Shown here piece after piece: positions 1 to 64,000 of a DNA stretch of 64,000 nt (positions within the stretch are counted from its first letter, which is position 1; each line of letters starts with the position of its first letter). The translations under genes were made by a program, and so were the position numbers. Origin of the DNA: Planctomycetota bacterium (GTDB taxonomy: Bacteria > Planctomycetota > UBA1135 > UBA2386); contig OZ245838.1 of the NCBI GenBank assembly GCA_965228735.1, positions 6,624,001 through 6,688,000 of the forward strand, in the 5' to 3' direction. The notes beneath the pieces are model-generated. The model did not search any database and was not told where the DNA came from. It saw only the letters and a list, made by a program, of their open reading frames with translations.

Positions 1-675
1 TCGCCCGCCAAGGTCGAGTCGCTCGAGTCCTACACCTCACTCATTCCGTACACCGACGCGGACGGCAACGCACAGCTGTTGCTCGCGGGCGGCGACGTGC
101 TCACCGGCCACGACCCGAAGACGGGCGCGGAGCTCTGGCGCTGGGGGACCTGGAACGAAGGTCACCGCGAACGCTTCTGGCGGCTCGTGCCGAGCGTCGT
201 CACGGGGTCCGGCATGGCCCTGGTCTGCGCGCCGAAGCGCGCGCCGGTCTACGCCATCCAGCTCGGCGGGAAGGGCGAGCTGCCGAAGGAAGCGTGCGCG
301 TGGCAGAGCGAGGGCCGGCCGAACCCGGTCTCGAGCGATGTGCCGACGCCCGCGTTCGAGGGCGGCGCGTTCTACGTGCTCTCCGACGTGCGCGCGGCGC
401 TGTCGAAGGTCGACGCCAGGACCGGCAAGGTGCAGTGGACGACGAACCTGCCGAAGGAGCACCTCTGGCGCGGTTCGCCGACGGTCGCGGATGGCAAGGT
501 CTACTGCATGAACCACAACGGCCTCGTCGTCGTCGCCGACTGCGACACCGGCGAGATCGCGCACCAGGTCGCGATGGGCGACGAAGGCGACGACCACACG
601 CGCAGCACGATCGTCGCCGCGCACGGCGCGCTGTTCATCCGCACGAACGGCGCGCTCTACTGCCTCGCGCGGTAA
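1..675 (+). CDS. PQQ-like beta-propeller repeat protein (BamB-like), 5'-truncated by window edge
   Basis: Open frame from window start; repeats such as GHDPKTGAELWRW, KVDARTGKVQW and GSPTVADGKVY are typical of PQQ-type propellers. Confidence 0.85.
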   Translation, partial: SPAKVESLESYTSLIPYTDADGNAQLLLAGGDVLTGHDPKTGAELWRWGTWNEGHRERFWRLVPSVVTGSGMALVCAPKRAPVYAIQLGGKGELPKEACAWQSEGRPNPVSSDVPTPAFEGGAFYVLSDVRAALSKVDARTGKVQWTTNLPKEHLWRGSPTVADGKVYCMNHNGLVVVADCDTGEIAHQVAMGDEGDDHTRSTIVAAHGALFIRTNGALYCLAR

Positions 676-692
676 CGAACGTCGGGTAACCG

Positions 693-1217
693 TTACCGCG
701 CTTCGGTCGCGCCCTGCAGCACCCGCCGGGCGCGCGCGAGGCGGGAGCGGACCGTGCCGATCGGGACGCCGAGCGCGATCGCGATCTCCTCGTAGCTCTT
801 GCCGGACGACTCGAACAGGTGCAGCACCTCGCGCTGCTCCGGCGTCAACGACTCGCGCGCGGCGGCGAGGGCCTCGCCGAGCTCGTGCGCGACCGCGACG
901 TGGATCGGGTTGTCGCACTCGTCGTGCAGCTTGCAGTGCGACGACGCCACGTGCTCGTGGTGGCGCCGGCGGCGAACGGTCCGACGCAGGTGGCGGCTGC
1001 GGTGCACGACGGCAGCCGCGAGCCAGTAGCGCGGGTCCGCGGGCGGTTCGGGCTGCGAGACCAGCGCGAGCAACGCCTCTTGCAGCGCGTCCTGGGCGAG
1101 GTGGTCGCAACCGAGGAAGCGTCGCGCGATGCGCAGCAGCCGACGCAGGTCGGCGTCGGAGAGATCGGGAAAGTCAGGTTCACCGCGAAGCGGCGCGGCG
1201 AGTGTGGAAACCGACAT
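693..1217 (-). CDS. ECF-type RNA polymerase sigma factor with His/Cys-rich linker
   Basis: Region 2 (LAQDALQEALL, YWLAAAVVHR) and region 4 (SYEEIAIALGVPIGTVRSRLARAR) motifs; 174 aa. Confidence 0.9.
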   Translation of the reverse strand: MSVSTLAAPLRGEPDFPDLSDADLRRLLRIARRFLGCDHLAQDALQEALLALVSQPEPPADPRYWLAAAVVHRSRHLRRTVRRRRHHEHVASSHCKLHDECDNPIHVAVAHELGEALAAARESLTPEQREVLHLFESSGKSYEEIAIALGVPIGTVRSRLARARRVLQGATEAR

Positions 1218-1301
1218 GCGGTCACCCGTGGGGATTCAGTGCAGCGGGAACGGCCGGTGCGCCGCAGGCGTGCGGACGCAGTCAGCGCTCGAAGCGAGAA
1301 C

Positions 1302-1784
1302 TCAGGCTTCGGCTGCCGCCGGGGGCGCGCGCGATGGTGGGATCCGGACCGGTCGCGCCCGGGTCTGCGAGGTCACGTCGACGCGGTCGTGGTCGAGCGC
1401 TCCGCGGGCGAGCTGCCAGTCGACGCTCGGCGCGAAGCCGCATGGCGTGCCCATCTCGAGCTCGCATGCGAAGCACACGTGGCCGCACTCGGTGCCGTCC
1501 TCGACGCTATCCGTGCCGCTCGGCACTTCACGTTCAGCTGGCCCGTGATCGAGGCCGCAGCTGCACTGGTGGACCGGTGCCCCAGTAGCGCTCGAAGCCG
1601 CGATCGAACCCGCAGTCGAATCCGCAGTCGAATCCGCTGGGGCGTGGCCGTGATCGTGCCCGCAGGCGTGGGTATGCAGGCCCGGCAGCGCGATTCGCAA
1701 TGCGATCGCGAGCAACGCCAGCCCCACGAACAGCCGGGCGAAGCGGCGCTCGAGGCGGTGGGGGTTGCGGGTCGGGTTGGCCAC
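1302..1784 (-). CDS. Exported His/Cys-rich leader protein with CxxC and C-terminal RAPP motif (DUF2946/CruR-like)
   Basis: RR plus hydrophobic N-terminus, HTHACGHDHGH, CGHVCFAC, ends PPSRAPPAAAEA; GTG start. Confidence 0.7.
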   Translation of the reverse strand: MANPTRNPHRLERRFARLFVGLALLAIALRIALPGLHTHACGHDHGHAPADSTADSTAGSIAASSATGAPVHQCSCGLDHGPAEREVPSGTDSVEDGTECGHVCFACELEMGTPCGFAPSVDWQLARGALDHDRVDVTSQTRARPVRIPPSRAPPAAAEA

Positions 1785-1879
1785 GGGGGCAAGGAGGTTA
1801 CGACCGCCGACCCGGCTTGGGAAGGGGTGGAATGGCCTTCAGGCCCACAGCACCGGCCCGCGACCGGCTTCGATTTCGT

Positions 1880-1904
1880 GGAACTCGCGAGTCGCAGCGG
1901 CACT
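1880..1904 (+). promoter_or_regulatory. Putative ECF promoter upstream of secretin
   Basis: GGAACTC-N12-GGCACT, ending 8 nt before GTG at 1913; motif repeated at 3988-4013. Confidence 0.55.
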
Positions 1905-1912
1905 CCGGCCGC

Positions 1913-3934
1913 GTGACGGTGTCCCCTTGCTTTCGTTCGCGGTTCTCGCGTTTCCTGCGCTCCGGGGCCGCGATCCTCGGCGCTGCGGCCGTCTTCGGCG
2001 GGCCGATCGTCGGGTTCTCGGGCGCTGCCGTCGCTCAGGGCGAGACTCCTCCCGAACCGCGCATCGTGACGCTCGGCACCCACCAACGGCTGCCGTTCGA
2101 CCGCGACGTCGAGCGCCTGGCCGTCGGCAGCGACACGGTGCTCACGGTCGACCTCATCAACACCCGCGAGGCGCTCGTGCTCGGCGGCTGCATGGGCACG
2201 ACGACCGTCCTCGTCTGGTACACCGACGGCACCTACGAGTCGCTCCTGTTCCGCGTGCAGCGCGACCTGTCCGTGCTGCAGCGCGCCCTGCGTGACATCT
2301 CACCGGGTGTCGTGGTCGAGATGGCCTCGGATCGGAACGCGCTGGTCGTGCGCGGTGTCGTGCCCGATGAACTGCGCCGTCAGGCCGTGCTGCGCGCCGC
2401 CGACAACTACCTCGCGGCCGGTGCGCCGCTCGACGTCGCGGTCGGTGCGCGCGACGCGTCGACGGCCGCGACGGAGCCGGCCGAGGTCCAGCTGTCGGAT
2501 CCGAGTCGCGAACCGGCGTCCCAAGTCATCGACCTGCTGCGTCTCGCCGAACTGCCGACGACCCTCGAGGACCGCATCCTCGAGGCGATCCGACCGATCG
2601 CCGGTCCCGACGTGCAGGTGCGCCGCCTGCAGCGCAACCCGCTGCGCGACGACGAAGAAGACGTGCTCGTGCTCGAGGGGTCCGTGCCGGACCAGATCGC
2701 GCTCGTGCGCGCGATGCAGCTCGCGGCGCAGCTGTTCCTCGGCGATTCCAACGCGGCGAGCGCGAACCGGAACGCGATCCAGGTGCTCGCCGACGAAGCG
2801 GGCGGCTTGCTCGGGCAGCGCGGCAACCTCGGCGGTGGCCAGGGCGCCGGTCAGGGCGGCCAGGGCGGTGGCTTCGGCGGCGGCGGGCAGGGCGCGGGTG
2901 GCTTCGCCGGTGGCGGCGGCGTCAACGTGCAGCGCAACGAGATCCAGCGCAACCTCGGCCGCGCGACCATGCTGTCGATGGCGCGCGGTCGGATCCTGTC
3001 GTTCGTCGAGGTGCGCGATCGGCCGCAGGTGCGGGTCGCGGTGCAGTTCTTCGAGATCGATCGCGATCGCCTGTTCCAGTTCTCGTCCGAGATCCAGGGG
3101 CTCGTCTCGGACTTCGACCAACCGCCGCTCGTGCCGGCCGACGTCGCTGGTCGCATCCAGCCGACGCCCGCGAACGTCGGCGCGTTCTCCGACAGCGACG
3201 TGCAGGCCGGCCTCGCGTCACTGACGCGGGGCTTCAGTCAGCAGATCCAGGTGAGCGGCCGGCGCTTCGCGCTCGACACGCTGCTGCAGGCGCTCGAGGC
3301 CCGCGGGATCGCGCGGCGACTTTCGGGTCCCGTGGCGACGGTGCTGAACGGTGAGACCGCGCAGTTCCAGGTCGGCGGCGAGATCCCGGTGCCGCAGGCG
3401 TTCACGCCCGCGGCCGGCGCGAACGCCGGGCTCGGCACCTTCGCCTCCGTCGACTTCCGCGCGTTCGGCGTCGGGCTCGGCATCCGCCCGCTGGTCGGGG
3501 CCGACGACGACGTGACCCTCGACCTGAGCTCGATCGTGTCGCAGCCGGATCAGATCCTGACGACGGTCGTGCGCGACGCGACGGGCACCGACCCGCAGAC
3601 GACGGCGTTCTCGACGCGCGCGCTGCGCACCAACGCGCGCCTGCAGGACGGTCAGAGCCTGCTCATCGGCGGGCTCGTCTCACGCTCGCAGCAGAGCGAC
3701 GTGTCGAAGACGCCGATCCTCGGCGACCTGCCGCTGCTCGGCTGGTTGTTCCGCTCGACGAACGACACCTACGGTCAGTCGGAGCTGTTCGTGCTCGTGA
3801 GCCCGAGCGTCGTGCGGCCGCCCGTGCCGGGCAGTGATCTGTGGCTGCACCCCGGGCTCGGCGAGACGCTGGCGGGGTGTCTGCCGAAGCGGCCTGCCGC
3901 CGCCGAATCGGGCGACACATCCGGCGAGGAGTGA
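1913..3934 (+). CDS. cpaC: Tad pilus secretin (CpaC/RcpA family)
   Basis: Signal peptide, pilus N-domain (GTTTVLVW), secretin motifs LNGETAQFQVGGEIPVP and KTPILGDLPLLGWLFRS; start GTG 1913 or 1919 uncertain. Confidence 0.9.
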   Translation: MTVSPCFRSRFSRFLRSGAAILGAAAVFGGPIVGFSGAAVAQGETPPEPRIVTLGTHQRLPFDRDVERLAVGSDTVLTVDLINTREALVLGGCMGTTTVLVWYTDGTYESLLFRVQRDLSVLQRALRDISPGVVVEMASDRNALVVRGVVPDELRRQAVLRAADNYLAAGAPLDVAVGARDASTAATEPAEVQLSDPSREPASQVIDLLRLAELPTTLEDRILEAIRPIAGPDVQVRRLQRNPLRDDEEDVLVLEGSVPDQIALVRAMQLAAQLFLGDSNAASANRNAIQVLADEAGGLLGQRGNLGGGQGAGQGGQGGGFGGGGQGAGGFAGGGGVNVQRNEIQRNLGRATMLSMARGRILSFVEVRDRPQVRVAVQFFEIDRDRLFQFSSEIQGLVSDFDQPPLVPADVAGRIQPTPANVGAFSDSDVQAGLASLTRGFSQQIQVSGRRFALDTLLQALEARGIARRLSGPVATVLNGETAQFQVGGEIPVPQAFTPAAGANAGLGTFASVDFRAFGVGLGIRPLVGADDDVTLDLSSIVSQPDQILTTVVRDATGTDPQTTAFSTRALRTNARLQDGQSLLIGGLVSRSQQSDVSKTPILGDLPLLGWLFRSTNDTYGQSELFVLVSPSVVRPPVPGSDLWLHPGLGETLAGCLPKRPAAAESGDTSGEE

Positions 3935-3987
3935 TGCGGTTACGGCGAGCCAGCACGGTCGTCGGACCACGTTTTTCGCGCGATTCG

Positions 3988-4013
3988 GGAACTCCCGTAC
4001 CCGCACCGGCACT
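3988..4013 (+). promoter_or_regulatory. Putative ECF promoter upstream of Flp pilin
   Basis: GGAACTC-N13-GGCACT, second copy of the motif at 1880-1904. Confidence 0.55.
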
Positions 4014-4079
4014 AGCCCCGTGACGCGGGTGTTCGCGTCCCCGGTTTCCCAACGCCTCCCCGTCAGAACAACGACTCCA

Positions 4080-4442
4080 ATGATCAAGCTCCTGCAGAAC
4101 AAGAAGGGCTCCGCCCTCGTCGAATACGGCCTCCTGGTCGCCGGCGTCGCGCTCGTCAGCGCCGTCTCCGTGTCGATCTTCGGCCACAAGACCAACGACC
4201 TCCTGGCCGCGACCGCGACGATCCTGCCGGGCGCGCACGACGACGACAACGGCCCGATCGTCAGCGCCAAGCTGATCGAGACGACCCGCGACCCGAACAA
4301 CAACGACGCGATCATCCTCGATCCGGCCGCTGCGGCGACCGAAGCGCCGCGCCTCGGCAACAACCTGCTCGGCGCGAGTTTCAACGCCCCGGGCGGCTCG
4401 GGCAACGTGCTCGGCTCGACGCTCGTCATCGAGGCGAACTGA
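4080..4442 (+). CDS. flp: Flp family pilin with C-terminal extension
   Basis: MIKLLQNKKG/SALVEYGLL: Gly cleavage site and EY Flp motif followed by a hydrophobic helix; 120 aa. Confidence 0.9.
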   Translation: MIKLLQNKKGSALVEYGLLVAGVALVSAVSVSIFGHKTNDLLAATATILPGAHDDDNGPIVSAKLIETTRDPNNNDAIILDPAAAATEAPRLGNNLLGASFNAPGGSGNVLGSTLVIEAN

Positions 4443-4455
4443 GCCGTCGGGTTCG

Positions 4456-4488
4456 GACCACGACCGCGCTGTCCCGCGTGTCGTGGTC
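4456..4488 (+). terminator. Hairpin downstream of pilin (attenuator or mRNA stabiliser)
   Basis: gaccacgac/gtcgtggtc stem extended by cgcg/cgcg; no U-tract. Confidence 0.35.
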
Positions 4489-4598
4489 GTCGAACTCGTC
4501 GACTGCTCGCGCGATCGCGGTCACCTCGATGCGGGGTGCCCGCGTTCGTGCGTTACGGGCGATCCCCGTGATTGCCGTCCCCAGCTGACCGACTCCCC

Positions 4599-5072
4599 AT
4601 GACTCCGCCGCTCGGACCGAACCTGGCCGCCTTCGCGCTGCTGCTGGTCGCGGTCTGGACCGACCTGCGCGGGCGGACGATCCCGGACACGATTCCGATC
4701 GCGATGGTCGTGCTGGCTCTTCTCGCGACCGCCTTCGGCTGGCACGCGGTGAGCTTCGCCGGACTCGGACTCGGCCTCGCCATCGGGTTCGGGCTCGGGG
4801 CGCTGTTGTTCTACGGCGGCGCGATGGGTGGGGGTGACGCCAAGCTGTGCGCCGGGCTCGGCGCGTTCTGCGGCTGGTCGCGGCTGCTCGAGGTGCTCTT
4901 CGCGACGGCGCTGTGCGGTGGGGTGCTCGCATACTGGGCGAAGCGTCGCGGTCAGCGCAGCCTGCCGTACGCGCCGGCGTTCGCCGCCGGCTATGCCGTC
5001 ACGGTCGCCATCGCGTGGACCCTGCCGCCGACCGGCGGCCTGTGGGAGCTGATCACCGGGAGGTCGACGTGA
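4599..5072 (+). CDS. cpaA: Prepilin peptidase (A24 family, CpaA/TadV)
   Basis: TDLRGRTIPD and MGGGDAKL aspartic peptidase motifs, multi-TM. Confidence 0.9.
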   Translation: MTPPLGPNLAAFALLLVAVWTDLRGRTIPDTIPIAMVVLALLATAFGWHAVSFAGLGLGLAIGFGLGALLFYGGAMGGGDAKLCAGLGAFCGWSRLLEVLFATALCGGVLAYWAKRRGQRSLPYAPAFAAGYAVTVAIAWTLPPTGGLWELITGRST

Positions 5073-5959
5073 TCGGTGCCGCGCGTCGTGTTGCGCGCGC
5101 TGCCGAACGCGGCGCCATCATGGTCGAGTTCGCGCTCGTTGCGCTCGTGCTCTACTTCCTGCTCGGTGCGCTGCTGTCGTTCGGCACGATGATCCAGAGC
5201 GCGCAGGTCGCGCAGGACGTCGCGCGACTCGGCGCGCGTGAGCTCGCGCTCACGGCGTTGCCCGCCGAGCTGACGTTCGAGGAAGCGCTCGATGCGACGC
5301 GCGATCGCGTGTTCGACCCGAACCGGCTCGTCGTCGATCTCGAAGTGCTCGCGGACCAGGGCATCGAGATCGAGGACTACTTCGCGACGCTGCCGTTGGT
5401 GAACCGCGCGCTGCGGCCGGTCTTCGTCTACGACGTCGTCGCTGGCCGCCGGCTGCTGCGCTTCCCCGGTGCGGTGCTCCAGTCGCCGGAGCCGACGGTG
5501 TTCAACGCCGGCCTGACGGTCGGCGTGCCGCTCGTCGTGCAGCGGGGCGCGGACGGCGAGACGATCCGCTGGCTGCCGATCGTCGAGGAGGTGCGGCCCG
5601 ATCCCGCCGATCCCGCAACGGGTTCGTTCTCCGCTGCGGCCACCGGCAGCGACCGCGCGTTCGTCGCGCTCCGCATCAACATTCCCGCGACGGCCGCGGC
5701 CCTCGCCGAGTACGACGGTCCGAGCACGTGGCCGCCGGCAACCAACGCGGGCCAGCCGCACGAGGTCGGGCCGGTGACCGCGCTCGCCGGGTCCGTGCCG
5801 CCGTACGGGACGCCTTTTGCCGGCGCCGTCAGCGAAGGGCCCGGCGCCATCGGCGGCGAGCAGGGGCTCGGCGAACTGGGCGCGCTCGGCACGCCCGTGC
5901 GCCCGTTCCGCCGCGTGTTCCTCGGCCAGGCGTTCTTCCGCCGCGAGGTCTTCCAATAA
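5069..5959 (+). CDS. tadE: TadE-like pseudopilin
   Basis: RG/AIMVEFALV and AQDVARLGARE motifs; GTGA overlap with cpaA. Confidence 0.8.
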   Translation: MIGAARRVARAAERGAIMVEFALVALVLYFLLGALLSFGTMIQSAQVAQDVARLGARELALTALPAELTFEEALDATRDRVFDPNRLVVDLEVLADQGIEIEDYFATLPLVNRALRPVFVYDVVAGRRLLRFPGAVLQSPEPTVFNAGLTVGVPLVVQRGADGETIRWLPIVEEVRPDPADPATGSFSAAATGSDRAFVALRINIPATAAALAEYDGPSTWPPATNAGQPHEVGPVTALAGSVPPYGTPFAGAVSEGPGAIGGEQGLGELGALGTPVRPFRRVFLGQAFFRREVFQ

Positions 5960-5999
5960 CCGCCGCCGCCTCCTCCTCCCGACTCCAGCGATCGACATC

Positions 6000-7076
6000 A
6001 TGGCTTCCCGTCACCGTCCTGTTTCTCCGCGCACCCGGCCGCGACTGCGCTCGGCGTCGTGGTTGCTCGTGCCGATCGGCGGCTTCGCGCTGCTCCTGCT
6101 CGGCCTGATCGTCTACGTCACGGTCGTCGGCGAACTGCGGTTGCCGTTCGGCGACGGCGTCGTGTTCGCGTTCGGCAAGGAGGAGCAGAACGAAGCGAGC
6201 GCGAACGTGCGCACCCTGCCCGAGGGCACGGTCGGAGTGTTCGCGTGCCCGCGTAAGCTGCCCGCGTTCACGAAGATCACGCGCGATCACCTGCTCACCG
6301 CCGACGGGTTCCACACCGTTCCCGTCGTCGAGTCGGCCATCGAAGCCAACGGTCTGTTCGCGACCGACGTCGACGGTTTGAAGCGACTGCTCGGCCGCGT
6401 GCTGCGGCGCGAGAAGCCGGTCAACTTCGCGTTCAGCGAGGGCGACTTCCTGCCGGTCGGGACCAAGGCCGGACCGAGCGCCGGCATCCCGCCCGGCATG
6501 CGCGGCGTCTGGATCGACGTCGCGACGGTCCCTGGCCTCGCAAGTGCCTCGGCGGGGGATCGCATCGATCTCGTGGCGGCTTCGCAGGCGGCCGATCGTC
6601 CGCCCGCTGACCCGGGGCTGCTCGGCAACGTCGCCGACCCCGTGATGCGGGCGCGCGTGCAGATGCTGGCGACGCAGCCGCGCACTGGTGGCGATACGCG
6701 GTCCTGGGTCGTCGCGCGTCATGCGCTCGTCGTGCAGTCGATGCGACCGCGGCCGTCGAGCGTCGCGCCGAAGCCGGCGGCGGCCAACAGCAAGGGGGTC
6801 GAAGAGGTGTTCGTCGCGATGCAGCCGCAGGAGGTCGCGAAGTTCAGCCAGGCGATGGCCGAGGGTGCGACCCTCGTCGTGGCGCCGCGTTCGGGCCAGC
6901 CGGAGAACGAAGCCGTGGACGAGATCGAGGACGTCGTGCCGCCCGACCCGAGCGCGGCGCTGCGGGAGTTGCTCGTCGGCTCCTCCGGGACCCCGGCGAG
7001 CCTCGGCGTCGTCGAGGTCATCCGCGGTGAGTCGCGCGCGTCGGTGACCGTGCCGCGGGGGCAGGGGGGGCGTTGA
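6000..7076 (+). CDS. cpaB: Flp pilus assembly protein CpaB/RcpC-like
   Basis: One TM, SAF-like region, GIPPGMRGVWI and GDRIDLV motifs. Confidence 0.75.
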   Translation: MASRHRPVSPRTRPRLRSASWLLVPIGGFALLLLGLIVYVTVVGELRLPFGDGVVFAFGKEEQNEASANVRTLPEGTVGVFACPRKLPAFTKITRDHLLTADGFHTVPVVESAIEANGLFATDVDGLKRLLGRVLRREKPVNFAFSEGDFLPVGTKAGPSAGIPPGMRGVWIDVATVPGLASASAGDRIDLVAASQAADRPPADPGLLGNVADPVMRARVQMLATQPRTGGDTRSWVVARHALVVQSMRPRPSSVAPKPAAANSKGVEEVFVAMQPQEVAKFSQAMAEGATLVVAPRSGQPENEAVDEIEDVVPPDPSAALRELLVGSSGTPASLGVVEVIRGESRASVTVPRGQGGR

Positions 7077-8371
7077 GCCGACGGGACGTGAAGCCAACCG
7101 GCGGTGCCGAGGAACGCGAACGGGGTGCGGTGCTCGTGCTCTTCGCGCTGCTGCTCGTCGGCATGTTCGGAATGCTCGCGGTGCTCGTCGACGGCGGGCG
7201 CCTGCGCGTGACCCGGCAGCAGATGGATGCCGGCGTCGAGCACGCCGCGCTCGAGGGTGTGCGCTTCAAGGACAGCGAGGGCGACGCGGGGCGTCGCCTG
7301 CGCGCTCGCATCGCGATGGCGCGGCAGTTTGACGACGATTTCGTCCTCGAGAACGGCGATCGCATCGGCTTAGGGGCCGGCACGGTAGCGATCGTCACGC
7401 CGGGTGCGCAGGCGCCGCTCGGTGGCCGTCTCGATGTGCCGTTGGCTCCGGTCGCGCGTTACTGGAAGCCCGATCCGGATCCAGCGAACCCTGAACCGCC
7501 TGACCCTGAGTCGGTCTTGCAGGACAACCTGGCCAACGCGACTCACGGAGACTTCGTTGCCGGCACCCACGATCCGGGTGCGGGAGAACCGATCGAGGAC
7601 GATCTGTTCCAGCGCAACGACTTCGTGGCAACGACGTTCGGCAGCTCGACCGCGGAACTGGCCGCGGCCCCAGCGTTCCTTGCACGCCTGCGACGCGCCA
7701 ACGGGCGGCTCGCGCTCGACCGCCAGCTCGGAGTGAGTTCGGCTGGTCCGCCGTTCGAGTATCTGTGGGCGCGCGGTAGTGCGTGGCGCGAACCGGGGCT
7801 GGGCGAGACCAACGCGAGTCGAGCGGATGGCCTCACCGTGCGCGCCGCGGCGATCGCGAGCACGGAACGTGCCCTCGTCGTCACGGCTTTGCCCGGCAGC
7901 GGCCTCGCGATGGCGCCGTTCGCGCTCAGGGCCGAGCCTGCCTCCAGCTGGTCGGGCACCCTCGTCGGTGACTCGCTGGTCGTGACCGTCGACTCGATCG
8001 GCACGTTGACGCTCGGCGGGCAGGAGGAGGGCGCCGTGTTCTTCGCGGCAGGCTTCGCACCTGTGGTCGGGCTCACAATCGCCCCGAGGCCGGGTGACGT
8101 TCCCTCGATGCCAGCTGGCCAGTTGATCGTACCGGTGTACGGGATCGTGGGCACGATCCGGCGCATCGCCGGATTCACTCTCGCCACTGCGACGCTTGTC
8201 GGTGACGAGTTGACCGTGATCCGAGTGCCTGGCGGCGTGCTGCCGGCCGGCGCTTCGGCCATCGCACCGGCAGCTCTCGACGCGCGCGTGGAGCTGGGGC
8301 GCGACCCGGCGCTGCGCGCGCTCCACCAGTCGTTTCCATTCCCCGTTCTCGCACCAGCTCTCCGCCGCTAG
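7073..8371 (+). CDS. tadG: TadG-like pilus tip/pseudopilin protein
   Basis: ERG/AVLVLFALL...AVLVDGG...QQMDAGVEHAALEG Tad N-terminal motif. Confidence 0.75.
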   Translation: MSRRDVKPTGGAEERERGAVLVLFALLLVGMFGMLAVLVDGGRLRVTRQQMDAGVEHAALEGVRFKDSEGDAGRRLRARIAMARQFDDDFVLENGDRIGLGAGTVAIVTPGAQAPLGGRLDVPLAPVARYWKPDPDPANPEPPDPESVLQDNLANATHGDFVAGTHDPGAGEPIEDDLFQRNDFVATTFGSSTAELAAAPAFLARLRRANGRLALDRQLGVSSAGPPFEYLWARGSAWREPGLGETNASRADGLTVRAAAIASTERALVVTALPGSGLAMAPFALRAEPASSWSGTLVGDSLVVTVDSIGTLTLGGQEEGAVFFAAGFAPVVGLTIAPRPGDVPSMPAGQLIVPVYGIVGTIRRIAGFTLATATLVGDELTVIRVPGGVLPAGASAIAPAALDARVELGRDPALRALHQSFPFPVLAPALRR

Positions 8372-8373
8372 CG

Positions 8374-9555
8374 ATGTCCCGTCCAGTTCCAATGCTGTGG
8401 ATCGGCGACGATCCTGACCTTTCGACCGAGGTCGAAGCCGCGATCAGCGGGCTCTCCGATGTTCGCGTGCTGCCGCGCTTCGCGGACGACACCCGCGTCG
8501 GTCTGCGGCTCGCTCGCAGTCAGCAACCCGAAGTGATCGGGCTCGCGAACCTGCCGGCCGTCGGTGGGCTCGACGCGACGGTCGAAGAGCTGCGGCTGGC
8601 GGTGCCGGGTGCTGCGATCGTCGCGTTGCTCGATTCGCGGCGATTCGACAGCGGCGATGCCGAGAGTGCATTCCTCGTCGAGGCCACGCGCGCCGGTCTG
8701 CGCGACTTCCTGCGGCGGCCGTTGTCGTCGGCCGAGCTCGCGGCCTGCCTGCGGCGGCTCACCGCGGGGGCGGGGCGCGCGCAGTCGGGTGAGCAGGGGA
8801 CGGTGACCTGCTTCACGAGCAACAAGGGCGGTGTCGGCAAGACGACGCTCGCGGTGAACGTGGCGGCCGAGCTCGCGCAGCGCGAACCCGGCAGCGTGCT
8901 GCTCGTCGATGCGGCGCTGCAGCTGGGCCTCTGCGCGACGATGCTCGATCTCGAGCCGGCCGTGACGATGCGCGACGTCGTCGATCAGATCGACCGGCTC
9001 GACGGGACGCTGCTGCGCGAGATGGCCGAGACGCACGAGTGCGGTCTCGACCTGCTCGCGGCGCCGGGTGATGCCGTCGAAGCTGCCGACGTCTCCGAGG
9101 AACACCTGTCTCGCATCCTCGCCGTCGCGCGTGCGACCTACGATCATGTGATCGTCGACACGTTCCCGATGCTCGACGGCATCGCCATCGCCACGTTCGA
9201 CCGCGCCGACACGGTGTGGCAGGTCGTCGCGCCGACGGTGCCGACGGTGCTCGGCGCCGAACGGTTGATCGGCCTGCTCGAAGGAGTCGGCGTCGAACCG
9301 GCGCGCCAGCGCATCGTGGTGAACACCTCGGTGCCGTCGCACGCCGGCCAGCTCTCCGCGCGCGATGTCGCGACCCGACTCGGGCGTGACGTCGATATCG
9401 TGATCCCGTTCTCCCGAGCGGCCGTGGCCTCGTGCAACAGCGGCCGGCCCGTGGTGCTGGCGAGCGCGCGCTGGAGCGGTTTCCGCCGACGGGTTCGCGA
9501 GCTCGCGGACCTCCTCGAGCAACCGAACCGCGCCGCGCTGGAGGCCGTCGAGTGA
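8374..9555 (+). CDS. cpaE: CpaE/TadZ pilus assembly protein (receiver-like plus MinD-type ATPase)
   Basis: KGGVGKTT deviant Walker A, N-terminal receiver-like region (AGLRDFLRRP). Confidence 0.88.
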   Translation: MSRPVPMLWIGDDPDLSTEVEAAISGLSDVRVLPRFADDTRVGLRLARSQQPEVIGLANLPAVGGLDATVEELRLAVPGAAIVALLDSRRFDSGDAESAFLVEATRAGLRDFLRRPLSSAELAACLRRLTAGAGRAQSGEQGTVTCFTSNKGGVGKTTLAVNVAAELAQREPGSVLLVDAALQLGLCATMLDLEPAVTMRDVVDQIDRLDGTLLREMAETHECGLDLLAAPGDAVEAADVSEEHLSRILAVARATYDHVIVDTFPMLDGIAIATFDRADTVWQVVAPTVPTVLGAERLIGLLEGVGVEPARQRIVVNTSVPSHAGQLSARDVATRLGRDVDIVIPFSRAAVASCNSGRPVVLASARWSGFRRRVRELADLLEQPNRAALEAVE

Positions 9556-11093
9556 CCGAGCCGCCGCCGATGCCGGACCCCGCGACTCCGGGTTCCGCGG
9601 GCGATTCGGGCACGAGCCGGAAGCGCGTCGATCGGGCGCTGTTCCGCGGTTCGCGGGCGGCCGACATGACGGCGCGCATCCGCGCGGCCAAAGGCTCGGG
9701 CGCCGCGCGTGCCGAAGCGACGCCGCGTCCGGCCGCTCGCCCCGAACGCCCCGCCACCGACTACGCGTCGGTCAAGGGCGAGCTGCAATCGCGCCTGCTC
9801 GAAGAACTGTCCGACCGCGAACTGCTCGGGGCGGACGAGGCCCGCATCGGCGCGTTCGTTCGCGAGTTCGCCAACCAGGTGCTGTCCGAAGAGGACGTGC
9901 CGCTCAACGAACGCGAACGCGAGCAGCTCGGGCGCGACCTGCTCCAGGAAACGCTCGGGCTCGGACCGCTCGCGCCGCTCGTGCTCGACCCGGCGGTGAC
10001 CGACGTGCTCGTCAACGGGCCGAACGACGTGTTCGTGGAGCGGCATGGGCGCTTGGAGCGCAGCGACGTGCGCTTCCGGGATGCCGAGCACCTACTGCGC
10101 GTGATCGAGCGCATCGCCGCGCGCGTCGGCCGCCGCATCGATCAGTCGGCGCCGATGGCGGACCTGCGGCTGCCCGACGGCAGCCGCGTGAACGCGACGA
10201 TTCCGCCGGTCTCCATCGACTACCCGACCCTGTCGATCCGCCGCTTCGGGCACCGCCGGCTGCGCAGTTCGGACCTTCTGCGCTACGGCTCGCTGAGCGA
10301 TCCGATGCTCGCGTTCCTGCAGGCCGCCGTCCGCTGCCGCATCAACATGGTGATTTCCGGCGGCACGGGCGCCGGCAAGTCGACGTTGCTCGGCGCGCTC
10401 GCCGAGGCGATCCCGTCCACCGAGCGGATCGTCACGATCGAGGACACGGCCGAACTGCTCCTCGATCAGCCGCACGTGGTGCGGCTCGAGAGTCGCCCGA
10501 CGAACTCCGAGGGCGCCGGCGAGATCACGATCCGACAGCTGGTGATCAACTCGCTTCGGATGCGGCCGGATCGCATCCTCGTCGGTGAGGTTCGCAGCGG
10601 CGAAGCGCTGGACATGCTGCAGGCCATGAACACCGGGCACGACGGCAGTCTCACGACGGTGCACGCGAACTCGCCGCGCGACGCGTTGAGCCGCCTCGAG
10701 ACCATGGTGCTCATGGCGGGCACGGAGTTGCCGTCGCGCGCGATTCGCGAACAGGTCAGCTCGGCCGTGCAGCTGCTCGTGCACGTCAGTCGCGGCGAGG
10801 ACGGCGTGCGGCGGATCGAGAGCATCAGCGAGATGACCGGCCTCGAGGGCGACACGCCGTTGCTGCAGGAGATCTTCCGCTGGCGGCGATCGGGTCGCGG
10901 CGAACGCCGCATCGAGGGCCGATTCGAGCCGACGGGCATCACGCCGCGCATCGCCGACCGGCTGCGGAAACGGGGCGCCGACGTGCCGCAGCAGTGGTTC
11001 CACGGCGCCGGCGCGGCGAGCCTGCACGGTGGCGGGGCCGACGCAACGCGCGAGGCCGACGGCGGCCATGCGGATCCGCGGGGGCGGTCGTGA
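9552..11093 (+). CDS. cpaF: Tad secretion ATPase CpaF/TadA
   Basis: [47 protein letters not shown]. Confidence 0.95.
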
Positions 11094-11857
11094 GCAGCAC
11101 CGCGATGGGGCAGCGGCCGATCGCGCGCGCTGCTCCCGAACCCGTGCGCGTCGGTCACGACGCGGCCCGCGGTCGCCTCTGGGTCGGCATCGTCGTCGGC
11201 ACGATCGTGGCGCTTCTGGTCGCTCTGCTGTGGGACCAGATCGAGGTCGCGATCGCGTTCGGCGCGCTGACCGGGGTCTTGGCGTGGATCGTGGACGGGT
11301 GGTCGGTGGCGTCTCGCACGATCCGGGTCGAGACCCAGCTGGCCGATGCGCTCGACCTGCTCGGCTCGAGTGTGGCCGCCGGCGTCGGCCTCGTGGAGGC
11401 AATGCAGGGCGTGGTGCGGGACGTGCGGCAGCCGTTGCGGGGCGTGCTGGCCGCGGCGGCCGAGCGGTTGCGCCTCGGCGATGACCCGCAGCGCGTGTTC
11501 GAGGAGGCGCAACGGGCGCTGCCGCTGTCGGCGTTTCGGCTGCTCACGCATTACCTCAGCGTCCAGTGGCAGAGCGGCGGCGCGATGGCGCCGGGCCTGC
11601 ACGCGATCGCCGAGACGGTGCGCGACCGCGTCAACCTCGCGCGGCGCATCCACAGTCAGAGCGCCGAGGCCCGCTTCTCCGTGCTCGGGATCCTCGCCGT
11701 CGTCTACTTCATCGCGATCCTCGCCTGGACCAACAGCCCCGAGCGCGTCGAGGACTTCGTGTTGTCCGAGATCGGTGGCGGCATCGTCGCCGGTTGTGTG
11801 TTCCTGCAGGCCGTCGGCCTCGTCTGGATGGCGCGGTTGACGCGGATCGAGCTGTGA
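11090..11857 (+). CDS. tadB: TadB inner membrane platform protein
   Basis: T2SSF-like: [30 protein letters not shown] overlap. Confidence 0.88.
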
Positions 11858-12771
11858 CCTCTACCGTCGTCATCGCGATTGCTTCCGCGCTGGCGATCGC
11901 GTTGCTCGTAGCCTGGCTGCGGCAGCGTTCGATCCGGCTCGCGGCGCAGGAACGGCTGGCCTCGAGCTCGCTGAGTGGAGTGGCGTCCCGCCCCGTCGCC
12001 GTTTCGGGTGTGCCTGACGATGCGGTTGCGCGGTGGCTCTTCCTCGCGGGAGAACGCGGCCCCGGCGCGGTCGGTCGCTTCTGGTGGTCGACGACCGTGT
12101 TCGGTCTGGTGGGCCTGGTCCTCGGGCTGGTCGCGCTCGCGTCCGGGCTGCTGGGGCTCGTGAACGACGCGCTCGTCGGGATCCCGGGCCGCGTCGGCTA
12201 CCTGTTCGTGCCGATCGTGTTCCTCGTGCCCGTGCTGCTGCCGCTCACGTTCGCGGCGTGGCCGACGGCGCGGATCCGCCGGCGACGCCGAGCGCGGGTG
12301 CAGCTGCTGCTGCGCGATCTGTATCCCGTGCTCGAGCTGTTCGCGAGCCTCGCGCAGGCCGGGTTGGCGTTCGACGCCGCGCTGGCGCGCGTCTTGTCGA
12401 CGCTCGGTCCGGAGCAGCCACTCGGACGCGAACTGCTGACGTTCCAGGCGGAGGTCATGGGCGGCGCTGATCGCCCGGAGTGCTTCCGGCGGCTCGCGCG
12501 ACGGGTCGCGTTGCCGCAGATGAGCAGCTTCTGTTCGGCTCTGATCCGGGCGCACGAGGTCGGCATCGGCCTCGCGACCACGCTGCGGCGGCAGGCGGAC
12601 GACCTGCGCAGCGAACTTCGCGAACGGGCGCTCGCGCGCGCCCAGTCGCTGCCGGCGCGCCTCGTGTTCCCGCTGGTCCTGTGTTTCCTGCCGGGCATCT
12701 TCGTGATGAGCCTCGGTCCGGCGTTCTATGGCTTCCTCGTCGGTACTACCGGCTTCGGCGTTTCTCGATGA
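11854..12771 (+). CDS. tadC: TadC inner membrane platform protein
   Basis: [31 protein letters not shown] overlap. Confidence 0.88.
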
Positions 12772-13454
12772 CTCTGTCTCGCGTACTTCCACTCTCCTCG
12801 TTCGCCGTCGCGCTCGCATTGACGTCGTGCGCCGTCTGGGATCCCGACTACGAGCCCGATCCCGACGTCGTTCTGCGTGACCTCGTGGACGGCCTCGACG
12901 ATCGCAGCGAGCCGCTGAACCCGGTCGAGCGGCAGCGCCTGCAGCACGCGATCGAACGCCTCGCCACGCGGCATCCGACCCACGTGCCGAGTCAGGTCGC
13001 GGCGGGCGCGTGCGCGATCGGCGCGGGCGAACCGCAGCGGGCGCAGGGCTACGTCGATCGCGCGCTGTCGCTCGAGCCGCGGCACGTCGAGGCGCGGGCG
13101 TTGCGCGTGCGCATCGCGGTCGCGGACGGCAGTCTCGATCTCGCGCGGCGCCTCGTCGACGACGGCCTGCGCCTGCGCCCGGACGCCGCCAGGCTGCACG
13201 AGTCCTCGGCCTGGCTACATCAGCTCGAGCAGCGCTGGGACGATGCGTTGGCCGCCCTCGACACCGCGGCCGAGCTCGACGCCCCGGCCTGGCGACTCGC
13301 GTTCCACCGCGGCCTCATCGAAGAACAACGCGGCAACCCCGAAGCGGCGGAGACCCACTTCCGCGCCGCGCTCGACGCGAACGAGAACTGCACGCCGGCA
13401 GCCCAACGCCTGAAGGCGCTCGTCGCCCAGCGCAAGATCGCCGAACGCCGGTGA
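12768..13454 (+). CDS. TPR lipoprotein (TadD-like pilotin)
   Basis: Lipobox LTSC, TPR-like helical repeats, last gene of the tad operon. Confidence 0.75.
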   Translation: MTLSRVLPLSSFAVALALTSCAVWDPDYEPDPDVVLRDLVDGLDDRSEPLNPVERQRLQHAIERLATRHPTHVPSQVAAGACAIGAGEPQRAQGYVDRALSLEPRHVEARALRVRIAVADGSLDLARRLVDDGLRLRPDAARLHESSAWLHQLEQRWDDALAALDTAAELDAPAWRLAFHRGLIEEQRGNPEAAETHFRAALDANENCTPAAQRLKALVAQRKIAERR

Positions 13455-13456
13455 TG

Positions 13457-13527
13457 CCCGTACGGTACCTGGTTCAAACCGCAAGGCTGCGCGGCAGCCT
13501 TGCGGTTTGAACCAGGTATCGTACGGG
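13457..13527. repeat. REP-like inverted repeat (family A)
   Basis: 34-bp arms cccgtacggtacctggttcaaaccgcaaggctgc with one mismatch and a 3-nt loop, between convergent genes. Confidence 0.85.
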
Positions 13528-13529
13528 TG

Positions 13530-15734
13530 TCAGAAGACCAGGCGGCCCGTTACGCCCCAGGTCTGGGGGGTGCCGTTCTGGCCGACGAACTGGGTCGGGT
13601 CGGCCGGGTTGGCCTGGAACGCGATCGGCACGTACTCCTCGTCGAACGCGTTGTGCAGGAAGACGGCGAGGTCCCAGCCGACGTTGCCCACCTCGCCATT
13701 GGCACCGAGGCGGAAGTTGACGAGGTCGAACTCGTCGGCGCCGAGGTTGCCGGCGTCGTAGTAGAACTCGCCGGTGTGGAACCAGTCGGCGCGCGCGTAT
13801 GCGGCGACGTCGTCCGTCAGCTGCTGCATGTATTGACCGCCGAGGCTCGAGGTGAACTCGGGCGCGAACGGCAGGTCGTTGCCCGCGACGTTCTGGCCGA
13901 AGGAGTCGGTGAACGCGTCGAACTCGGTGTCGAGGAAGCCGGCGCTGCCGAAGACGGTGAAGCCGTCACACACCACGGCGCTGACCTCGAGCTCGACGCC
14001 GCGGCTCGTCGACTCGCCCGCGTTCGTGACATAGCCACCGGCGGTCGCGTCGAACTGGCTGAGCTGCATGTCCTGCCAGTCGATCCAGAAGAGCGCGACG
14101 TTGGCCTGGATGCGCTCGTCGTACCAGTCCGTCTTGGCGCCGATCTCGTAGGTCCAGCTCGTCTCGGTCGAGAACGACTCGTTGCCGGACGGCGCGGTGA
14201 GGTTGAATCCGCCGGCCTTGAAGCCGCGCGAGGCCGACGCGTAGGCCGTGACGCGATCGCAGACGTCCCAGCCGAGGCTCGCGCGCGGCAGGATGCGTTC
14301 GAACGCGCGGTCCTGATCCGTCGCGCTGACCGGCACGGTGAAGCCGCCGGACTGGAACACGCGCGTGATCCGCGCGTCGACCTCTTCGTAGTCGTAGCGC
14401 AGCGCGATCGTCGCTTCGAAGCGGTCGCCGAACGGCACGGCGAGCTGCCCGAACGCGCTGATCGCGAGGTTCTCGAAGTTGCCGCTCGCGTCGTCCTGGC
14501 CGACGTTCGTCACCGGGAACAGGATGCCGGCACCGCCGGGACGGAAGTCGTTGATGGCCGAACGCGTCGCGTCGCTGCGGAAGCCGCTCATGCCGACGAG
14601 CCAACGCGGGCCGGTCGCCGAGTCGGACGACTCGAAGCGGATCTCCTGGTAGATGTAGTCCTGCTTCTCGTTCGTGAAGCGGCGCACGCCGTCGAGCTGC
14701 GAGAAGTCGAAGTCGGCCGACTCGTCGATGTCCCAGCCCTGCGCCGAGGTGATCGACTTGAAGTCGAACTGCTCGCCGTAGTAGTCCCACACGACCGACG
14801 CGGACAGGATGTCGCGATCCGTCTCGCCGACGAAGTCCTGCGCGATCCGATACGGGTTGTTGCGCAGGCCGGAGGGGCCGCCGAGCGGCGCCAGGACGAA
14901 GCCACCGTCGCGCGTCTCCTCGCCGTGCAGAACCACGCGCACGACGGACGAGTCGCCGGCGTTCCACAGCAGCTGCGCCCGGCCGAACGCGCTGTCGCGC
15001 GAGTCGACGTCGCTGTTGGTCACCGTGTTGGTCGTGTAGCCGTCGCGCTTCTCGTAGGAGCCGCTGAAGCTGAAAGCGAGCTCGTCCTCGATGATCGGGC
15101 CGGTCGCGGTGACCTCGTGATACTGGCTGTCGTAGTTGCCGAGCGTCGTCCGGAAGTCGGCGCCGTAGTCGAACCGCGGTTGCTTCGTGATCAGGTTGAT
15201 CGCACCGCCGACCGTGTTCCGACCCCAGAGCGCGCTGTTCGGCCCGCGCATGATCTCGACGCGGTCGAGCCCGGCGAACGACAGGTTGGTGTTGCTCGTG
15301 CTGAGCTGCGGCACGTCGTCGACGAACGTCGCGACGGCCGGATCGCCCTCACCCGAGCCGACGCCACGGATGTAAGGAAAGCTCAGGCGCCGGGCCGAGA
15401 AGCCCGTGACGAACGTGTTGGGCACGTAGCGCGCGGCCTCGTCGATCGCGCGAATGCCGGCCTGCCGGATCGTCTCGGCCGAGATCGGCGTGATGCTCAT
15501 CGGCACGTCCTTGACGTTCTCATCGCCCCACTTCTGGGCGCTCACGACGATCGGCTCGGTCGTGCGGCGCGGTTCCTGACCGTCACCTGCCCCGGCACTC
15601 GGAGTGCCGGACGGGATCGGTGCATTCACCTTCGCCGGCGGATCCTGCGGCGGGTCCTGGGCGACGACGAGATCGGTGAGGGCGAGAGCGGCGGCGAGGC
15701 AGCCGCTCGTCGTGGCGAGGGAGGTGTGCGTCAC
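13530..15734 (-). CDS. TonB-dependent outer membrane receptor
   Basis: Signal peptide, TonB-box-like EPIVVSA, plug motif DRVEIMRGPNSALWGRNTVGGAINLIT, terminal Phe; GTG start inferred (ATG 15833 alternative). Confidence 0.93.
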   Translation of the reverse strand: MTHTSLATTSGCLAAALALTDLVVAQDPPQDPPAKVNAPIPSGTPSAGAGDGQEPRRTTEPIVVSAQKWGDENVKDVPMSITPISAETIRQAGIRAIDEAARYVPNTFVTGFSARRLSFPYIRGVGSGEGDPAVATFVDDVPQLSTSNTNLSFAGLDRVEIMRGPNSALWGRNTVGGAINLITKQPRFDYGADFRTTLGNYDSQYHEVTATGPIIEDELAFSFSGSYEKRDGYTTNTVTNSDVDSRDSAFGRAQLLWNAGDSSVVRVVLHGEETRDGGFVLAPLGGPSGLRNNPYRIAQDFVGETDRDILSASVVWDYYGEQFDFKSITSAQGWDIDESADFDFSQLDGVRRFTNEKQDYIYQEIRFESSDSATGPRWLVGMSGFRSDATRSAINDFRPGGAGILFPVTNVGQDDASGNFENLAISAFGQLAVPFGDRFEATIALRYDYEEVDARITRVFQSGGFTVPVSATDQDRAFERILPRASLGWDVCDRVTAYASASRGFKAGGFNLTAPSGNESFSTETSWTYEIGAKTDWYDERIQANVALFWIDWQDMQLSQFDATAGGYVTNAGESTSRGVELEVSAVVCDGFTVFGSAGFLDTEFDAFTDSFGQNVAGNDLPFAPEFTSSLGGQYMQQLTDDVAAYARADWFHTGEFYYDAGNLGADEFDLVNFRLGANGEVGNVGWDLAVFLHNAFDEEYVPIAFQANPADPTQFVGQNGTPQTWGVTGRLVF

Positions 15735-15893
15735 GGCGAGATCGGGCGAAACGAGTTCGCGGGCGGCGAACACTACGCAGTCGTGCGGTCGGTCGCGAGA
15801 CCGGCATTCGGGTTCTCGCGCTTCCTGGCTCATGCGTGACGGCTTCGTGACAGTGGCCGTGGACGTTCGCCCGAAACCGGGCATGATGGCGGG

Positions 15894-16220
15894 ATGGCCA
15901 GTGGATTCGGCGACATGAGCAGCCTGCTCAAGCAGGCCCAGGAGATGCAGCGCCGGCTGCAGGACACCCAGAAGAGTCTCGCGGAGCGCGTGATCGAAGG
16001 GTCGTCGGGTGGCGGCGCCGTCAAGGTGCAGGTCAACGGCAACCAGGAGCTCGTCGGCATCCGGATCGCGCCCGAGGCCGTCGATCCCGACGACGTCGAC
16101 GCGCTCGAGGACATGGTCGCCGGCGCGCTGCGCCAGGCGCTCGCCGAGGCGAAGACATTGCGCGACACCGAGATGGCCAAGGTCACGGGTGGGATGAACC
16201 TGCCCGGCCTCGGCTTCTGA
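15894..16220 (+). CDS. ybaB: YbaB/EbfC nucleoid-associated protein
   Basis: LLKQAQEMQ, GSSGGGAVKV, LEDMVAGA; adjacent to recR. Confidence 0.93.
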   Translation: MASGFGDMSSLLKQAQEMQRRLQDTQKSLAERVIEGSSGGGAVKVQVNGNQELVGIRIAPEAVDPDDVDALEDMVAGALRQALAEAKTLRDTEMAKVTGGMNLPGLGF

Positions 16221-16239
16221 CCGCGTTCGCCGCACGCCC

Positions 16240-16836
16240 ATGGTCGCCCGCGATCGCACGATCGAGACCCTCATCGAGCGCCTCAACCGGCTGCCGGGGA
16301 TCGGGCCGAAGAGCGCCGAACGGCTCGCGTTCCACCTACTGAAGATCGATCGCGACGAAGCGCTGCAGCTGGCGCGCGCGATCGAGGCGGTGCGCGCAGC
16401 CGTCCGCACGTGCAGCGTCTGCTTCAACCTCGATGCCTCGGATCCGTGCAGCGTGTGCGCGGACGACACGCGCGACCGCACGCTGCTGCTCGTCGTCGAG
16501 GATCCGCGCGAGCTCGCGCGCTTCGAGGACGTCGGGTTCACCGGCATCTACCACGTGCTGCAAGGTCGGATGTCACAGTTCGAGAGCATCGGGCCCGACG
16601 ACCTCACGACCTCGGCGCTGCTCAAGCGGGTGCAACAGGAGCCGCCCGCCGAGGTCTGTCTCGCGACCAACCCCGATCTCGAGGGCGAGGGCACGGCGCG
16701 CGTCCTGGCCGAACGGCTGCAGCCGCTCGGCGTGAAGGTCACGCGGCTCGCGCGCGGCCTGCCGGCCGGCTCGTCGATCTCGCAGGTCAGCAGTTCGATC
16801 CTCGCGGACGCGATCGAGGGGCGGCGCACGTTGTGA
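16240..16836 (+). CDS. recR: Recombination mediator RecR
   Basis: LPGIGPKSAERLAFHLL, CSVCFN..PCSVC zinc finger, ATNPDLEGEGTA. Confidence 0.96.
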   Translation: MVARDRTIETLIERLNRLPGIGPKSAERLAFHLLKIDRDEALQLARAIEAVRAAVRTCSVCFNLDASDPCSVCADDTRDRTLLLVVEDPRELARFEDVGFTGIYHVLQGRMSQFESIGPDDLTTSALLKRVQQEPPAEVCLATNPDLEGEGTARVLAERLQPLGVKVTRLARGLPAGSSISQVSSSILADAIEGRRTL

Positions 16837-16849
16837 GGCCGCGACGGCA

Positions 16850-19444
16850 GTGAGCGCGCTCGAGCCGCTCCCGATCGACGACGTGTTGCCGGCGGTGCGG
16901 CGCGCCCTGCAGAAGGCCGACGATCCGCCGCTCCTGTTGCTCGCGCCGCCGGGCTCGGGCAAGACGACGCGCGTGCCGAGCGCGTTGCTCGACGTCGTTC
17001 CTGAAGACCAGCAGATCGTCGTGCTCGAACCGCGTCGGCTCGCCGCGCGGGCGGCAGCGCAACGCGTCGCCAGCGAACTCGCGACGAAGGTCGGCGACCT
17101 CGTCGGCTACCAGGTGCGCGGCGATTCGAAGACGAGCAAGCGCACCCGCATCCGCTTCGTCACCGAAGGCGTGCTCGTGCGGCAGCTCGTGCGCGACCCG
17201 TTCCTCGAGGGCGTCGCCGCCGTCTGCCTCGACGAGTTCCACGAGCGCAACCTCGAGGGCGACCTCGCGCTCGCGATGCTGCAGGAGGCGCGCACGACGG
17301 TGCGGCCCGATCTGCGGCTCTGCGTGATGTCCGCGACGCTCGATCCGGCGCCGCTGATCGCGTTCCTGCCCGGCGCACAGGTGCTCGAGGCCGACGGCCG
17401 GCTGCACCCGGTCGAGGTCGTGCACCTCGGCAGCGGCGGCGGTCGGGCGCTCGAGAAACGCATCCGCGACGGCGTCGAACGCGCGCTCGATGCGACCGCG
17501 GGCGACGTCCTCGTCTTTCTGGCGGGCGTGGGGGAGATCCAGCGCGCCGCGGACGAGCTCGCGCACTTCTGCGACCGTCGCTCGATCGATCTCCTGCCGC
17601 TGCACGGGCGACTCGACCCGCGCGACCAGGACCGCGCGATCCGGCCCGGCGACCGCCGCAAGGTCGTGCTCGCCACGAACGTCGCCGAGAGCTCGCTCAC
17701 GATTCCCGGCGTGACGGCCGTCGTCGACTCGGGCGAGGAGCGTCAGCTGCGGTTCGACCGCGGCCGCGGCGTCGACGTGCTCGAACTCGGTCGCATCAGT
17801 CGCGCATCGGCCGCGCAACGCGCGGGCCGCGCCGGTCGCACCGGGCCGGGCATCTGCTACCGCCTCTGGAGCGCCGGTGAAGAACGCGCGATGGCCGCGC
17901 ACGGCGTGCCCGACGTGCGCCGCATCGACCTCGCCGGGCCGGCGCTGCTCGTGCGGGCGTTCGCGGGGCGTGATCCCGTTGCGTTCGGCTGGTTCGAGGC
18001 GCCGGACCGCGCCACGCTGAGCGCGGCGGACCACCTGCTCGCGGAGCTCGGCGCCCTGGCGGACGACCGGCTCACGGAACTCGGCGAAGCGCTGCTCGAT
18101 CTGCCGCTGCATCCGCGCCTCGCGGCCGTCGTCGTCGCGGGCCGTCGGTTCGGCGGCGAGGTCAGCAAGGCCGCCGCGACCGCTGCGACGTTGCTGAGTG
18201 ACGTCGAGCAGCTGGGGCGCGGCCGCCCGGCCGACCGCCGCGTCGCCGGCGGGATTGCCAGCGGGATTGCCAGCGGGGGGAGCGACGAAGGCGCGGACCT
18301 CGAGGTCGCGACGGCGGCGTTCCTGCGGGCCGAAGAACGTGGGTTCCCGGCGCCGTTGTGCCGTGAGTTCGCGTCCACACCCGGGTCGGCGCGGCGCCTC
18401 GTCGCGATGCGCGACCGGCTGCTCGGGCACCGCGGCAAGGTTCGCGGCCGCGGCCGCGGCTCGACCGCGGGCAGCCTCGCGAGCTGCCTGCTGCGCGGCT
18501 TCCCGGATCGCGTTGCGTTGCGTTCGGCGTCGGCCAGCGACGGCGGCGGCGACCGCGCCGCGCTCATGGTCGGTGGTCGTGGCTTGCTCTTGCCGGCAGC
18601 GCTGGACGGTCACGACCTCGTGCTCGCGCTGCGGCTGCTCGAGACCGGGCGTCAACAACGATCCAAGGTCGTGCTCGGCGCGCCGCTCGACGAAACGGAA
18701 CTGCCCGGGATCGAGGACGTCGTCGTTGCCGAACTGGACGAACGGGCGGGCCGGGTCTTCGCGGTGCGCCAGCGTCGCTACCGCGATCTGCCGCTGACGG
18801 CGGCGCGCGGCGGCGAGCTGCCGCCCGGTGCTGCGGCCGAACGGCTGACCCCGCTGCTCACCGCCGAGCCCTGGCGCTGGCTCGGCGACGAGAAGGCGGT
18901 GGCCGATCTGCGGCGGCTGCTCGCGCGGATCGCGTGGTTGCGCGAACGCATGCCGGAGCTCGAACTGCCGGAGCTCGACGACGCGGCGATCGGCGCGGCG
19001 GCCGCGCAGCTGCTCGGCGACCGGACCAGCCTGCGCGATGTGCAACCCGGCCCGGTCGCGCGGCTGCTCGAGGGCCAGCTGTCGCCGCCTCAGCAACGCG
19101 CGTTGCGCGAGTCCGCGCCCGACAAGATCGACCTGCCGTCGGGTCGCGCGGCCAAGATCGACTACGCCGCGGCAGCCGGGCCGACCGTGGCCGCGCGGCT
19201 GCAGGAGTTCTTCGGTCTGCCGCGGGTCCCGGCACTCGCCGGCGGGCGCATCCCGGTCGTTCTCGAGCTGCTCGCACCGAACCACCGGCCGGTGCAGGTG
19301 ACGACCGATCTGGCGAGCTTCTGGACCAACCACTATCCCGCGATCCGTCGCGAACTGAGCCGGCGGTATCCGCGCCACAGCTGGCCCGAAGACCCGCTCG
19401 CAGCGACACCAGAGGCGCGACCGGCGCGCCGCCGCCGCCGCTGA
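16850..19444 (+). CDS. hrpB: ATP-dependent RNA helicase HrpB
   Basis: PPGSGKTT, DEFHER, MSAT, QRAGRAGR, C-terminal LAPNHRPVQVTTDLASFW...RYPRHSWPEDP. Confidence 0.95.
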   Translation: MSALEPLPIDDVLPAVRRALQKADDPPLLLLAPPGSGKTTRVPSALLDVVPEDQQIVVLEPRRLAARAAAQRVASELATKVGDLVGYQVRGDSKTSKRTRIRFVTEGVLVRQLVRDPFLEGVAAVCLDEFHERNLEGDLALAMLQEARTTVRPDLRLCVMSATLDPAPLIAFLPGAQVLEADGRLHPVEVVHLGSGGGRALEKRIRDGVERALDATAGDVLVFLAGVGEIQRAADELAHFCDRRSIDLLPLHGRLDPRDQDRAIRPGDRRKVVLATNVAESSLTIPGVTAVVDSGEERQLRFDRGRGVDVLELGRISRASAAQRAGRAGRTGPGICYRLWSAGEERAMAAHGVPDVRRIDLAGPALLVRAFAGRDPVAFGWFEAPDRATLSAADHLLAELGALADDRLTELGEALLDLPLHPRLAAVVVAGRRFGGEVSKAAATAATLLSDVEQLGRGRPADRRVAGGIASGIASGGSDEGADLEVATAAFLRAEERGFPAPLCREFASTPGSARRLVAMRDRLLGHRGKVRGRGRGSTAGSLASCLLRGFPDRVALRSASASDGGGDRAALMVGGRGLLLPAALDGHDLVLALRLLETGRQQRSKVVLGAPLDETELPGIEDVVVAELDERAGRVFAVRQRRYRDLPLTAARGGELPPGAAAERLTPLLTAEPWRWLGDEKAVADLRRLLARIAWLRERMPELELPELDDAAIGAAAAQLLGDRTSLRDVQPGPVARLLEGQLSPPQQRALRESAPDKIDLPSGRAAKIDYAAAAGPTVAARLQEFFGLPRVPALAGGRIPVVLELLAPNHRPVQVTTDLASFWTNHYPAIRRELSRRYPRHSWPEDPLAATPEARPARRRRR

Positions 19445-19570
19445 GCCGAGCGCGACTGACCAATAGTCGGACGGTCTGCCAGGGCCGCTCAAGATCTGGA
19501 CGGAGGACGTCGAAAGTCTCCTTGCGGAGCACCTTTCCGCGTCACTCACACGTCCACGCCGGCCCCACGC

Positions 19571-21004
19571 ATGAGTCTCGAAGTCCGACTCGGACAGCGC
19601 CAGGAACAGCGCCTCGCCCTGCTGCCGCAGATGCTGCAGTCGATCGAGGTGCTGCAGATGGCGACGACGGATCTGCTGCAGTTCCTCGAACTCGAGGCCG
19701 AGCAGAACGAGACGCTCGAACTCACGGACGTCGCGCGGGCGGCGGACGAGTTCGGCGATGTGGCCGCCGCCGCGACGGAGGACGCGGCAGGGGACGAATC
19801 GGACGGCCGCGATCGCGGCGAGTTCGCCGGCGACGACGACTGGACTCCGCGGGCGCGGGGCGACGCGGGGGAGCCGGACGGCAAGCGCGCGTTCCTCGAG
19901 AACGTCGCGGACCGCGACGGCACGCTCGTCGACTTCGTGCGCGAGCAGGTCGCGTTCCGCGAAGTCCCGGACGAACTCGCGGCGGCCGTGGTGCAACTGA
20001 CCGAGCACCTCGACGAGCGCGGGTTGCTGCCGTTCCCGCTGCCCGATCTCGCAGCCGAGTTCGGGCTGCCGCTCGAACTGCTCGAGGAGGCCCGCGACGA
20101 ACTGCAGTCGCTCGAGCCGCGCGGCATCGGTGCCGCGGACCCGGTCGCCGCGATGCTGTTGCAGGCTGCCGGCGACCCCGACCTCGTGGTCATCGAGCAG
20201 CTGCTCAAGCAACACCTCGAGGCGCTCGGCAAGAACCGTTTGCCCGACGTCGCGCGCGAGGTGGACCTGTCGATCGACGAGCTGCAGGAGGTCATCGCGC
20301 GCATCCGCCAGCTCAATCCGCGCCCCGCTTCGGAGTTCTCCGACGAGGTCGCGCAGGCCATTCGCCCCGACGCCTACGTCGCGTTCATCGACGGTCGGGT
20401 CCTCGTTTCGCTCGACGACGCCGCGCTGCCGGGTGTCGGTATCGACGCGGAATACGCCGCGCTCGCGGCCGAGGCGACGACGGCGCGCGAGGTGAAGGAC
20501 TACCTGCGGCCGAAGCTGCGCTCCGCTCGCGAACTGATCAGCGCGGTCGAGCAGCGGCGCGAGACGCTGCTGCGCGTCGTGCACGCCGTGATGGAGCAGC
20601 AGTTGCAGTTCTTGCAGCGCGGCCGCGCAGCGATCGTGCCGCTGCGCATGAGCGACGTCGCGGACCGTCTCGAGATGCACACGTCGACCGTGAGCCGCGC
20701 GATCGCGGGCAAGCACGTCGCGACGTCTTTCGGCCTGTTCCGGCTGCGCGACTTCTTCGACGGCGGTCGGCTCAAGGGCGGCGCGGGCAGCGCGCGCGCC
20801 GGCCAGGGCCGCCTCGGCGTCGCGCAGCAGGTCGCGGATCTCGTGGCCGCCGAGGACAAGAGCGCGCCGCTCTCGGACGACGAGCTCGTCCAGGCGCTGG
20901 CGAGCAAGGGCGTGTCGGTGGCTCGTCGCACGATCGCGAAGTACCGCAAAGAACTGGAGATCCCGTCGAGCTATCGGCGCCGGCGCTACGGAGGAGATTC
21001 ATGA
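19571..21004 (+). CDS. rpoN: RNA polymerase sigma-54 factor
   Basis: PQMLQSIEVLQ region I, MHTSTVSRA HTH, RpoN box ARRTIAKYR. Confidence 0.96.
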   Translation: MSLEVRLGQRQEQRLALLPQMLQSIEVLQMATTDLLQFLELEAEQNETLELTDVARAADEFGDVAAAATEDAAGDESDGRDRGEFAGDDDWTPRARGDAGEPDGKRAFLENVADRDGTLVDFVREQVAFREVPDELAAAVVQLTEHLDERGLLPFPLPDLAAEFGLPLELLEEARDELQSLEPRGIGAADPVAAMLLQAAGDPDLVVIEQLLKQHLEALGKNRLPDVAREVDLSIDELQEVIARIRQLNPRPASEFSDEVAQAIRPDAYVAFIDGRVLVSLDDAALPGVGIDAEYAALAAEATTAREVKDYLRPKLRSARELISAVEQRRETLLRVVHAVMEQQLQFLQRGRAAIVPLRMSDVADRLEMHTSTVSRAIAGKHVATSFGLFRLRDFFDGGRLKGGAGSARAGQGRLGVAQQVADLVAAEDKSAPLSDDELVQALASKGVSVARRTIAKYRKELEIPSSYRRRRYGGDS

Positions 21005-21771
21005 CCTACAACCCGCTCTCGTACGGAGAGATCAACCTCGAGAAGAAGGCCGGCGGCGACCAGGCCGCGGCCGGCGCGGAATCGCCCGACGACATCCTGT
21101 TCCAGGACGCCGGACCGGGGGCCTCGTCGGCGGCGCCGTCGGCAGAGGGGAGCTGGGACAGCGGTGGAGCGGACTTCGACGAGGCGGGACCGAGCGGTTC
21201 GCCCCAGAACCTCACGGAGTTCGGCGCCAACATCCTCGGGGAAGAGACGCACCCGCACGAGTCCGCGCCCGGCCCGGGGGCGGCCTACGATCCGATGGGC
21301 GGGGCCTACGAGTCGGCGGGCGATGACTACGACGCGCCAGCCGGCGCGCCGATGGGCGGCCCGGCGTCACTCGGTGGGATGCCTGGCATGGACGAGCCCG
21401 GGGTCGGTGGCGGCGCGCCGCTCGCGGATCAGATGGGGCAGGGCGCGATGCCGGTGCCGCGACAGGAGCCCGAGTCGGTGCGCCAGCCCGCGCGGTCGCA
21501 GCCGAGCAGCCCGAAGGCACAGAAGAGCCAGCGAACCGCGAGCGGTCAGAGCGCCCAGCAACCGGGTCGCCGCAGCCCGCCGCGCCGCAAGAGTCCGGCC
21601 CGCCGCCGGGCGTCGCGCATGATGGCGACCGTAGTGCCCGCGATCCTCGTCGCCGCCGGTGGCGCGGGAGCCGGTTGGCTCTACATGATGCAGCAGAACG
21701 CGGTCATGGCCGGGATCACCGGTGGTGCCAGCCTCGTCGCCGCCGCGATGGGCCGCATCCTGTTCCGGTGA
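21001..21771 (+). CDS. Hypothetical protein, low-complexity N-terminus and two C-terminal TM helices
   Basis: ATGA overlap with rpoN stop, GGAG upstream; acidic/Gly-Pro-rich, then basic, then hydrophobic segments. Confidence 0.7.
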   Translation: MTYNPLSYGEINLEKKAGGDQAAAGAESPDDILFQDAGPGASSAAPSAEGSWDSGGADFDEAGPSGSPQNLTEFGANILGEETHPHESAPGPGAAYDPMGGAYESAGDDYDAPAGAPMGGPASLGGMPGMDEPGVGGGAPLADQMGQGAMPVPRQEPESVRQPARSQPSSPKAQKSQRTASGQSAQQPGRRSPPRRKSPARRRASRMMATVVPAILVAAGGAGAGWLYMMQQNAVMAGITGGASLVAAAMGRILFR

Positions 21772-21847
21772 CCGCGCGAGCGGGCCGCGCAATTCGCCCG
21801 ACGAAGGTTCCGCTGCGGGCCGCCCGGCGAATAGAACGACGCGGCCG

Positions 21848-22666
21848 ATGCCGACCGCGCTGCTGACCATCGCCTACGAGGGCACCCGTTATGCTGGCTG
21901 GCAGCGCCAGCTCGGCCAGCCCACGGTGCAGCAGTGCCTCGAGGAGGCGTTCGCCGCGATCGACTGCCCCGGGATCCACGTCGAGGGCGCGGGGCGAACG
22001 GACGCCGGCGTGCACGCGTTGGCGCAGTGTGCGCACGTTCGGCTGCCGCGGCCGTTCCCCGTGGAGCGACTGCCGATCGCGCTCAACACCAACCTGCCCG
22101 ACGACATCGCCGTGCGGGCCGCGCGTGCCGTGCCAGACGATTTCCACGCCCGCTTCTGCGCGCGCGGCAAGCGCTACGTCTATCGCTGCGTGGTTTCCCG
22201 GATCCGGCCGGCGATCGGGCGCAACCTCATGCACTGGGTGAGGCGACCCGTCGATCTGCACGCGATGCGAACGGCCGCAGCCTGCCTCGTCGGCGAGCAC
22301 GACTTCGCCGCGTTCGCCTCCAACCCGGGCTACCCGCGTCAGCGCGGCACGGTGCGCACGCTGCGCGCGGTGCACCTGCCGGCGACCCGGCACGGGTTCG
22401 ACTTCGCCGTCGAGGGCAGCGGGTTCCTCTACAACATGGTGCGGGCGCTCATCGGCTCGCTGCTCGAGGTCGGGTTCGGCAACAAGCCAGTGGCGTGGTT
22501 CCGGGAGGTCCTCGAATCGCGCGACCGCAACTTCGCGTCCACGACCGCGCCGGCGTCCGGTCTCTACCTGCTGCGGGTGCTCTACGCGCCGGACCTCTCG
22601 CCCGGGCCGGCGCCGCCGCTGATGCCGGGCCCCGCCGGGGAAGATGTCCCCGAGCTGGACGACTGA
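21848..22666 (+). CDS. truA: tRNA pseudouridine(38-40) synthase
   Basis: YEGTRYAGWQRQ, GAGRTDAGVHA, GFLYNMVR. Confidence 0.96.
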   Translation: MPTALLTIAYEGTRYAGWQRQLGQPTVQQCLEEAFAAIDCPGIHVEGAGRTDAGVHALAQCAHVRLPRPFPVERLPIALNTNLPDDIAVRAARAVPDDFHARFCARGKRYVYRCVVSRIRPAIGRNLMHWVRRPVDLHAMRTAAACLVGEHDFAAFASNPGYPRQRGTVRTLRAVHLPATRHGFDFAVEGSGFLYNMVRALIGSLLEVGFGNKPVAWFREVLESRDRNFASTTAPASGLYLLRVLYAPDLSPGPAPPLMPGPAGEDVPELDD

Positions 22667-22807
22667 CCGCCGCTTCGCCGACAGGATCGAGAACTCTTCG
22701 GCTACCGACGACTGCGTGCGAATAGTCCGGGGGATTCGCCCGTATCGGCCCATCGACCGTCGCTCACGTCTGACCGCAACCTCACCCTACGGGGACCCTG
22801 ACTTACG

Positions 22808-24622
22808 ATGAATGCACCTGTCCTGTTCTCTTCTCTGTTCGCGCTCGGCTGCGGCCTCCTGCCGGCCCAGGCGCCGCAACTGCCGCCGCAGTCCGCCGCC
22901 GACCTGCTGCCCGCGTCGACGTTCGCCGCCGTCCAGTTCGCCGGCATCGAGGCCTGCGCCGAGGCCGCCGAGCAACTGCCGATGGGAGCGGTGATTCGCG
23001 AGTTCCTCGAGAACGTCCCGGCCGCGACGCGCGCCGAGCACCTCGACGAACACCTCGACCGGGCCGCGCAGCACGTGCGCCAGACGCTGAAGCGCGTCGG
23101 CATCGCGCCGCAGGACCTGCAGGCGTTCCTCGGCTGCAAGCATGCGATCGGCATCGGTCGGCCGACGATCGAGGGCATGGGGCCGTCGTTCGCGTGGCTC
23201 GTCGAGACGGGCGGGGCGGAGAACGAGGCCGCGTTCGAGCGGCTGATCTCGGCGCTCGCGGGGCTCGGCCAGCGCGCCGGCGCGATCGGTCGCGCCAGCG
23301 AGGTCGAGATCGACGGCGCGCCCTTCCGGCTCTGGCGCGTCCAGGGGCACGTGCCGGTCTTCGTCGGCAAGGTCGGTTCCCACATGGTCGTGACCAACAG
23401 CCGCGGCTACGTGCGGGAGATCGGCGCCGTCGTCAGCGGTCAGCGGCAGAGTCTGCAGAAGGGCTCGAGCCTCGGCCGCGTGCAGCGCATGCTCGGCGAT
23501 GCCAACGTGCTCGCGTCGGTGTTCGCCAACACCAAGAAGCTCTGTTCGATGGCGGACCCGGTGCTGCCCTACGAGATCTCGGAATGGTCCGACGTGCTCG
23601 GCCTCGGCAAGCTCGACGGCATCTACGCGGCGACGGCCGCCGGTGGTGACGGCGCGGTCGAGATGCTGCACATCGGCATGAACGGCAGTCCCGACGGCCT
23701 CTTCAAGGTCGCCGCGAGCAAGCCGCTCGACTTCCACGTGGCGCGCTGCTTCTCCGAGAACACGGTCGCGTTCGCCGCGCTGCGCTGCAACGTGCCGGGC
23801 CTGATCGAGGCGTTCGACCGCTTCGTCGACCTGCTGCCGGCGGAAGCGCAGCACGAGATCCGGCACGAGCTGCACCGCGAGTTCGGTCGCGAGCTGCGGC
23901 GGGCGGGCTCGTCGCCCGAGGAGCTCCACAAGCTGCTCGACGCGTTCGGTGACCAGATCGCGTTCGGTCTGAGCCTCGAGCCGAGTGCCGTGCCGAAGCC
24001 CGAGATGCTCGTGCGCATCAGCGTGAACGATGCCGCGCCGATCAGCAACCTGCTGCAGCGCTTCGAGGCGCTGCTCACCGAGGAGGAAGGGCTCGCCTGG
24101 AAGAGCCGCAACGTCGACGGCACGACCGTGCGCTTCGTCAACGTGAACATCCAGAACGAGTTCAAGCTGTCGCCGTGCTACGCGCTGACCGAGGACGCGC
24201 TGATGATCGGTTCGGACACGGCCGCGCTCGTGCGCGCGCTGCGCAGCGACGATCCCGAGGAGAGCCTCTGGGGCCAGGACGACTTCGAGAGCGTGCGCAA
24301 GGACATGAAGGGCGCGTTCGGCGTGCTGCACCTGCGCCTGTTCCGCGCGTCGGAGCTCGGCTGGCGCACGGTCGAGACGATGGCCTTCCCGCAGATCGAC
24401 GCGCACGCCGACGAGCTCGGCTTCGACAGCGACGCGCTGCCGGACCAGGACCAGATGTCCGAAGCGCTCGGCTGCACGACGATCGGCGCGCACGTCGACG
24501 CCAAGGGCTACACGCTCGTCACGACCGGGCTGCTCGGCAACGGCCCGTGGCTCGCGCTGTTCGGCCGCCTCGCGGACGAGGTCCTCGCCCGCGCGTCCCG
24601 CACGCAGCCGAAGATCTACTAG
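22808..24622 (+). CDS. Secreted hypothetical protein (possibly DUF3352-like)
   Basis: 604 aa, signal peptide, host-like codon use; AADLLPAST start of mature region. Confidence 0.7.
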   Translation: MNAPVLFSSLFALGCGLLPAQAPQLPPQSAADLLPASTFAAVQFAGIEACAEAAEQLPMGAVIREFLENVPAATRAEHLDEHLDRAAQHVRQTLKRVGIAPQDLQAFLGCKHAIGIGRPTIEGMGPSFAWLVETGGAENEAAFERLISALAGLGQRAGAIGRASEVEIDGAPFRLWRVQGHVPVFVGKVGSHMVVTNSRGYVREIGAVVSGQRQSLQKGSSLGRVQRMLGDANVLASVFANTKKLCSMADPVLPYEISEWSDVLGLGKLDGIYAATAAGGDGAVEMLHIGMNGSPDGLFKVAASKPLDFHVARCFSENTVAFAALRCNVPGLIEAFDRFVDLLPAEAQHEIRHELHREFGRELRRAGSSPEELHKLLDAFGDQIAFGLSLEPSAVPKPEMLVRISVNDAAPISNLLQRFEALLTEEEGLAWKSRNVDGTTVRFVNVNIQNEFKLSPCYALTEDALMIGSDTAALVRALRSDDPEESLWGQDDFESVRKDMKGAFGVLHLRLFRASELGWRTVETMAFPQIDAHADELGFDSDALPDQDQMSEALGCTTIGAHVDAKGYTLVTTGLLGNGPWLALFGRLADEVLARASRTQPKIY

Positions 24623-24736
24623 GCCCCCGTACGGTACCGGCCCCCGTACGGTACCTGGTTCATGCTGCCGGCCGCGAGCGCGCTGCCTCGCGGGTGGCGT
24701 CTTGGCGGCCGGCAGCATGAACCAGGTACCGTACGG
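24622..24736. repeat. REP-like element (family A): 17-bp tandem duplication plus 32-bp perfect inverted repeat
   Basis: ggcccccgtacggtacc x2 (24622-24655); arms 24644-24675 and 24705-24736 share ccgtacggtacctggttca with the 13457 element. Confidence 0.85.
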
Positions 24737-24785
24737 CCGGGGAGGGTCTTGCTCTTCGCGGCGTCTCGGGTTGCGATAGGGGTCC

Positions 24786-25022
24786 ATGGTCGACAGCCGA
24801 ACCGGGATTCGCCGAATCGAGGTGCTGCGTCGGGGCCTGCGGGCCAAGGCCAAGGCGGCCGGGGAGGCCGTGACCGTGCGCGCCGAGGATCTGCTCGCCC
24901 TGCTCGACGAGGTCGGGCGGCTGGCGCAGGGCAACGACCGGCTGCGGCGGCAGAACAAGCGCATGCGGCTGCGCACGCGGCGGGCCCTCGTCGGTGACGA
25001 CGCGGACGCGAACGTGAACTGA
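24786..25022 (+). CDS. Small hypothetical coiled-coil protein
   Basis: 78 aa ORF filling the gap; heptad-like LLALLDEVGRLAQGNDRLRRQNKRMR. Confidence 0.55.
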   Translation: MVDSRTGIRRIEVLRRGLRAKAKAAGEAVTVRAEDLLALLDEVGRLAQGNDRLRRQNKRMRLRTRRALVGDDADANVN

Positions 25023-25049
25023 GCGCGCCGCGCGCCAGGTCTTCCTCGG

Positions 25050-25880
25050 ATGGCAGCCGCGAACGTTCTCTTCGTCCACTGGCACGCGGCCGAGGGTGAG
25101 GAGCGCGCCGCCAAGCTGCGCGCGCTCGGTCACGATGTCACGTTGCACTGGGACCGCGACGCGGGTTCGCAGCTCACGCGCGGTGTCGCGCGCGCGCTGC
25201 CGGATGTCGTCGTCGTGGACCTCGCGCGCCTGCCGTCGCACGGCCGCGAGGTCGCGGACTGGCTGTGGGGGCGCAAGGCCAGCCGGCACGTTCCCGTGGT
25301 GTTCGTCGAGGGCGATCCCGACAAGACCGAGCGGGCGCGTCAGCAGTTTCCCGCGGCGGTCTTCGCGCCGTGGAGTCGGGTGCGCGGCGCGATCACGCGG
25401 GCGCTGAAGAACCCGCCGGCCGCGGCCGGCGCGCCGGTGCGGAACCGGGCCGCGAGCTCGAGCGCGGCCGGTGCCGCCGGCGCCGGCTACTCGGGCACGC
25501 CGTTGCCGAAGAAGCTCGGCATCAAGCCGGACGCGCGCGCGGTCCTCGTGCGGGCGCCCCGCGGCTTCGCGGACACGCTCGGGGACCTGCCCGCGGGCGC
25601 CAGGGTCACGAGCCGACTCAGCGGCGAGTTCCAGGTCGTCGTCCTGTTCTGTCGCGCGCTGACCGAGCTGCGCGCCGACTGGTCCCGCGCGGTGCAGCAC
25701 CTCGCTGCGGGCGGCAGCCTCTGGATCGGCTGGCCGAAGAAGAGTTCGGGCAAGTTGACCGATCTCGACGGCAACGTCGTGCGCGCGTTCGGCCTCGATC
25801 AGGGGCTCGTCGACACCAAGGTCTGCGCGATCGACGAGATCTGGTCGGGCCTGCGCTTCCAGCGGCGGCGGTCGCGGTAG
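25050..25880 (+). CDS. Receiver-like domain fused to DUF3052-like domain
   Basis: N-terminal PDVVVVDLARLPSHG; C-terminal GYSGTPLPKKLGIK...LWIGWPKKSS...GLVDTKVCAIDEIWSGLRF. Confidence 0.75.
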   Translation: MAAANVLFVHWHAAEGEERAAKLRALGHDVTLHWDRDAGSQLTRGVARALPDVVVVDLARLPSHGREVADWLWGRKASRHVPVVFVEGDPDKTERARQQFPAAVFAPWSRVRGAITRALKNPPAAAGAPVRNRAASSSAAGAAGAGYSGTPLPKKLGIKPDARAVLVRAPRGFADTLGDLPAGARVTSRLSGEFQVVVLFCRALTELRADWSRAVQHLAAGGSLWIGWPKKSSGKLTDLDGNVVRAFGLDQGLVDTKVCAIDEIWSGLRFQRRRSR

Positions 25881-25962
25881 CCCACGGCAGCCGCGGGCCG
25901 GCGGTTTGCGGAGTTCGCGAACGCCCCGTATCGTCGTCCCGCCGGCATCCCCGGGAATCGTC

Positions 25963-26868
25963 ATGAAATCCAACGACCGCTTCCGCGTCGCGTTCCGTTC
26001 GCTGCTCGCCCTGCTGTTCTGTCTGTCCGTCGCGTTGCCGGCGCCGACGCAGGACGGCTACCCGCGCTACACGCCCGAGCGGACCGAGCGCAAGACCGAG
26101 AAGGGCGAGGACGGCAAGCTCGTCTGGGCCAAGTGGGAGTTCGAGAAGTGCCGCGCGTGCACGGGCACGGGCAAGGCCAAGTGCACGGTCTGCGAACGCA
26201 TGTTCGAGGAGGCCAACTGCCCCGACTGCAAGCGCACGGAGAAGCGCGAGATCGTCTGCCGGACGTGTGTCGGTGAAGGCCAGCTGCCGGACCCGCTGCA
26301 CAAAGTGCACTGTCCCGGCTGCGCCGGTGCCGGCTTCCTGTTCTGCACGGTTTGCAGCAGTGGCGGCAAGCTCAAGGTCAACAAGGCCAAGCGCGTGAGC
26401 GCCTGCCCCGCCTGCCGCGGCGACGGGATGTGGAAGTGCGAGGCCTGTGACGGCAAGCGGTTCGTCGGCGGCGCGAAGCTCAAGCCGTCGCTCGCCGAGT
26501 GCGAGGACCCGGGCAAGATCCAGGCTGCCCTCGACGTCGCGGACGAAATGCTCAAGGAGCTCGACAAGTTCAAGCCCGCCGGTGGACCGAAGGCGCGCAA
26601 GGAGGTCAAGGAACTCCAGCGCATCATCAAGATCGGCTACAAGGACTTCGTCGCGCTGAAGCCGTTCCACAAGCAGGTCGGCAAGTACATGGGCAAGATC
26701 TTCGCGGGCAAGCAGTTCGTGGCGGCGGCGGAGCACGAGTCCTACGCGATGAGCCGCATCAAGACCGCGATGGAGTACTACCTCAAGATGCAGAAGCAGA
26801 TGCTGACGGCGGCGAAGAAGCGCGCCGAGGCGAACGCCAAGATCGAGGAAGAGAACAAGGGCAAGTGA
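25963..26868 (+). CDS. Secreted protein with eight CxxC motifs (DnaJ zinc-finger-like)
   Basis: Signal peptide; CRACTGTG, CRTCVGEG, CPGCAGAG, CPACRGDG etc.; Lys-rich helical C-terminus. Confidence 0.8.
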   Translation: MKSNDRFRVAFRSLLALLFCLSVALPAPTQDGYPRYTPERTERKTEKGEDGKLVWAKWEFEKCRACTGTGKAKCTVCERMFEEANCPDCKRTEKREIVCRTCVGEGQLPDPLHKVHCPGCAGAGFLFCTVCSSGGKLKVNKAKRVSACPACRGDGMWKCEACDGKRFVGGAKLKPSLAECEDPGKIQAALDVADEMLKELDKFKPAGGPKARKEVKELQRIIKIGYKDFVALKPFHKQVGKYMGKIFAGKQFVAAAEHESYAMSRIKTAMEYYLKMQKQMLTAAKKRAEANAKIEEENKGK

Positions 26869-29783
26869 GTCAGTTTCGCACCGCGGCGGCCGCCTTCACC
26901 GCGGCCGGTCTCCTCCTCGCCGCGGTCGCCGCGCAAGGTGTCGTCAATCGTTCGTTGCTCGCCGCGCCGGAGACCCCGGCCGCCGACGGACTCCGCACCG
27001 GCCCGGTCGCGATCGTCGACGCGGCGTCGCCGAGCGTCGTGCACGTCTACGTCGAGGTCGACGGACCGCGCGGCAAGTTCAAGATCGAGCGCTCGAGTTC
27101 GGGTGTCGTCGTCGACGCCACCGGGCTCGTGCTGACGTGGCATCACCTCGTCGCGGAAGCCGTCGGCGCGGCCGACAAGCGGGTCTTTGCGCAGCTCAAC
27201 GACGCGAGCAACACGTGCCTCCCCGCCGAGATCGTGCGGCAGGACGCGGCGACCGGCCTCGCGCTGTTGCGCATCGCGGCGCCCGCACGCGGGCTGCAGG
27301 CCATCGAGCTGGGGCCCGACCGCCCGCGGCCGGGCGAGGGCCTCGTGCTCGTCGCGCGGCCCGAGGGTGAGGCCGTGCTCGCGTTCGCCGGAGTCGCGAG
27401 TTCTGCGCTGATGCCGGTGACCGCGCACGGCGCCGAGCTCGGCCCGGACGCGATCTGCATGACCGACGCGCGCAACGACGAGCGCTGCGACGGCGCGCTC
27501 GCCGTCGACCGGTCCGGCCGACTGCTCGGACTGTTCGCGTCGGAGCACGTGCAGCAGGACAAGTCCGAGCCGACGCTTGCCGACCTGCAGCGTCCGAGCT
27601 TCGGTGTGGTGGTGAACGCGGGGACGATCCGGCGCGCGTTCGCTGCGGAGTTCGGCAAGGGGCAGAACGTGACCCTGCGGCAGGCGCCCGCGGCGGCCGA
27701 GTGCCGCACGGCGCGAGCGACGGCGACCATCGCTCCGGCCGTCGTCAGCGTCATGGACGGCGCCGGCGAGCTGCCGGAGTTCGCGGAACTCGATCCCGGG
27801 GTGAGTCGTCGTCGCGATGGTCTCGGCTCGGGCGTGATCGTGAGCAAGCGCGGTCTCGTCGTGACCAACGGTCACCTCGTGGGCAGCGGTCGCGCGACCG
27901 TGCGGACGATGGACGGCCAGTCGTTCCCCGCGAAGATCGTCGATCTGCGGCCGGCGATGAATCTCGCGCTGTTGCAGTGCGAGCTGCCGGCCGGCGTGAC
28001 GCTGCCGGTGGCCGAGTTCGCCGCCGATGGTGACGTCGTCGTCGGGGAGACCGTGGTCGCGGTGGGCAACCCGTTCGCGGCGGCGCCGGTCGTATCGGGC
28101 GGCGTGATCTCCGCGATTCGCAACGGCGGGCGCATCCAGGCCGATGCCGATCTCGGCAACCCCAACGCGGGCGGTGCGGTGGTCGACCTCGATGGTCGGG
28201 TGCTCGGCATCGTCGATGGCGGCATCGTCGATCCGCTCGAGCTGGCGTTCCTGATGCGCGGAGATCGGGTGACCAAGGAGAGCAACCTGTCGACGTTCGT
28301 CGGCATGCGCGCGGTTCGGCACGGATTCCGCCGCGAGCTCGGCGAGCTCGCGGATCCGACCGAGTCGATCGTCGCGCAGCCACCCGCGACCCCCGACAAG
28401 CGCGCGACGCCGCTGACCCGCATGATCGAGGCCAAGGCCTCGGCGATGCTCAACATCTACATCGCGGAGAACGTCGCGGTGCCGGACCCGGACGATCCGT
28501 TCGCCTCGATGGCGGAGCCCGAACTCGAGCCGCGCAGCCTCGGCTCGGGCGTCATCATCGATCGCAGCGGGCTGGCCCTCAGCAACTGGCACGTCGTCGA
28601 CGCCGCGGTCAACCCGGACGGCTCACCGCGGGCCGATCACGTGATCACGGCGCGCGTCTACGGCGGCAAGACCTACGCCGTCGAGGTGCTCGCGATCTCG
28701 CGTGAGGACGACCTGTCGCTCATCCGGCTGGTGCTCGAGCCGGGAGAGGAGGTGCCCGCGATCGAGCTCAGCAGTTCGAGCGACCTGCCGATCGGCGCGG
28801 CCGTCGCGGCGATCGGCAACCCGCACGGGCAGGCCAACACGATCACCTACGGCGTCGTGTCCAAGAAGGGGCACTTCACGCGGATTCGCGGGCGTTGGGC
28901 CAAGCTCGGTCCGCTCATCGAGACCGACGCGGCGATCAACGGCGGCAACAGCGGCGGCGCGCTCGTCGACATGCAGGGCCGGCTCGTCGGTATCAACAGC
29001 GCGGGCGGCGGCACGTTCACCAACCGCGGGTTCGCGATCGAGGTCGATCACGTCCGCGACGTGCTGATCGGCAAGCTGTTCTCGCCCTACAAGCTGCGCA
29101 GCGCCGACCTCGGCATGCGGGTGCTCGATGACGAGGGCAAGGTGCTCGTCATGGACATCGACGACCGCGGGCCGGCCGCGCGCGTCGGGGTTCGGGGCGG
29201 CGACCGGATCGTGTCGCTCGCCGGCACGGACATCACGTGGGGGCCGGGCTTCGCACTGACGCTGCGCGAGCTGCCCGCGAACGAGCCGGTGAAGCTCGTG
29301 GTCGAACGCGATGGCGAGCGCCACACGTTCGAAGTCGCGCCGATCGGCTACGCCGAGTGGGTCGTCGTCAAGCAGAGCAATCTGCTCTGCCGGACGTTCG
29401 GCTACCGCGAGAACGCCGACCGCGCGCGCGCCGCCGCGATCGCGCTGCACCGTGAGCTCACGGGCGACGCGACGGGCGCACCGCCGGTGATTCCCGAGAC
29501 GTTCGTCATCGTCGAGCGCACGTTCAAGGCCGGCGCCGACTTCGCGATCGAGCTGCAGCCGCAGGACCTGCTGCTCGCGGTCGAACTGCCCGGTCCGCGC
29601 GGTCGCGTGGTGACCGAACAGCTGCGCACCCTCGAACAGCTCCGCGATCTGTTCAACGATCGCACCCGCGGCAAGAAGGACGGCGTCGATCACTACAAGG
29701 TGCCGGCGGAGTACACCGTCCTGATCGACCGCGCCGGCAAACTCGAACGCGTGAAGGTCCGAGCCCGCCGCCTGCTCTGGTAG
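26865..29783 (+). CDS. HtrA-like serine protease with three trypsin-like domains and PDZ
   Basis: Three SGV(V/I)(V/I)...H segments; TDAAINGGNSGG only in the third; GPAARVGVRGGDRIV PDZ; GTGA overlap. Confidence 0.88.
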   Translation: MSQFRTAAAAFTAAGLLLAAVAAQGVVNRSLLAAPETPAADGLRTGPVAIVDAASPSVVHVYVEVDGPRGKFKIERSSSGVVVDATGLVLTWHHLVAEAVGAADKRVFAQLNDASNTCLPAEIVRQDAATGLALLRIAAPARGLQAIELGPDRPRPGEGLVLVARPEGEAVLAFAGVASSALMPVTAHGAELGPDAICMTDARNDERCDGALAVDRSGRLLGLFASEHVQQDKSEPTLADLQRPSFGVVVNAGTIRRAFAAEFGKGQNVTLRQAPAAAECRTARATATIAPAVVSVMDGAGELPEFAELDPGVSRRRDGLGSGVIVSKRGLVVTNGHLVGSGRATVRTMDGQSFPAKIVDLRPAMNLALLQCELPAGVTLPVAEFAADGDVVVGETVVAVGNPFAAAPVVSGGVISAIRNGGRIQADADLGNPNAGGAVVDLDGRVLGIVDGGIVDPLELAFLMRGDRVTKESNLSTFVGMRAVRHGFRRELGELADPTESIVAQPPATPDKRATPLTRMIEAKASAMLNIYIAENVAVPDPDDPFASMAEPELEPRSLGSGVIIDRSGLALSNWHVVDAAVNPDGSPRADHVITARVYGGKTYAVEVLAISREDDLSLIRLVLEPGEEVPAIELSSSSDLPIGAAVAAIGNPHGQANTITYGVVSKKGHFTRIRGRWAKLGPLIETDAAINGGNSGGALVDMQGRLVGINSAGGGTFTNRGFAIEVDHVRDVLIGKLFSPYKLRSADLGMRVLDDEGKVLVMDIDDRGPAARVGVRGGDRIVSLAGTDITWGPGFALTLRELPANEPVKLVVERDGERHTFEVAPIGYAEWVVVKQSNLLCRTFGYRENADRARAAAIALHRELTGDATGAPPVIPETFVIVERTFKAGADFAIELQPQDLLLAVELPGPRGRVVTEQLRTLEQLRDLFNDRTRGKKDGVDHYKVPAEYTVLIDRAGKLERVKVRARRLLW

Positions 29784-29786
29784 AGC

Positions 29787-29901
29787 TGGCGATACCGAAC
29801 CCGTTTCGAATCCGCCACGGACGGAACGACTCAACCAGCGAGGGTGGCGAGCCTTGCCGCCGCGCTGGGGTGGCGGATTCGAAACGGGTTCGGTACCGCC
29901 A
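29787..29901. repeat. REP-like inverted repeat (family B)
   Basis: 32-bp arms tggcg(a/g)taccgaacccgtttcgaatccgccac with one mismatch and a 51-nt spacer, between convergent genes. Confidence 0.85.
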
Positions 29902-29913
29902 CGGTCATGTCGG

Positions 29914-32175
29914 TCACTTCGCGGTGAAGGTGCCCTTCGCGGACTGGTTGCGGCCGCCGTCGCCCCAGCTCCACTGGAAGCTCATCTGGCCCTTGAGCGG
30001 CTGCAGCGGCCAGAAGACGCACATGCCCGGGGCGGCGGTCGTGCGGATCTTGCCCTCGTAGCTGTAGATGCCCTCGACCTGCTGGCCGTCCTTGTCGAGG
30101 AGGGTGCACGTGATGCTCTTGCGGTTGGGCACGCCGCCCGTGCCGCCGAAGTGCAGCGTCAGGGGGAAGCCGACGACCTGCTTGTCGCCGTGGCCCGCCT
30201 TCTCGAGCCATTTCTGCAGGTCCGGCCCCATGTCCGCGACGTTGACCGAGCCGTCGAACAGCTGCCGCGGACTGTTGGGCCGCGGGAAGCACGACACCCC
30301 GCGCTTCTCCGGCACCGGGTCGCCGATCCCGCTGACCGCGTTGATCACCATCACCTTGCCCTGGATGAACATGCCGATCGATCGGATCGTGTTGTTGAGC
30401 AGCGCGTCGCGATAGCCCGGCTTGCTGACCCAGCTCTCGAACATCTTCTCGGCCTTGCTGGCGGCTGCGCGCGTCTCCACGAGCGCCATCTGCGCGAACA
30501 TGCTGCCGACGTAGCTGCCGCCGAGGGCGACGGACTGCGTGTGTTCGGCCGCCGGCCCGCGTTGGTCACCGTTCTGATCGAGGTAGGCCGCGTGCGCCTT
30601 GCAGCGGGCTGACAGATTGGCCGACCACTTGACCGGCGTCGCGTCGAACTGCTTGCGCACCTCGTTGAAGGCCTCGAGGAACTTGTCGACGCCCTTGCTG
30701 ATCGACTCGAGCGGCGGCGTGCGGTTCTGGATCGACTCGAGCACGGGCGACGCGCCCGTCCAGAAGTCCTCCCATTCCTGATCCAGCTGCGGGATCGTGA
30801 CGTCGGGATACTTCTTCTGGAACAGGGCCTCGAACTCGGCCGGCTGCTTGCTGCGCTTCTTCTTGAGCTCCTGCGCGATGCGATCCATCGCGCGCAGCAT
30901 CTCGGGGTCACGCCGCAGCATGTAGTCCGAGAACGACCACGCCTTGATGCGCTCGTCGTTGGTGAACGCCGCGGCGTCGCAGAACGGCAGCTGATTCGCG
31001 GGGACGCCGCCGGTGCTGCGCCACGCCATTTCGAGGCTGAGGTTCTTCCAGACGTCGAAGTCGGGGGACGCGTATTCCTGGTCCTCCTCGCTCGCCGTCG
31101 TGCCCTGCTGCTTCTTGAGGTCGACGGAGAACAGACGGTTGTTGTTGAACATCATGCCGACGAGCGTGTGGCCGATGCCTTCGCTGAAACCGTCCGCGCC
31201 GAAACCGGCGTAGATGGAAGCGACGTTGCGCACGCACGCATCGAACAGGGTCTGTCGACCGTTCGTCGCGCCGACGCGCGTCCGGCCGATGTTGGACGCG
31301 CTCGAGTGCTCGAGCTTCCACTCGAGGTCCGGCACCTGGTTGGCCTTGAGGATCTGCTGATAGGTCTTCTTGTCGGTGAAGAACGCCCAGTCGAGCGGCC
31401 ACGGACCGTCCTTGTAGCTCCAGGGGAACGCGACCTTGCAGACGCGCAGTGCGCGCTCGGCCCACTGCAGGGCTTCGAGCAGGTGCTCCTCGCTCTCGGG
31501 GTCGCCGTGCAGCGTGAAGTGCTCGGACCGGGCGGTGATGTAGGGCACCTGCGCGCCGAGCAGCGGTCGGCACTCGACGCCGTCGACGATCTTCGCCTCG
31601 TAGTCGATCTTCGACTGCTCCTCGACGGCCTGCTCGATCATCAGGCTGCGCTCGTAGAGCGTCTTCTCGAGATCGGTGCCGGACAGCGAGCCGACGGCGA
31701 CGTGGTCGAGCGCCTTCTCGGCCTCTTCGTCACCCTTGCTCCACCGCAGCACGAGCCGCCAGTGCTTGTCCGCCATGTCGCGGCGGTCGGCCTTCTGCCA
31801 CTTGCGGGCCTGGCTGCGGTGCTTGTTCGCGAGGTCCTTCTTGAGCTTGTCGTAGGCGCTGCGCAGCGGCTTGCCATCGGCGCCGCTGCCGGTGTCCTCG
31901 CGCGGGTACTCCTTGTCGGGATCCGGGTTCCAGCTGCTGCCGACCTTGACGTAGCCGAGGGACGTCCACGCGTCCTCGTTGTCGCTGTCGTAGAGCTTGA
32001 TCGTCTGCAGCCAGACGACCTTGGCGATCCGCGGGAAGCCCTTCTTGAAGGCCTTCTCGGCGAACGAGTTCAGCGACTTGGCCTGGCGGGCGTTGAACGT
32101 CGCGTCGTCGTCCTGGCCGAGGGCGGCAACGGTGACGGTCAGGGTGGTGAGGAGGGTCAGCAGGAAGCGGTGCAT
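29914..32175 (-). CDS. Secreted protein with C-terminal CAP/SCP-like domain
   Basis: Signal peptide; FNEVRKQFDATPVKWSANLSARCKAHAAYL...WVSKPGYRDALL resembles CAP. Confidence 0.7.
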   Translation of the reverse strand: MHRFLLTLLTTLTVTVAALGQDDDATFNARQAKSLNSFAEKAFKKGFPRIAKVVWLQTIKLYDSDNEDAWTSLGYVKVGSSWNPDPDKEYPREDTGSGADGKPLRSAYDKLKKDLANKHRSQARKWQKADRRDMADKHWRLVLRWSKGDEEAEKALDHVAVGSLSGTDLEKTLYERSLMIEQAVEEQSKIDYEAKIVDGVECRPLLGAQVPYITARSEHFTLHGDPESEEHLLEALQWAERALRVCKVAFPWSYKDGPWPLDWAFFTDKKTYQQILKANQVPDLEWKLEHSSASNIGRTRVGATNGRQTLFDACVRNVASIYAGFGADGFSEGIGHTLVGMMFNNNRLFSVDLKKQQGTTASEEDQEYASPDFDVWKNLSLEMAWRSTGGVPANQLPFCDAAAFTNDERIKAWSFSDYMLRRDPEMLRAMDRIAQELKKKRSKQPAEFEALFQKKYPDVTIPQLDQEWEDFWTGASPVLESIQNRTPPLESISKGVDKFLEAFNEVRKQFDATPVKWSANLSARCKAHAAYLDQNGDQRGPAAEHTQSVALGGSYVGSMFAQMALVETRAAASKAEKMFESWVSKPGYRDALLNNTIRSIGMFIQGKVMVINAVSGIGDPVPEKRGVSCFPRPNSPRQLFDGSVNVADMGPDLQKWLEKAGHGDKQVVGFPLTLHFGGTGGVPNRKSITCTLLDKDGQQVEGIYSYEGKIRTTAAPGMCVFWPLQPLKGQMSFQWSWGDGGRNQSAKGTFTAK

Positions 32176-32305
32176 TCGAGGCGGTATTCGGAGGCGGGCG
32201 CGAATGTGTGCGGGGGGCCGGATGTCGGGGCGCAGAGCCTATCAGAATCGCGCCACCATTCCGTTGGCCGGCGCGGGTCGGGACGCCATACTCGTTCGCC
32301 CAAAT

Positions 32306-33397
32306 ATGAGCACTGTCTACGACATTGGAGTTCTGCCCGGCGACGGCATCGGTGAAGAGGTCGTCAACGAGGCCCTCAAGGTGCTGGACGCCGTCCAGTC
32401 GGTCTACGGCTTCGAGACGAAGCGCGAAGCGATGCCGTACGGCGCAGAGCACTACCTCGCCACGGGCGAGACGATGCCCGATGCCGCGTTCGACCGGGTT
32501 CGTGACATGCACGCGGTGCTGTTCGGGGCGATCGGCGATCCCCGCATCGAGGTCGGCAAGCTCGAGTTCGCGATCATCGCGGGCATGCGGCACAAGCTCG
32601 ACCTGTTCGTCAACCTGCGCCCGGTCAAGCTCTACCACGAGTCGATGTGCCCGCTGAAGGGCAAGACGCCGGCCGACATCGACATCATGTTCTGCCGCGA
32701 GAACACCGAGGACGCCTACGCCGGCATCCACGGCACGACCAAGAAGGGCAGCCCGAACGAGATCGCGCTGCAGCAGATGGTCTACACGCGCCGCGGCACG
32801 GAGCGCATCATCCGCTACGCGTTCGAGCTCGCGAAGAAGCGCGGCCCGAAGCCCGGCAAGGACAAGCCGCAGGTCACCCTCGTCGACAAGGCCAACGCCG
32901 TGCGCGCGCAGGACATCTGGACGCGCGTGTTCGCCGAGGTCGCGGCCGAGTATCCCGACATCGACACCGACCACGCCTACATCGACGCGGCGTGCATGTG
33001 GATGGTGAAGAACCCGGAGTGGTTCGACGTCGCCGTGACGACCAACCTCTTCGGTGACATCATCACCGACCTCGGCGCGATGCTGATCGGCGGCATGGGC
33101 ATCGCGGCTTCGGGCAACATCCACCCGGGGCAGGTCTCGATGTTCGAGGGCATCCACGGCAGCGCGCCGAAGTACAAGGGCCTCGACAAGGCCAGCCCGC
33201 TCGCGACCATCCTCGCGATGGCGCTCATGCTCGACCACATCGGCGAGGCCGAGGCGAGCACCGAACTCGAAGCGACCGTCGCGGAGCTGATCCAGGCGGG
33301 CAAGATCCGCAGCTTGCGGGCGGGCGAGCACAAGTGCTCCGAGCTCGGTGACATGGTCAAGGACGCGCTGCTCGAACGCGCCGCTGCCCGCAGCTGA
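32306..33397 (+). CDS. leuB: 3-isopropylmalate dehydrogenase (isocitrate/isopropylmalate dehydrogenase family)
   Basis: LPGDGIGEEV, NLRP, RENTE, VDKANA, NLFGDIITD, FEGIHGSAP; substrate not certain. Confidence 0.8.
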   Translation: MSTVYDIGVLPGDGIGEEVVNEALKVLDAVQSVYGFETKREAMPYGAEHYLATGETMPDAAFDRVRDMHAVLFGAIGDPRIEVGKLEFAIIAGMRHKLDLFVNLRPVKLYHESMCPLKGKTPADIDIMFCRENTEDAYAGIHGTTKKGSPNEIALQQMVYTRRGTERIIRYAFELAKKRGPKPGKDKPQVTLVDKANAVRAQDIWTRVFAEVAAEYPDIDTDHAYIDAACMWMVKNPEWFDVAVTTNLFGDIITDLGAMLIGGMGIAASGNIHPGQVSMFEGIHGSAPKYKGLDKASPLATILAMALMLDHIGEAEASTELEATVAELIQAGKIRSLRAGEHKCSELGDMVKDALLERAAARS

Positions 33398-33574
33398 CGG
33401 CGGCGCGCCCGTCACGCCGCTGGCCGCCGGCATCCGCTCGGGCGTAGACCCGGCGACGTCCGCGCCCCGGCGATTGCGGCAGGGTCGGTTTTCGGCAGGG
33501 GCTGGCCTGGGTTAGACTCCGCGGTCGCCGCCGCCCTCTCGCTGGCCTGCCCGCCGAAGCGAAGATTCGACCTC

Positions 33575-35347
33575 ATGCTGCAACCATTCCGTCCCGCTGT
33601 CCTTGCGGCCGCCGTGGCCGCGTTCGCCGCGTCCGTCGCTGCCCAATCCAACGGACTCCCGTCCGACACGACGACGCCGACCGCTCCCGCCTCGCAGGCG
33701 CCCACGGCCCACCCGGCGCCGCCGGCCTTGATGACGCAGTTCCACGTCGCATCCGCGACGGTGCAGAGTCTCACGGTCCCGGCCGGCAACCCGTTCAGCG
33801 CGACCATCCCGGTCGTTCTCGGCGGCCGGACGATGACGTTGCAGCTGGCGCAGCGCGAAGTCCGCGCGCCGTCGTTCCAACTCCTCGAACGCACCGCGAC
33901 CGGCCTCGTGACGCTCCCGAAGCCGGCGTGCGTGACCTACCGCGGTGACATCCGCGAGGATCCGGGCAGCGACGTCGCGGCCACGATTCGCGGCGGTTCC
34001 GTCACCGTGTTCGCGCGCTTGTCGGATGACAGCGTCTGGGGCATCCAGCCGGTCTCCGACGTCCAGCCGACCGCCGCACCGGCGCTGCACATCGCCTACC
34101 GCACCCGCGACAACGTCGCGCCCCCTCGTCAGTGCGGCGTGCAGGCCGTGGCGCCGCCCGTGCCCGCGCCGATCGGCGAAGACGTGATCTACGTGTGCGA
34201 GCTCGCGTGCGAGGCGGACTACCCGTTCTACCAGCAGAACGGCAGCAACGTGAACTCGACGCAGAGCGACGTCACGACCATCGTCAACGCGATGAACGTG
34301 ATCTACAACCGCGACGTCGACATCGACCTCTCGATCACTCAGATCATCGTCAACAGTTCGCCCGATCCGTACACGACGACCAGCGCGAACACGCTGCTCA
34401 ACCAGTTCGGCTCGCGCTGGAACACGACGTACTCCGGCGTGCAGCGCGACGTCGCCCACCTCTTCACGGGGCGCAACATCAACGGCGGGACGATCGGTAT
34501 CGCGACGCTGGGCACGGTCTGCAGCGTCGGCAGCGCCTACGGTCTGAGTCAGAGCCGCTACACCGGCAACTTCACCCTGCGCACGAGCCTCACGGCGCAC
34601 GAGATCGGGCACAACTTCGGCGCGAGTCACTGCAACACGAGTCCGCCGTGCTACATCATGTGTTCGGGCAACGGCGGCTGCGGCACCCCGACGCTGTTCG
34701 GCACGGCCGCGCAGAACCAGATCATCGCGTTCCGCCAGTCGATCAACTGTCTGACGATCCAGCCGACGACGCCCGTGATCGGTTCGATCTCGCAGGTCGC
34801 GATCCCGACCGTGTCGCCGCCGCAGATCGAGCTCACGGGCAGCGGCTTCCTCGGCGCGACGCACGTCTCGGTCGGCACCAACCAGGTGAGCGCGCAGGTC
34901 GTCAACGACTCGCTGCTGCGGTTCTACCCGCCGGTCGGGCTGCCGCTCGGCTTCGAGACCGTCACGGTGACGACGCCGGTCGGGACGAGCAACCCGAGCA
35001 CGCTCTGGTACCAGAACGCCAACCCGGCAATCCTCGTGACGCCGATCGCCGTGATCGGCGGCACGGACATGGAATGGCGGATGGGCGGCGTGGAGAACGA
35101 CTTCGCGTTCCTCGTGCTGAGTCTGCAGGGCACCACGAGTCCGTGGATGGGCTGGCCGCTCGTCGATGCGCCGATCATCTTCTGGACGGGTGGTCTCGAC
35201 GCGCGCGGCATGGCCGTGACGACGTTCCCGGTGCCGGCGAACACGCTGAGCGGGTTGCAGGTCTACTCGCAGCTCATCGACATCCAGAGCGGCGCGCTCG
35301 CCGTCCGCAGTCTGTCGGCCGTCAAGAACACGCTGATCTTCCTGTAG
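33575..35347 (+). CDS. Secreted M12B/reprolysin-like zinc metallopeptidase with IPT/TIG-like and C-terminal domains
   Basis: HEIGHNFGASH metzincin motif, YIM Met-turn, pro-domain CGV cysteine switch, signal peptide. Confidence 0.9.
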   Translation: MLQPFRPAVLAAAVAAFAASVAAQSNGLPSDTTTPTAPASQAPTAHPAPPALMTQFHVASATVQSLTVPAGNPFSATIPVVLGGRTMTLQLAQREVRAPSFQLLERTATGLVTLPKPACVTYRGDIREDPGSDVAATIRGGSVTVFARLSDDSVWGIQPVSDVQPTAAPALHIAYRTRDNVAPPRQCGVQAVAPPVPAPIGEDVIYVCELACEADYPFYQQNGSNVNSTQSDVTTIVNAMNVIYNRDVDIDLSITQIIVNSSPDPYTTTSANTLLNQFGSRWNTTYSGVQRDVAHLFTGRNINGGTIGIATLGTVCSVGSAYGLSQSRYTGNFTLRTSLTAHEIGHNFGASHCNTSPPCYIMCSGNGGCGTPTLFGTAAQNQIIAFRQSINCLTIQPTTPVIGSISQVAIPTVSPPQIELTGSGFLGATHVSVGTNQVSAQVVNDSLLRFYPPVGLPLGFETVTVTTPVGTSNPSTLWYQNANPAILVTPIAVIGGTDMEWRMGGVENDFAFLVLSLQGTTSPWMGWPLVDAPIIFWTGGLDARGMAVTTFPVPANTLSGLQVYSQLIDIQSGALAVRSLSAVKNTLIFL

Positions 35348-35711
35348 CGGTGGGGCTCAGGCCGGCGGCGGGTCCGTCGGAACCGTCCAGCGCGGCGTCG
35401 GGGCGGTGGCCGGCTCGCAGAGCTCGCGCCAGCTCGCGGGTCGCCACTCCGAGCCGGTCGGCCACGGTCGCCGTTCGCGCGCCGGGTCGGCCCGCTCGCG
35501 CTCCGGCCGGCCAGGAAGATCTCCGATCGCCAGGCACTCCATGACCTCTTGGTGGGGGCGGCGGGGGAACGTCGGCGGATTCCGGTCCCCGGACCGACGG
35601 CCGCGACCAACCCGTGGGACCAATCCGTTACGTGGGCAGATGGCGGGTGCGTGCGTTACCCGTCCTACCCTGGCCACGTTCGATCCAGGTGGAACTCCAC
35701 AGGACCCAAGA

Positions 35712-36707
35712 ATGAAGACTCGTATCCTCTCCGCTCTCCTCGCCTGCGCGCTGCCAATGGCCCTGTCCGCGCAGGACGCCACGGCCGACGCCGAGGCGAC
35801 GTTCTACAAGGCCTACTACCTCGAGCGGGGCGCGCGGGACTTCGCCGGCGCGATGAACCTCTACGAGAAGTTCCTGGCCGCAGCTCCCGACCACAAGCTC
35901 GCGAAGGTCGCGGCCAAGCAGCAGTTCGGGCTGCTGACGAAGACGGGCAAGACCAAGGAGCGCGACGCGTTCCGGACGAAGTTCGCGAGCCTGCTCGGCA
36001 ACAACGCGCGCCGTTCGGACCGGGCGGAGCGCGCCGCCGATGCCGCGGGTGACGCCGGCGGCGAAGGTCGCGGTCGTCGTGGCCAGGGCGGGGAACGCGG
36101 CCAGCGCGGCGGCGATCCGGCCGAGCGCCTCAAGGCCATGGAAGCGCGCCTCGCCGAGGCCAAGGAGTCCGGCGACGAAGAGCAGGTCGCGCGCCTCGAG
36201 CGCATGCTCGAGCGCATGAAGCAGATGGGCGAAGGCGGCGAAGGTCGCGGTCGCCAGGGCCAAGGTGGTCGTCGCGGCGGCCGGGGCGGCATCTTCAGCG
36301 GCAAGCCGCTCGCCGAGATGAGTGACGAGGAGATGGAGCAGTTCAAGTCGGGCCTCACGCGCATGGCCGGCATGATCGACCGCATGCGTGACCGCATGGG
36401 CGAGGAGCGCGCCAAGGCGTTCGAGGACGGCATGGGCAAGATCCAGAAGGCACTCGACAGCGGCAAGACCGAAGAGGCCCAGAAGGCCGTCGACGCGCTG
36501 CGCGAGTCGTTCGGTCGCGGTCGCCGCGGCGGTGGCGGCGGCGAAGGTGAAGGTGACGCCGGCAACGGTCGTCGTCGTGGCGGCGGCGGTGGCGAGGAGC
36601 CGGCCGGTGGTCGGCGTCGCGGCGGTGGCGGCGGCGAAGGCGAGAACGGCGCCGGTGGCGCGCGCGGTGGCAACGGCCGGCGCGGCGGTGGCGGCGGCGG
36701 CCGCTGA
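35712..36707 (+). CDS. Secreted hypothetical protein, TPR-like N-terminus and Gly/Arg-rich low-complexity regions
   Basis: MKTRILSALLACALPMALSA signal; RGG/GRRRGGGGG repeats. Confidence 0.75.
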   Translation: MKTRILSALLACALPMALSAQDATADAEATFYKAYYLERGARDFAGAMNLYEKFLAAAPDHKLAKVAAKQQFGLLTKTGKTKERDAFRTKFASLLGNNARRSDRAERAADAAGDAGGEGRGRRGQGGERGQRGGDPAERLKAMEARLAEAKESGDEEQVARLERMLERMKQMGEGGEGRGRQGQGGRRGGRGGIFSGKPLAEMSDEEMEQFKSGLTRMAGMIDRMRDRMGEERAKAFEDGMGKIQKALDSGKTEEAQKAVDALRESFGRGRRGGGGGEGEGDAGNGRRRGGGGGEEPAGGRRRGGGGGEGENGAGGARGGNGRRGGGGGGR

Positions 36708-36791
36708 GTCGAGCGGCACTCCCTCCCATTCCCTCGGCGGGCCGACCGGAGTAGTCTCCGGTCGGCCCGTTCGCGTTCGCCGACCCCCGTC

Positions 36792-38429
36792 ATGCCTGCC
36801 GCCGTCGATCCGGTCCGACTCGAGGTCTTTCATCACCTGACGAGCGCGTTCTGCGAAGAGGCGGGCGCCCGGCTGCAGCGCTCCGCGGCGAGCCCCAACA
36901 TCCGCGAACGGCGTGACTTCTCGGTCGCGGTGTTCGACGCCCGGCAGCGCCTGGTCGCGCAGGCGGCGCACATCCCGGTGCACCTCGGCAGCGCCGGCGA
37001 CTCGGTCCGCGCGGCCTGCGCGGCGATCGACTTCGAACCCGGCGACGTCGCGATCCTCAACGATCCGTACGCGGGGGGCACGCACCTGCCCGACATCACG
37101 ATGGTGCGACCGGTGTTCGACCCGACGCGGCCGCGAACGTCGGGATCTGGTAAGTCGGGATCTGGCAAGTCGGGATCTGGCAAGTCGGGATCTGCCAAAC
37201 CGCGGGTGCTGTGGTATCTCGTCAACCGCGCGCATCACGCCGACGTCGGCGGCAGCACGCCCGGGTCGATGGGCATCGCGGTCGACCTGATCGCCGAGGG
37301 CCTCGTCCTGCCGCCCGTTCTGCTGCGGCGGCGCGGCGAGTTGCAGCAGGACCTGCTCGCGGTGTTCCAGAAGAACGTGCGCGGGCCGGCCGAGCGTGTG
37401 CTCGACCTGCGGGCGCAGGAGGCCAGCCTCGCGCAGCTCGAGGCGCGGCTCGCGGCGCACGCCGCCGAGGTCTCGATCGGGACGATGCAGCGGCTCACGG
37501 ATGCGTTGCTCGACTACAGCGAACGGGCCGGACGCGCGGTCGTGCGACGCATCGGGTCGGGTCCGTTCCGAAGCCACGACGTGCTCGAGGACGACGGACT
37601 CGGTTCGGGGCCGCTGCGGCTCGAACTCAGCCTGACGCGGCGCGGCGGGCGGCTCGTGTTCGACTGGCGCAACTGCTGCGCGGCGGCGCGCGGCGGCGTG
37701 AACTGCAACCGCGGCATCGTGACCGCGGCGTGCGTCTACGCGCTGCGGGCGCTCTGCCCGGACCGGTTGCCGACCAACGACGGGCTGTTCCGGCTCGTCG
37801 AGGTCGTGACCGAGCGCGGCACGCTCGTCGACCCCGAACCGCCGGCGCCGGTCGCGGGCGGCAACGTCGAGACCAGTCAGCGGCTCGTCGACATCGCGCT
37901 CGCAGCGCTGCGCCAGGCGCTGCCCGACGCGGTGCCCGCGGCCTCGGCCGGCACGATGTCGAACCTCACGTTCGGCGGCGGCGACGGCCGGGGCGGCCAG
38001 TTCTCGAGCTACGAGACGCTGCCGGGTGGCGCGGGGGCGGGGGCGACCGGCGCGGGGCAGGCCGCGATCCAGACGCACATGACCAACACCCGCAACACGC
38101 CGGTCGAGGAGTTCGAGCACCGTTACCCGCTGCGGATCCGCGAGCTGTCGGTGCGGCGCGGCAGCGGCGGGCGCGGCCGGCACCGCGGCGGCGACGGGCT
38201 GCGCAAGGTCGTCGAGGCCACGGTGCCGGTGGCCGTCTCGTTCCTGGGCGAACGCCACGAGCGCGGGCCGGCGGGTGCGCGGGGCGGCGGCGCGGGCAAG
38301 CCGGCTCGGATCCTGCACGAGCGCGCGGGGCGGCGCCGGCGCCTGCCGGGCAAGGTCACGTTCGAACTGGCGCCGGGGGAGCGCGTCGTCGTCGAGACGC
38401 CGGGAGGTGGTGGTCATGGGCGGGCGTAG
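36792..38429 (+). CDS. Hydantoinase B/5-oxoprolinase family protein
   Basis: SPNIRERRDFS, HIPVHLG, NDPYAGGTHLPD, HHADVGG, HMTNTRNTPVE, TPGGGG. Confidence 0.92.
   Translation: MPAAVDPVRLEVFHHLTSAFCEEAGARLQRSAASPNIRERRDFSVAVFDARQRLVAQAAHIPVHLGSAGDSVRAACAAIDFEPGDVAILNDPYAGGTHLPDITMVRPVFDPTRPRTSGSGKSGSGKSGSGKSGSAKPRVLWYLVNRAHHADVGGSTPGSMGIAVDLIAEGLVLPPVLLRRRGELQQDLLAVFQKNVRGPAERVLDLRAQEASLAQLEARLAAHAAEVSIGTMQRLTDALLDYSERAGRAVVRRIGSGPFRSHDVLEDDGLGSGPLRLELSLTRRGGRLVFDWRNCCAAARGGVNCNRGIVTAACVYALRALCPDRLPTNDGLFRLVEVVTERGTLVDPEPPAPVAGGNVETSQRLVDIALAALRQALPDAVPAASAGTMSNLTFGGGDGRGGQFSSYETLPGGAGAGATGAGQAAIQTHMTNTRNTPVEEFEHRYPLRIRELSVRRGSGGRGRHRGGDGLRKVVEATVPVAVSFLGERHERGPAGARGGGAGKPARILHERAGRRRRLPGKVTFELAPGERVVVETPGGGGHGRA
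37139..37198 (+). repeat. In-frame 15-bp tandem repeat x4
   Basis: gtcgggatctggcaa consensus x4 encoding (SGSGK)n. Confidence 0.95.
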
Positions 38430-38850
38430 TCGATCGTTGTCGGCGCGGCTCCTCGTCGCGGCCGGCTGCGCGGTGGTCGTCGGCTGCATGGTGCTGGCGG
38501 GCTGCGCGGTGCACCCGTACTCGGCGTGCCCGGTCGAGTTGCCCGCCGGTCGGGCGCTGCCGCCCGATGCGTTCGCGCGCTGCCGCGACGTGCTGCTGAG
38601 CAGCTACGGCGGGCTCACGATGCTCGACGAGGGCGAGTTCCTGCTCACGACCGACTGGACCGTGGTCACCGAGCCGCCCGGTCAGCGCCGCGCCTCGATC
38701 TTCCGCGACCGGGACGGCCTCGCGGTGATGGTCGAAGCCCGCTTCCTCGTGGAACCCCCGATCGGTCTGCCCTACTGGAGCAGCGTGCGCGGGGACCACG
38801 CCGCCGAACGCGAGCTCGCGGACCGCCTGATCGTCGCCCTCGCACCGTGA
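38416..38850 (+). CDS. Putative lipoprotein
   Basis: Basic N-terminus, hydrophobic stretch, lipobox LAGC. Confidence 0.65.
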   Translation: MGGRSRSLSARLLVAAGCAVVVGCMVLAGCAVHPYSACPVELPAGRALPPDAFARCRDVLLSSYGGLTMLDEGEFLLTTDWTVVTEPPGQRRASIFRDRDGLAVMVEARFLVEPPIGLPYWSSVRGDHAAERELADRLIVALAP

Positions 38851-39980
38851 AACGCGCCCTTGCGGGCTCGTTGCAATGCGCGATGGAGCCGGCCCGCGCT
38901 CGGTCGTCTGGCCTGGGCGCGTTGCAGCAGGAACAACGCGGCGTCCGTTCGGCCGTTGGCTTCGAGCAGGCGCGCGCGGGCCAGCGCGATGCGGTCGCGC
39001 GGCGCGTTCGGAAGTCGCTGCGCGTGCCGCAGTGCGAGCAGCGCGCCGCCGCGATCGAACCGACACAGCCGCGCCTCGAACAGCCACAGCCAGGCCGGCG
39101 CATGATCGGGCCACAGCGTCGTGGCCTGTTCGAGCGCGGTGGCCGCGGGTTCGGCCGGCGGCGGGCTCGTGCGGTTCCAAGTGGCGCGCACGTGACGCAC
39201 GGCGGCCGGCATGCGGTGACGCGGGTAGCGAGCGCAGAGGCGGCGAACGCGACCGAGCCGCGCGCTCGGGTCCGGTCGCCCGCGCGTTCCGGCGCTCGGT
39301 GGCAGGAGCACGAGCTCGTGCCGGCAGCGGAGCAGGTCGGCGCCGAGGCCGACGAGCGCCTCGGCGAGTCGCCGTTGCCAGAAGATCCGGTTCTGCTCGT
39401 CGTTGCCGAGGCGTCGCGCGATGGCATCGAGGCGGCGTTGGACCGCGGCGATCGTCGAGCCGGCGCGGTCGGCGGTCGCCCGCAGGTTGCAGCGCCCGTT
39501 CTTGAGCCAGACGAACTCCGTCGCGACGTCGAGTTCCGCGACACGGGTGGCGCGGTGCTTCTGAGCGGTCGTCGCGGCGGGCGGCTCGGCGGCCAGATCG
39601 TCGGGCTCGACCGACCGGTCGCACTGCACCCCGCGGACCCGCTGCCGGTAGATCCAGCGCTCGGCGAGCCGGATCCAATGCTGGTGGCGATCGATCGGCT
39701 CGCGCCCGAGCACCCGCTCGGGCGCTTCGAGGCAATCGATGCACAGCTCCTGCACCACGTCGGCGAGGAGCTCGGGGTGCTCGGCCCGGGGTAGTTGTTT
39801 CCAGCGGGCGATGCGCCGCACGATCGCGGGGAGGACCCGGTCGGCGAACGCGAACAGCAGCGCGAGCGCCCGCTCGCGCTGGCCGGCCGCGGGGTGATCG
39901 CCGACCGGCGTGGTGGGATCCGCGGGTGCTGCGGGCGTAGCCGGCTGGCGGCCGATCACGGGTCTCCGGTCGTCGGGCAT
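38772..39980 (-). CDS. Hypothetical protein, divergent sigma-70/ECF-like N-terminus plus TPR-like C-terminus
   Basis: LLADVVQELCI and NLRATADRAGSTIAAVQRRL resemble sigma regions 2 and 4; ALEQATTLWPDHAPAW TPR-like; 3' end overlaps the lipoprotein gene. Confidence 0.5.
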   Translation of the reverse strand: MPDDRRPVIGRQPATPAAPADPTTPVGDHPAAGQRERALALLFAFADRVLPAIVRRIARWKQLPRAEHPELLADVVQELCIDCLEAPERVLGREPIDRHQHWIRLAERWIYRQRVRGVQCDRSVEPDDLAAEPPAATTAQKHRATRVAELDVATEFVWLKNGRCNLRATADRAGSTIAAVQRRLDAIARRLGNDEQNRIFWQRRLAEALVGLGADLLRCRHELVLLPPSAGTRGRPDPSARLGRVRRLCARYPRHRMPAAVRHVRATWNRTSPPPAEPAATALEQATTLWPDHAPAWLWLFEARLCRFDRGGALLALRHAQRLPNAPRDRIALARARLLEANGRTDAALFLLQRAQARRPSAGRLHRALQRARKGAFHGARATIRRSASSRSAAWSPRTLLQ

Positions 39981-40120
39981 CGGGCTCGTTCCTCCACGTT
40001 CTCCGTGCGCAACGAGGGGGAATACGGGCCCGATTCTGCTCTGCCATATCCTCACCAACGACTGAGGCGATGGCCCGGCCACGGTGCTATGCTGCCGGCC
40101 TTTTTCCGCAGCCGAACCGC

Positions 40121-41389
40121 ATGCCCACTACCTGTGTCGTTGGCATCCTCTGGGGCGACGAAGGCAAAGGCAAGGTCATCGACTACCTCGCCGCTGACGC
40201 CGATTTCGTCGTTCGTTACGGAGGAGGACACAACGCCGGCCACACGCTCGTCCTGCCCTCGGGCAAGGTCGTGCTCCACCTCGTGCCGTCGGGCGTCGTG
40301 CGCGAGCACACCGTCAACGTGATCGGCAACGGCGTCGTCGTCGACCCGATCCACCTCTGCAGCGAGATCGAACGGCTGCGCACCCGCGGCCTCGAGCTCG
40401 AACTCGGGCAGAACCTGCTCGTCAGCGAGCGCGCCCACGTGATCCTCGACGCGCACCGCCAGCAGGAGCAGTGGGCGGAGGCGCAGCGCGGCGACACCAA
40501 GATCGGCACGACCGGGCGCGGCATCGGCCCGGCCTACAGCGACCGCACCAACCGCGTCGGGCTGCGGCTCGGCGACCTCGTGCGGCCCGAGCGGCTGCGC
40601 GCGGCGCTCACGGCGTTCGGCCAGCACAAGAACGCGTGGTTCCAAGCCGTCGGGCTCGAGCGCTTCGACGTCGAGCGGACCTACGACCAGCTCGCCGCCG
40701 CGGCCGAGACGTTGGCGCCGGCGATCCGCGACACGGGTGCGATCCTGCGCGACGCCCAGAAGGCCGGGAAGCGCATCCTGCTCGAGGGCGCGCAGGGTTG
40801 TCTGCTCGACGTCGAGCACGGCAGCTACCCGTTCGTCACGAGTTCGCACGCTAGCACGGGCGGCGCGTTCAGCGGCACGGGGCTGCCGCCGCACTCGATC
40901 GAGGTCGTCGGCATCGCCAAGGCCTACGCGACGCGCGTCGGCGAAGGCCCGTTTCCTACCGAGATCGACGGCGACGTCGCCGATCGCCTGCGCGAGGCCG
41001 GCAACGAGTTCGGTTCGACGACCGGGCGGCCGCGGCGCTGCGGCTGGTTCGACAGCGTCGCCGTGCGCTATTCGGGTGACGTCGCGGGCGTCGACCGGCT
41101 CGTCCTCACCAACCTCGACGTGCTGCGCGGCTTTCCGCTGCGCATCGCGACGAGCTACGCGCTGCCGGGCGGCGAGCGCGTGACGGCCATGCCCGCGTTC
41201 GACCTCGAACGAGTCGAACCCGACTACGTCGAGCTGCCGGGCTTCGACGAGGACATCACGGGTGTGCGCGCGTGGGACGACCTGCCGAGCAACGCGCGGG
41301 CCTACGTCGAAGCGATCGAGCAGCACACCGGCCTGCCGGTCGGGACGATCTCGGTCGGACCGGGCCGCGAGCAGGTCATCGTCCGGTGA
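40121..41389 (+). CDS. purA: Adenylosuccinate synthetase
   Basis: WGDEGKGK, GGHNAGHT, KIGTTGRGIGPAY, EFGSTTGRPRRCGWFD. Confidence 0.97.
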   Translation: MPTTCVVGILWGDEGKGKVIDYLAADADFVVRYGGGHNAGHTLVLPSGKVVLHLVPSGVVREHTVNVIGNGVVVDPIHLCSEIERLRTRGLELELGQNLLVSERAHVILDAHRQQEQWAEAQRGDTKIGTTGRGIGPAYSDRTNRVGLRLGDLVRPERLRAALTAFGQHKNAWFQAVGLERFDVERTYDQLAAAAETLAPAIRDTGAILRDAQKAGKRILLEGAQGCLLDVEHGSYPFVTSSHASTGGAFSGTGLPPHSIEVVGIAKAYATRVGEGPFPTEIDGDVADRLREAGNEFGSTTGRPRRCGWFDSVAVRYSGDVAGVDRLVLTNLDVLRGFPLRIATSYALPGGERVTAMPAFDLERVEPDYVELPGFDEDITGVRAWDDLPSNARAYVEAIEQHTGLPVGTISVGPGREQVIVR

Positions 41390-42114
41390 GTTCGCCCGCG
41401 GGCGAAGGCGATCTCGTCGTCCCGCGCAGCGTCGCGGTGATCATGGACGGCAACGGCCGCTGGGCGAAGCGCGCGGGTCTCGAACGCATCCGCGGACACG
41501 AGCGCGGCGTCACGGCCGTTCGCACGACGGTCACCGAATGCGCGCGGCTCGGCGTCGAGGCGCTCGTGCTCTATGCGTTCTCCGAGGAGAACTGGGAGCG
41601 GCCGCAGCGCGAGATCAAGCTGCTGTTCGGGCTGCTCAAGCGTTTCCTCGTCGACGAACGGTCGACGCTCATGGACAACGACGTGCGGCTGCTCCACAGC
41701 GGGCGGCGCGCGCGGTTGCCGGCCGACGTGCTCGACCTGCTCGACGAGACGGTCGAGCTCACGAAGAGCAATAACGGTCTGCACCTCGGGCTCGCGATCT
41801 CGTACGGCGGCCGCCAGGAGCTCGCGGACGCGGCGCGCGCGCTCGCGGAGGACGTCGCGGCCGGCAAGGTCGCACCGGGTGACGTCGACGAAGCGGCGCT
41901 GAGCCAACGCCTCTACCTGCCGCAGCTGCCGGATCCGGATCTGCTGATCCGCACGGCGGGTGAGTTGCGCGTCAGCAACTTCCTGCTGTGGCAGATCAGC
42001 TACTCCGAGATCTTCGTCAGCGACGTGTGCTGGCCGGAGTTCGGGAAGGACGAACTACACGCGGCGTTCCGCGAGTTCGGCCGCCGCACGCGGCGCTTCG
42101 GTAAGGTGTTCTGA
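41386..42114 (+). CDS. uppS: Polyprenyl (undecaprenyl) diphosphate synthase
   Basis: IMDGNGRWA, YAFSEENWERP, DLLIRTAGELRVSNFLLWQ. Confidence 0.96.
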   Translation: MSSPAGEGDLVVPRSVAVIMDGNGRWAKRAGLERIRGHERGVTAVRTTVTECARLGVEALVLYAFSEENWERPQREIKLLFGLLKRFLVDERSTLMDNDVRLLHSGRRARLPADVLDLLDETVELTKSNNGLHLGLAISYGGRQELADAARALAEDVAAGKVAPGDVDEAALSQRLYLPQLPDPDLLIRTAGELRVSNFLLWQISYSEIFVSDVCWPEFGKDELHAAFREFGRRTRRFGKVF

Positions 42115-42117
42115 GGA

Positions 42118-42969
42118 ATGGCGGGGGACCTCAAGACGCGCGCCGTCCTGGCGCCGACGATGCTGCTCCTCATCGGCCTGCTGTATTGGGCCGACTACAC
42201 CGAGCAGCTCGGGTTGCGGCAGGGTTCGCTCTGCGCCGGCGTCCTCGGGTTGTTCGGAATCGGCGGGGTCTACGAGTTCATCGCGTTGATGCGCGGCGGC
42301 GGCTTCTCGGTGTCGCGACGCACGCTGCCGCTGATGACCGCGCTGCTGCTCGTGTCGCCGTTCTTCTTCGCGTGGGGCAGCGTCGATCGCGAGCTCTATC
42401 CGCTGGTCGCCGCGACGCTGCTCGTGCTGTTTCCGATGGCGATGCAGTCGCTCGGGCGCGCGGACATGCGCGTCGGGCTCGAGAAGCAGGGCGCGACGCT
42501 GCTCGGCTTCATCTGGATCGCGTGGCCCATGTACCTCGCGATGGGCACGTGCTTCCGCCACCTGCCGTCCGTGCTCTACGTCGTCCTCGTCTGCAAGGGC
42601 GGCGACATCGGGGCCTACTGCTTCGGCCGGTTGTTCGGGCGGCACAAGCTCATTCCGCACATCAGTCCCGGCAAGACGATCGAGGGCGGTGTCGGCAGCC
42701 TCGTCGTGTCGGTCCTGCTCGCGGTTTATCTGCGCGATCCGCTGCTCGAACCCGAGGTCCAGCTGCCGCTCTGGCTCGCGATCGCCGTCGGCATCGCGCT
42801 CAACATCACGACCCAGGCGGGCGACCTCGTCGAGTCGCTGCTGAAGCGGCGGTGCGACGCGAAGGACAGCTCGACCTTGCTGCCGGCGCACGGCGGAATT
42901 CTCGACCTCGTCGATTCGCTCGTGTTCTCGTTCTCGGTCTGGTTCCTCGTGCTCGTGTGGCTGACCTGA
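42118..42969 (+). CDS. cdsA: Phosphatidate cytidylyltransferase
   Basis: DIGAY, ISPGKTIEG, GDLVESLLKR...KDS...HGGILDLVDS. Confidence 0.95.
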   Translation: MAGDLKTRAVLAPTMLLLIGLLYWADYTEQLGLRQGSLCAGVLGLFGIGGVYEFIALMRGGGFSVSRRTLPLMTALLLVSPFFFAWGSVDRELYPLVAATLLVLFPMAMQSLGRADMRVGLEKQGATLLGFIWIAWPMYLAMGTCFRHLPSVLYVVLVCKGGDIGAYCFGRLFGRHKLIPHISPGKTIEGGVGSLVVSVLLAVYLRDPLLEPEVQLPLWLAIAVGIALNITTQAGDLVESLLKRRCDAKDSSTLLPAHGGILDLVDSLVFSFSVWFLVLVWLT

Positions 42970-42986
42970 GCGTATCCTCGCGCGCG

Positions 42987-43952
42987 ATGACCGATGCCGA
43001 TGTCCAGATCCCGCTGCAGTCCGTCGACGAGGCGCGCACGCTCCTCGGTCCGCTCGACAGCAACGCGCGCCTGATCCGCGAGCTGCACGGCGTCAGCGTG
43101 CTCGCGCGGGACGGCAGCCTGCGCCTGCTCGGCGAGACGGACAAGGTGACGCTCGTGCAGCAGGTGCTCGAGGAGTGCCTGCTGACGATCCGCAGCGGTC
43201 GCAAGCTCACGACCCAGGACGTCGGTTCGCGGTTGCGCGGCGGCAGCGCGGTCGAGGTGGGCGACGCGGACCTCGGAGGGGACGACGGAGCCGGTCGGGC
43301 GCCCGGCGGGGGCCACATGGGCGTGAAGGCGCGCACCGAGGGCCAGAAGCGCTACCTCGATGCGATCGGCGAGCACGAGGTCGTGTTCGGCGTCGGGCCC
43401 GCGGGCACCGGCAAGACCTATCTGGCGGTGGCCAAGGCCGTGCAGGCGCTCAAGCGCGGCGACGTTCGGCGCCTCGTGCTCGTACGGCCGGCGGTCGAGG
43501 CCGGCGAGAAGCTGGGGTTCCTGCCGGGTGACTTCCAGGCCAAGATCGATCCCTACCTGCGGCCGATGTACGACGCCTTGCAGGACCTGCTCGACGCCAG
43601 GACGCGGGAGCGCTGGCTCGAGAGCGACGTCGTCGAGGTCTGCCCGCTGGCCTACATGCGCGGCCGCACGCTCAACCGCGCGTTCGTGATCCTCGACGAG
43701 GCGCAGAACACGACGGTGCCCCAGATGCTGATGTTCCTCACGCGCCTGGGCGAGGGTTCGCGCATGGTCGTCACCGGTGATCCGTCGCAGAAGGACCTGC
43801 CACCCAACGTCAAGTCCGGGCTGTCGGACGCGGTGTCGCGCCTGCGGCAGGTCGACGGCATCGGCGTCGTCGAGCTGCACTCGAGCGACGTGGTCCGGCA
43901 CGCGGTCGTGAGCCGCATCGTCGACGCATACGGCGAAGGGCCGCGCGGATGA
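42987..43952 (+). CDS. phoH: PhoH family ATPase
   Basis: [39 protein letters not shown]. Confidence 0.95.
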
Positions 43953-44398
43953 GCGCGCGCCGGCCGCCGCTCGCGCTCGAGGTCCTCGATCACGGCCGGC
44001 CGCGCACGGCACGCGCGTTCCTCGAGAAGGTGGTGCGCGCGGCCTTGCAGCACGGCGGCCGCGAGGGTCTGCCCGTCTCGATCCTGCTCACCGACGACGA
44101 AGAGATCGCGCGCGTGCACGCTGACCACCTCGACGATCCGACCGCGACCGACGTGATCTCGTTCGACCTCGATGACTCCGCGGAGCTCGTCGTCAGCGTC
44201 GAGACCGCGCGTCGCACCGCGAAGGAGCTCGGTCACACGGTGCGTGCCGAAGTCGCGCTCTACGTCGTGCACGGGTTGTTGCACGTGTGCGGCTACGACG
44301 ATCACGCGCCGAAGGATCGCGCGCGCATGCGTGACGCCGAGCGCGCGGTGATGCGTCGACTGCGACTGCAGGTGTCGGAAGTCGATGGTGAGAACTGA
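43949..44398 (+). CDS. ybeY: rRNA maturation endoribonuclease YbeY
   Basis: TDVISF and HGLLHVCGYDDH. Confidence 0.93.
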   Translation: MSARRPPLALEVLDHGRPRTARAFLEKVVRAALQHGGREGLPVSILLTDDEEIARVHADHLDDPTATDVISFDLDDSAELVVSVETARRTAKELGHTVRAEVALYVVHGLLHVCGYDDHAPKDRARMRDAERAVMRRLRLQVSEVDGEN

Positions 44399-44510
44399 CT
44401 ACACCGTTGCACACTCCTAACAACTCGTGCTACCTTTCCGGCGCATGCGACCCGCGGACGAGCGTGTTCTTCGTTCGCCGCGGCGAGAACAGAGCCACGG
44501 GGTGGTGCCT

Positions 44511-45347
44511 ATGGTCAGCAACACAACGGTCACCGCGAAGCGCAAGCGCGGCCAACAGCAAGCGACGAGTCGCGAGGCGAACGTCGGTGACGCGACGGTT
44601 GGGAATACTGCGAAGGCGGATCGCGACAGCACGGAGGAGCTGCTGAAGCGCTACCAGCGGCGCCAGACCCAGGCGCTGCGTGACCGCCTCGTGGAGCGGC
44701 ACCGGCCGATCGTCGAGTCGATGGCCCGCACGCTGGCCTCGCGGTTGCCGCCGACGGTCGATGCGCGTGATCTCGAGCACGCGGGCATGTGGGGCATGAT
44801 GCAGGCGTTCTCGACCTACGAGGCCGAGCGCTGCGATCGATTCACGGCGTTCATGCGCATTCGCGTGCGCGGCGCGATGCTCGACGAGCTGCGGAACATG
44901 GATTTCCTGCCCCGGCTGATCCGGCGCCGGCTGCGCCAGCACAACGACGCGGTGGCCCGGCTGCGGATGCAGCTCGAGCGCGAGCCGACCAACGACGAGG
45001 TGGCGGTCGAACTCGGGATCTCCTCGGCTGCACTCGTGCGCTGGCAGGAGCATTCTCAGGTGCGCGCCGCGCCAGCGCTCGACGAGGACTCGCAGATCGT
45101 CGATCAGCTCGTCGACGAGGGCAACGAGTCGCCGATCGAGCCGATCGCCCGGCGCGAGCTGCTCGAGGCCGTGCGCGCGGCGCTGCAGCCGATCGAGTGG
45201 AAGGTGTTGCGCCTGCTCTACCTCGAAGGGCTGACCGGCAAGCAGGTCGCGCGCAAGCTGCGGCTGTCCGCGTCGCGCATCTGCCAGATCCACGGCCGGG
45301 TGCTCGACCGCCTCAAGGTCGAGCTCGCGACGCTCGTCGCGGGCTGA
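44511..45347 (+). CDS. fliA: FliA/WhiG family sigma factor
   Basis: RVRGAMLDELRNMDFLPR, LSASRICQIH; start uncertain (in-frame upstream ATGs). Confidence 0.85.
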   Translation: MVSNTTVTAKRKRGQQQATSREANVGDATVGNTAKADRDSTEELLKRYQRRQTQALRDRLVERHRPIVESMARTLASRLPPTVDARDLEHAGMWGMMQAFSTYEAERCDRFTAFMRIRVRGAMLDELRNMDFLPRLIRRRLRQHNDAVARLRMQLEREPTNDEVAVELGISSAALVRWQEHSQVRAAPALDEDSQIVDQLVDEGNESPIEPIARRELLEAVRAALQPIEWKVLRLLYLEGLTGKQVARKLRLSASRICQIHGRVLDRLKVELATLVAG

Positions 45348-45365
45348 GTTCGAGACGGCTTGCCG

Positions 45366-46670
45366 ATGACCAGTCCGACGCCCTGCGACGAATCCGGCAC
45401 CGCCGCGTTCCACCGTGGCGTGCCCGGAGCTGCGGGGGCCGGCGAGCTCTGGTGCGAGGGCGTGCGCGTGGCGGAGCTCGCCGATCGCTACGGCACGCCG
45501 CTCTACGTCTACAGCGACGCGGCCATCACCGAGCGGGCAACTCGACTGCGGCGCGCGTTCGGCGATGACGCGGTGATCTGCTACGCGGTCAAGGCCAACA
45601 GCAACGTCAACCTGCTGCGACGCGTGCACGAACTCGGGCTCGGGTTCGACCTCGTGAGCGGCGGCGAACTCGAGCGGCTGCAGGCCGTCGGGCTCGCGGC
45701 GACCCAGGCCGTGTTCGCCGGTGTCGGCAAGGAACCGTGGGAGGTCGAGGCCGCAGCGCGGGCCGGCATCCTGTTCTTCAACGTCGAGTCCGAACACGAA
45801 CTGCCGCTCCTCGCCGAGGCGGGTGCCGCAGCCGGTCGTCCGTTGCCCGTCGCGCTGCGCGTCAATCCCGACGTCGAGGCCGGCACGCACGCCTACATCA
45901 CGACCGGGAAGCGCCAGAACAAGTTCGGCATCGGGCTGGATCGCGCTCCCGCGGTCGTCGCCGAGATCGTCGCGAACCCATGGCTCGAGCTGCGCGGCTA
46001 CCACGTGCATCTCGGCAGTCAGCTGCGTTCCGTCGACCCCTACGTCGCGGCGTTCGAGCGCATCGCCGAGTTCGCCGACAGCGACGCGCGGCACCGTGAT
46101 GGCGTGACGCACTACGACCTCGGCGGCGGCTTCGGCATCGCGTACGGCGAGGGCGAGGAGCTCGACGTCGGGGCCGTGGCGGCGGCGCTGCTGCCGCGGC
46201 TGCGCGAGCGCGGCTGGACGCCGGTGCTCGAGCCCGGGCGCTATCTCGTCGGCGACGCGGGCCTGCTCGTCACGCGGGTCATCGGCCAGAAGGGGCAGGG
46301 CGGCGCCGAGTTCGTGCTCGTCGACGCCGCGATGAACGATCTGCTGCGGCCGGCGCTCTACCAGGCGGAGCACCCGATCGCGCCCGTGCTGCCGGCGCGG
46401 CCGGGCGCGCCCCGGCCGGTCGACGTCGTCGGGCCGGTCTGCGAGACGGGCGACTTCCTCGCGCGCGGGCGGGCGCTGCCGCCGCTGGAGCGCGGCGACC
46501 TCCTGGCGGTCCTCGCCGCGGGGGCGTACGGTGCGAGCATGGCGTCCAACTACAACAGCCGCCGGCGACCGGCCGAGGTGCTGGTGCGCGGCGACGGGGC
46601 GCGACTCATCAAGAAGCGCGAGACGTTCGCGCAGCTCATCCAGAACGAGGTCGATGCCGATGATTCTTGA
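45366..46670 (+). CDS. lysA: Diaminopimelate decarboxylase
   Basis: YGTPLYVY, YAVKANSN, HLGSQ, EPGR, GPVCETGD, GAYGASMASNYN. Confidence 0.96.
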   Translation: MTSPTPCDESGTAAFHRGVPGAAGAGELWCEGVRVAELADRYGTPLYVYSDAAITERATRLRRAFGDDAVICYAVKANSNVNLLRRVHELGLGFDLVSGGELERLQAVGLAATQAVFAGVGKEPWEVEAAARAGILFFNVESEHELPLLAEAGAAAGRPLPVALRVNPDVEAGTHAYITTGKRQNKFGIGLDRAPAVVAEIVANPWLELRGYHVHLGSQLRSVDPYVAAFERIAEFADSDARHRDGVTHYDLGGGFGIAYGEGEELDVGAVAAALLPRLRERGWTPVLEPGRYLVGDAGLLVTRVIGQKGQGGAEFVLVDAAMNDLLRPALYQAEHPIAPVLPARPGAPRPVDVVGPVCETGDFLARGRALPPLERGDLLAVLAAGAYGASMASNYNSRRRPAEVLVRGDGARLIKKRETFAQLIQNEVDADDS

Positions 46671-46866
46671 ACGGTCGAGGTCAGAGCCGTGGCGGAAGGT
46701 CGGGCGGTCGGGTCAGCGCGCGCGCCGACTGGTCGCATGGTTCACCGTCCTCTGCTGCCTGCCACTGTCCGGCTGCGGTCTGCTGTGGAACGAGTTCTCG
46801 TTCCTCGACGTCCAGGCGCCGCCACCGGTGACCGCCGGCGACGCCGACGACCCGGCCGGGTCCTGA
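46654..46866 (+). CDS. Small putative lipoprotein
   Basis: Basic then hydrophobic leader with LSGC lipobox; start uncertain. Confidence 0.5.
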   Translation: MPMILERSRSEPWRKVGRSGQRARRLVAWFTVLCCLPLSGCGLLWNEFSFLDVQAPPPVTAGDADDPAGS

Positions 46867-46894
46867 CGCGGCGCCAGGCCGACGGTGACGTGAC

Positions 46895-47262
46895 ATGGTC
46901 AGTGAGCGCCTGCGCGACGTGATGCTCGCGGCCGATGGGGCCGGCGCATTGACCGGTGACGACGTTCGGCGCGGCGCCGCGACGCATCCCGTGTGCGGCG
47001 ACGAGGTCGAACTGTTCGTTCGACTCGACGGCCGGGTGATCCGAGACCTTGGTTGGCTCGCCGCCGGTTGTCCCGCGACGATGGCGGTCACGGCGCTGTC
47101 TCGTTCGGCGTTGGTCGGCGCGCCGATCGACGACGCCGAGGCCCGACTGCACGCGGCGATCACCGCGCTGGGCGGGCTCGCACGCCAGGAACGCCACGCG
47201 GCCGCGATCGTGCTGCGGGCGCTCGCGATGGCGGGCGGCAACGACGAGACGGCGGCGCGCTG

Positions 47263-47263
<1 letters not shown>
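46895..47263 (+). CDS. IscU/SufU (NifU N-terminal)-like protein
   Basis: HPVCGDEV and AGCPATMA motifs. Confidence 0.7.
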
Positions 47264-48885
<1,622 letters not shown>

Positions 48886-48892
48886 CCGAGAG

Positions 48893-48927
48893 TGTGCGAA
48901 ATCTGCACAGAGTGCGGATCCCGCGCG
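48893..48927. promoter_or_regulatory. Putative bEBP upstream activating sequences
   Basis: Palindrome TGTGC-N7-GCACA (48893-48909) followed by a degenerate copy GTGC-N7-GCGC. Confidence 0.6.
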
Positions 48928-48991
48928 CCTCGCCGGTTGCGAAGGTGTTCGTAAAGCTATGGAATAAAGATGCTTATGGATTCTCTCATCG

Positions 48992-49007
48992 TGGTACCGG
49001 GATTGCG
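48992..49007 (+). promoter_or_regulatory. Sigma-54 -24/-12 promoter
   Basis: TGGTAC-CGGGA-TTGCG matches TGGYAC-N5-TTGC with exact GG-N10-GC spacing. Confidence 0.75.
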
Positions 49008-49020
49008 ATGGAACGGCTCG

Positions 49021-50853
49021 ATGACGCCCCTCACCCAGCAACTGCGCACCGGCCTGCTCGCCATCGGGTTCGGCGCTGCGGGCCTGCTGGGGGATGCACG
49101 CGGACAGTCGCCCGCCGCCTCCGGCCCGCAGGCTGCACCGCGGCTCGTCGACTCGATCGAAGCGCCGTTGCTCTACCTTGCTCTCGGCGGCAAGACCCGC
49201 GGCGGTGGAGCCCTCGGCGGCGGGGCTGCTGGCGCGGCATCTACGGGTAGGGCGGCCGTGCAGCGGCTGCTCGCCGACCCGGCGCTCGATGCGCTGCTCG
49301 ACGAGTCCCTGCGCGATGAGCCCGCCGCGACGCGGAGCAGCTCGACCGGCCGATCGCTCGCGCTCGTCCGCGGCGTTCTCAGTCGGTGCGCTGGCGAGAT
49401 CGAAGTCGCGATGACGGGCGTCGTGCCCGGGATCGGTCGACCCCTGCTCGTGCTGCGCGCCGAACTGCAGCCGGAACAGGCGAAGAACCTCGACGCCGCG
49501 CTGCGGCCGCAGCCGCAGGTCAGCGGGGGCGGCAGCCGGCTCGCGGCGAACCACCGCAAGATTCGTGGGCAGCAGACCTACGCGATGCTCGGCGAGGACG
49601 GTCGGCTCGCGACCGGGATCGGCCGCCAGGTCGAGCTCGCGGTCGTCGGCAGCGACCTGCTCGTCACGAACGACGCGACGGCGATGGAAGAGTTGCTCGC
49701 GCCGCAGCGCACGACGGCCAGTCCGCGCGCGCTCTCGGGCAACGATCGCTTCGTCGCGCTGAAGCAGCGCATCGCCGCGCCCGCGGGCTCGTTGCTCGTC
49801 TACGGCGACTGGGCCCGGCTCGGCCGGCGCCTCGGCGGTTCGGGGCTGACCGCCCAACTGCTGCTCGACTCCGGTCTCGGTTCGGCGCGCAGCGTGATGG
49901 CTGCGTTGAGCTGCCAGCCGACCGAGAACCGAGCTGCAGCCGATCGCTCGACGGCTGCCGGGACGCGCTTCACCGCGACCGTGCTGCTCGATTTCGAGCA
50001 GGACAACCCCAACGTGCGGGCGCTGCGTGCGCCGGGTCGCAAGGCGCCGCCGTTCTGGGATTCGCCGGGCATCGACGGCTGGCTCACGGCCGCGCTGTCG
50101 GTCAAGCCGCGGCAGCTCGCGCGTGATCTGCCGGGTGGTGGCCTCGGTGGGCTCGTGCTCGCGATGGACCTGCCGGTCGTCGCGACGCGTTCGCCGCGCG
50201 GCGCGCGGCTGTTGCGTGACCTGCGCAACTCCCTCGAGGCCTTCGGTCTCGACTTCAAGCGCAACGTGCTCTCCCGGCTCGGCACGCGGGGCACGGTGCA
50301 GCTGCTGTTCCGGCGCGGCGCCGACGGCGAGGCCGCGACGCGTATCGAGTCGATCTACGCCGTGCGCGCCACGAGCCGCACGGCGGCGAGCAACCTCTTC
50401 ACCGATCTGCGGCGCGCGGCCGAACAGCACGGCATCGGCAAGGTGCTGGCGGGTCGCGACCGGCCGGGTCGTGACAACGTCGACGTGCTCGAGCTGCGCG
50501 TGCACCCGGAAGACGAGCCGACGTGCGTCGCGGTCGCCTCCGACGCGGTGCTCGTCGCGTTCGACGCGACGTCCATCGACGAGTTCCTCACGGAACACCG
50601 CGCCGTCGCGCGGCAGCGCGGCAAGCGGAACTCGCAGGTGGGTGCAGTCGTAGAACGAATCGGAGGGCGAGAGGTCAGCGGCCTCTTCGACCTCGACTTC
50701 ACGCCGTGGCTCGAACGCTTTGCCGACCTGCTCGGGGAACGTGGTGTCGCGGTCGATCTCTCCGGCATTCCGTCGCGGCACGTCGGCTACCTCGACCTGC
50801 AGCCGCGGGACGGCGGAACCATCATTCGAATCTGTGTGCTGTCGTCGCGGTAG
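49021..50853 (+). CDS. Secreted hypothetical protein
   Basis: Signal peptide MTPLTQQLRTGLLAIGFGAAGLLGDARG; start chosen downstream of the sigma54 promoter. Confidence 0.7.
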   Translation: MTPLTQQLRTGLLAIGFGAAGLLGDARGQSPAASGPQAAPRLVDSIEAPLLYLALGGKTRGGGALGGGAAGAASTGRAAVQRLLADPALDALLDESLRDEPAATRSSSTGRSLALVRGVLSRCAGEIEVAMTGVVPGIGRPLLVLRAELQPEQAKNLDAALRPQPQVSGGGSRLAANHRKIRGQQTYAMLGEDGRLATGIGRQVELAVVGSDLLVTNDATAMEELLAPQRTTASPRALSGNDRFVALKQRIAAPAGSLLVYGDWARLGRRLGGSGLTAQLLLDSGLGSARSVMAALSCQPTENRAAADRSTAAGTRFTATVLLDFEQDNPNVRALRAPGRKAPPFWDSPGIDGWLTAALSVKPRQLARDLPGGGLGGLVLAMDLPVVATRSPRGARLLRDLRNSLEAFGLDFKRNVLSRLGTRGTVQLLFRRGADGEAATRIESIYAVRATSRTAASNLFTDLRRAAEQHGIGKVLAGRDRPGRDNVDVLELRVHPEDEPTCVAVASDAVLVAFDATSIDEFLTEHRAVARQRGKRNSQVGAVVERIGGREVSGLFDLDFTPWLERFADLLGERGVAVDLSGIPSRHVGYLDLQPRDGGTIIRICVLSSR

Positions 50854-50918
50854 CGCGTTGCACACCTGACGACCCGCTCGCGCGGGGCTCTTTCACAACA
50901 ACAGGCATTCGACGTCCA

Positions 50919-51264
50919 CGCCGGGCAACCGGCGCGTTCGTCACGGGTGCATGGCTGGTGCTCGTCACACGCCGCTCGAGATCTGGGGCAGGCAGGGCGG
51001 TGTGCGTCGGTCTTTCGCGTGTGTTGCGCGAACCATGCATCCGTTCCTTATTTGGCGCGTGACCTTCGGGGGTCCGATCGGCGTCCCGATTCTGGGGCAG
51101 GCTAGGGACAACGGTCGACCAGTCGCACAAGTGGTGCGAGGGGGTCACGCGCCACATTTCTCATTCTCGGCTCGTCCTTCGAGCCCTTCATCATTCCAGC
51201 TCGGTCTTCCAGCTCGGGGACTTCGTCGCGAGGACAGGCGCGGCGGGGTCCCCGGCTACTTTTT
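50919..51264 (+). ncRNA. Candidate structured non-coding RNA with two tandem junction domains
   Basis: GCAA-tetraloop hairpin, two multi-stem domains sharing loop TCTGGGGCAGGC, terminal hairpin plus U-tract; G-U pairs favour the + strand. Confidence 0.55.
51211..51264 (+). terminator. Intrinsic terminator-like hairpin
   Basis: cggggacttcgtcgcg pairs with cgcggcggggtccccg, followed by acttttt. Confidence 0.6.
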
Positions 51265-51303
51265 GGGCGTTGATCGTCGGCCGCGATCGCGACAATCGTC
51301 GGC

Positions 51304-52764
51304 ATGTTCCTCGCACTGGATCAGGGCACGACGAGCAGCCGCGCGATCGTCTTCGATGCGGGCGGTGCGATCCGCGGTTCGGGTCAGCAGGAGTTCGCGC
51401 AGCACTTCCCGGCGCCGGGGCACGTCGAGCATGACCCCGACGACATCCTGCAGAGTCAACTCGCGGCCGTAGCCGCGGCGCGGCGCGAGGCCGGCGAGCC
51501 CGCGATCACGGCCATCGGGATCACGAACCAGCGCGAGACGGTCGTCGTGTTCGATCGCGCGACGGGGCGGCCGATCCACCGCGCGATCGTCTGGCAGGAT
51601 CGGCGCACGGCAGGGGAGCTGCAGGCGCTCGCCGAGCGCGACGGCGCGGCCGAGCTCGTGCGCACCCGCACCGGGCTGACCCTCGATCCCTACTTCAGCG
51701 CCAGGAAGATCGCCTGGATCCTCGATCACGTGCCCGGGGCGCGCGCGCGGGCCGAGCGCGGCGAGCTCGCGGCCTGCACGGTCGATTCGTGGCTGCTCTG
51801 GCATCTGACGAAGGGCGCCGTGTTCGCGACCGAGCCGAGCAACGCGTCGCGCACGAGTCTGTTCGACCTGCAGACGGGCGACTGGAGCGATGCCCTCTGC
51901 GAACTCTTCGCCGTGCCGCGCGCCGTGTTGCCCGAGGTGCGCCCGTCGGCGGGCGAGTTCGGCGCGGGCGAGCTGCTCGGCGGCGCGCCGGTCTGCGCGA
52001 TGCTCGGCGACCAGCAGAGCGCGTTGTTCGGTCACGCCTGCACGAACATCGGTAACAGCAAGTGCACCTACGGCACCGGCGCGTTCGCGCTCACGAACGT
52101 CGGGACGGCGCCGGCCGATCCGGCGCCCGGCGTGCTGTCGACCGTCGCGTGGCGGCTCGGTGACGTGACGACGTTCGCGCTCGAGGGCAGCGTGCTGGTG
52201 TGCGGCGCGGCGATCCAGTGGCTGCGCGACCAGCTCGGTCTCGTCGCGAGCGCCGCGGATACGGAAGAACTCGCGCGTTCGGTGCCGGACAGCGGCGGGA
52301 TCGTGTTCGTGCCCGCGTTCGCCGGCCTCGGCACGCCGCACTGGGATCCGACCGCGCGCGGCGCGATCGTCGGAATCACCCGCGGGACGTCGAAGGCGCA
52401 CCTCGTGCGCGCGGCGCTCGAAGCGCTCGCGCTGCAGGTCGACGACGTGCTCACGGCGATGGCGGACGGCGGCGGCAGCGGCGAACTGCACGTCGACGGC
52501 GGCGCGACGAGCAACGGCCTGCTGCTCGAGATCCAGGCCGCGTTGCTCGGGCGCCCCGTCGTGCGTCCGGCGCTGCTCGAAGCGACCGCGTTCGGCGCGT
52601 TCCGCATGGCGATGCTGGGAGCCGGCGCCGCGGCGCTCGACGAACTGCCGCGATTGCCGGGCGAGCCGACCCGCGTCGCCCCGGGCGATGGTGTCGCGAT
52701 CGACATCGCGGAACTGCGCGCGCGCTGGCAGAAAGCGGTGCCGCGCACGCGGGGTTGGGTCTGA
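51304..52764 (+). CDS. glpK: Glycerol kinase
   Basis: DQGTTSSRA, GITNQRET, IVWQDRRT, GDQQSALFG, KCTYGTGAF. Confidence 0.93.
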   Translation: MFLALDQGTTSSRAIVFDAGGAIRGSGQQEFAQHFPAPGHVEHDPDDILQSQLAAVAAARREAGEPAITAIGITNQRETVVVFDRATGRPIHRAIVWQDRRTAGELQALAERDGAAELVRTRTGLTLDPYFSARKIAWILDHVPGARARAERGELAACTVDSWLLWHLTKGAVFATEPSNASRTSLFDLQTGDWSDALCELFAVPRAVLPEVRPSAGEFGAGELLGGAPVCAMLGDQQSALFGHACTNIGNSKCTYGTGAFALTNVGTAPADPAPGVLSTVAWRLGDVTTFALEGSVLVCGAAIQWLRDQLGLVASAADTEELARSVPDSGGIVFVPAFAGLGTPHWDPTARGAIVGITRGTSKAHLVRAALEALALQVDDVLTAMADGGGSGELHVDGGATSNGLLLEIQAALLGRPVVRPALLEATAFGAFRMAMLGAGAAALDELPRLPGEPTRVAPGDGVAIDIAELRARWQKAVPRTRGWV

Positions 52765-52816
52765 GCGCCGAGCCGATGCCTTCCCTCGCAGGTCGGCGTG
52801 GCCTACAACGGCAGCC

Positions 52817-55573
52817 ATGGCTGCCCACGACGACGAGTCGCGTGATCCGAAGACGGTGGATCCCGACGCGATGGATCCGGCACGTGATCCGGCTGAAGAC
52901 CCGCTGACGGCCGACGATTCCGACGAGCTGCCCGAATTCGGCGCGGGGACCGACGCGGATGAGGTCGAGTCGGACGACTCGCAATCCAACGAGTCGATGT
53001 CGGACGGCCCGCGCGTGGAGTTGAACGAGGCGGACAACCCGCTCAAGGGCGCCGTCGTCCTGCAGGACCAGGTGCCGGACACGATGTTCGTGTTCCCGCT
53101 CCGGACGGCCGTGCCGTTCCCCAACCTGACGATGCCGCTGCTGCTCGACACCGAGGATGCGCGCGACATCATCGCCAAGGCCGAAGCGCACAACGGGCAC
53201 GTCTTCCTCGTGCTGCAGAAGGACCCGGAGGCCGACGCGGAATCGGCGGACGACGTGCACGAGGTCGGCGTCGTCGCCAAGATCCTCAAGACGCTCAGGC
53301 TGCCGGACGGCGGGTTGTCCGCGATGACGCAGGGGCTCTTGCGGTCACGGCTCGTTCGCGTCGTTCGCAAGAAGCCGCGCCTCGTCGGCCGGGTGCGCGA
53401 GGTCGTCGAGGTGCCGGCCAGCGGCGCGCGGTCGGAGTCGCTCATGCGGCTGCTGCGGCAGCAGATGCAGCGGCTCGCCGAGATGCAGGACACCGCGGAC
53501 CCCGGGTTCACGATGGCGGTGCTCAATGTCGAGAGCCCGTCGCAGCTCGCGGACTTCACGGGCAGCATCGTGCGCAAGGTCGAGGACCGGCAGCGGCTGC
53601 TCGCCGAGGCGGACGTCGAGAAGCGGCTCGAGCTCGCGCTGCAGTTCGCGACCGCCGAGACGGAACTCGTCGAGCTCGACAAGAAGATCCACGGCGAGAT
53701 CCAGAAGAAGACCGAGAAGGCCCAGAAGGACTACTTCCTGCGCGAGCAGATGAAGCTGATCCGGCGCGAGCTCGGGGAGGAACAGGATCCGCGGCTCGCC
53801 GAGCTGCACCGGCTCGAGGAGGCGATCGCGAAGGCCGACATGCCGGAGGCGGCGCTCGCGCGCGCGCAGGAAGAACTGACGCGGCTGCAGACGACGCCCG
53901 TCGAGTCGGCCGAGTACGGGGTGATCCGCAACTACCTCGACTGGCTCACGACGTTGCCATGGTCGCACTCGACGGCGGATCAGCACGACCTCGCGCACGC
54001 CGAACGCGTGCTGCACGACGACCACTACGGCCTCGAGGAGGTCAAGCAGCGCATTCTCGAGTTCCTCGCGGTGCGCAAGCTGCGGCCCGGGCATCAGGGT
54101 TCGATCCTGTGCTTCGCCGGCCCTCCCGGCGTCGGCAAGACGAGCCTCGGTCGCAGCATCGCGCGCGCGATGGGGCGCGAGTTCTGGCGCTTCTCGCTCG
54201 GCGGACTGCGCGACGAGAGCGAGATCAAGGGGCATCGCCGCACCTACATCGGCGCGATGCCGGGTCGCATCCTGCAGGGCCTCAAGACGACGGGCAGCAA
54301 CAACCCGGTCATCCTGCTCGACGAGATCGACAAGCTCGGCAGTGACTTCCGCGGCGATCCGAGCTCGGCGCTGCTCGAGGTGCTCGATCCGGAGCAGAAC
54401 CACGCGTTCCTCGATCACTACCTCGACGTGCCGTTCGACCTGTCCAAGGTCATGTTCCTCGCGACGGCGAACGTGCTGTCGCAGATCCCGGAGCCGCTGC
54501 GCGATCGCATGGAGATCCTCGAGATCCCGGGCTACCTGCTCGAGGAGAAGGTCGAGATCGCGCGGCGCCATCTGCTGCCGCGGCAGCTCGAACGCCACGG
54601 TCTGCTGGGCAGGCACCTGTCGATCACGCAGCCGGTCTGGCGGCGCGTCGTGGCCGAGCACACGCGTGAGGCCGGCGTGCGCGGACTCGACAAGGTCGTG
54701 CAGCGGCTGTGCCGCAGGACGGCGCTCGCGGTTGCGAAGAAGAGCAAGGCGCCGGGGCGGCTGAGCTTCGCGGAGATGGAGGAGCTGCTCGGGCAGCCGA
54801 AGTTCAAGGCGGACGAACGGCGCAAACACCACTTCGCGGGTGTCGTGCAGGGGCTCGCGTGGACGCCGTTCGGCGGCGACGTGCTCTACATCGAGGCGGT
54901 CGGGAGTCCGGGGTCCGGGCGGCTGCAGCTCACGGGCAGTCTCGGGGACGTCATGAGCGAGTCGGCGCGGCTCGCGATGAGCTACCTCAAGAGCCGGGCC
55001 GAGCGCTTCGAGCTCGATCTCGAGGCGGTCGCCAAGACCGATCTGCATCTGCACTTCCCCGCGGGCGCGATCAAGAAAGACGGGCCGTCGGCGGGGATCG
55101 CGATCGCGAGCGCGTTCTACTCGTGTCTCACCGGCCGCACGGCACCTGGCGACATTGCGATGACGGGCGAGCTGACCGTGGTCGGTGAAGTGCTGCCGAT
55201 CGGCGGCGTGCGCGAGAAGCTGCTCGCCGCGAAGAACTTCGGCCTGCGTCGCGTGCTGCTGCCGAAGGGCAACGAGCCCGACATCGTGGAGTTGCGGCCG
55301 GACCTCCGAGAAGGCATCGAGATCACGTTCGTCGCGACGTTCGACGAAGTGTTCGAGATCTTGTTCGAGCCGGGCGGGCGCGCGCGCGCGAAAACCGCGA
55401 CGAAGCGACCCGCGAAGAAGAGGCCCGCGAAGAAGAAGCCGGCAAAGAAGAAGCCAGTGAAGAAAGGGCCAGCGAAGAAAAAGCCGACGAAGGTCGCCAA
55501 GAAGGCCAAGAAGAAGTCGGCGAAGAAGAAGCCGGCCAGGAAGAAGGCGCCAGCGCGCCGCCGCGCGCGCTAG
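52817..55573 (+). CDS. lon: Lon protease (endopeptidase La)
   Basis: GPPGVGKTS, GHRRTYIGAMPG, KDGPSAG catalytic Ser, PIGGVREK catalytic Lys. Confidence 0.97.
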   Translation: MAAHDDESRDPKTVDPDAMDPARDPAEDPLTADDSDELPEFGAGTDADEVESDDSQSNESMSDGPRVELNEADNPLKGAVVLQDQVPDTMFVFPLRTAVPFPNLTMPLLLDTEDARDIIAKAEAHNGHVFLVLQKDPEADAESADDVHEVGVVAKILKTLRLPDGGLSAMTQGLLRSRLVRVVRKKPRLVGRVREVVEVPASGARSESLMRLLRQQMQRLAEMQDTADPGFTMAVLNVESPSQLADFTGSIVRKVEDRQRLLAEADVEKRLELALQFATAETELVELDKKIHGEIQKKTEKAQKDYFLREQMKLIRRELGEEQDPRLAELHRLEEAIAKADMPEAALARAQEELTRLQTTPVESAEYGVIRNYLDWLTTLPWSHSTADQHDLAHAERVLHDDHYGLEEVKQRILEFLAVRKLRPGHQGSILCFAGPPGVGKTSLGRSIARAMGREFWRFSLGGLRDESEIKGHRRTYIGAMPGRILQGLKTTGSNNPVILLDEIDKLGSDFRGDPSSALLEVLDPEQNHAFLDHYLDVPFDLSKVMFLATANVLSQIPEPLRDRMEILEIPGYLLEEKVEIARRHLLPRQLERHGLLGRHLSITQPVWRRVVAEHTREAGVRGLDKVVQRLCRRTALAVAKKSKAPGRLSFAEMEELLGQPKFKADERRKHHFAGVVQGLAWTPFGGDVLYIEAVGSPGSGRLQLTGSLGDVMSESARLAMSYLKSRAERFELDLEAVAKTDLHLHFPAGAIKKDGPSAGIAIASAFYSCLTGRTAPGDIAMTGELTVVGEVLPIGGVREKLLAAKNFGLRRVLLPKGNEPDIVELRPDLREGIEITFVATFDEVFEILFEPGGRARAKTATKRPAKKRPAKKKPAKKKPVKKGPAKKKPTKVAKKAKKKSAKKKPARKKAPARRRAR

Positions 55574-56232
55574 GCCGATTTGCCCGCGCGGCGTTCCTGT
55601 GTTCGTCGCGCCTTGCTCATCCCCCAGCTGCAGATCGGACAGGCGTCCACGTCGTGCCGCATTGCGGGGCAGAACGAGCGGCCGAAGTAGATGATCTGCA
55701 GGTGCAGGTCGTTCCACCGATCTGCGGGGAACGTCCGCTTCAGGTCGCGCTCGGTCTGCGTGACGTTCCTGCCCGAGCTCAGGCCCCAGCGCCACGCGAG
55801 CCGGTGGATGTGCGTGTCGACGGGGAACGCGGGCACGCCGAACGCCTGCGCCATCACGACGCTCGCGGTCTTGTGGCCCACGCCCGGCAGCGATTCGAGC
55901 GCGTCGAGGTCGCGCGGCACTTCGCCGCCGAACTCCGTGACGAGCAGTTGCGACAGGCCGGCGATCGCCTTGGCCTTCTGCGGCGCGAGGCCGCACGTGC
56001 GGATCGCGTGCTGGATCGTGCTCACGGGCAGCCGCGCCATAGACTCGGGGTCGCTGGCCAACTCGAACAGACCAGGCGTGACGAGGTTGACGCGCTCGTC
56101 GGTGCACTGCGCCGACAGCACGACCGCGACGAGCAGCGAGAACGGGTCGTCGTGATCGAGCGGCACCGGCGGATCCGGGAACTCGCGGTCGAGGATCGTC
56201 TGGATCCGTTCGGCCTTCTCGGAGCGCTTCAT
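55570..56232 (-). CDS. nth: Endonuclease III
   Basis: LSAQCTDERVN, LPGVGHKTA HhH, VDTHIHR, C-terminal Cys cluster. Confidence 0.95.
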   Translation of the reverse strand: MKRSEKAERIQTILDREFPDPPVPLDHDDPFSLLVAVVLSAQCTDERVNLVTPGLFELASDPESMARLPVSTIQHAIRTCGLAPQKAKAIAGLSQLLVTEFGGEVPRDLDALESLPGVGHKTASVVMAQAFGVPAFPVDTHIHRLAWRWGLSSGRNVTQTERDLKRTFPADRWNDLHLQIIYFGRSFCPAMRHDVDACPICSWGMSKARRTQERRAGKSA

Positions 56233-56315
56233 CGGAGCCGGAGAATAGGAGGAGTGGATCGGGCCGAAGTACGGAAAGTGCTTGCGGCCACTGCTGGCGG
56301 CGGAACGTTGGGGGC

Positions 56316-57632
56316 GTGAAGCTCGCGCCGACCTCGCGTCTCTCGAACCTCGCCGATCACGTGCGCTCCAGCCTCTGGTTCCTGCCGGCGGTCGCGATGG
56401 TCTGCGCGCTGCTCGTGGCGTGCGGAATGGTCCTCGTCGACACGTGGCTGGAGGACTCCCCGCTGGGGTCCTTGCCGTGGATCGCGAACCTCGGTGCCGG
56501 CACGGCGCAGCTCATCCTGTCGACGCTCGCCGGGTCGATCATGACCGTCAGCGGCGTCGTCTTCTCCATCACGGTCGTGAGTCTGACGCTCGCGTCGTCG
56601 CAGTTCGGGCCGCGGCTCCTGCGCAGCTTCATGCGTGACCGGATGACGCAGGGCTGCTTCGGGATGCTGCTCGGCACGTTCCTGTACTGCCTCGTCGTCC
56701 TCGTCACGATCGGCGACGGCGGGCGGAACGGCGGCCGACCGTTCGTCCCGGAGCTCAGCGTCGTCGTCGCGGTCGGGCTGGCGATCGGCAGTGTCGGCGT
56801 CGTGACCTACTTCGTTCACCGGGTCGCGAGCAGCATTCAGGTGGCCAACATCATCGCGAGCGTCGCCGACGAACTGTGCGACGCGATCGAGGTCATGTTC
56901 CCGGAGCCGATCGGTGACCCCGAACACGGTGGCGACAGCGGCGCTGGCGGCGACGGCGGCGGCGAGAATGGCGATCCGATCTCGGCAGGGCTCGAGCGTG
57001 GTCCCGTCGTCGAGGTTCGGGCGGAGTGCGAGGGCTACGTTCGGGTCGTGCGCTCGGAGCTGTTGCTCGACCTCGCCCGTGAGCACGACCTCGTGATCGA
57101 TCTGCTCGAGCGGCCCGGCAGCTTCGTGGTGCGAGGCATGCCGATCATGCGGGTTGCGACGGCCCGGGCGGGGACCGTTCCCGACGAGGTCGCGCCGCGG
57201 TTGGCCGAAGCACTGATCACCGGCCCGGAGCGGACGGCGGTGCAGGATCTGGCGTTCCCGATCGACCAGATCGTCGAGGTCGCCCTGCGGGCGCTGTCGC
57301 CCGGCATCAACGATCCGGAGACCGCCGTTCGATGCGCGGACCGACTGTCGCAAGCGATGGCGCGGCTCGCGAACCGCCGCTGGCCGACGCCGGTGCGCGT
57401 CGATTCCGACGGCAACCCGCGAGTGCTGGCGCCCGTCGCCGAGTTCGGGGCGCTCCTGCGCAGCGGCTTCGAGCGGATCGCGCGCGCCGCGACCCGCGCC
57501 GATGCGCGCGAGGTCAGAGCTGCGATCGCGCGGGCGTTGCGGCGGGTCGCGGCGGTCGCGAAGAACGGCGAACGGCGAGAACAGGCCGAGGAACTCGCGC
57601 GCGAGCTGACGGCCCGCGCGGATCCGGAGTAG
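56316..57632 (+). CDS. DUF2254 family membrane protein
   Basis: SLWFLP, LTLASSQFGPRLL, ALRALSPGINDPETA. Confidence 0.85.
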   Translation: MKLAPTSRLSNLADHVRSSLWFLPAVAMVCALLVACGMVLVDTWLEDSPLGSLPWIANLGAGTAQLILSTLAGSIMTVSGVVFSITVVSLTLASSQFGPRLLRSFMRDRMTQGCFGMLLGTFLYCLVVLVTIGDGGRNGGRPFVPELSVVVAVGLAIGSVGVVTYFVHRVASSIQVANIIASVADELCDAIEVMFPEPIGDPEHGGDSGAGGDGGGENGDPISAGLERGPVVEVRAECEGYVRVVRSELLLDLAREHDLVIDLLERPGSFVVRGMPIMRVATARAGTVPDEVAPRLAEALITGPERTAVQDLAFPIDQIVEVALRALSPGINDPETAVRCADRLSQAMARLANRRWPTPVRVDSDGNPRVLAPVAEFGALLRSGFERIARAATRADAREVRAAIARALRRVAAVAKNGERREQAEELARELTARADPE

Positions 57633-57675
57633 CGGCACCCTTGCAAACGTCGGCGGGGCCGGCGATGACGAGGGC

Positions 57676-58281
57676 GTGCTTCAGGCCCTCGAGTTCGTGG
57701 CGGTGATCTCCGGCGCGCTGTTCGGTGTGCTCCTCGCGCGCAGCAAGGGGATGGACGTGATCGGTGTCTTCGCGGTCGCGTTCGTCGTGGCGTTCGGTGG
57801 CGGCACGCTGCGCGACGTGCTGCTCGATCGTGCGCCGTTGTTCTGGATCCAGAACGAGCACTACGTGTGGACGGTGTTCGGGATCGCGTTCGTCGGCGCT
57901 TTCGTGCCGCGCTTCCCGCGGCGTTTCGAGCGCTGGCTCGAGGTGCCGGACGCCATCGGGCTCGCGCTGTTCGGCATCGTCGGGGCCGGGGTCGCGAGCA
58001 GATACGAGATGACGTGGTTCCTCGCGGTCCTGTTCGGCGTCGTCACCGCGACGTTCGGTGGCGTGATCGCGGACATCATCTGCAACGATCTGCCCCGGCT
58101 CTTTCGTCCGACGACCCAACTCTATGCGAGCTGCGCGTTCGTCGGCGCCGCGCTCTACCTGCTGCTGCGCGGCACCGTCCTCGGGGAGGCGTGGGCGCAG
58201 GGGCTCGGTGTCATCGCCGTCCTCACGCTCCGTTTCGTCGCGCTCCGCTTCGACCTGCGGCTGCCCGCGTCACCGGCGTGA
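57676..58281 (+). CDS. Trimeric intracellular cation channel (UPF0126) family protein
   Basis: GMDVIG, FGGGTLRDVLL, DAIGLALF, FGGVIADI duplicated halves. Confidence 0.9.
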   Translation: MLQALEFVAVISGALFGVLLARSKGMDVIGVFAVAFVVAFGGGTLRDVLLDRAPLFWIQNEHYVWTVFGIAFVGAFVPRFPRRFERWLEVPDAIGLALFGIVGAGVASRYEMTWFLAVLFGVVTATFGGVIADIICNDLPRLFRPTTQLYASCAFVGAALYLLLRGTVLGEAWAQGLGVIAVLTLRFVALRFDLRLPASPA

Positions 58282-58355
58282 CCAGCCAATCGGTGAACGG
58301 GCGAAACCCGGTATCTTTGTCTCGCCAGCGCAGAGCCACTACAGTCCGCGCACGC

Positions 58356-59045
58356 ATGGCCGACACTCCGCCCGCATCCTCCAACGGACCGTTCTCCGAC
58401 TGGTTCGAGCAGCTCTGGACCCATCGTGAGGAGAAGGTCTACACCGCGCTGTTCGGTGACCTCGGTGAGGGCATCTACACCGCGCAGGCGTCGACGTACG
58501 AGCGCTTCGGCAAGCAGCCGCATCCGGGCTGGCTCAACCACGGCGTGTTCGCGAGTCCGCCCAACGACGACCGCCAGAGCTGGCTCTACGTGACTTCGGG
58601 GCTCAGTAACCCGTGGAATCTCGATGCGCCGGGCAAGGATCCCACGGGGTTCTCGGGGGTCGGGTTCGAGCTGGCCATCGAGACGCCGGATCCCGCGAGC
58701 TGGGCGGTCGCTCTGCTGCACAACCTCATGGCGTACGAACTGCTCGTCGCCGTCGGCAGCTACGAGAACGCGGAGCTGCTCGAATACGGCAACCGCGTGC
58801 CGCTCGAGAACTCCGTGACACCCGACTTCGAGTCCGCGATCCGCTGGCTGCTCGTCACGCAGCCGCAGCACTACGAGTCGGCGTTCTCGCTGGCCTCGGG
58901 CCGGGTCGACATCTACCACCTCGTCGGCGCGACGGATGCGGAGGTGCAGTTCGCGCGCGAGAAGGACCAGGACCAGCTGCTCGCGCTGCTGCAGCAGCGC
59001 GGTGCCGCGCCCGTGACGAACGTGGCCCGGGAGAGCGTGCGGTGA
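58356..59045 (+). CDS. Suppressor-of-fused (SUFU) domain protein
   Basis: WLYVTSGLSNPW, SGVGFELAI, LVGATDAEVQFA. Confidence 0.8.
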   Translation: MADTPPASSNGPFSDWFEQLWTHREEKVYTALFGDLGEGIYTAQASTYERFGKQPHPGWLNHGVFASPPNDDRQSWLYVTSGLSNPWNLDAPGKDPTGFSGVGFELAIETPDPASWAVALLHNLMAYELLVAVGSYENAELLEYGNRVPLENSVTPDFESAIRWLLVTQPQHYESAFSLASGRVDIYHLVGATDAEVQFAREKDQDQLLALLQQRGAAPVTNVARESVR

Positions 59046-59050
59046 CGGCG

Positions 59051-59284
59051 ATGCGCGGGCCGAACGAGCAGCGGCCGCGCGCCGGCCAGGTCGCGACGCC
59101 GTGCATCAACGTCTGCGTCGTCGATCGCCATGGCTACTGCTCGGGTTGTCGCCGCAGTCTCGACGAGATCGCGCGGTGGGGCAGCATGACGGACGCGGAA
59201 CGGCAGGCCGTGATGGCGTTTCTGCCGGGGCGAGTCGCCGGCGGGGCGGCTGGCCCGAACGGCGGCGAGAAGCGGCGCGGCTGA
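59051..59284 (+). CDS. DUF1289 family small Cys-rich protein
   Basis: TPCINVC...YCSGCRRSLDEIARW; GTG 59042 alternative start. Confidence 0.85.
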   Translation: MRGPNEQRPRAGQVATPCINVCVVDRHGYCSGCRRSLDEIARWGSMTDAERQAVMAFLPGRVAGGAAGPNGGEKRRG

Positions 59285-59318
59285 CCCGCTGCGGCCGGAT
59301 CTCGGCTACGATCGTGCA

Positions 59319-61802
59319 ATGCTCGCTCGTTCGCTCTCGTGGTCCGCGACCGTTCTGCTCGTCGCCGTTGCCAATGTGCCGGTCGCTGCCCAGGACTTCG
59401 TTCAGGATGGGCCGCCCAGGCGCCACCTCGTTGCCGTTCGGACCACGGGGCCGGCGCAGATGCAGGCGCTGCTCGCGCTCGAGCTCGACCTCGCCGCGTG
59501 CCGCACGCCGCTGCCGGCGCAGCGCCGCATCGAGGTGATCGTCGACGATGCCGAGCTCGCCACGCTGCAGGCGAACGGCTTCGCGACCCGCGTGCTGCAG
59601 CGCGACCTGGCGGGTTGGTACGAGGCTCGGGCGCGGGCGGCGATGCCGGTCGGCGGCTACCCGGACCAACCCAACCCGCCGCTCGGTCAGGGCGCGATGG
59701 GGGGGCACTGGACGTTCGCCCAGATGGAATCGATCCTCGACGAGCTGCACAACGACAACCCGGCGATCTGCGCGGCCAAGGTCTCGATCGGCACCTCGAT
59801 CGAGAACCGTCCGCTGTGGATGGTCAAGATCAGCGACAACGTCAACGTCGACGAGAACGAGCCCGAGGTCCTGTTCGATGCGCTGCACCACGCGCGCGAG
59901 CCGCTGTCGATGGAGACGACGATCGTCTTCATGGAGTGGCTGATCGACAACTACGGCATCGATCCCGACGCGACGCTGATCGTGGACGAGCGTGAGCTGT
60001 TCTTCGTGCCGTGCGTCAATCCCGACGGCTACGTCTACAACGAGACGACCAACCCGAACGGCGGCGGGCTGTGGCGCAAGAACCGGCGGCTCAACGCCGA
60101 CAACACCTACGGCGTCGATCTCAATCGCAACTACGCGACGCAGTGGATCGCACCGAACGGCGGCAGCTCCACGACGCCGAACAACCAGACCTACCGCGGG
60201 ACCGCCCCGTTCAGCGAGCCGGAGACGACCGCGATGGAGGCGTTCTCCGCGGCGCGCAATTTCGTGAGCGTGTTCTCGACGCACACCTATGCCGACATCC
60301 TGCTGCGGCCGTGGTGCTGGGAGGTCAACGACCCGGCCAACGTCGCCGACTATCAGGCGCTCGGAGACTATCTCACGATCGAGAACGGCATGCCGCACGG
60401 CCGCTGGTCGACGCTGCTCTACATCTCCGGCGGCACGTCGGTCGACCATCATCACACCGCGCGCGGGTCCTACAGCTGGACGGCCGAGCTCGGCCGCAGC
60501 AGCGAGGGCGGGTTCTGGCCGTTCGGTCAGGCGATCCTCGACGTCGCCGAGCGCTACCAGCCGATGTTCCGCAAGGTCGCGCTGACCGCGGGCGCGACGC
60601 TGACGATCGCCGACGTCGCGGTCACGGAGGGGCCGGGCGGCAACGGCAACCAGACGGTCGAAGCGGGCGAGACCGGTCACGTCGTCGTGAACGTCGACAA
60701 CGCCGGACTGCTCGCAGCGACCGGCGTCGCCACGTTGCAGGCCGTCACCCCGGGAGTGGCCATCGGCGTCGGCAGCGCGCCGCTCGGCAGCGTGGCGTCG
60801 TTCGGTTCGGCGTCCAACGCGAGTGTGCCGCTCACGTTCTCGACCGCGGTGAGCATCGGCGTTCCGGTCGTGCAGCTGCGCGTCGCGGTGACGGGCGGCG
60901 GTCGCACGATCGAGCAGACCGTCGCGATCGAGCTCGAGCCCAGGCGTCCGGTGCTCGTCGACGACTTCGAGGCGGACCATGGTTTCGCGCGCGCGGCGGT
61001 CGGCACGGCGACGACAGGGCTCTGGGAACGCGCCGCGCCGCAGCAGACGACCAACGGCGGCACGACCTATCAGCCGGGGTTCCAGACGACGCCCGGCGGC
61101 TCGCTGTGCTGGGTCACGGACGGTCGCGCGGGCACGAGCGTCGGCAGCTGGGACGTGGACTCGGGCTACACCGATCTGCTGTCGCCGATCATGGACCTGT
61201 CGCATCTGACCGCGGCCCGCGCGGAGTTCGCGTTGTGGTACGCGGAGAGCGCGAGCAACGACGCGCTCGCGATCGACGTGAGCCGCGACGGCGGCGCCAA
61301 CTTCACGCCGCTGCTCTCACGCAACACGTCGACGAACGGTTGGGTCACGGTCGACCTCGATCTCGGCGCGCCGCTCACGGCGACGATGCAGCTGCGCGTG
61401 CGCGCTCAGGACCTGTCGCCGTCGCTCGTCGAGTGCCTCGTCGACGACCTCGTGATCAGCGGCTTCCCGCGGAACGGCGCGATGACGCTGCTCGGATCGG
61501 GCGCGCCGAGCACGACGATCCAGGCCGCGATGCACGGCCCGGTCGGTGCGCTGCTCGCGCCGATCGTCGCATTCGGATCGGGGCCCGGCACCACGTTCCC
61601 GGGCGTCGCCGGCACGCTGCTCCTCGATCCGGGCAGCGCGTTCCTGCTGCCGTTCGTCGTGGCGGATGGCGACGGCCGTGGCGTCACGACGGTGGCGCTG
61701 CCGCCGGCGGGCTTCGCCGGCGTGGTGTTGCACTTCCAGGCCGGAGTGCTCGGCACGAATGCGATGTTCGGCGGCAACGCGCAGGCCCTCGTGCTGCAGT
61801 AG
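59319..61802 (+). CDS. Secreted M14 zinc carboxypeptidase (carboxypeptidase T-like) with C-terminal beta domains
   Basis: HHARE, NPDG, WRKNRR, GVDLNRNY, PFSEPET, HTY. Confidence 0.92.
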   Translation: MLARSLSWSATVLLVAVANVPVAAQDFVQDGPPRRHLVAVRTTGPAQMQALLALELDLAACRTPLPAQRRIEVIVDDAELATLQANGFATRVLQRDLAGWYEARARAAMPVGGYPDQPNPPLGQGAMGGHWTFAQMESILDELHNDNPAICAAKVSIGTSIENRPLWMVKISDNVNVDENEPEVLFDALHHAREPLSMETTIVFMEWLIDNYGIDPDATLIVDERELFFVPCVNPDGYVYNETTNPNGGGLWRKNRRLNADNTYGVDLNRNYATQWIAPNGGSSTTPNNQTYRGTAPFSEPETTAMEAFSAARNFVSVFSTHTYADILLRPWCWEVNDPANVADYQALGDYLTIENGMPHGRWSTLLYISGGTSVDHHHTARGSYSWTAELGRSSEGGFWPFGQAILDVAERYQPMFRKVALTAGATLTIADVAVTEGPGGNGNQTVEAGETGHVVVNVDNAGLLAATGVATLQAVTPGVAIGVGSAPLGSVASFGSASNASVPLTFSTAVSIGVPVVQLRVAVTGGGRTIEQTVAIELEPRRPVLVDDFEADHGFARAAVGTATTGLWERAAPQQTTNGGTTYQPGFQTTPGGSLCWVTDGRAGTSVGSWDVDSGYTDLLSPIMDLSHLTAARAEFALWYAESASNDALAIDVSRDGGANFTPLLSRNTSTNGWVTVDLDLGAPLTATMQLRVRAQDLSPSLVECLVDDLVISGFPRNGAMTLLGSGAPSTTIQAAMHGPVGALLAPIVAFGSGPGTTFPGVAGTLLLDPGSAFLLPFVVADGDGRGVTTVALPPAGFAGVVLHFQAGVLGTNAMFGGNAQALVLQ

Positions 61803-62000
61803 ACGGCGCTCGTCGACCTCTCGCCCGCCGGTGCGGCCGGAGCGGCTTACGGACCACCGGCAACCGCGCCGGGGTTCGTGTGACCCCGGGGGCTTCGGTG
61901 ACTACGAGAGCACGCTACATTGCCCCACGCCCCCAACGCGGTCGGGGTCTTCTGCGTCGGCCGCACCACCACTCGCCTCCGCCACACCCTCAGGGAATCC

Positions 62001-63524
62001 ATGTTCCGACTTCTGCTCCCGCTCGTTCTCGCGGGCTCGCTCTCCGCGCAGGTCTCGTACTACGTCGCCACGCTCGACGGTGCCCAGGAAGTGCCGCCCG
62101 TCGCGACCAACGGTGGCGGCTACGCGGTCGTTCGCCTGCAAGAACCGGCGAACACCGTGCGGATCTTCATCCACTACTTCGGTCTCACGACGACGCCGAC
62201 CGCCGGTCACCTCCACGCTGGCACGTTCGGCAACAACGGGCCGATCGTCGTCGGGCTCGGCGGTCCGGCCGGCAACGGCACGTTCGTCGGCACCGGCACG
62301 CTGACGGCGGCCGAGGTCGCCGCGCTCAAGACCGGTGGCCACTACATCAACGTCCACACCCCGGCAGTGCCGAGCGGTGAACTGCGCGGGCAGGTCGTGA
62401 CCGCTGACAGCACGCGCTTCAACTCGATGCTCGACGGTTCGCAGGAGGTTCCGGCGACGACGAGTGCGGCGACGGGCAGCGCGATCGCGTTCCTGCACGA
62501 GCCGGACAACCGCCTCGTGTATTGCCTCGAGACGACCGGGATGGCCACGATCAACGCGGCGCACCTGCACTTCGGCGCGGTCGGCAACAACGGGCCGATC
62601 CTCGCGGGTCTCAACGGCGGGGTCGGCGGCACGTTCTGCGGCGTCACCGATCGCCTGACCGCGGCCGAGATGACGGCGATCACGTCGGGCGCGACCTACT
62701 TCAACGTCCACACGCCGACGTTCCCGGGCGGCGAGATTCGCGGTCAGCTGCTGCGCGATGCGGGTTCGGACTTCGCGGCGCGCTGCAACGGCGCCGAGGA
62801 AGTGCCGCCCGTCGCGACGAGCGGCGTCGCCACGGCATCGGTGCACATCGACAAGGACGGCGTCCTGAGCATCGAGGTGTCGCACACCGGTCTGACCGGC
62901 ACGCTGAACGCGGCGCACATCCACAACGCGCCGTTCGGCTCGAACGGCCCGATCGTGCTCGGGCTGGCCCCGAGCGGGAGCAAGTTCGTCGGCACGATGA
63001 CGCCGACCCCGGCCGAGCTCGCGCAGCTGCGGAACGGCGATTGGTACGTCAACCTGCACACGAGCGGGTTCCCGAGCGGCGAGGTTCGAGGGCAGCTGCG
63101 CGGCGTCAACCTGCCGGCCACGTTCGGGCCGAGCTGCGCGAGCGGGACCGGCACGCGCCTCGAGATCGGCGCGACCGGCTTCGCCGCGGTCGGCGCTTCG
63201 GTCGACATCGACCTCTACGGCGCGACGCCGGGCAGCGTCGGATTCCTCGCGCTCGGCTTCAACCGCGACCTGAGCGGTCTCGGCGCCCTGCCGCTCGCGT
63301 TCCCCGCGATCGGCCTCAACGCGCCGTGCTTCGTGCTCGTCGATCCCGTCAGCTCGCTGCTCAACTTCGCCGATGGCAACGGCTGCGCGACGCAGACGCT
63401 GTCGTTCGGCTACGTGCCGAGCCTGTCGGGCCTGCTGGTCTACGGCCAGTGGTTCGTCGCCGACCCGGGGGCGAACCCGGCCGGGCTCGCGGCGAGCAAC
63501 GGGCTCGAACTCGTGCTCCTGTAG
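62001..63524 (+). CDS. Secreted protein with three CHRD domains
   Basis: Three repeats of G.QEVP...AHLH...NGPI...Y.NVHT..P.GE.RGQ. Confidence 0.9.
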   Translation: MFRLLLPLVLAGSLSAQVSYYVATLDGAQEVPPVATNGGGYAVVRLQEPANTVRIFIHYFGLTTTPTAGHLHAGTFGNNGPIVVGLGGPAGNGTFVGTGTLTAAEVAALKTGGHYINVHTPAVPSGELRGQVVTADSTRFNSMLDGSQEVPATTSAATGSAIAFLHEPDNRLVYCLETTGMATINAAHLHFGAVGNNGPILAGLNGGVGGTFCGVTDRLTAAEMTAITSGATYFNVHTPTFPGGEIRGQLLRDAGSDFAARCNGAEEVPPVATSGVATASVHIDKDGVLSIEVSHTGLTGTLNAAHIHNAPFGSNGPIVLGLAPSGSKFVGTMTPTPAELAQLRNGDWYVNLHTSGFPSGEVRGQLRGVNLPATFGPSCASGTGTRLEIGATGFAAVGASVDIDLYGATPGSVGFLALGFNRDLSGLGALPLAFPAIGLNAPCFVLVDPVSSLLNFADGNGCATQTLSFGYVPSLSGLLVYGQWFVADPGANPAGLAASNGLELVLL

Positions 63525-63560
63525 CGCGACGCCGGGCCGAACCGTTACAACGGCGCGGCC

Positions 63561-64000
63561 ATGTCGACCGTTCGAGCCCTGAGTGCCGCGCTCGTCCTCG
63601 CGAGCGCGGCAGCGGCGCAGCAGACCGGGTCGAAAGGCGCCGCGGCGTGGGCCTACCGGGCGCCGCTAGCGGCGAGTCCGCTGGCGACCGAAGCCGACGG
63701 CTGGTGCCGCGACCCGATCGATCGCTACGTCCTCGCCGGTCTCCGGGCGGCCGGCCTGCAGCCGTCGCCCGCGGCCGATCCCGCCGTGCTGCTGCGACGG
63801 GCCTGCCTCGCGCTCACCGGTTTGCCGCCGTCACCCGCCGAGGTGACCGCGTTCCTCGCGGATGAACGCATCGACGCCTTCGAGCGACGTGTCGACGAAC
63901 TGCTCGCGAGCGTCGCGTGCGCGGAGCACCTCGCGAGCACGTGGCTCGACCTCGGTCGCTTCGCCGACACCTACGGCTATCAGGCGGACATGGAATGCCG
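63561..64000 (+). CDS. DUF1549-domain (planctomycete-type) protein, truncated by window edge
   Basis: WAYRAP, DPIDRYVLA, LLRRACLALTGLPP, WLDLGRFADTYG. Confidence 0.88.
   Translation, partial: MSTVRALSAALVLASAAAAQQTGSKGAAAWAYRAPLAASPLATEADGWCRDPIDRYVLAGLRAAGLQPSPAADPAVLLRRACLALTGLPPSPAEVTAFLADERIDAFERRVDELLASVACAEHLASTWLDLGRFADTYGYQADMEC

Follow-up and report, generated by a model that had tools for sequence, protein, structure and literature searches.

Two leader peptides of the DUF2946 type, CruR (Bp2923) of Bordetella pertussis and CutF of Rhodobacter capsulatus, have been studied, and both are described as copper sensors of opposite sign (PMC9426467; bioRxiv 2025.02.05.636593). According to these descriptions, each is the first gene of its unit and carries an export signal, a CxxC motif, about 45 residues and a C-terminal RAPP, followed by a long gap to the next gene; in CruR the CxxC-RAPP spacer is 45 residues, conserved within 1-2 residues (PMC9426467). 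Among ECF sigma factors, the CorE type is reported to be activated by metal and SigC (ECF36) to serve copper acquisition when the metal is limiting (PMC8999054), and OrbS is described as an ECF with an on-board iron sensor. In the window, the whole stretch of 64,000 nucleotides analysed here from a planctomycete genome of 7.19 Mb and 69% GC, a leader and a His/Cys-linker ECF gene on the minus strand are divergent from a complete Tad set at 1913-13454 on the plus strand, an arrangement proposed in the initial annotation and borne out by the gene map and Pfam. The features are the following:

693..1217, minus strand: ECF sigma factor (Pfam Sigma70_r2, r4_2), conserved C37-D-H39, His/Cys linker HHEHVASSHCKLHDECDNPIH
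1302..1784, minus strand: CruR/DUF2946-like leader uORF with hydrophobic export segment, His/Cys region, CxxC (1464-1475), 44 aa spacer and RAPP (1320-1331)
1795..1823, minus strand: TTCCCA-17-TAACCT, read from sequence as a putative housekeeping promoter for the leader, whose GTG follows after 10 nt
1880..1904, plus strand: predicted ECF promoter 1, GGAACTC-N11-CGGCACT, 8 nt before the secretin GTG; top genome-wide match, 31.6 bits
1913..3934, plus strand: RcpA/CpaC secretin (Pfam Secretin and T2SS-T3SS_pil_N)
3988..4013, plus strand: predicted ECF promoter 2, GGAACTC-N12-CGGCACT, 66 nt before the pilin ATG; fifth genome-wide match, 23.5 bits
4080..4442, plus strand: Flp-like pilin, 120 aa, G|SALVEY cleavage motif, C-terminal extension with invariant H36, H53, D55, D56, N57 and E67
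4599..5072, plus strand: TadV/CpaA prepilin peptidase (Pfam Peptidase_A24)
5069..5959, plus strand: TadE-like pseudopilin (Pfam TadE)
6000..7076, plus strand: RcpC/CpaB (Pfam RcpC E 1e-3, TIGR03177 E 4e-14, both below cut-off)
7073..8371, plus strand: TadG-like pseudopilin (Pfam Tad)
8374..9555, plus strand: TadZ/CpaE, receiver-like plus MinD/ParA ATPase (Pfam AAA_31, CbiA)
9552..11093 (start 9552 or 9564), plus strand: TadA/CpaF ATPase (Pfam T2SSE; TIGR03819)
11105..11857, plus strand: TadB (Pfam T2SSF)
11854..12771, plus strand: TadC (Pfam T2SSF)
12768..13454, plus strand: TadD-like TPR lipoprotein (Pfam TPR), end of the cassette; lipobox-like LALTSC read from sequence
13530..15734, minus strand: TonB-dependent receptor, a neighbour outside the system, convergent with tad; ybaB-recR beyond

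Every part of the locus belongs to a known family. As in other Tad/Flp (type IVc) pili, the core components (Flp pilin, prepilin peptidase, secretin, TadA, TadB, TadC, TadZ, TadE/G and RcpC, with pilin and RcpC scoring below Pfam cut-offs) all lie in one locus, from which a pilus is predicted. Unlike the usual Tad pilus, this one has a 120-aa pilin with a conserved His/Asp-bearing extension (its structure model is confident for the N-terminal helix alone, pLDDT 64; pilin homologues are named from Rhodopirellula and Blastopirellula), large TadE and TadG, a separate pilin promoter, orphan pilins beside COG0523 and a metal-starvation context. The block is not an assembly artefact, since contigs of two other sequencing runs span 1-13487 without a gap, at 0 and 33 differences; no junction indicating an empty, cassette-free site was found in four sequencing runs, and the runs listed for the locus included no RNA run. 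The cassette sits between backbone genes, since in the sister genome G001 the TonB receptor directly adjoins the orthologue (71% identity) of the window gene at 1-675. The initial annotation had included this receptor by adjacency, having found no motif upstream of it. The missing motif was confirmed (best score -3.0 bits against a background median of -2.9), and membership was not borne out: the 18/18 orthologues, found among 91 genomes of the same planctomycete family (mostly incomplete, related MAGs, which underlie all family counts), lack a promoter site, a tad gene lies within 1.5 kb in the window copy alone, and the receptor occurs mostly in genus g12, in three cases without the ECF. FecI-FecR-FecA type signalling does not fit either, as no anti-sigma gene was found beside the ECF and the receptor is unlinked elsewhere and has no promoter site.

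There is little doubt that the leader is a CruR-type regulator. Its motif order is CFAC, 44 residues, RAPP, five residues and stop, and it is the first gene of its unit, with a divergent promoter region upstream and a gap of 84 nt to the ECF start. Because shadow ORFs often carry a RAPP close to their end at 69% GC (36 ORFs with CxxC and a RAPP-like motif in the window genome), the leader is established by conservation and not by its motif alone. It precedes 23/48 orthologous ECF genes with a spacer of 44-45 residues in 23/23, a search that allowed 38-52 residues, kept the value nearest 45 and misses variants such as the RAPS of G013; the RAPP-ending His/Cys leader noticed in the initial annotation is thus real. 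Across 20 aligned leaders, P34, H37, C104, C107, R152 and P154 are invariant at a mean identity of 28%, and the hydrophobic N-terminal segment LFVGLALLAIALRIALPGLH, judged from sequence to be an export signal, is conserved. DUF2946 (PF11162) is matched by 13/20 of these leaders at E<=1 (best E 2.6e-4; one scores 21.1 against a cut-off of 23.7), and the window copy gave no DUF2946 match in Pfam. The leader transcript would be leaderless; similar promoter hexamers stand before most of 21 leaders, by eye and unscored. A rho gene is present in the genome, the excess of C over G expected at a Rho site is slight (58/50 and 32/24), and folding of the leader-ECF gap, for which no control sequences were folded, gave a hairpin near the ECF start. 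Whereas CruR and CutF control a transporter or oxidase, the window leader precedes a sigma factor, so that a single stall would act in trans on a regulon; and whereas their context is copper, here it is zinc, and the DUF2946 profile matches are weak.

The ECF consists of sigma2 and sigma4 domains alone and stops 8 residues past sigma4 (predicted structure: pLDDT 88, pTM 0.51). In an alignment of 43 homologues C37 and E88 are invariant, and H39, H87, C95, H98, C101, H106 and H111 are conserved in at least 90%. Orthologues occur in 51/91 family genomes, four of which (G071, G084, G103 and G106) are left out of the ECF tree and the leader count; a profile search with the alignment gave mostly unrelated ECFs, and 5/80 loci were used. 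No anti-sigma gene adjoins the ECF in the gene maps, and no motif that would point to autoregulation lies on its own strand within 900 nt at 48 loci. The protein resembles CorE/CorE2 (ECF44/ECF238) in lacking an adjoining anti-sigma gene and in carrying conserved metal ligands, but the Cys-rich C-terminal extension and CxC linker motif of those proteins are absent from it and from the 43-homologue alignment. In contrast to CorE/CorE2, SigC and OrbS, its ligands are the C-D-H at the sigma2.1/2.2 loop and the His/Cys linker, its predicted regulon comprises uptake genes plus Tad, and it is paired with an arrest leader. The planctomycetal ECF46, 57-59, 61, 62, 213, 217, 226 and others are set apart by their group descriptions, which give an anti-sigma, kinase or TM/WD40 extension in context, none of these adjoining the window-type ECF.

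The promoter of this ECF is likely GGAAC[TC]-N13-CGGCAC, whose 26-nt geometry is fixed in 47/47 training sites, all from genomes other than the window genome; this N13 pattern replaced an N12 version that was dropped because it also matched coding ELWxTDGT repeats. The GGAACTC/CGGCACT pattern occurs three times in the 7.19 Mb genome. Against a reversed-pattern control, the exact pattern gave 98 versus 27 hits in 10 ECF genomes and 19 versus 21 in 5 ECF-less genomes. The motif that the initial annotation saw before both secretin and pilin is conserved: sites of at least 16 bits (background 99th percentile 11.4) precede the pilin in 10/10 and the secretin in 9/10 family genomes with this Tad type, often 8 nt upstream of a start codon, and are kept in G013, where ECF and tad are 560 kb apart on the same contig. 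It is highly probable that the ECF drives tad, by a sigma-promoter recognition that these comparisons suggest. Palindromes were also seen, by eye, before the pilins of L261, L273 and L275.

The predicted regulon extends beyond the pilus. In the window genome the top five sites precede the secretin, DUF1826-COG0523, a MerC-like gene, an unknown secreted-type protein and the pilin; the COG0523 protein scores 589.9 bits against a ZigA cut-off of 600. Across genomes, where gene identities rest on tblastn and Pfam labels, the motif also precedes porin-ZnuABC, COG0523, DUF1826 and MerC-like genes, and the commonest divergent cargo of the ECF is porin-ZnuA-ZnuC-ZnuB, the porin (a predicted ECF-driven outer-membrane protein) being auto-named 'zinc-regulated outer membrane receptor'. 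COG0523 and DUF1826 lie within the tad operon itself in G013 and G060. DUF1826 is reported to occur in Zur-regulated yciC clusters (PMC2770081). The same gene content (znuABC, yciC/COG0523, DUF1826, outer-membrane receptor) thus stands behind the promoter motif as in Zur regulons, but those work by repression, whereas here an alternative sigma factor would act as a positive regulator. Because these are the genes that the motif precedes, the signal is probably zinc shortage and not copper. Fur-family genes, Fur and Zur counted together, are present in 88/91 family genomes, so replacement of Fur/Zur by the ECF is unsupported. The conserved core is leader plus ECF, with porin-ZnuABC as the usual cargo and tad as one optional cargo of a wider regulon.

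We therefore consider a zinc-starvation relay, to which as a whole, including a pilus that serves zinc acquisition, we give a probability of about 55%. When metal is scarce, the ribosome would stall at the leader RAPP and the downstream ECF would be made; the ECF would then activate the two promoters of the Tad operon and, elsewhere in the genome, zinc-starvation genes (a COG0523/ZigA-like chaperone, DUF1826 and a MerC-like membrane protein). Following CruR logic, the stall would be relieved and the ECF switched off once the nascent CxxC binds metal. Metal on the ECF's own His/Cys residues may switch it off in a second way, and the many ECF copies without a leader would then be explained. The initial annotation had the leader gating a sigma factor that switches on a pilus by metal status; leader, promoters and ECF-tad linkage stood up to comparison, and the copper context gave way to a regulon that indicates zinc limitation.

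The role of the pilus is suggested by its distribution. Linkage of leader and ECF to tad in other genomes, on which the initial proposal depended, was found: all 10/10 family tad genomes carry the ECF and promoter, with ECF and tad adjacent in 6/10. The porin occurs in 0/10 of these genomes and in 39/41 genomes with the ECF and without tad, a difference that holds within genera g1 and g12, and the ECF tree forces at least 4 tad/porin changes; the porin is present in 23/40 ECF-less genomes. The MerC-like gene occurs in 9/10 tad genomes versus 7/41 ECF-bearing genomes without tad. No ZnuA match was found in the window genome, and another ZnuA-family gene is retained in 4/10 family tad genomes. 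As the pilus of the family coincides exactly with the absence of the usual outer-membrane gene for zinc uptake, it likely helps to gather zinc; the Tad machine and the MerC-like protein probably substitute for the route through outer-membrane protein and ZnuABC that this ECF would run in relatives. That the pilus machine itself takes part in uptake is somewhat short of an even chance; precedents for pilins in metal acquisition, as described for Synechocystis PilA1 (PMC5634550) and Legionella PilA2 (PMC13170364), were found in type IVa pilins only. More tentative still is the Tad machine as a zinc importer, controlled by an as yet undescribed group of ECFs that answers zinc starvation and is itself gated by an arrest peptide sensing metal; in this reading the His/Asp pilin would capture metal, the filament would draw it through the secretin and the MerC-like protein would take it in, replacing receptor and ZnuABC.

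The strongest competitor, unlikely in our judgement, keeps the same relay and makes the pilus an ordinary adhesin to metal-rich surfaces or particles, with the tad/porin exclusion arising incidentally as a few lineages exchanged cassettes and lost genes. Tad pili are known adhesins, the gene set here is conventional, and a coral metagenome (share 0.59) is among the runs that contain the locus. A single supported clade (100/98) unites six tad-linked ECFs from four genera, so that one mobile cassette accounts for part of the pattern. Across the phylum the exclusion is weaker, with the porin in 3/24 tad genomes (one a weak partial match) versus 82/277, which is not significant (p=0.10), and the Fisher tests overstate significance because the genomes are related and mostly incomplete MAGs; in G253, leader, ECF, tad and MerC occur together with the porin-Znu operon. 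Against the adhesin, the ECF of G013, G053 and G060 lies at its ancestral site beside permease/recC genes with the porin missing there and tad elsewhere, and close g12 relatives without tad retain the porin. The MerC-like gene and extra orphan pilins beside COG0523 also travel with tad, and the pilin has invariant His/Asp residues. Farther off in the phylum, 13/20 tad loci have an ECF, leader, MerC, COG0523, Fur or ZIP gene within about 10 kb, in three regulator layouts, and 7/20 have no metal context; the distant tad-linked ECFs lack the C-D-H motif.

Improbable, and less favoured than the adhesin, is a relay that answers another metal or an excess, copper as in CruR and CutF or nickel/cobalt, in which, by CutF logic, metal would induce the stall and turn on ECF and pilus as a stress response. 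Besides the copper sensing of both studied leaders and the metal activation of CorE-type ECFs, SlyD-like and HMA-like genes follow some promoter sites, and the gene usually directly downstream of the ECF is a permease (best model 'SO_0444 Cu/Zn efflux transporter', 201 bits versus a cut-off of 300) that would fit metal excess and not shortage. However, this permease ends the porin-Znu import operon in G253, the led genes are ZnuABC, ZigA-like COG0523 and DUF1826, and the annotated motif-led genes include no copper chaperone, CopC, SCO or multicopper oxidase. That the leader instead monitors protein export or membrane insertion, as a SecM/Apd-type RAPP peptide, with any metal sensing by the ECF alone, is very improbable: RAPP arrest peptides are described upstream of protein-localisation genes, a secretin and pilus burden the export system and no leader was detected at 25/48 ECF loci, but the invariant CxxC at CruR spacing, the His-rich segment and the same leader type directly before porin-ZnuABC in G218 and before COG0523-region genes and a pilin in G357 speak against it.

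In the literature outside subscription sources, no arrest peptide gating a sigma factor was found, in agreement with the earlier claim of no described equivalent, nor any account in which an ECF runs a zinc-starvation regulon or a Tad pilus takes part in zinc homeostasis. If the zinc-starvation relay is true, zinc would join copper among the metals sensed by DUF2946 leaders, whose reach would grow from single operons to entire regulons, and the metal-sensing ECFs would gain a class whose promoter is well defined. Being small, the unit of leader, ECF and promoter could be used as an orthogonal sensor of zinc. For the planctomycetes themselves, the relay would offer a testable function for their surface fibres.

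Every part that the initial annotation had named (ECF sigma factor, leader, Tad set, TonB receptor and ybaB-recR) was found in the window, in the following arrangement:

693-1217, minus strand, ECF sigma factor
1302-1784, minus strand, leader, a His/Cys uORF ending in RAPP
1913-13454, plus strand, Tad set of eleven genes, divergent from the ECF and leader
13530-15734, minus strand, TonB-dependent receptor, convergent with tad and followed by ybaB-recR

The genome is a single contig of 7.19 Mb, and contigs of two other runs span positions 1-13487 with 0 and 33 differences. A long inverted repeat (13457-13527), REP-like or a terminator, separates the TPR gene from the convergent TonB receptor gene; the genome has similar sequence at other places, and contigs break at the repeat. 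Membership of the receptor, proposed by adjacency, is ruled out: its orthologue occurs in 18 of 91 related planctomycete genomes (the family set), three of these carriers lack the ECF, none of the 18 orthologues has an ECF site upstream, and no tad gene was found within 1.5 kb of the orthologues elsewhere.

The ECF has 131 close homologues, its named relatives being Planctomycetota, and orthologues in 51 of the 91 family genomes. Residues C37 and E88 never vary, and H39, H87, C95, H98, C101, H106 and H111 are nearly invariant; no anti-sigma gene was seen adjoining it in the gene maps of ECF loci. CorE has a Cys-rich tail and a CxC, whereas the group of the window's ECF has neither (PMC8999054), and it matches none of the planctomycete-containing groups whose descriptions were compared from the ECF re-classification (PMC7826278). 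The ECF probably forms a distinct group, set apart from those groups by their descriptions. A permease of about 640 aa, with ArsP_1 and a His-rich N-terminal membrane region, usually comes next after the ECF (as at L198:4023-5975, minus strand) and is unlinked to it in the window's genome (G000:C1:1041956-1043776).

A motif shared by secretin and pilin had been described correctly as to its presence; it stands at 1880 and 3988 and is longer than was noted (GGAACTC-N11/12-CGGCACT, with only one further copy in the genome). The 26-nt geometry is identical in all 47 sites gathered from other genomes, and many sites end 8 nt 5' of a start codon. In 10 ECF genomes the exact pattern GGAAC(T/C)-N13-CGGCAC matched 98 times and its controls 27 times; in five ECF-less genomes the figures were 19 and 21; sites above 20 bits number eight in the window's genome and none in the same genome reversed. 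The motif is likely the promoter of the window's ECF. Of the sites in this genome, the five best stand before the secretin, DUF1826-COG0523, a MerC-like gene, an uncharacterised secreted-type protein and the pilin. The MerC-like gene (G000:C1:5295945-5296410, locus L338, outside the window; site of 26.5 bits) is split in the assembly; contigs of four runs show one extra base at the break, which points to a likely sequencing error and a probably intact gene. Also outside the window, three ECF sites cluster at G000:C1:646936-651060 (L226), with divergent genes for an uncharacterised secreted-type protein and a lipoprotein-like product, followed by DUF1826-COG0523. At L285, an ORF from 1575 onward, behind a 29-bit site, reads as a domain of heavy-metal-associated-like type; where the metal motif would have its first Cys there is an in-frame TGA, so that the product is a possible selenoprotein.

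The linkage anticipated by the initial annotation was recovered in other genomes. The pilin occurs in 10 family genomes, all with the ECF, which adjoins tad in six, lies on a separate contig in three and is 560 kb away on the same contig in G013. Sites of at least 16 bits precede the pilin in 10/10 and the secretin in 9/10, the 99th percentile of 400 random upstream regions being 11.4 bits. Beyond mere adjacency, tad is a member of the ECF's predicted regulon. In the ECF tree, six ECFs of tad genomes form one supported clade spanning four genera, and the genes on either side of the window's block directly adjoin each other in genome G001; together, these observations indicate that leader-ECF-tad moves as a cassette. 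The pilin is long, with H36, H53, D55, D56, N57 and E67 invariant in 32 homologues. Orphan second pilin copies lie apart from tad (L222:8885-9151, L223:7876-8259, L224:7316-7693, L225:8012-8200), three directly before COG0523-like genes and two with their own ECF site.

Because RAPP-ending shadow ORFs are common (36 in the window's genome), the leader was tested by conservation. A leader-type ORF stands upstream of orthologous ECFs in 23 of 48 loci, with a recurring plan of hydrophobic segment, His-rich stretch, CxxC and RAPP; P34, H37, C104, C107, R152 and P154 are invariant at a mean identity of 28%. The DUF2946 profile matches 13 of 20 aligned leaders weakly and the window's own copy not at all. 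The CxxC-RAPP spacer is 44-45 in 23/23 leaders, compared with 45 in CruR, where it is kept within one or two across the family (PMC9426467). On this conservation, we consider the leader a genuine CruR-like uORF. In CruR, stalling without copper permits downstream transcription and copper relieves the stall (PMC9426467), CutF being of opposite sign (bioRxiv 2025.02.05.636593); rho is present in the window's genome. In His/Cys-rich leaders preceding some tad-linked ECFs, APKxSPP/APKNSP endings replace RAPP (L263:13711-14094; L265:13990-14340; L267:5205-5621; L266, upstream of 1078) and may be another arrest motif with the same function. Locus L259 has RAPP/RGPP leaders at 7943 (plus) and 1435 (minus) and no visible ECF; one of these leaders immediately precedes a pilin-first tad operon and adjoins COG0523. 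At L340:9669-9965 (minus), a CxxC-RAPP leader lies immediately 5' of porin-ZnuA-ZnuC-ZnuB, which gives this zinc importer operon the arrangement of a CruR-type locus.

Judging by the predicted regulon, a shortage of zinc is the likely signal. The cargo most often found divergent from the ECF is an operon of an outer-membrane protein with ZnuA-ZnuC-ZnuB, preceded by the same motif, and the Atlas clusters nearest to the outer-membrane protein were automatically named "zinc-regulated outer membrane receptor". The motif-led COG0523 scores 589.9 bits with the ZigA model (cut-off 600), and DUF1826, drawn in Zur-regulated yciC clusters (PMC2770081), is also motif-led, as are MerC-like, FKBP/SlyD-like, periplasmic binding and several uncharacterised proteins; in G013 and G060, the tad operon itself contains COG0523 and DUF1826. 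No copper chaperone was seen among annotated motif-led genes. Against zinc shortage counts the permease usually following the ECF, whose best model, scoring under its cut-off, is Cu/Zn efflux.

Across the phylum, the pilin family occurs in 24 of 301 sampled genomes. Of 20 distant loci retrieved, eight have an ECF beside tad, in many cases together with a His/Cys leader that ends in RAPP or APKxSPP and with the same promoter before the pilin; in one other, RAPP leaders are present and no ECF was seen. These 20 loci include MerC-like genes (five), COG0523 (three) and Fur-family genes (three, two with a ZIP transporter), and no metal context was seen at seven. A palindrome like TGCACA-N3-TGTGCA, a candidate Zur-type operator, precedes pilins at L273 (9592, 11301) and L275 (before 15564), loci that carry a Fur-family gene and a ZIP transporter; L261 has a different Fur-box-like palindrome between pilin and leader.

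We propose that the leader would be transcribed constitutively and that, at low zinc, ribosomes would stall at RAPP and the ECF be made, by control over termination or a hairpin at the ECF start. The ECF would then transcribe tad from two promoters (secretin; pilin and the rest) and zinc-starvation genes, until zinc on the nascent CxxC, perhaps also on the ECF itself, switched it off. The system is built from parts of known kinds. In the literature covered (open-access papers and the main texts of bioRxiv preprints), no arrest peptide gating a sigma factor, ECF-run zinc-starvation regulon or Tad pilus in zinc homeostasis was found described.

Of the 51 ECF genomes, none of the 10 with tad has the outer-membrane protein, against 39 of the 41 without tad, an exclusion whose p-values overstate, the family genomes being related and mostly incomplete. 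It is also seen inside genera g1 and g12 and requires at least four changes on the ECF tree; phylum-wide it is not significant (the porin in 3/24 genomes with the pilin family versus 82/277). The MerC-like gene shows the opposite trend (9/10 versus 7/41). No ZnuA match was found in six tad genomes, the window's among them, and four keep another ZnuA-family gene. The precedents found for a part of pilins in acquiring metal all concern type IVa pilins (PMC5634550; PMC13170364). Zinc acquisition is the likely function of the pilus machine, directly or through adhesion; a direct role is plausible, at somewhat less than even odds. The new point is that, among ECF genomes, tad likely stands in place of the outer-membrane protein.

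Follow-up and report, generated by a model that had tools for sequence, protein, structure and literature searches.

The window analysed here is a stretch of 64,000 nucleotides from a Planctomycetota bacterium (GenBank assembly GCA_965228735.1, contig OZ245838.1, positions 6,624,001 to 6,688,000); positions are counted from its first letter. Near its beginning, a short leader gene precedes the gene of an extracytoplasmic function (ECF) sigma factor, and a complete Tad pilus cluster (about 1913-13454) is divergent from the leader. The features of this region are as follows.

693..1217, minus strand: ECF sigma factor, 174 aa, Pfam Sigma70_r2 and r4_2 above cut-off
1218..1301, minus strand: intergenic gap of 84 nt; with the start of the sigma gene, richer in C than G and pyrimidine-rich, a candidate Rho loading zone (composition, folding)
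1302..1784, minus strand: leader open reading frame, 160 aa, a CruR/DUF2946-like predicted arrest peptide (translation, alignment, profile comparison)
1320..1331, minus strand: RAPP, the predicted arrest motif, five residues ahead of the stop
1464..1475, minus strand: CxxC (CFAC), 44 residues ahead of RAPP, C104 and C107 invariant
1545..1676, minus strand: histidine and CxC clusters, with H37, H39, H43 and C76 invariant in alignment A1
1571-1545, minus strand: HQCSCGLDH (leader translation)
1676-1644, minus strand: HTHACGHDHGH (leader translation)
1683..1733, minus strand: hydrophobic signal/anchor segment, ending in a conserved R-x-x-L-P-x-x-H (alignment A1)
1795..1800, minus strand: TAACCT, a sigma70-type -10-like hexamer 10 nt before the leader GTG, predicted near-leaderless housekeeping promoter of the leader-sigma pair
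1872..1903, plus strand: predicted ECF promoter for the divergently oriented Tad operon, GGAACT (1880-1885)-N12-CGGCAC (1898-1903), 31.7 bits, the top site of the genome with a matrix trained without this genome
1913..3934, plus strand: Tad secretin (RcpA/CpaC), Pfam Secretin and T2SS-T3SS_pil_N, start inferred at 1913 or 1919
3980..4012, plus strand: second predicted ECF promoter, ahead of flp, GGAACT (3988-3993)-N13-CGGCAC (4007-4012), 25.2 bits, the fourth site of the genome
4080..4442, plus strand: long pilin of the Flp/Fap type, 120 aa (weak match to Pfam Flp_Fap, under the cut-off)
4572..13454, plus strand: remainder of the Tad cluster (Pfam): A24 peptidase, TadE, CpaB and TadG-like proteins, a CpaE-type ATPase, the CpaF ATPase, two T2SSF proteins (TadB/TadC) and a TPR protein

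A TonB-dependent receptor gene (13530-15773, minus strand) converges on the end of the Tad cluster and has no promoter site above 11 bits upstream.

Translation of the leader frame gives a protein that ends in PPSRAPPAAAEA and a stop codon, and places at defined coordinates the three His/Cys clusters, the hydrophobic stretch and the terminal RAPP that had been described for this frame in an initial annotation. That annotation had also proposed an export signal consisting of a twin arginine and a hydrophobic stretch. The hydrophobic part stands (a 15-mer of mean 2.49 behind a basic n-region, conserved in A1). The arginines do not stand as a Tat motif: the Tat consensus is S/T-RR-x-F-L-K, from which ERRFARL departs, and the RR column is not conserved in A1, so that the leader as a Tat substrate was rejected. 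The sequence of 600-2200 is identical in contigs of three public runs, one of which is possibly the source itself. A RAPP can arise by chance in GC-rich frames, as had been cautioned. In the 7.19-Mb genome, R[AG]PP occurs within 22 aa of the stop in 299 stop-to-stop frames, and among these the leader alone has a strongly hydrophobic segment together with a CxxC 30-60 aa upstream. In the 4,792 genes called by our own codon model, RAPP is present 5 times and AAPP 105 times, RGPP 7 times and AGPP 63 times; thus, the motif is avoided in this proteome, and the layout of the leader is unlikely to be a product of chance.

The arrangement of leader and sigma factor is real and conserved in many planctomycetes. 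A search of 61 genomes with the sigma factor gave 15 close orthologues (E<=1e-37) in 14 genomes, and the leader lies directly upstream of 11 of these 15, a count to be read in the light of the kinship of the genomes, which makes such counts across relatives not independent. Three copies have no leader (G036, G012 and G003-C6), and one (G002) is cut by a contig edge; L002 is one additional leader-sigma pair beyond the 15. Alignment A1 comprises 13 leaders with a mean identity of 34% and has P34, H37, H39, H43, C76, C104, C107, R152 and P154 in common. The distance from CxxC to RAP[PS] or RGPP is 44-45 residues in all 13 (one counted by hand). Loss of RAPP and CxxC from homologues had been set beforehand as the result that would speak against an arrest peptide; both are retained, at fixed spacing. 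Ten sigma matches are more distant (E 1e-18 to 1e-30): RGPP leaders precede two of them, leaders with an APK[QH]SPP end precede another four, and the remaining four lack a leader. A metagenome scan supplied 80 loci, i.e., three members of the sigma clade and 77 other ECFs as controls: the leader precedes none of the 43 unrelated ECFs with at least 800 nt upstream (34 of the 77 were too short and were dropped), and of the three clade members one has a leader, one has none and the third is too short. In a sample of the phylum (27 sigma loci from 25 of 301 genomes), a leader is present at 17 loci, nine of the CxxC/RAPP type (spacing 43-49) and eight of an xSPP type without CxxC; at nine, an ORF recognised by eye as secretin-like lies downstream of the sigma gene.

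The xSPP leaders form a second type, with a signal segment and His/Cys residues, no CxxC, and an end of (L)APK[QHTN]SPP or APHHSPP, which is a candidate arrest motif. They lie upstream of distant relatives of the sigma factor (L051, L052, L186, L277, L285, L287, L289 and L292-L294), and xSPP does not appear in the text of PMC10987492.

To which family does the leader belong? A scan of Pfam and NCBIfam at E<=1 assigned none. The comparison with DUF2946 (PF11162) proposed in the initial annotation left the leader under the cut-off (9.6 bits, E = 2, profile positions 3-117 of 117; cut-off 23.7), and the same profile run over the whole genome found nothing above it. Weak matches to DUF2946 are present in nine of the 13 aligned leaders (best E 3.5e-4). 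A profile made from the leaders matched 173 cluster representatives, and among the best 150 of these 145 have an R[AG]PP end and 129 have CxxC at 43-46, although the profile itself favours such motifs. When 100 relatives found in this way were scanned, 55 matched DUF2946, 23 of them above its cut-off. Thus, to judge from sequence, the leader is probably a divergent member of the DUF2946/CruR type, homologous to CruR and acting like it.

CruR (Bp2923) of Bordetella pertussis has 45 residues between CxxC and RAPP (PMC9426467), and its translation arrest has been demonstrated (PMC12992588). The leader resembles CruR in its export signal, its CxxC, its C-terminal RAPP at 44-45 residues, its position as first gene of the unit, the long intergenic gap and the C-rich, G-poor RNA, and the CruR/CutF-like layout originally suggested for it recurs, with the spacing of CruR, throughout A1. 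It differs from CruR in scoring below the DUF2946 cut-off, in having extra histidine and CxC clusters, and in what it is linked to: CruR-type leaders head copper-homeostasis units, whereas this one heads an ECF gene, with predicted control of distant loci, and the linked genes and targets point to zinc rather than copper. CutF of Rhodobacter capsulatus is likewise an exported leader with a cysteine motif and, at its C-terminus, a proline stall motif, and the intergenic gap is again short (PMC9973294; bioRxiv 10.1101/2025.02.05.636593). CutF, as described there, has CxxxC, a PPP tail and a hairpin over the Shine-Dalgarno sequence (SD) that opens on copper excess, whereas the present leader has CxxC and RAPP, neither an SD nor a significant hairpin, and predicted targets of the uptake type.

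By analogy with these systems, the leader very probably stalls ribosomes. ECF genes headed by RAPP arrest peptides have been described before: the RAPP/RGPP peptides SLIV_33595 and SLIV_33605 directly precede ECF genes in Streptomyces lividans and arrest translation in vitro and in vivo (PMC12992588). These peptides differ from the leader in having four transmembrane segments, and no metal site or regulon is described for them in the parts of that paper drawn on here. RAPP is also the motif of the Sec/YidC monitors ApdA and ApdP (PMC12992588), which raises the alternative that the leader monitors export or disulfide formation, the stall being freed by Sec pulling or oxidative folding so as to tune pilus and envelope genes. 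The best-conserved predicted target is indeed an envelope machine, and the model for CutF invokes disulfides. However, ApdA, ApdP and SecM lie upstream of secA, secDF or yidC and this leader lies upstream of an ECF gene; members of the leader family stand directly before a zinc receptor-znuACB operon in 13 genomes; and the predicted promoter is common to the cytoplasmic zinc-scarcity genes zigA and folE2. An export monitor is therefore considered improbable.

The gene some 85 nt downstream of the leader had been called a sigma factor, and the ORF at 1217-693 (minus strand), 84 nt away, bears this out: the protein is short, with the sigma2 and sigma4 domains only (PF04542, PF08281 and TIGR02937 above cut-off), as in other ECFs. 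A structure model resembles ECFs of solved structure (for sigma4, an rmsd of 1.1 A to 2h27), and the closest named relatives are in metagenome-assembled genomes of Planctomycetota. No anti-sigma gene was found beside it; the downstream neighbour is a convergent beta-propeller gene. The sigma factor has Cys/His motifs of its own, GCDHLA in sigma2 and HEHxxxxHCxLHxxCDNPxH in the linker, and close homologues have retained them (GCxHxA in 118 of 120, CxxHxxC[DE]NP in 111 of 120). Perhaps, then, the sigma factor itself senses the metal, in the manner of CorE, and the leader is accessory or hitch-hiking. CorE and CorE2 (ECF238) of Myxococcus xanthus are likewise ECFs without an anti-sigma factor that have conserved cysteines and are tied to metals, and CorE2 is controlled by metal through its cysteines (PMC7826278); moreover, three sigma copies lack the leader. 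Against this, CorE2 is activated by metal through a Cys-rich C-terminal extension (in ECF238 about 20 aa), whereas this sigma factor ends in LQGATEAR, with its Cys/His residues in sigma2 and the linker, and is preceded by an arrest leader that has been kept at fixed spacing at 11 of the 15 close copies, as well as at 17 of the 27 loci across the phylum. A sigma factor that is the sole sensor is thus highly improbable. The two layers can coexist: the motifs of the sigma factor may provide a second metal check, which would account for the leaderless copies.

Which promoters does the sigma factor serve? The upstream regions of its neighbours have WWYYNN-GGAACY-N12/13-CGGCAC in common. The recognition helix of sigma4, GTVRSRLARAR, aligns with GTVRSRIFRAR of Escherichia coli sigmaE, in which R171, S172 and R176 read GGAAC (PMC1540707); these three residues are kept and F175 is lost. 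A matrix was built from 11 sites of other genomes, leaving out the genome under study. Applied to its 7.19 Mb, the matrix finds four sites above 25 bits, each just ahead of one of four genes: the secretin (window 1872), a merC-like gene (C1:5296471), DUF1826-zigA (C1:648996) and flp (window 3980). The fifth-best site has 21.4 bits, and six control matrices with wrong spacers peak at 21.2-27.4 bits in the same genome. The likely start codon is within about 10-15 nt past three of the four sites; flp has a leader of 67 nt. The core motif alone occurs at 15 sites with spacer 12 and 15 with spacer 13 (about 7.4 expected), and at up to 16 with other spacers. It is not clearly enriched genome-wide; discrimination requires the full matrix.

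Genes that had supplied no training site were scored against a background whose 99th percentile is 12.6 bits (500 windows). In sigma-bearing genomes, six of seven DUF1826 genes score 12.5-29.4 (the miss is a second copy in G033), and all six merC genes score 18.6-29.0. Where a genome has none but distant relatives of the sigma factor, the scores are 18.5 (merC) and 1.0 (DUF1826) in G031 and 6.3 (merC) in G060; two loci were unplaceable. DUF1826 is present in eight and MerC in nine of the 61 genomes, six of each together with a close sigma factor. G013 has kept the motif ahead of secretin, flp and merC, though there the Tad cluster and the sigma gene are far apart, and in relatives folE2 and the zinc receptor-znuACB operon are also preceded by the promoter. 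A fixed promoter pattern was found in 13 of the 14 genomes with a close sigma factor and in 13 of the 47 without one, and its reverse in 8 of the 61; the test is partly circular. Genomes without a close sigma factor have several motif sites at 23-27 bits ahead of unrelated genes; thus, other ECFs may share the motif. Taken together, the pairing of this sigma factor with GGAACY-N12/13-CGGCAC promoters is predicted with high confidence. The suggestion that placing the leader before a sigma gene would give control at the level of a regulon is plausible, given the predicted multi-locus regulon. No ECF promoter site above 11 bits faces the leader within the window, so autoregulation is not supported.

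One further candidate target was rejected, namely a permease of 610-680 aa in which an N-terminal ZIP-like domain (a match to Pfam Zip under the cut-off) is joined to ArsP_1/SO_0444 and which has a His-rich tail (L049:3976-5922, L039:7261-9162, G000:C1:1041947-1043776). No motif precedes it in the genome under study, a strong site does so in only one of nine relatives, and a second motif match falls inside the sigma gene. The permease gene is at the eda-recC locus, where many relatives have the leader-sigma pair.

The predicted targets bear on the nature of the signal. COG0523/ZigA, DUF1826, FolE2, ZnuABC and an outer-membrane receptor are known as genes of Zur regulons (PMC2770081), and the set predicted here is the same. 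It differs from a Zur regulon in the predicted mode of control, which would be positive, through a leader-gated sigma factor rather than a zinc-bound repressor, and in the inclusion of the Tad pilus. ZigA scores 590 bits in this genome and 614 in G033 (cut-off 600); FolE2, a predicted target in relatives, is above its family cut-off; and DUF1826 is a further predicted target. In relatives, a 445-aa outer-membrane protein is followed by ZnuA, ABC and ABC-3 genes, and the nearest Atlas clusters of this protein are auto-named 'zinc-regulated TonB-dependent receptor' (0.98).

The analysis covered 32 loci of this receptor, seven of them cut by contig ends. At 13 of the 32, a CxxC-x44/46-R[AG]PP leader lies directly upstream and the promoter score is at most 10 bits. 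Seven have the promoter and no direct leader (six of these were training sites, and the seventh, in G036, is irregular at 19.1 bits), and G030 has a weak site of 9.1 bits. Two loci have an xSPP leader, sigma gene and receptor in a row, two have neither leader nor promoter, and none has both a direct leader and the promoter. The leader would thus control the receptor-znuACB operon either in person, from directly upstream, or by way of the sigma factor, never both, and this mutual exclusion is the strongest argument for a signal common to leader and sigma factor and for zinc as that signal. A point against the model is that G012 and G036, whose sigma copies have no leader, retain a promoter site ahead of the zinc receptor. 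In a midpoint-rooted receptor tree of 26 rows, the seven promoter-type receptors are in one moderately supported clade (87/92), together with one direct-leader row and one row of the neither type; the direct-leader rows are otherwise outside it, and no order of events is read from this tree. Receptors of this kind also appear among the rows listed in the source data of figure 4B of PMC12992588, preceded by RAPP uORFs. These are of the same leader type, and the receptor is annotated as in our relatives lacking the sigma factor; they differ in having no sigma step, and the passages of that paper concerned do not discuss them as zinc sensors.

The same cascade of leader and sigma factor could respond to copper or another metal (Co, Ni, Mn) in a general metal-scarcity regulon. 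The COG0523 and ZnuA-type families have non-zinc members too, and the MerC-like and SO_0444-like neighbours are not zinc-specific; the permease beside many sigma orthologues has as its best match the SO_0444 Cu/Zn efflux family (below cut-off) and a ZIP-like N-terminus. An argument against zinc is that CxxC is the copper ligand in both studied relatives, CruR and CutF, CxxC-x45-RAPP being the copper-responsive layout of CruR (PMC9426467). However, no copper chaperone, oxidase or Cu-ATPase is present among the annotated neighbours and motif targets, which are instead DUF1826-ZigA, FolE2 and receptor-znuACB and point to scarcity of zinc, not copper; and the leader has additional invariant histidines. 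A metal other than zinc as the ligand is therefore unlikely, and the signal sensed by the leader is, on the sequence evidence, rather likely to be zinc. Since the predicted targets are uptake and sparing genes, the sigma factor is likely to be on when zinc is scarce, with the polarity of CruR.

CruR stalls without metal and is released with metal, which is followed by Rho termination (Discussion of PMC9426467). A scan of 500-2200 revealed neither a consensus sigma70 promoter nor an intrinsic terminator. In 12 of the 13 leaders, a TAnnnT hexamer is present a short way upstream of the likely start. C outnumbers G from about 1440, across the gap and as far as the beginning of the sigma gene. For pyrimidines, the 170 nt past the leader stop rank at the 97th percentile, but for C>G skew only at the 89th and for YC density at the 65th; 10 of the 13 leaders reach at least the 91st percentile for pyrimidines past the stop, all measured against the background of the genome under study. 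Two rho homologues (C1:681872 and C1:6717103) score just under the TIGR00767 cut-off. The moderate bias in C and pyrimidines, together with the rho homologues, is compatible with Rho termination.

The opposite polarity would be that of CutF, in which a longer stall on metal excess would unfold RNA that covers the start of the sigma gene and so switch on detoxification. The 84-nt gap is in the range of CutF (<100 nt, PMC9973294), the export signal is conserved, and several relatives have a gene for an SO_0444 efflux-like permease in the same orientation as the sigma gene. However, folding of the minus-strand RNA, which had been proposed as a way to find an occluding hairpin or a Rho site, gave no hairpin that stands out: RNA of 1190-1350 folds no better than its shuffles (z = +0.93), and the hairpin/SD model is ranked low for this reason. 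The sigma gene lacks an SD, and in this genome, where near-leaderless transcripts seem to be common, SD-like words are present ahead of only 797 of 3,426 ATG genes (23%). Unmasking of an SD is thus less likely, and the predicted targets are uptake and sparing genes; polarity of the CutF kind is accordingly scarcely probable. As for the step at which expression is decided, Rho and translational control are evenly balanced.

The model that we favour, with slightly better than even confidence in the whole, is that a CruR-type leader stalls in zinc scarcity, the sigma factor is made, and zinc-scarcity genes and the Tad pilus are transcribed. By analogy with CruR, the ribosome would pause at RAPP with the CxxC just beyond the exit tunnel or translocon. 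When the metal is absent, the stall would last and shield the C-rich RNA from Rho, allowing the sigma gene to be transcribed; when zinc is bound, the Cys/His region would fold and pull the chain free, and Rho would terminate upstream of the sigma gene. Once made, the sigma factor would transcribe the secretin/Tad operon, flp, the merC-like gene and DUF1826-zigA in this genome. On this model, the locus adds a sigma relay and a predicted zinc-scarcity regulon to a leader of CruR/CutF type.

The two Fur-family genes of this genome score best as Fur and PerR, not Zur. No match for ZnuA, the receptor or folE2 was found in it, which counts against the favoured model. Possibly, a nascent-chain zinc sensor replaces Zur, the leader acting on the receptor-ABC operon either directly or via the ECF sigma factor, with a regulon that includes the Tad pilus for metal scavenging; this wider reading is tentative, with somewhat less than an even chance of being correct.

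Both studied leaders of the DUF2946 type are copper sensors that act in cis on their own operon, and neither Cu nor Zn has a known riboswitch (PMC9426467). If the favoured model is correct, sensing by arrest peptides would extend to zinc and, via the sigma factor, to control of a whole regulon; a zinc-responsive arrest peptide and a metal-dependent stall amplified by a sigma factor would be added, neither of which was found in the literature searched. It would also account for the regulation of an ECF without an anti-sigma factor, explain how zinc scarcity is handled in a genome without a clear Zur, and tie Tad pili to metal supply. No paper was found on a CxxC-RAPP leader gating an ECF or a zinc regulon, on a zinc-responsive arrest peptide, on the GGAACY-N12/13-CGGCAC promoter, or on a link between Tad pilus, zinc and ECF sigma factor. 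PMC9426467 names a few planctomycete homologues of CruR, and the passages and supplement text searched mention no sigma neighbour. The text of PMC9973294 does not mention a sigma factor, its neighbour table lying outside the search. The top 30 downstream classes of PMC12992588 include Crp/Fnr regulators and no sigma class, and a sigma listing elsewhere in its data is possible.

Several minor observations were made at the predicted target loci. Stand-alone extra copies of flp with their own promoter site are present at L108:5981-7268 and L111:10316-10693, one of them followed by a COG0523 gene. At L281 (G282:C38), a leader-sigma pair is followed by a promoter site of 14.8 bits and a gene with a prepilin-type N-terminal methylation motif in place of a Tad cluster. 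The merC-like predicted target of this genome (G000:C1:5295945-5296420, L061) is split over two frames and is intact in relatives, making it a candidate for an assembly error or a pseudogene. Beside DUF1826-zigA, two motif sites of lower score, arranged back to back (17.0 and 14.6 bits; L060:8180-8920 and 6937-8061, G000:C1 about 648,090), precede a gene for a 246-aa protein and a divergent one for a 374-aa secreted protein, which are possible extra targets. Integrase-like and transposase-like ORFs, recognised by eye, lie upstream in this region, and a gene for a beta carbonic anhydrase is situated 1.7 kb beyond zigA.

Follow-up and report, generated by a model that had tools for sequence, protein, structure and literature searches.

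CsrB-type RNAs are described as displaying repeated loop motifs on hairpins (PMC8383071), and alpha-r14 RNAs as having a single conserved motif that recurs in the loops of all three hairpins (PMC3346310). In the cbrB–crcZ layout, CrcZ lies 3' of the gene for a sigma-54 activator, and can arise either by transcription from a promoter of its own or by cleavage of a longer RNA (PMC5113210). BoxA sites are reported to load NusB/S10 and to shield rRNA and CRISPR transcripts from Rho (PMC13753749; PMC5725501). Rhodopirellula-1 (Weinberg 2010) is listed as a structured RNA motif of Planctomycetes (PMC2864571).

We compare with these systems an array of structured units found in a window of 64,000 nt (the whole stretch analyzed, positions 6,624,001 to 6,688,000 of contig OZ245838.1, assembly GCA_965228735.1) from a Planctomycetota bacterium; its features are collected in Table 1. 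Like CsrB, CsrC, RsmY, and RsmZ, the array repeats a short motif in loops on unrelated stems, has pyrimidine or single-stranded linkers, and ends with a terminator. Unlike CsrB and RsmY, it lacks GGA in its first two units (none of 94 core loops contains GGA, which is confined to the variant third unit of one genus), presents one to four sites on long stems, and is preceded by a boxA-like site; the partner CsrA (PF02599) was not found in this single-contig, 93%-complete genome, with positive controls. CrcZ, a CbrB/RpoN-driven Hfq–Crc sponge of Pseudomonas, resembles the array in its location 3' of an activator with a −24/−12 promoter, a likeness of sequence pattern only; it differs in that a protein gene usually stands between activator and array, and Hfq (PF17209) was not found in the same 93%-complete genome. 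Motifs of CrcZ are A-rich and unstructured, whereas the loops of the array are G-rich and structured.

With the cuckoo-type alpha-r14 RNAs of Alphaproteobacteria the array shares a tandem, modular organization of several hairpins with an identical loop motif, but the alpha-r14 motif is anti-Shine–Dalgarno, while that of the array is G-rich and has no enriched start-codon target. BoxA-led rRNA operons and CRISPR arrays similarly have boxA before a structured, untranslated, repeated RNA (PMC13753749; PMC5725501), but the array contains no spacers, cas genes, or rRNA, and the role of its boxA is predicted. Rhodopirellula-1 has another consensus and shape (supplement of PMC2864571), and is classed as cis-regulatory. 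Finally, REP and MITE elements occur as many dispersed copies with the motif in a palindrome, whereas the array occupies one locus and has the motif in a loop. Judged by these features, the array fails membership in the CsrB, CrcZ, and alpha-r14 classes.

Table 1. Features of the array locus, in window coordinates
Feature	Position	Strand	Remarks
Sigma-54 enhancer-binding protein, predicted activator of the transcript	47263..48885	+	GAF + AAA+ + HTH
Palindrome, predicted activator binding site	48893..48909	+	left half-site invariant in 7/7 aligned
Predicted sigma-54 −24/−12 promoter	48992..49006	+	consensus spacing in the window
DUF3352-like gene, product likely exported	49021..50853	+	usual but dispensable 5' neighbor
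Candidate internal promoter-like motif, weak	50833..50861	+	two boxes 16–17 nt apart
BoxA-like site, predicted NusB/S10 loading site	50887..50899	+	resembles the rrn boxA of this genome
Tetraloop leader hairpin	50919..50935	+	hairpin usual at this position; sequence unconserved
Unit 1, three-way junction	50943..51044	+	core loop 9-mer 50985–50993
Unit 2, three-way junction	51053..51154	+	core loop 9-mer 51094–51102
Unit 3 and predicted intrinsic terminator	51214..51264	+	simple 17-bp hairpin, then U run
glpK, neighbor outside the element	51304..52764	+	possible own −10 box 51291–51296

The original prediction was of two domains of the same shape presenting an identical 12-nt loop, with a tetraloop hairpin before and a terminator after them. 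Both long stems (50943–50954 with 51033–51044, and 51053–51067 with 51140–51154) indeed pair, with G–U pairs; the 12-mer is present at 50982–50993 and 51091–51102; and the flanking tetraloop hairpin and hairpin with a U run (51214–51265) are in place. Both units are three-way junctions of ~102 nt. In unit 1 the side hairpin is absent from the single-sequence minimum free energy (MFE) structure, the three-way form being 3.3 kcal/mol less stable, but it is retained in homologues (97.5% of cells paired). Both copies of the 12-nt loop stand, but the conserved core is 9 nt and not 12; the minimal unit is a stem with the loop 9-mer GGGGCAGGC. Likewise, the terminator was called by the terminator scan (fold z = −3.7), but its hairpin is also a third unit, whose loop (51231–51239) departs from the core by two G-to-A substitutions, at positions 1 and 4. 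This loop variant is identical on differing stems in 3/3 genomes of the genus, and a terminal unit resembling unit 3 is seen in three further loci. The identity of unit 3 had been missed originally, as had the boxA-like site and the palindrome with promoter at 48893–49006.

The 391-nt array region folds with z = −5.3 (0/100 shuffles as stable). The plus strand is favored by fold energy (−191.5 vs. −155.5 kcal/mol) and by the prevalence of G–U over A–C in stems (232 vs. 41, a count biased by the stem finder used). Taken alone, the occurrence of a 12-nt repeat within 450 nt of intergenic sequence is only mildly unusual, a repeat of at least 12 nt being reached in 56 of 2000 Markov-simulated gaps; a third genomic copy of the 12-mer lies within a coding sequence and has no stem, while a profile HMM of the units finds a single locus in this 7.19-Mb genome. 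The strong support for the element is comparative, and does not come from the 12-nt repeat by itself.

When 20 units are aligned with MAFFT, unfitted, the paired cells amount to 90.2%, compared with 78.4% in shuffled controls and 26–46% with slid partners, and double-sided changes are seen in 17 of 24 pairs, these controls correcting for relatedness only partly. Alignment fitted to the model (82 distinct rows, a few of them spurious or partial) gives 94.9% paired cells and double changes in 21 of 24 pairs. The stems thus vary in a compensated manner around an unchanging loop core, which supports selection on RNA structure, as had been proposed from the two domains of the window.

The loop is 13–23 nt long among 113 distinct units, with 1–4 units per array; plain-hairpin arrays also have 1–4 units with the same loop 9-mer, and pyrimidine-rich linkers between them. 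The last position of the core is changed from C to U in 2 of 94 loops. As the loop counts (94 loops, 47 loci) came from a motif-selected set, independent evidence for the invariance is provided by the synteny-based set: the exact 9-mer is present in hairpin loops at loci fetched via neighboring proteins and not via the motif. The three-way junction is a clade-specific elaboration of the plain hairpin unit, the loop motif having shifted from one to the other inside one family. In one genome (G064, L065:1604-1725), a 120-nt pyrimidine-rich insertion parts two units, both of them intact.

Of the 91 genomes of this Planctomycetota family, 77 carry the array, 55 of them as a three-way junction and 22 as a plain stem; it is absent in five, and nine are uncalled. 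A DNA search (61 genomes) yielded homologous gaps with 1–3 units of the same shape; a model of the units matches 57/91 family genomes; synteny with the upstream protein, lon, or the activator added 20 genomes missed by the model; and a metagenome pattern scan gave 19 more loci. In G007, G035, G061, G096, and G097 (79–96% complete), the array is absent at the locus, and the minimal-hairpin model shows no credible match.

Outside the family, where these searches would miss a diverged loop, the first model matched 1 of 131 genomes and the second 2 of 97; all three matches (G200, G155, G175) were rejected, having no loop or no array. The tandem pattern occurs in 1/248 other genomes of the class and 5/401 genomes of the phylum sample, in none as hairpin loops, and upstream of lon the motif is present in none of the 27 out-of-family loci listed of 35. 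Among 47 viral loci with the tandem pattern no homologue was found; the best viral model match (27 bits, L167:940-1125), a segment of a phage gene in which 62 nt are repeated exactly three times in tandem, was rejected as what would be either an assembly artifact or an intragenic duplication. Rfam 15 has no match in the window at gathering thresholds (best E 3.4 over 50000–52000) and none at E ≤ 1 in 10 homologous loci, in line with the family having been unrecognized in the original prediction. The full-text literature that was searched, a scope leaving out later motif-survey supplements and most subscription papers, contains no description of this RNA, and among the 20 papers listed in one search the 9-mer occurs in a single one, a splicing review. 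On these results, the array is a real, family-restricted, modular structured RNA element without an Rfam family.

Among known RNAs, SRP RNA, 5S RNA, and tmRNA were rejected, as a canonical SRP RNA, two 5S, and a tmRNA are encoded elsewhere in the genome; 6S RNA was rejected given the modular 55- or 105-nt units as opposed to a single ~190-nt rod with a central bubble, and RF00013 has no match in this genome. It is very improbable that the array is a passive 3'-end stabilizer, a REP-like repeat, or a mobile relic without function in trans. Runs of hairpins do stabilize mRNA ends, and the Planctomycetota repeats among the phylum matches contain the same 9-mer, but these repeats pair it in a palindrome, while in the array it is unpaired in a loop; moreover, there is one locus in this genome, the matches are adjacent in relatives, and the array outlives its neighboring DUF3352-like gene. 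This reading is largely refuted.

The gene downstream of the array is lon in 22 of the 47 loci, glpK in 18, and neither in 7; upstream, the DUF3352-like gene is seen in 41 and nifU in 5. The product of the former has no Pfam or NCBIfam match, and its ESM Atlas neighbors belong to clusters where DUF3352 accounts for 11–13% of members, a lead only. At some loci the array survives the loss of this gene, and in 5/47 it is kept with nifU immediately 5' and the activator not upstream, hence control by sigma-54 does not extend to every locus. The arrays of G011 and G022 come after the activator and the DUF3352-like gene, apart from glpK–lon; in these two genomes and in G014, G027, and G021, arrays precede unrelated or oppositely oriented genes; and five genomes have glpK–lon without the array. 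The changing downstream gene and the dispensable three-way junction, a possible ligand pocket missing in 22 genomes that keep the loop, rule against the tandem riboswitch-like leader of glpK that was one of the initial suggestions; nor is the position of the array fixed 5' of functionally related genes, as that of a tandem riboswitch would be.

The same arrangement bears on cis-acting attenuation, by which a loop-bound factor would use boxA and terminator-like hairpins to set read-through into glpK–lon. The units are followed by U/C-rich tracts, lon or glpK lies downstream in 40 of 47 loci, and a boxA with a hairpin is reminiscent of phage nut sites. However, arrays stand before unrelated or oppositely oriented genes, glpK–lon does without the array in the five genomes, and glpK and lon each have a putative −10 box of their own near the start codon, so we consider attenuation improbable. 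The putative glpK box would possibly make this gene leaderless. Among genes with free upstream space, as delimited by our own gene caller, Shine–Dalgarno use in this genome is weak, leaders are C-rich, and A/T peaks are seen at −11/−7 before starts; together these suggest many leaderless mRNAs. The Lon protease of the window (52688–55573) has a lysine-rich C-terminal tail with repeated KK-P-A motifs.

The activator, whose start at 47263 is taken from our own gene caller, matches Sigma54_activat, GAF, and HTH_8 of Pfam, and scores below all named NCBIfam equivalog cut-offs. The palindrome precedes the DUF3352-like gene or the hairpin in 8/8 of the loci listed; in G022 it is located 2 kb beyond the activator, after inserted genes. 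A −24/−12-like promoter follows the palindrome at ~80–150 nt in seven loci, in the same alignment columns in 5/7 and shifted in 2/7; the strict promoter pattern matches only the window and L101, hence the other −24/−12 calls were made visually. Two genomes, G094 and G028, have the hairpin after such a promoter with no homologue of the DUF3352-like gene between them. The palindrome and the promoter support the original proposal of a multi-site sRNA or protein sponge linked to a sigma-54 transcript.

The internal promoter-like motif is seen in 25 of 61 upstream windows and in 1 of 251 control windows, the pattern having been defined post hoc; it is retained in four nifU-adjacent loci that have lost the DUF3352-like gene, and overlaps the coding end in most loci. 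No regulon was found for it in this genome, and an ECF regulon was rejected, since the other intergenic matches are mostly a MITE-like repeat. This intergenic repeat is ~170 nt long, has terminal inverted repeats, and occurs in at least seven dispersed copies in the genome (contig C1, near 2147570, 3410732, and 5526289 on the plus strand, and 6958260, 2806087, 6972682, and 1303700 on the minus strand).

The boxA pattern, defined after looking, occurs 14 times genome-wide, four times at rrn and once at the array. With a threshold of p ≤ 0.05, the boxA match is significant in 22 of the 47 loci and not in the other 25; a boxA-like site is present in 12 of 15 rrn leaders of relatives, and NusB is encoded in this genome.

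The array is likely a non-coding RNA, and we prefer, with a probability of about 0.45, the reading that it is a sigma-54-induced, multi-site decoy titrating a sequence-specific RNA-binding protein. The activator would sense a signal via its GAF domain and drive a sigma-54 transcript running through the DUF3352-like gene into the array; NusB/S10 loaded on boxA would let the polymerase cross the untranslated, pyrimidine-rich array, spared Rho termination; and the last hairpin, unit 3, would terminate the transcript. The RNA could act whole or after cleavage in the U/C-rich linkers, and each loop would bind one copy of the partner, so that the number of units would set the capacity. A fixed loop on interchangeable stems, with variable copy number, argues for a repeated binding site. 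If the array is a sponge, the loop would be bait for an RNA-binding regulator other than Hfq or CsrA, and boxA/Nus protection would extend to a regulatory RNA; the narrow range limits the general impact unless the partner proves widespread.

Against a sponge, sponges usually mimic mRNA sites, but in this genome the 9-mer shows no enrichment around start codons (0.54 per 100 kb, two sites, vs. 0.86 in coding sequence), and an invariant, GC-rich core of 9 nt adjoining the 3' strand of the stem would fit a pairing seed as well. Partner searches were run on the single contig of this 93%-complete genome: OST-HTH/LOTUS families have no match there; two RRM proteins are encoded, and nothing ties either of them to the array RNA; Lon as a binder of G-rich RNA was rejected, as arrays occur away from lon.

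An RNA partner is unlikely, though clearly more plausible than attenuation. Here the array would be a base-pairing sRNA with a repeated seed, its loops pairing, Hfq-free, with a C-rich complementary 9-mer in one or several mRNAs. A GC-rich core of 9 nt, placed toward the 3' side within a large open loop, is typical of seeds, alpha-r14 with its motif in three hairpin loops provides a precedent (PMC3346310), and the C-to-U change at the last core position keeps a wobble pair. The loop target search suggested initially, run in one genome with a rough gene caller of our own, gave five sites exactly complementary to the 9-mer in start windows vs. about two expected, and leaders are C-rich; but the loop duplexes with start regions are no better than those further upstream (−9.7 vs. 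−10.7 kcal/mol, 600 genes), and the best candidate, a 10-bp complementary site before greA, was rejected as lost in 5/5 relatives. A conserved loop complement is absent from 16S, tRNAs, tmRNA, and SRP RNA, and the G-to-A changes of unit 3 would break pairing. We thus prefer a protein partner, as start codons have no enriched pairing target, the greA site is unconserved, the stable RNAs have no conserved complement, and unit 3 tolerates purine swaps. At G000:C1:5522568-5524745 (-) a protein of 726 aa is encoded, presumably GreA-like by its sequence features; its start codon is TTG, its N-terminal extension is long, and homologues occur in 5/5 relatives.

Pairing with rRNA or tRNA was rejected, the best runs being 8–9 bp with wobble, i.e., at chance level, and 16S helix 7 varying among relatives. 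A 10/11 match in the rrn leader of this genome was rejected too, as it is missing from 15 other leaders.

A relation of another kind to rRNA would be mimicry: the loops may imitate the P-loop (helix 80) of 23S rRNA, a GGG triloop on three pairs, and bind tRNA CCA ends or a P-loop-binding factor. In the fuller form, the array would be a sigma-54-induced, Nus-protected mimic of the peptidyl-transferase center tuning translation under a specific signal; if true, this would be a free-standing mimic of that ribosomal center. P-loop bases G2251/G2252 are described as pairing with the tRNA end (PMC7049736). The 23S P-loop of this genome shares 9 of 11 letters with the loop consensus, at the same register within the loop, RNAalifold gives the same three pairs around a GGG triloop (mean pair probability 0.54–0.58), and an rRNA-type boxA stands ahead of the array. 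Against this, simulated operons contain on average 1.66 matches of at least 9/11 (0.13 for the exact core); the mini-stem is broken at one pair in 13 of 113 units and at the next in 11 of 113, and also in at least three of four units of G011 and G022; and the invariant final core bases differ from the P-loop stem. Because chance often yields such a match and some units have a broken mini-stem, we hold both forms of P-loop mimicry to be highly improbable.

A tRNA-Asp (5050536–5050612) and a tRNA-like call (5064306–5064405), 14 kb apart on C1, have a common 3' half, the pattern that integration of an element at tRNA-Asp would leave.
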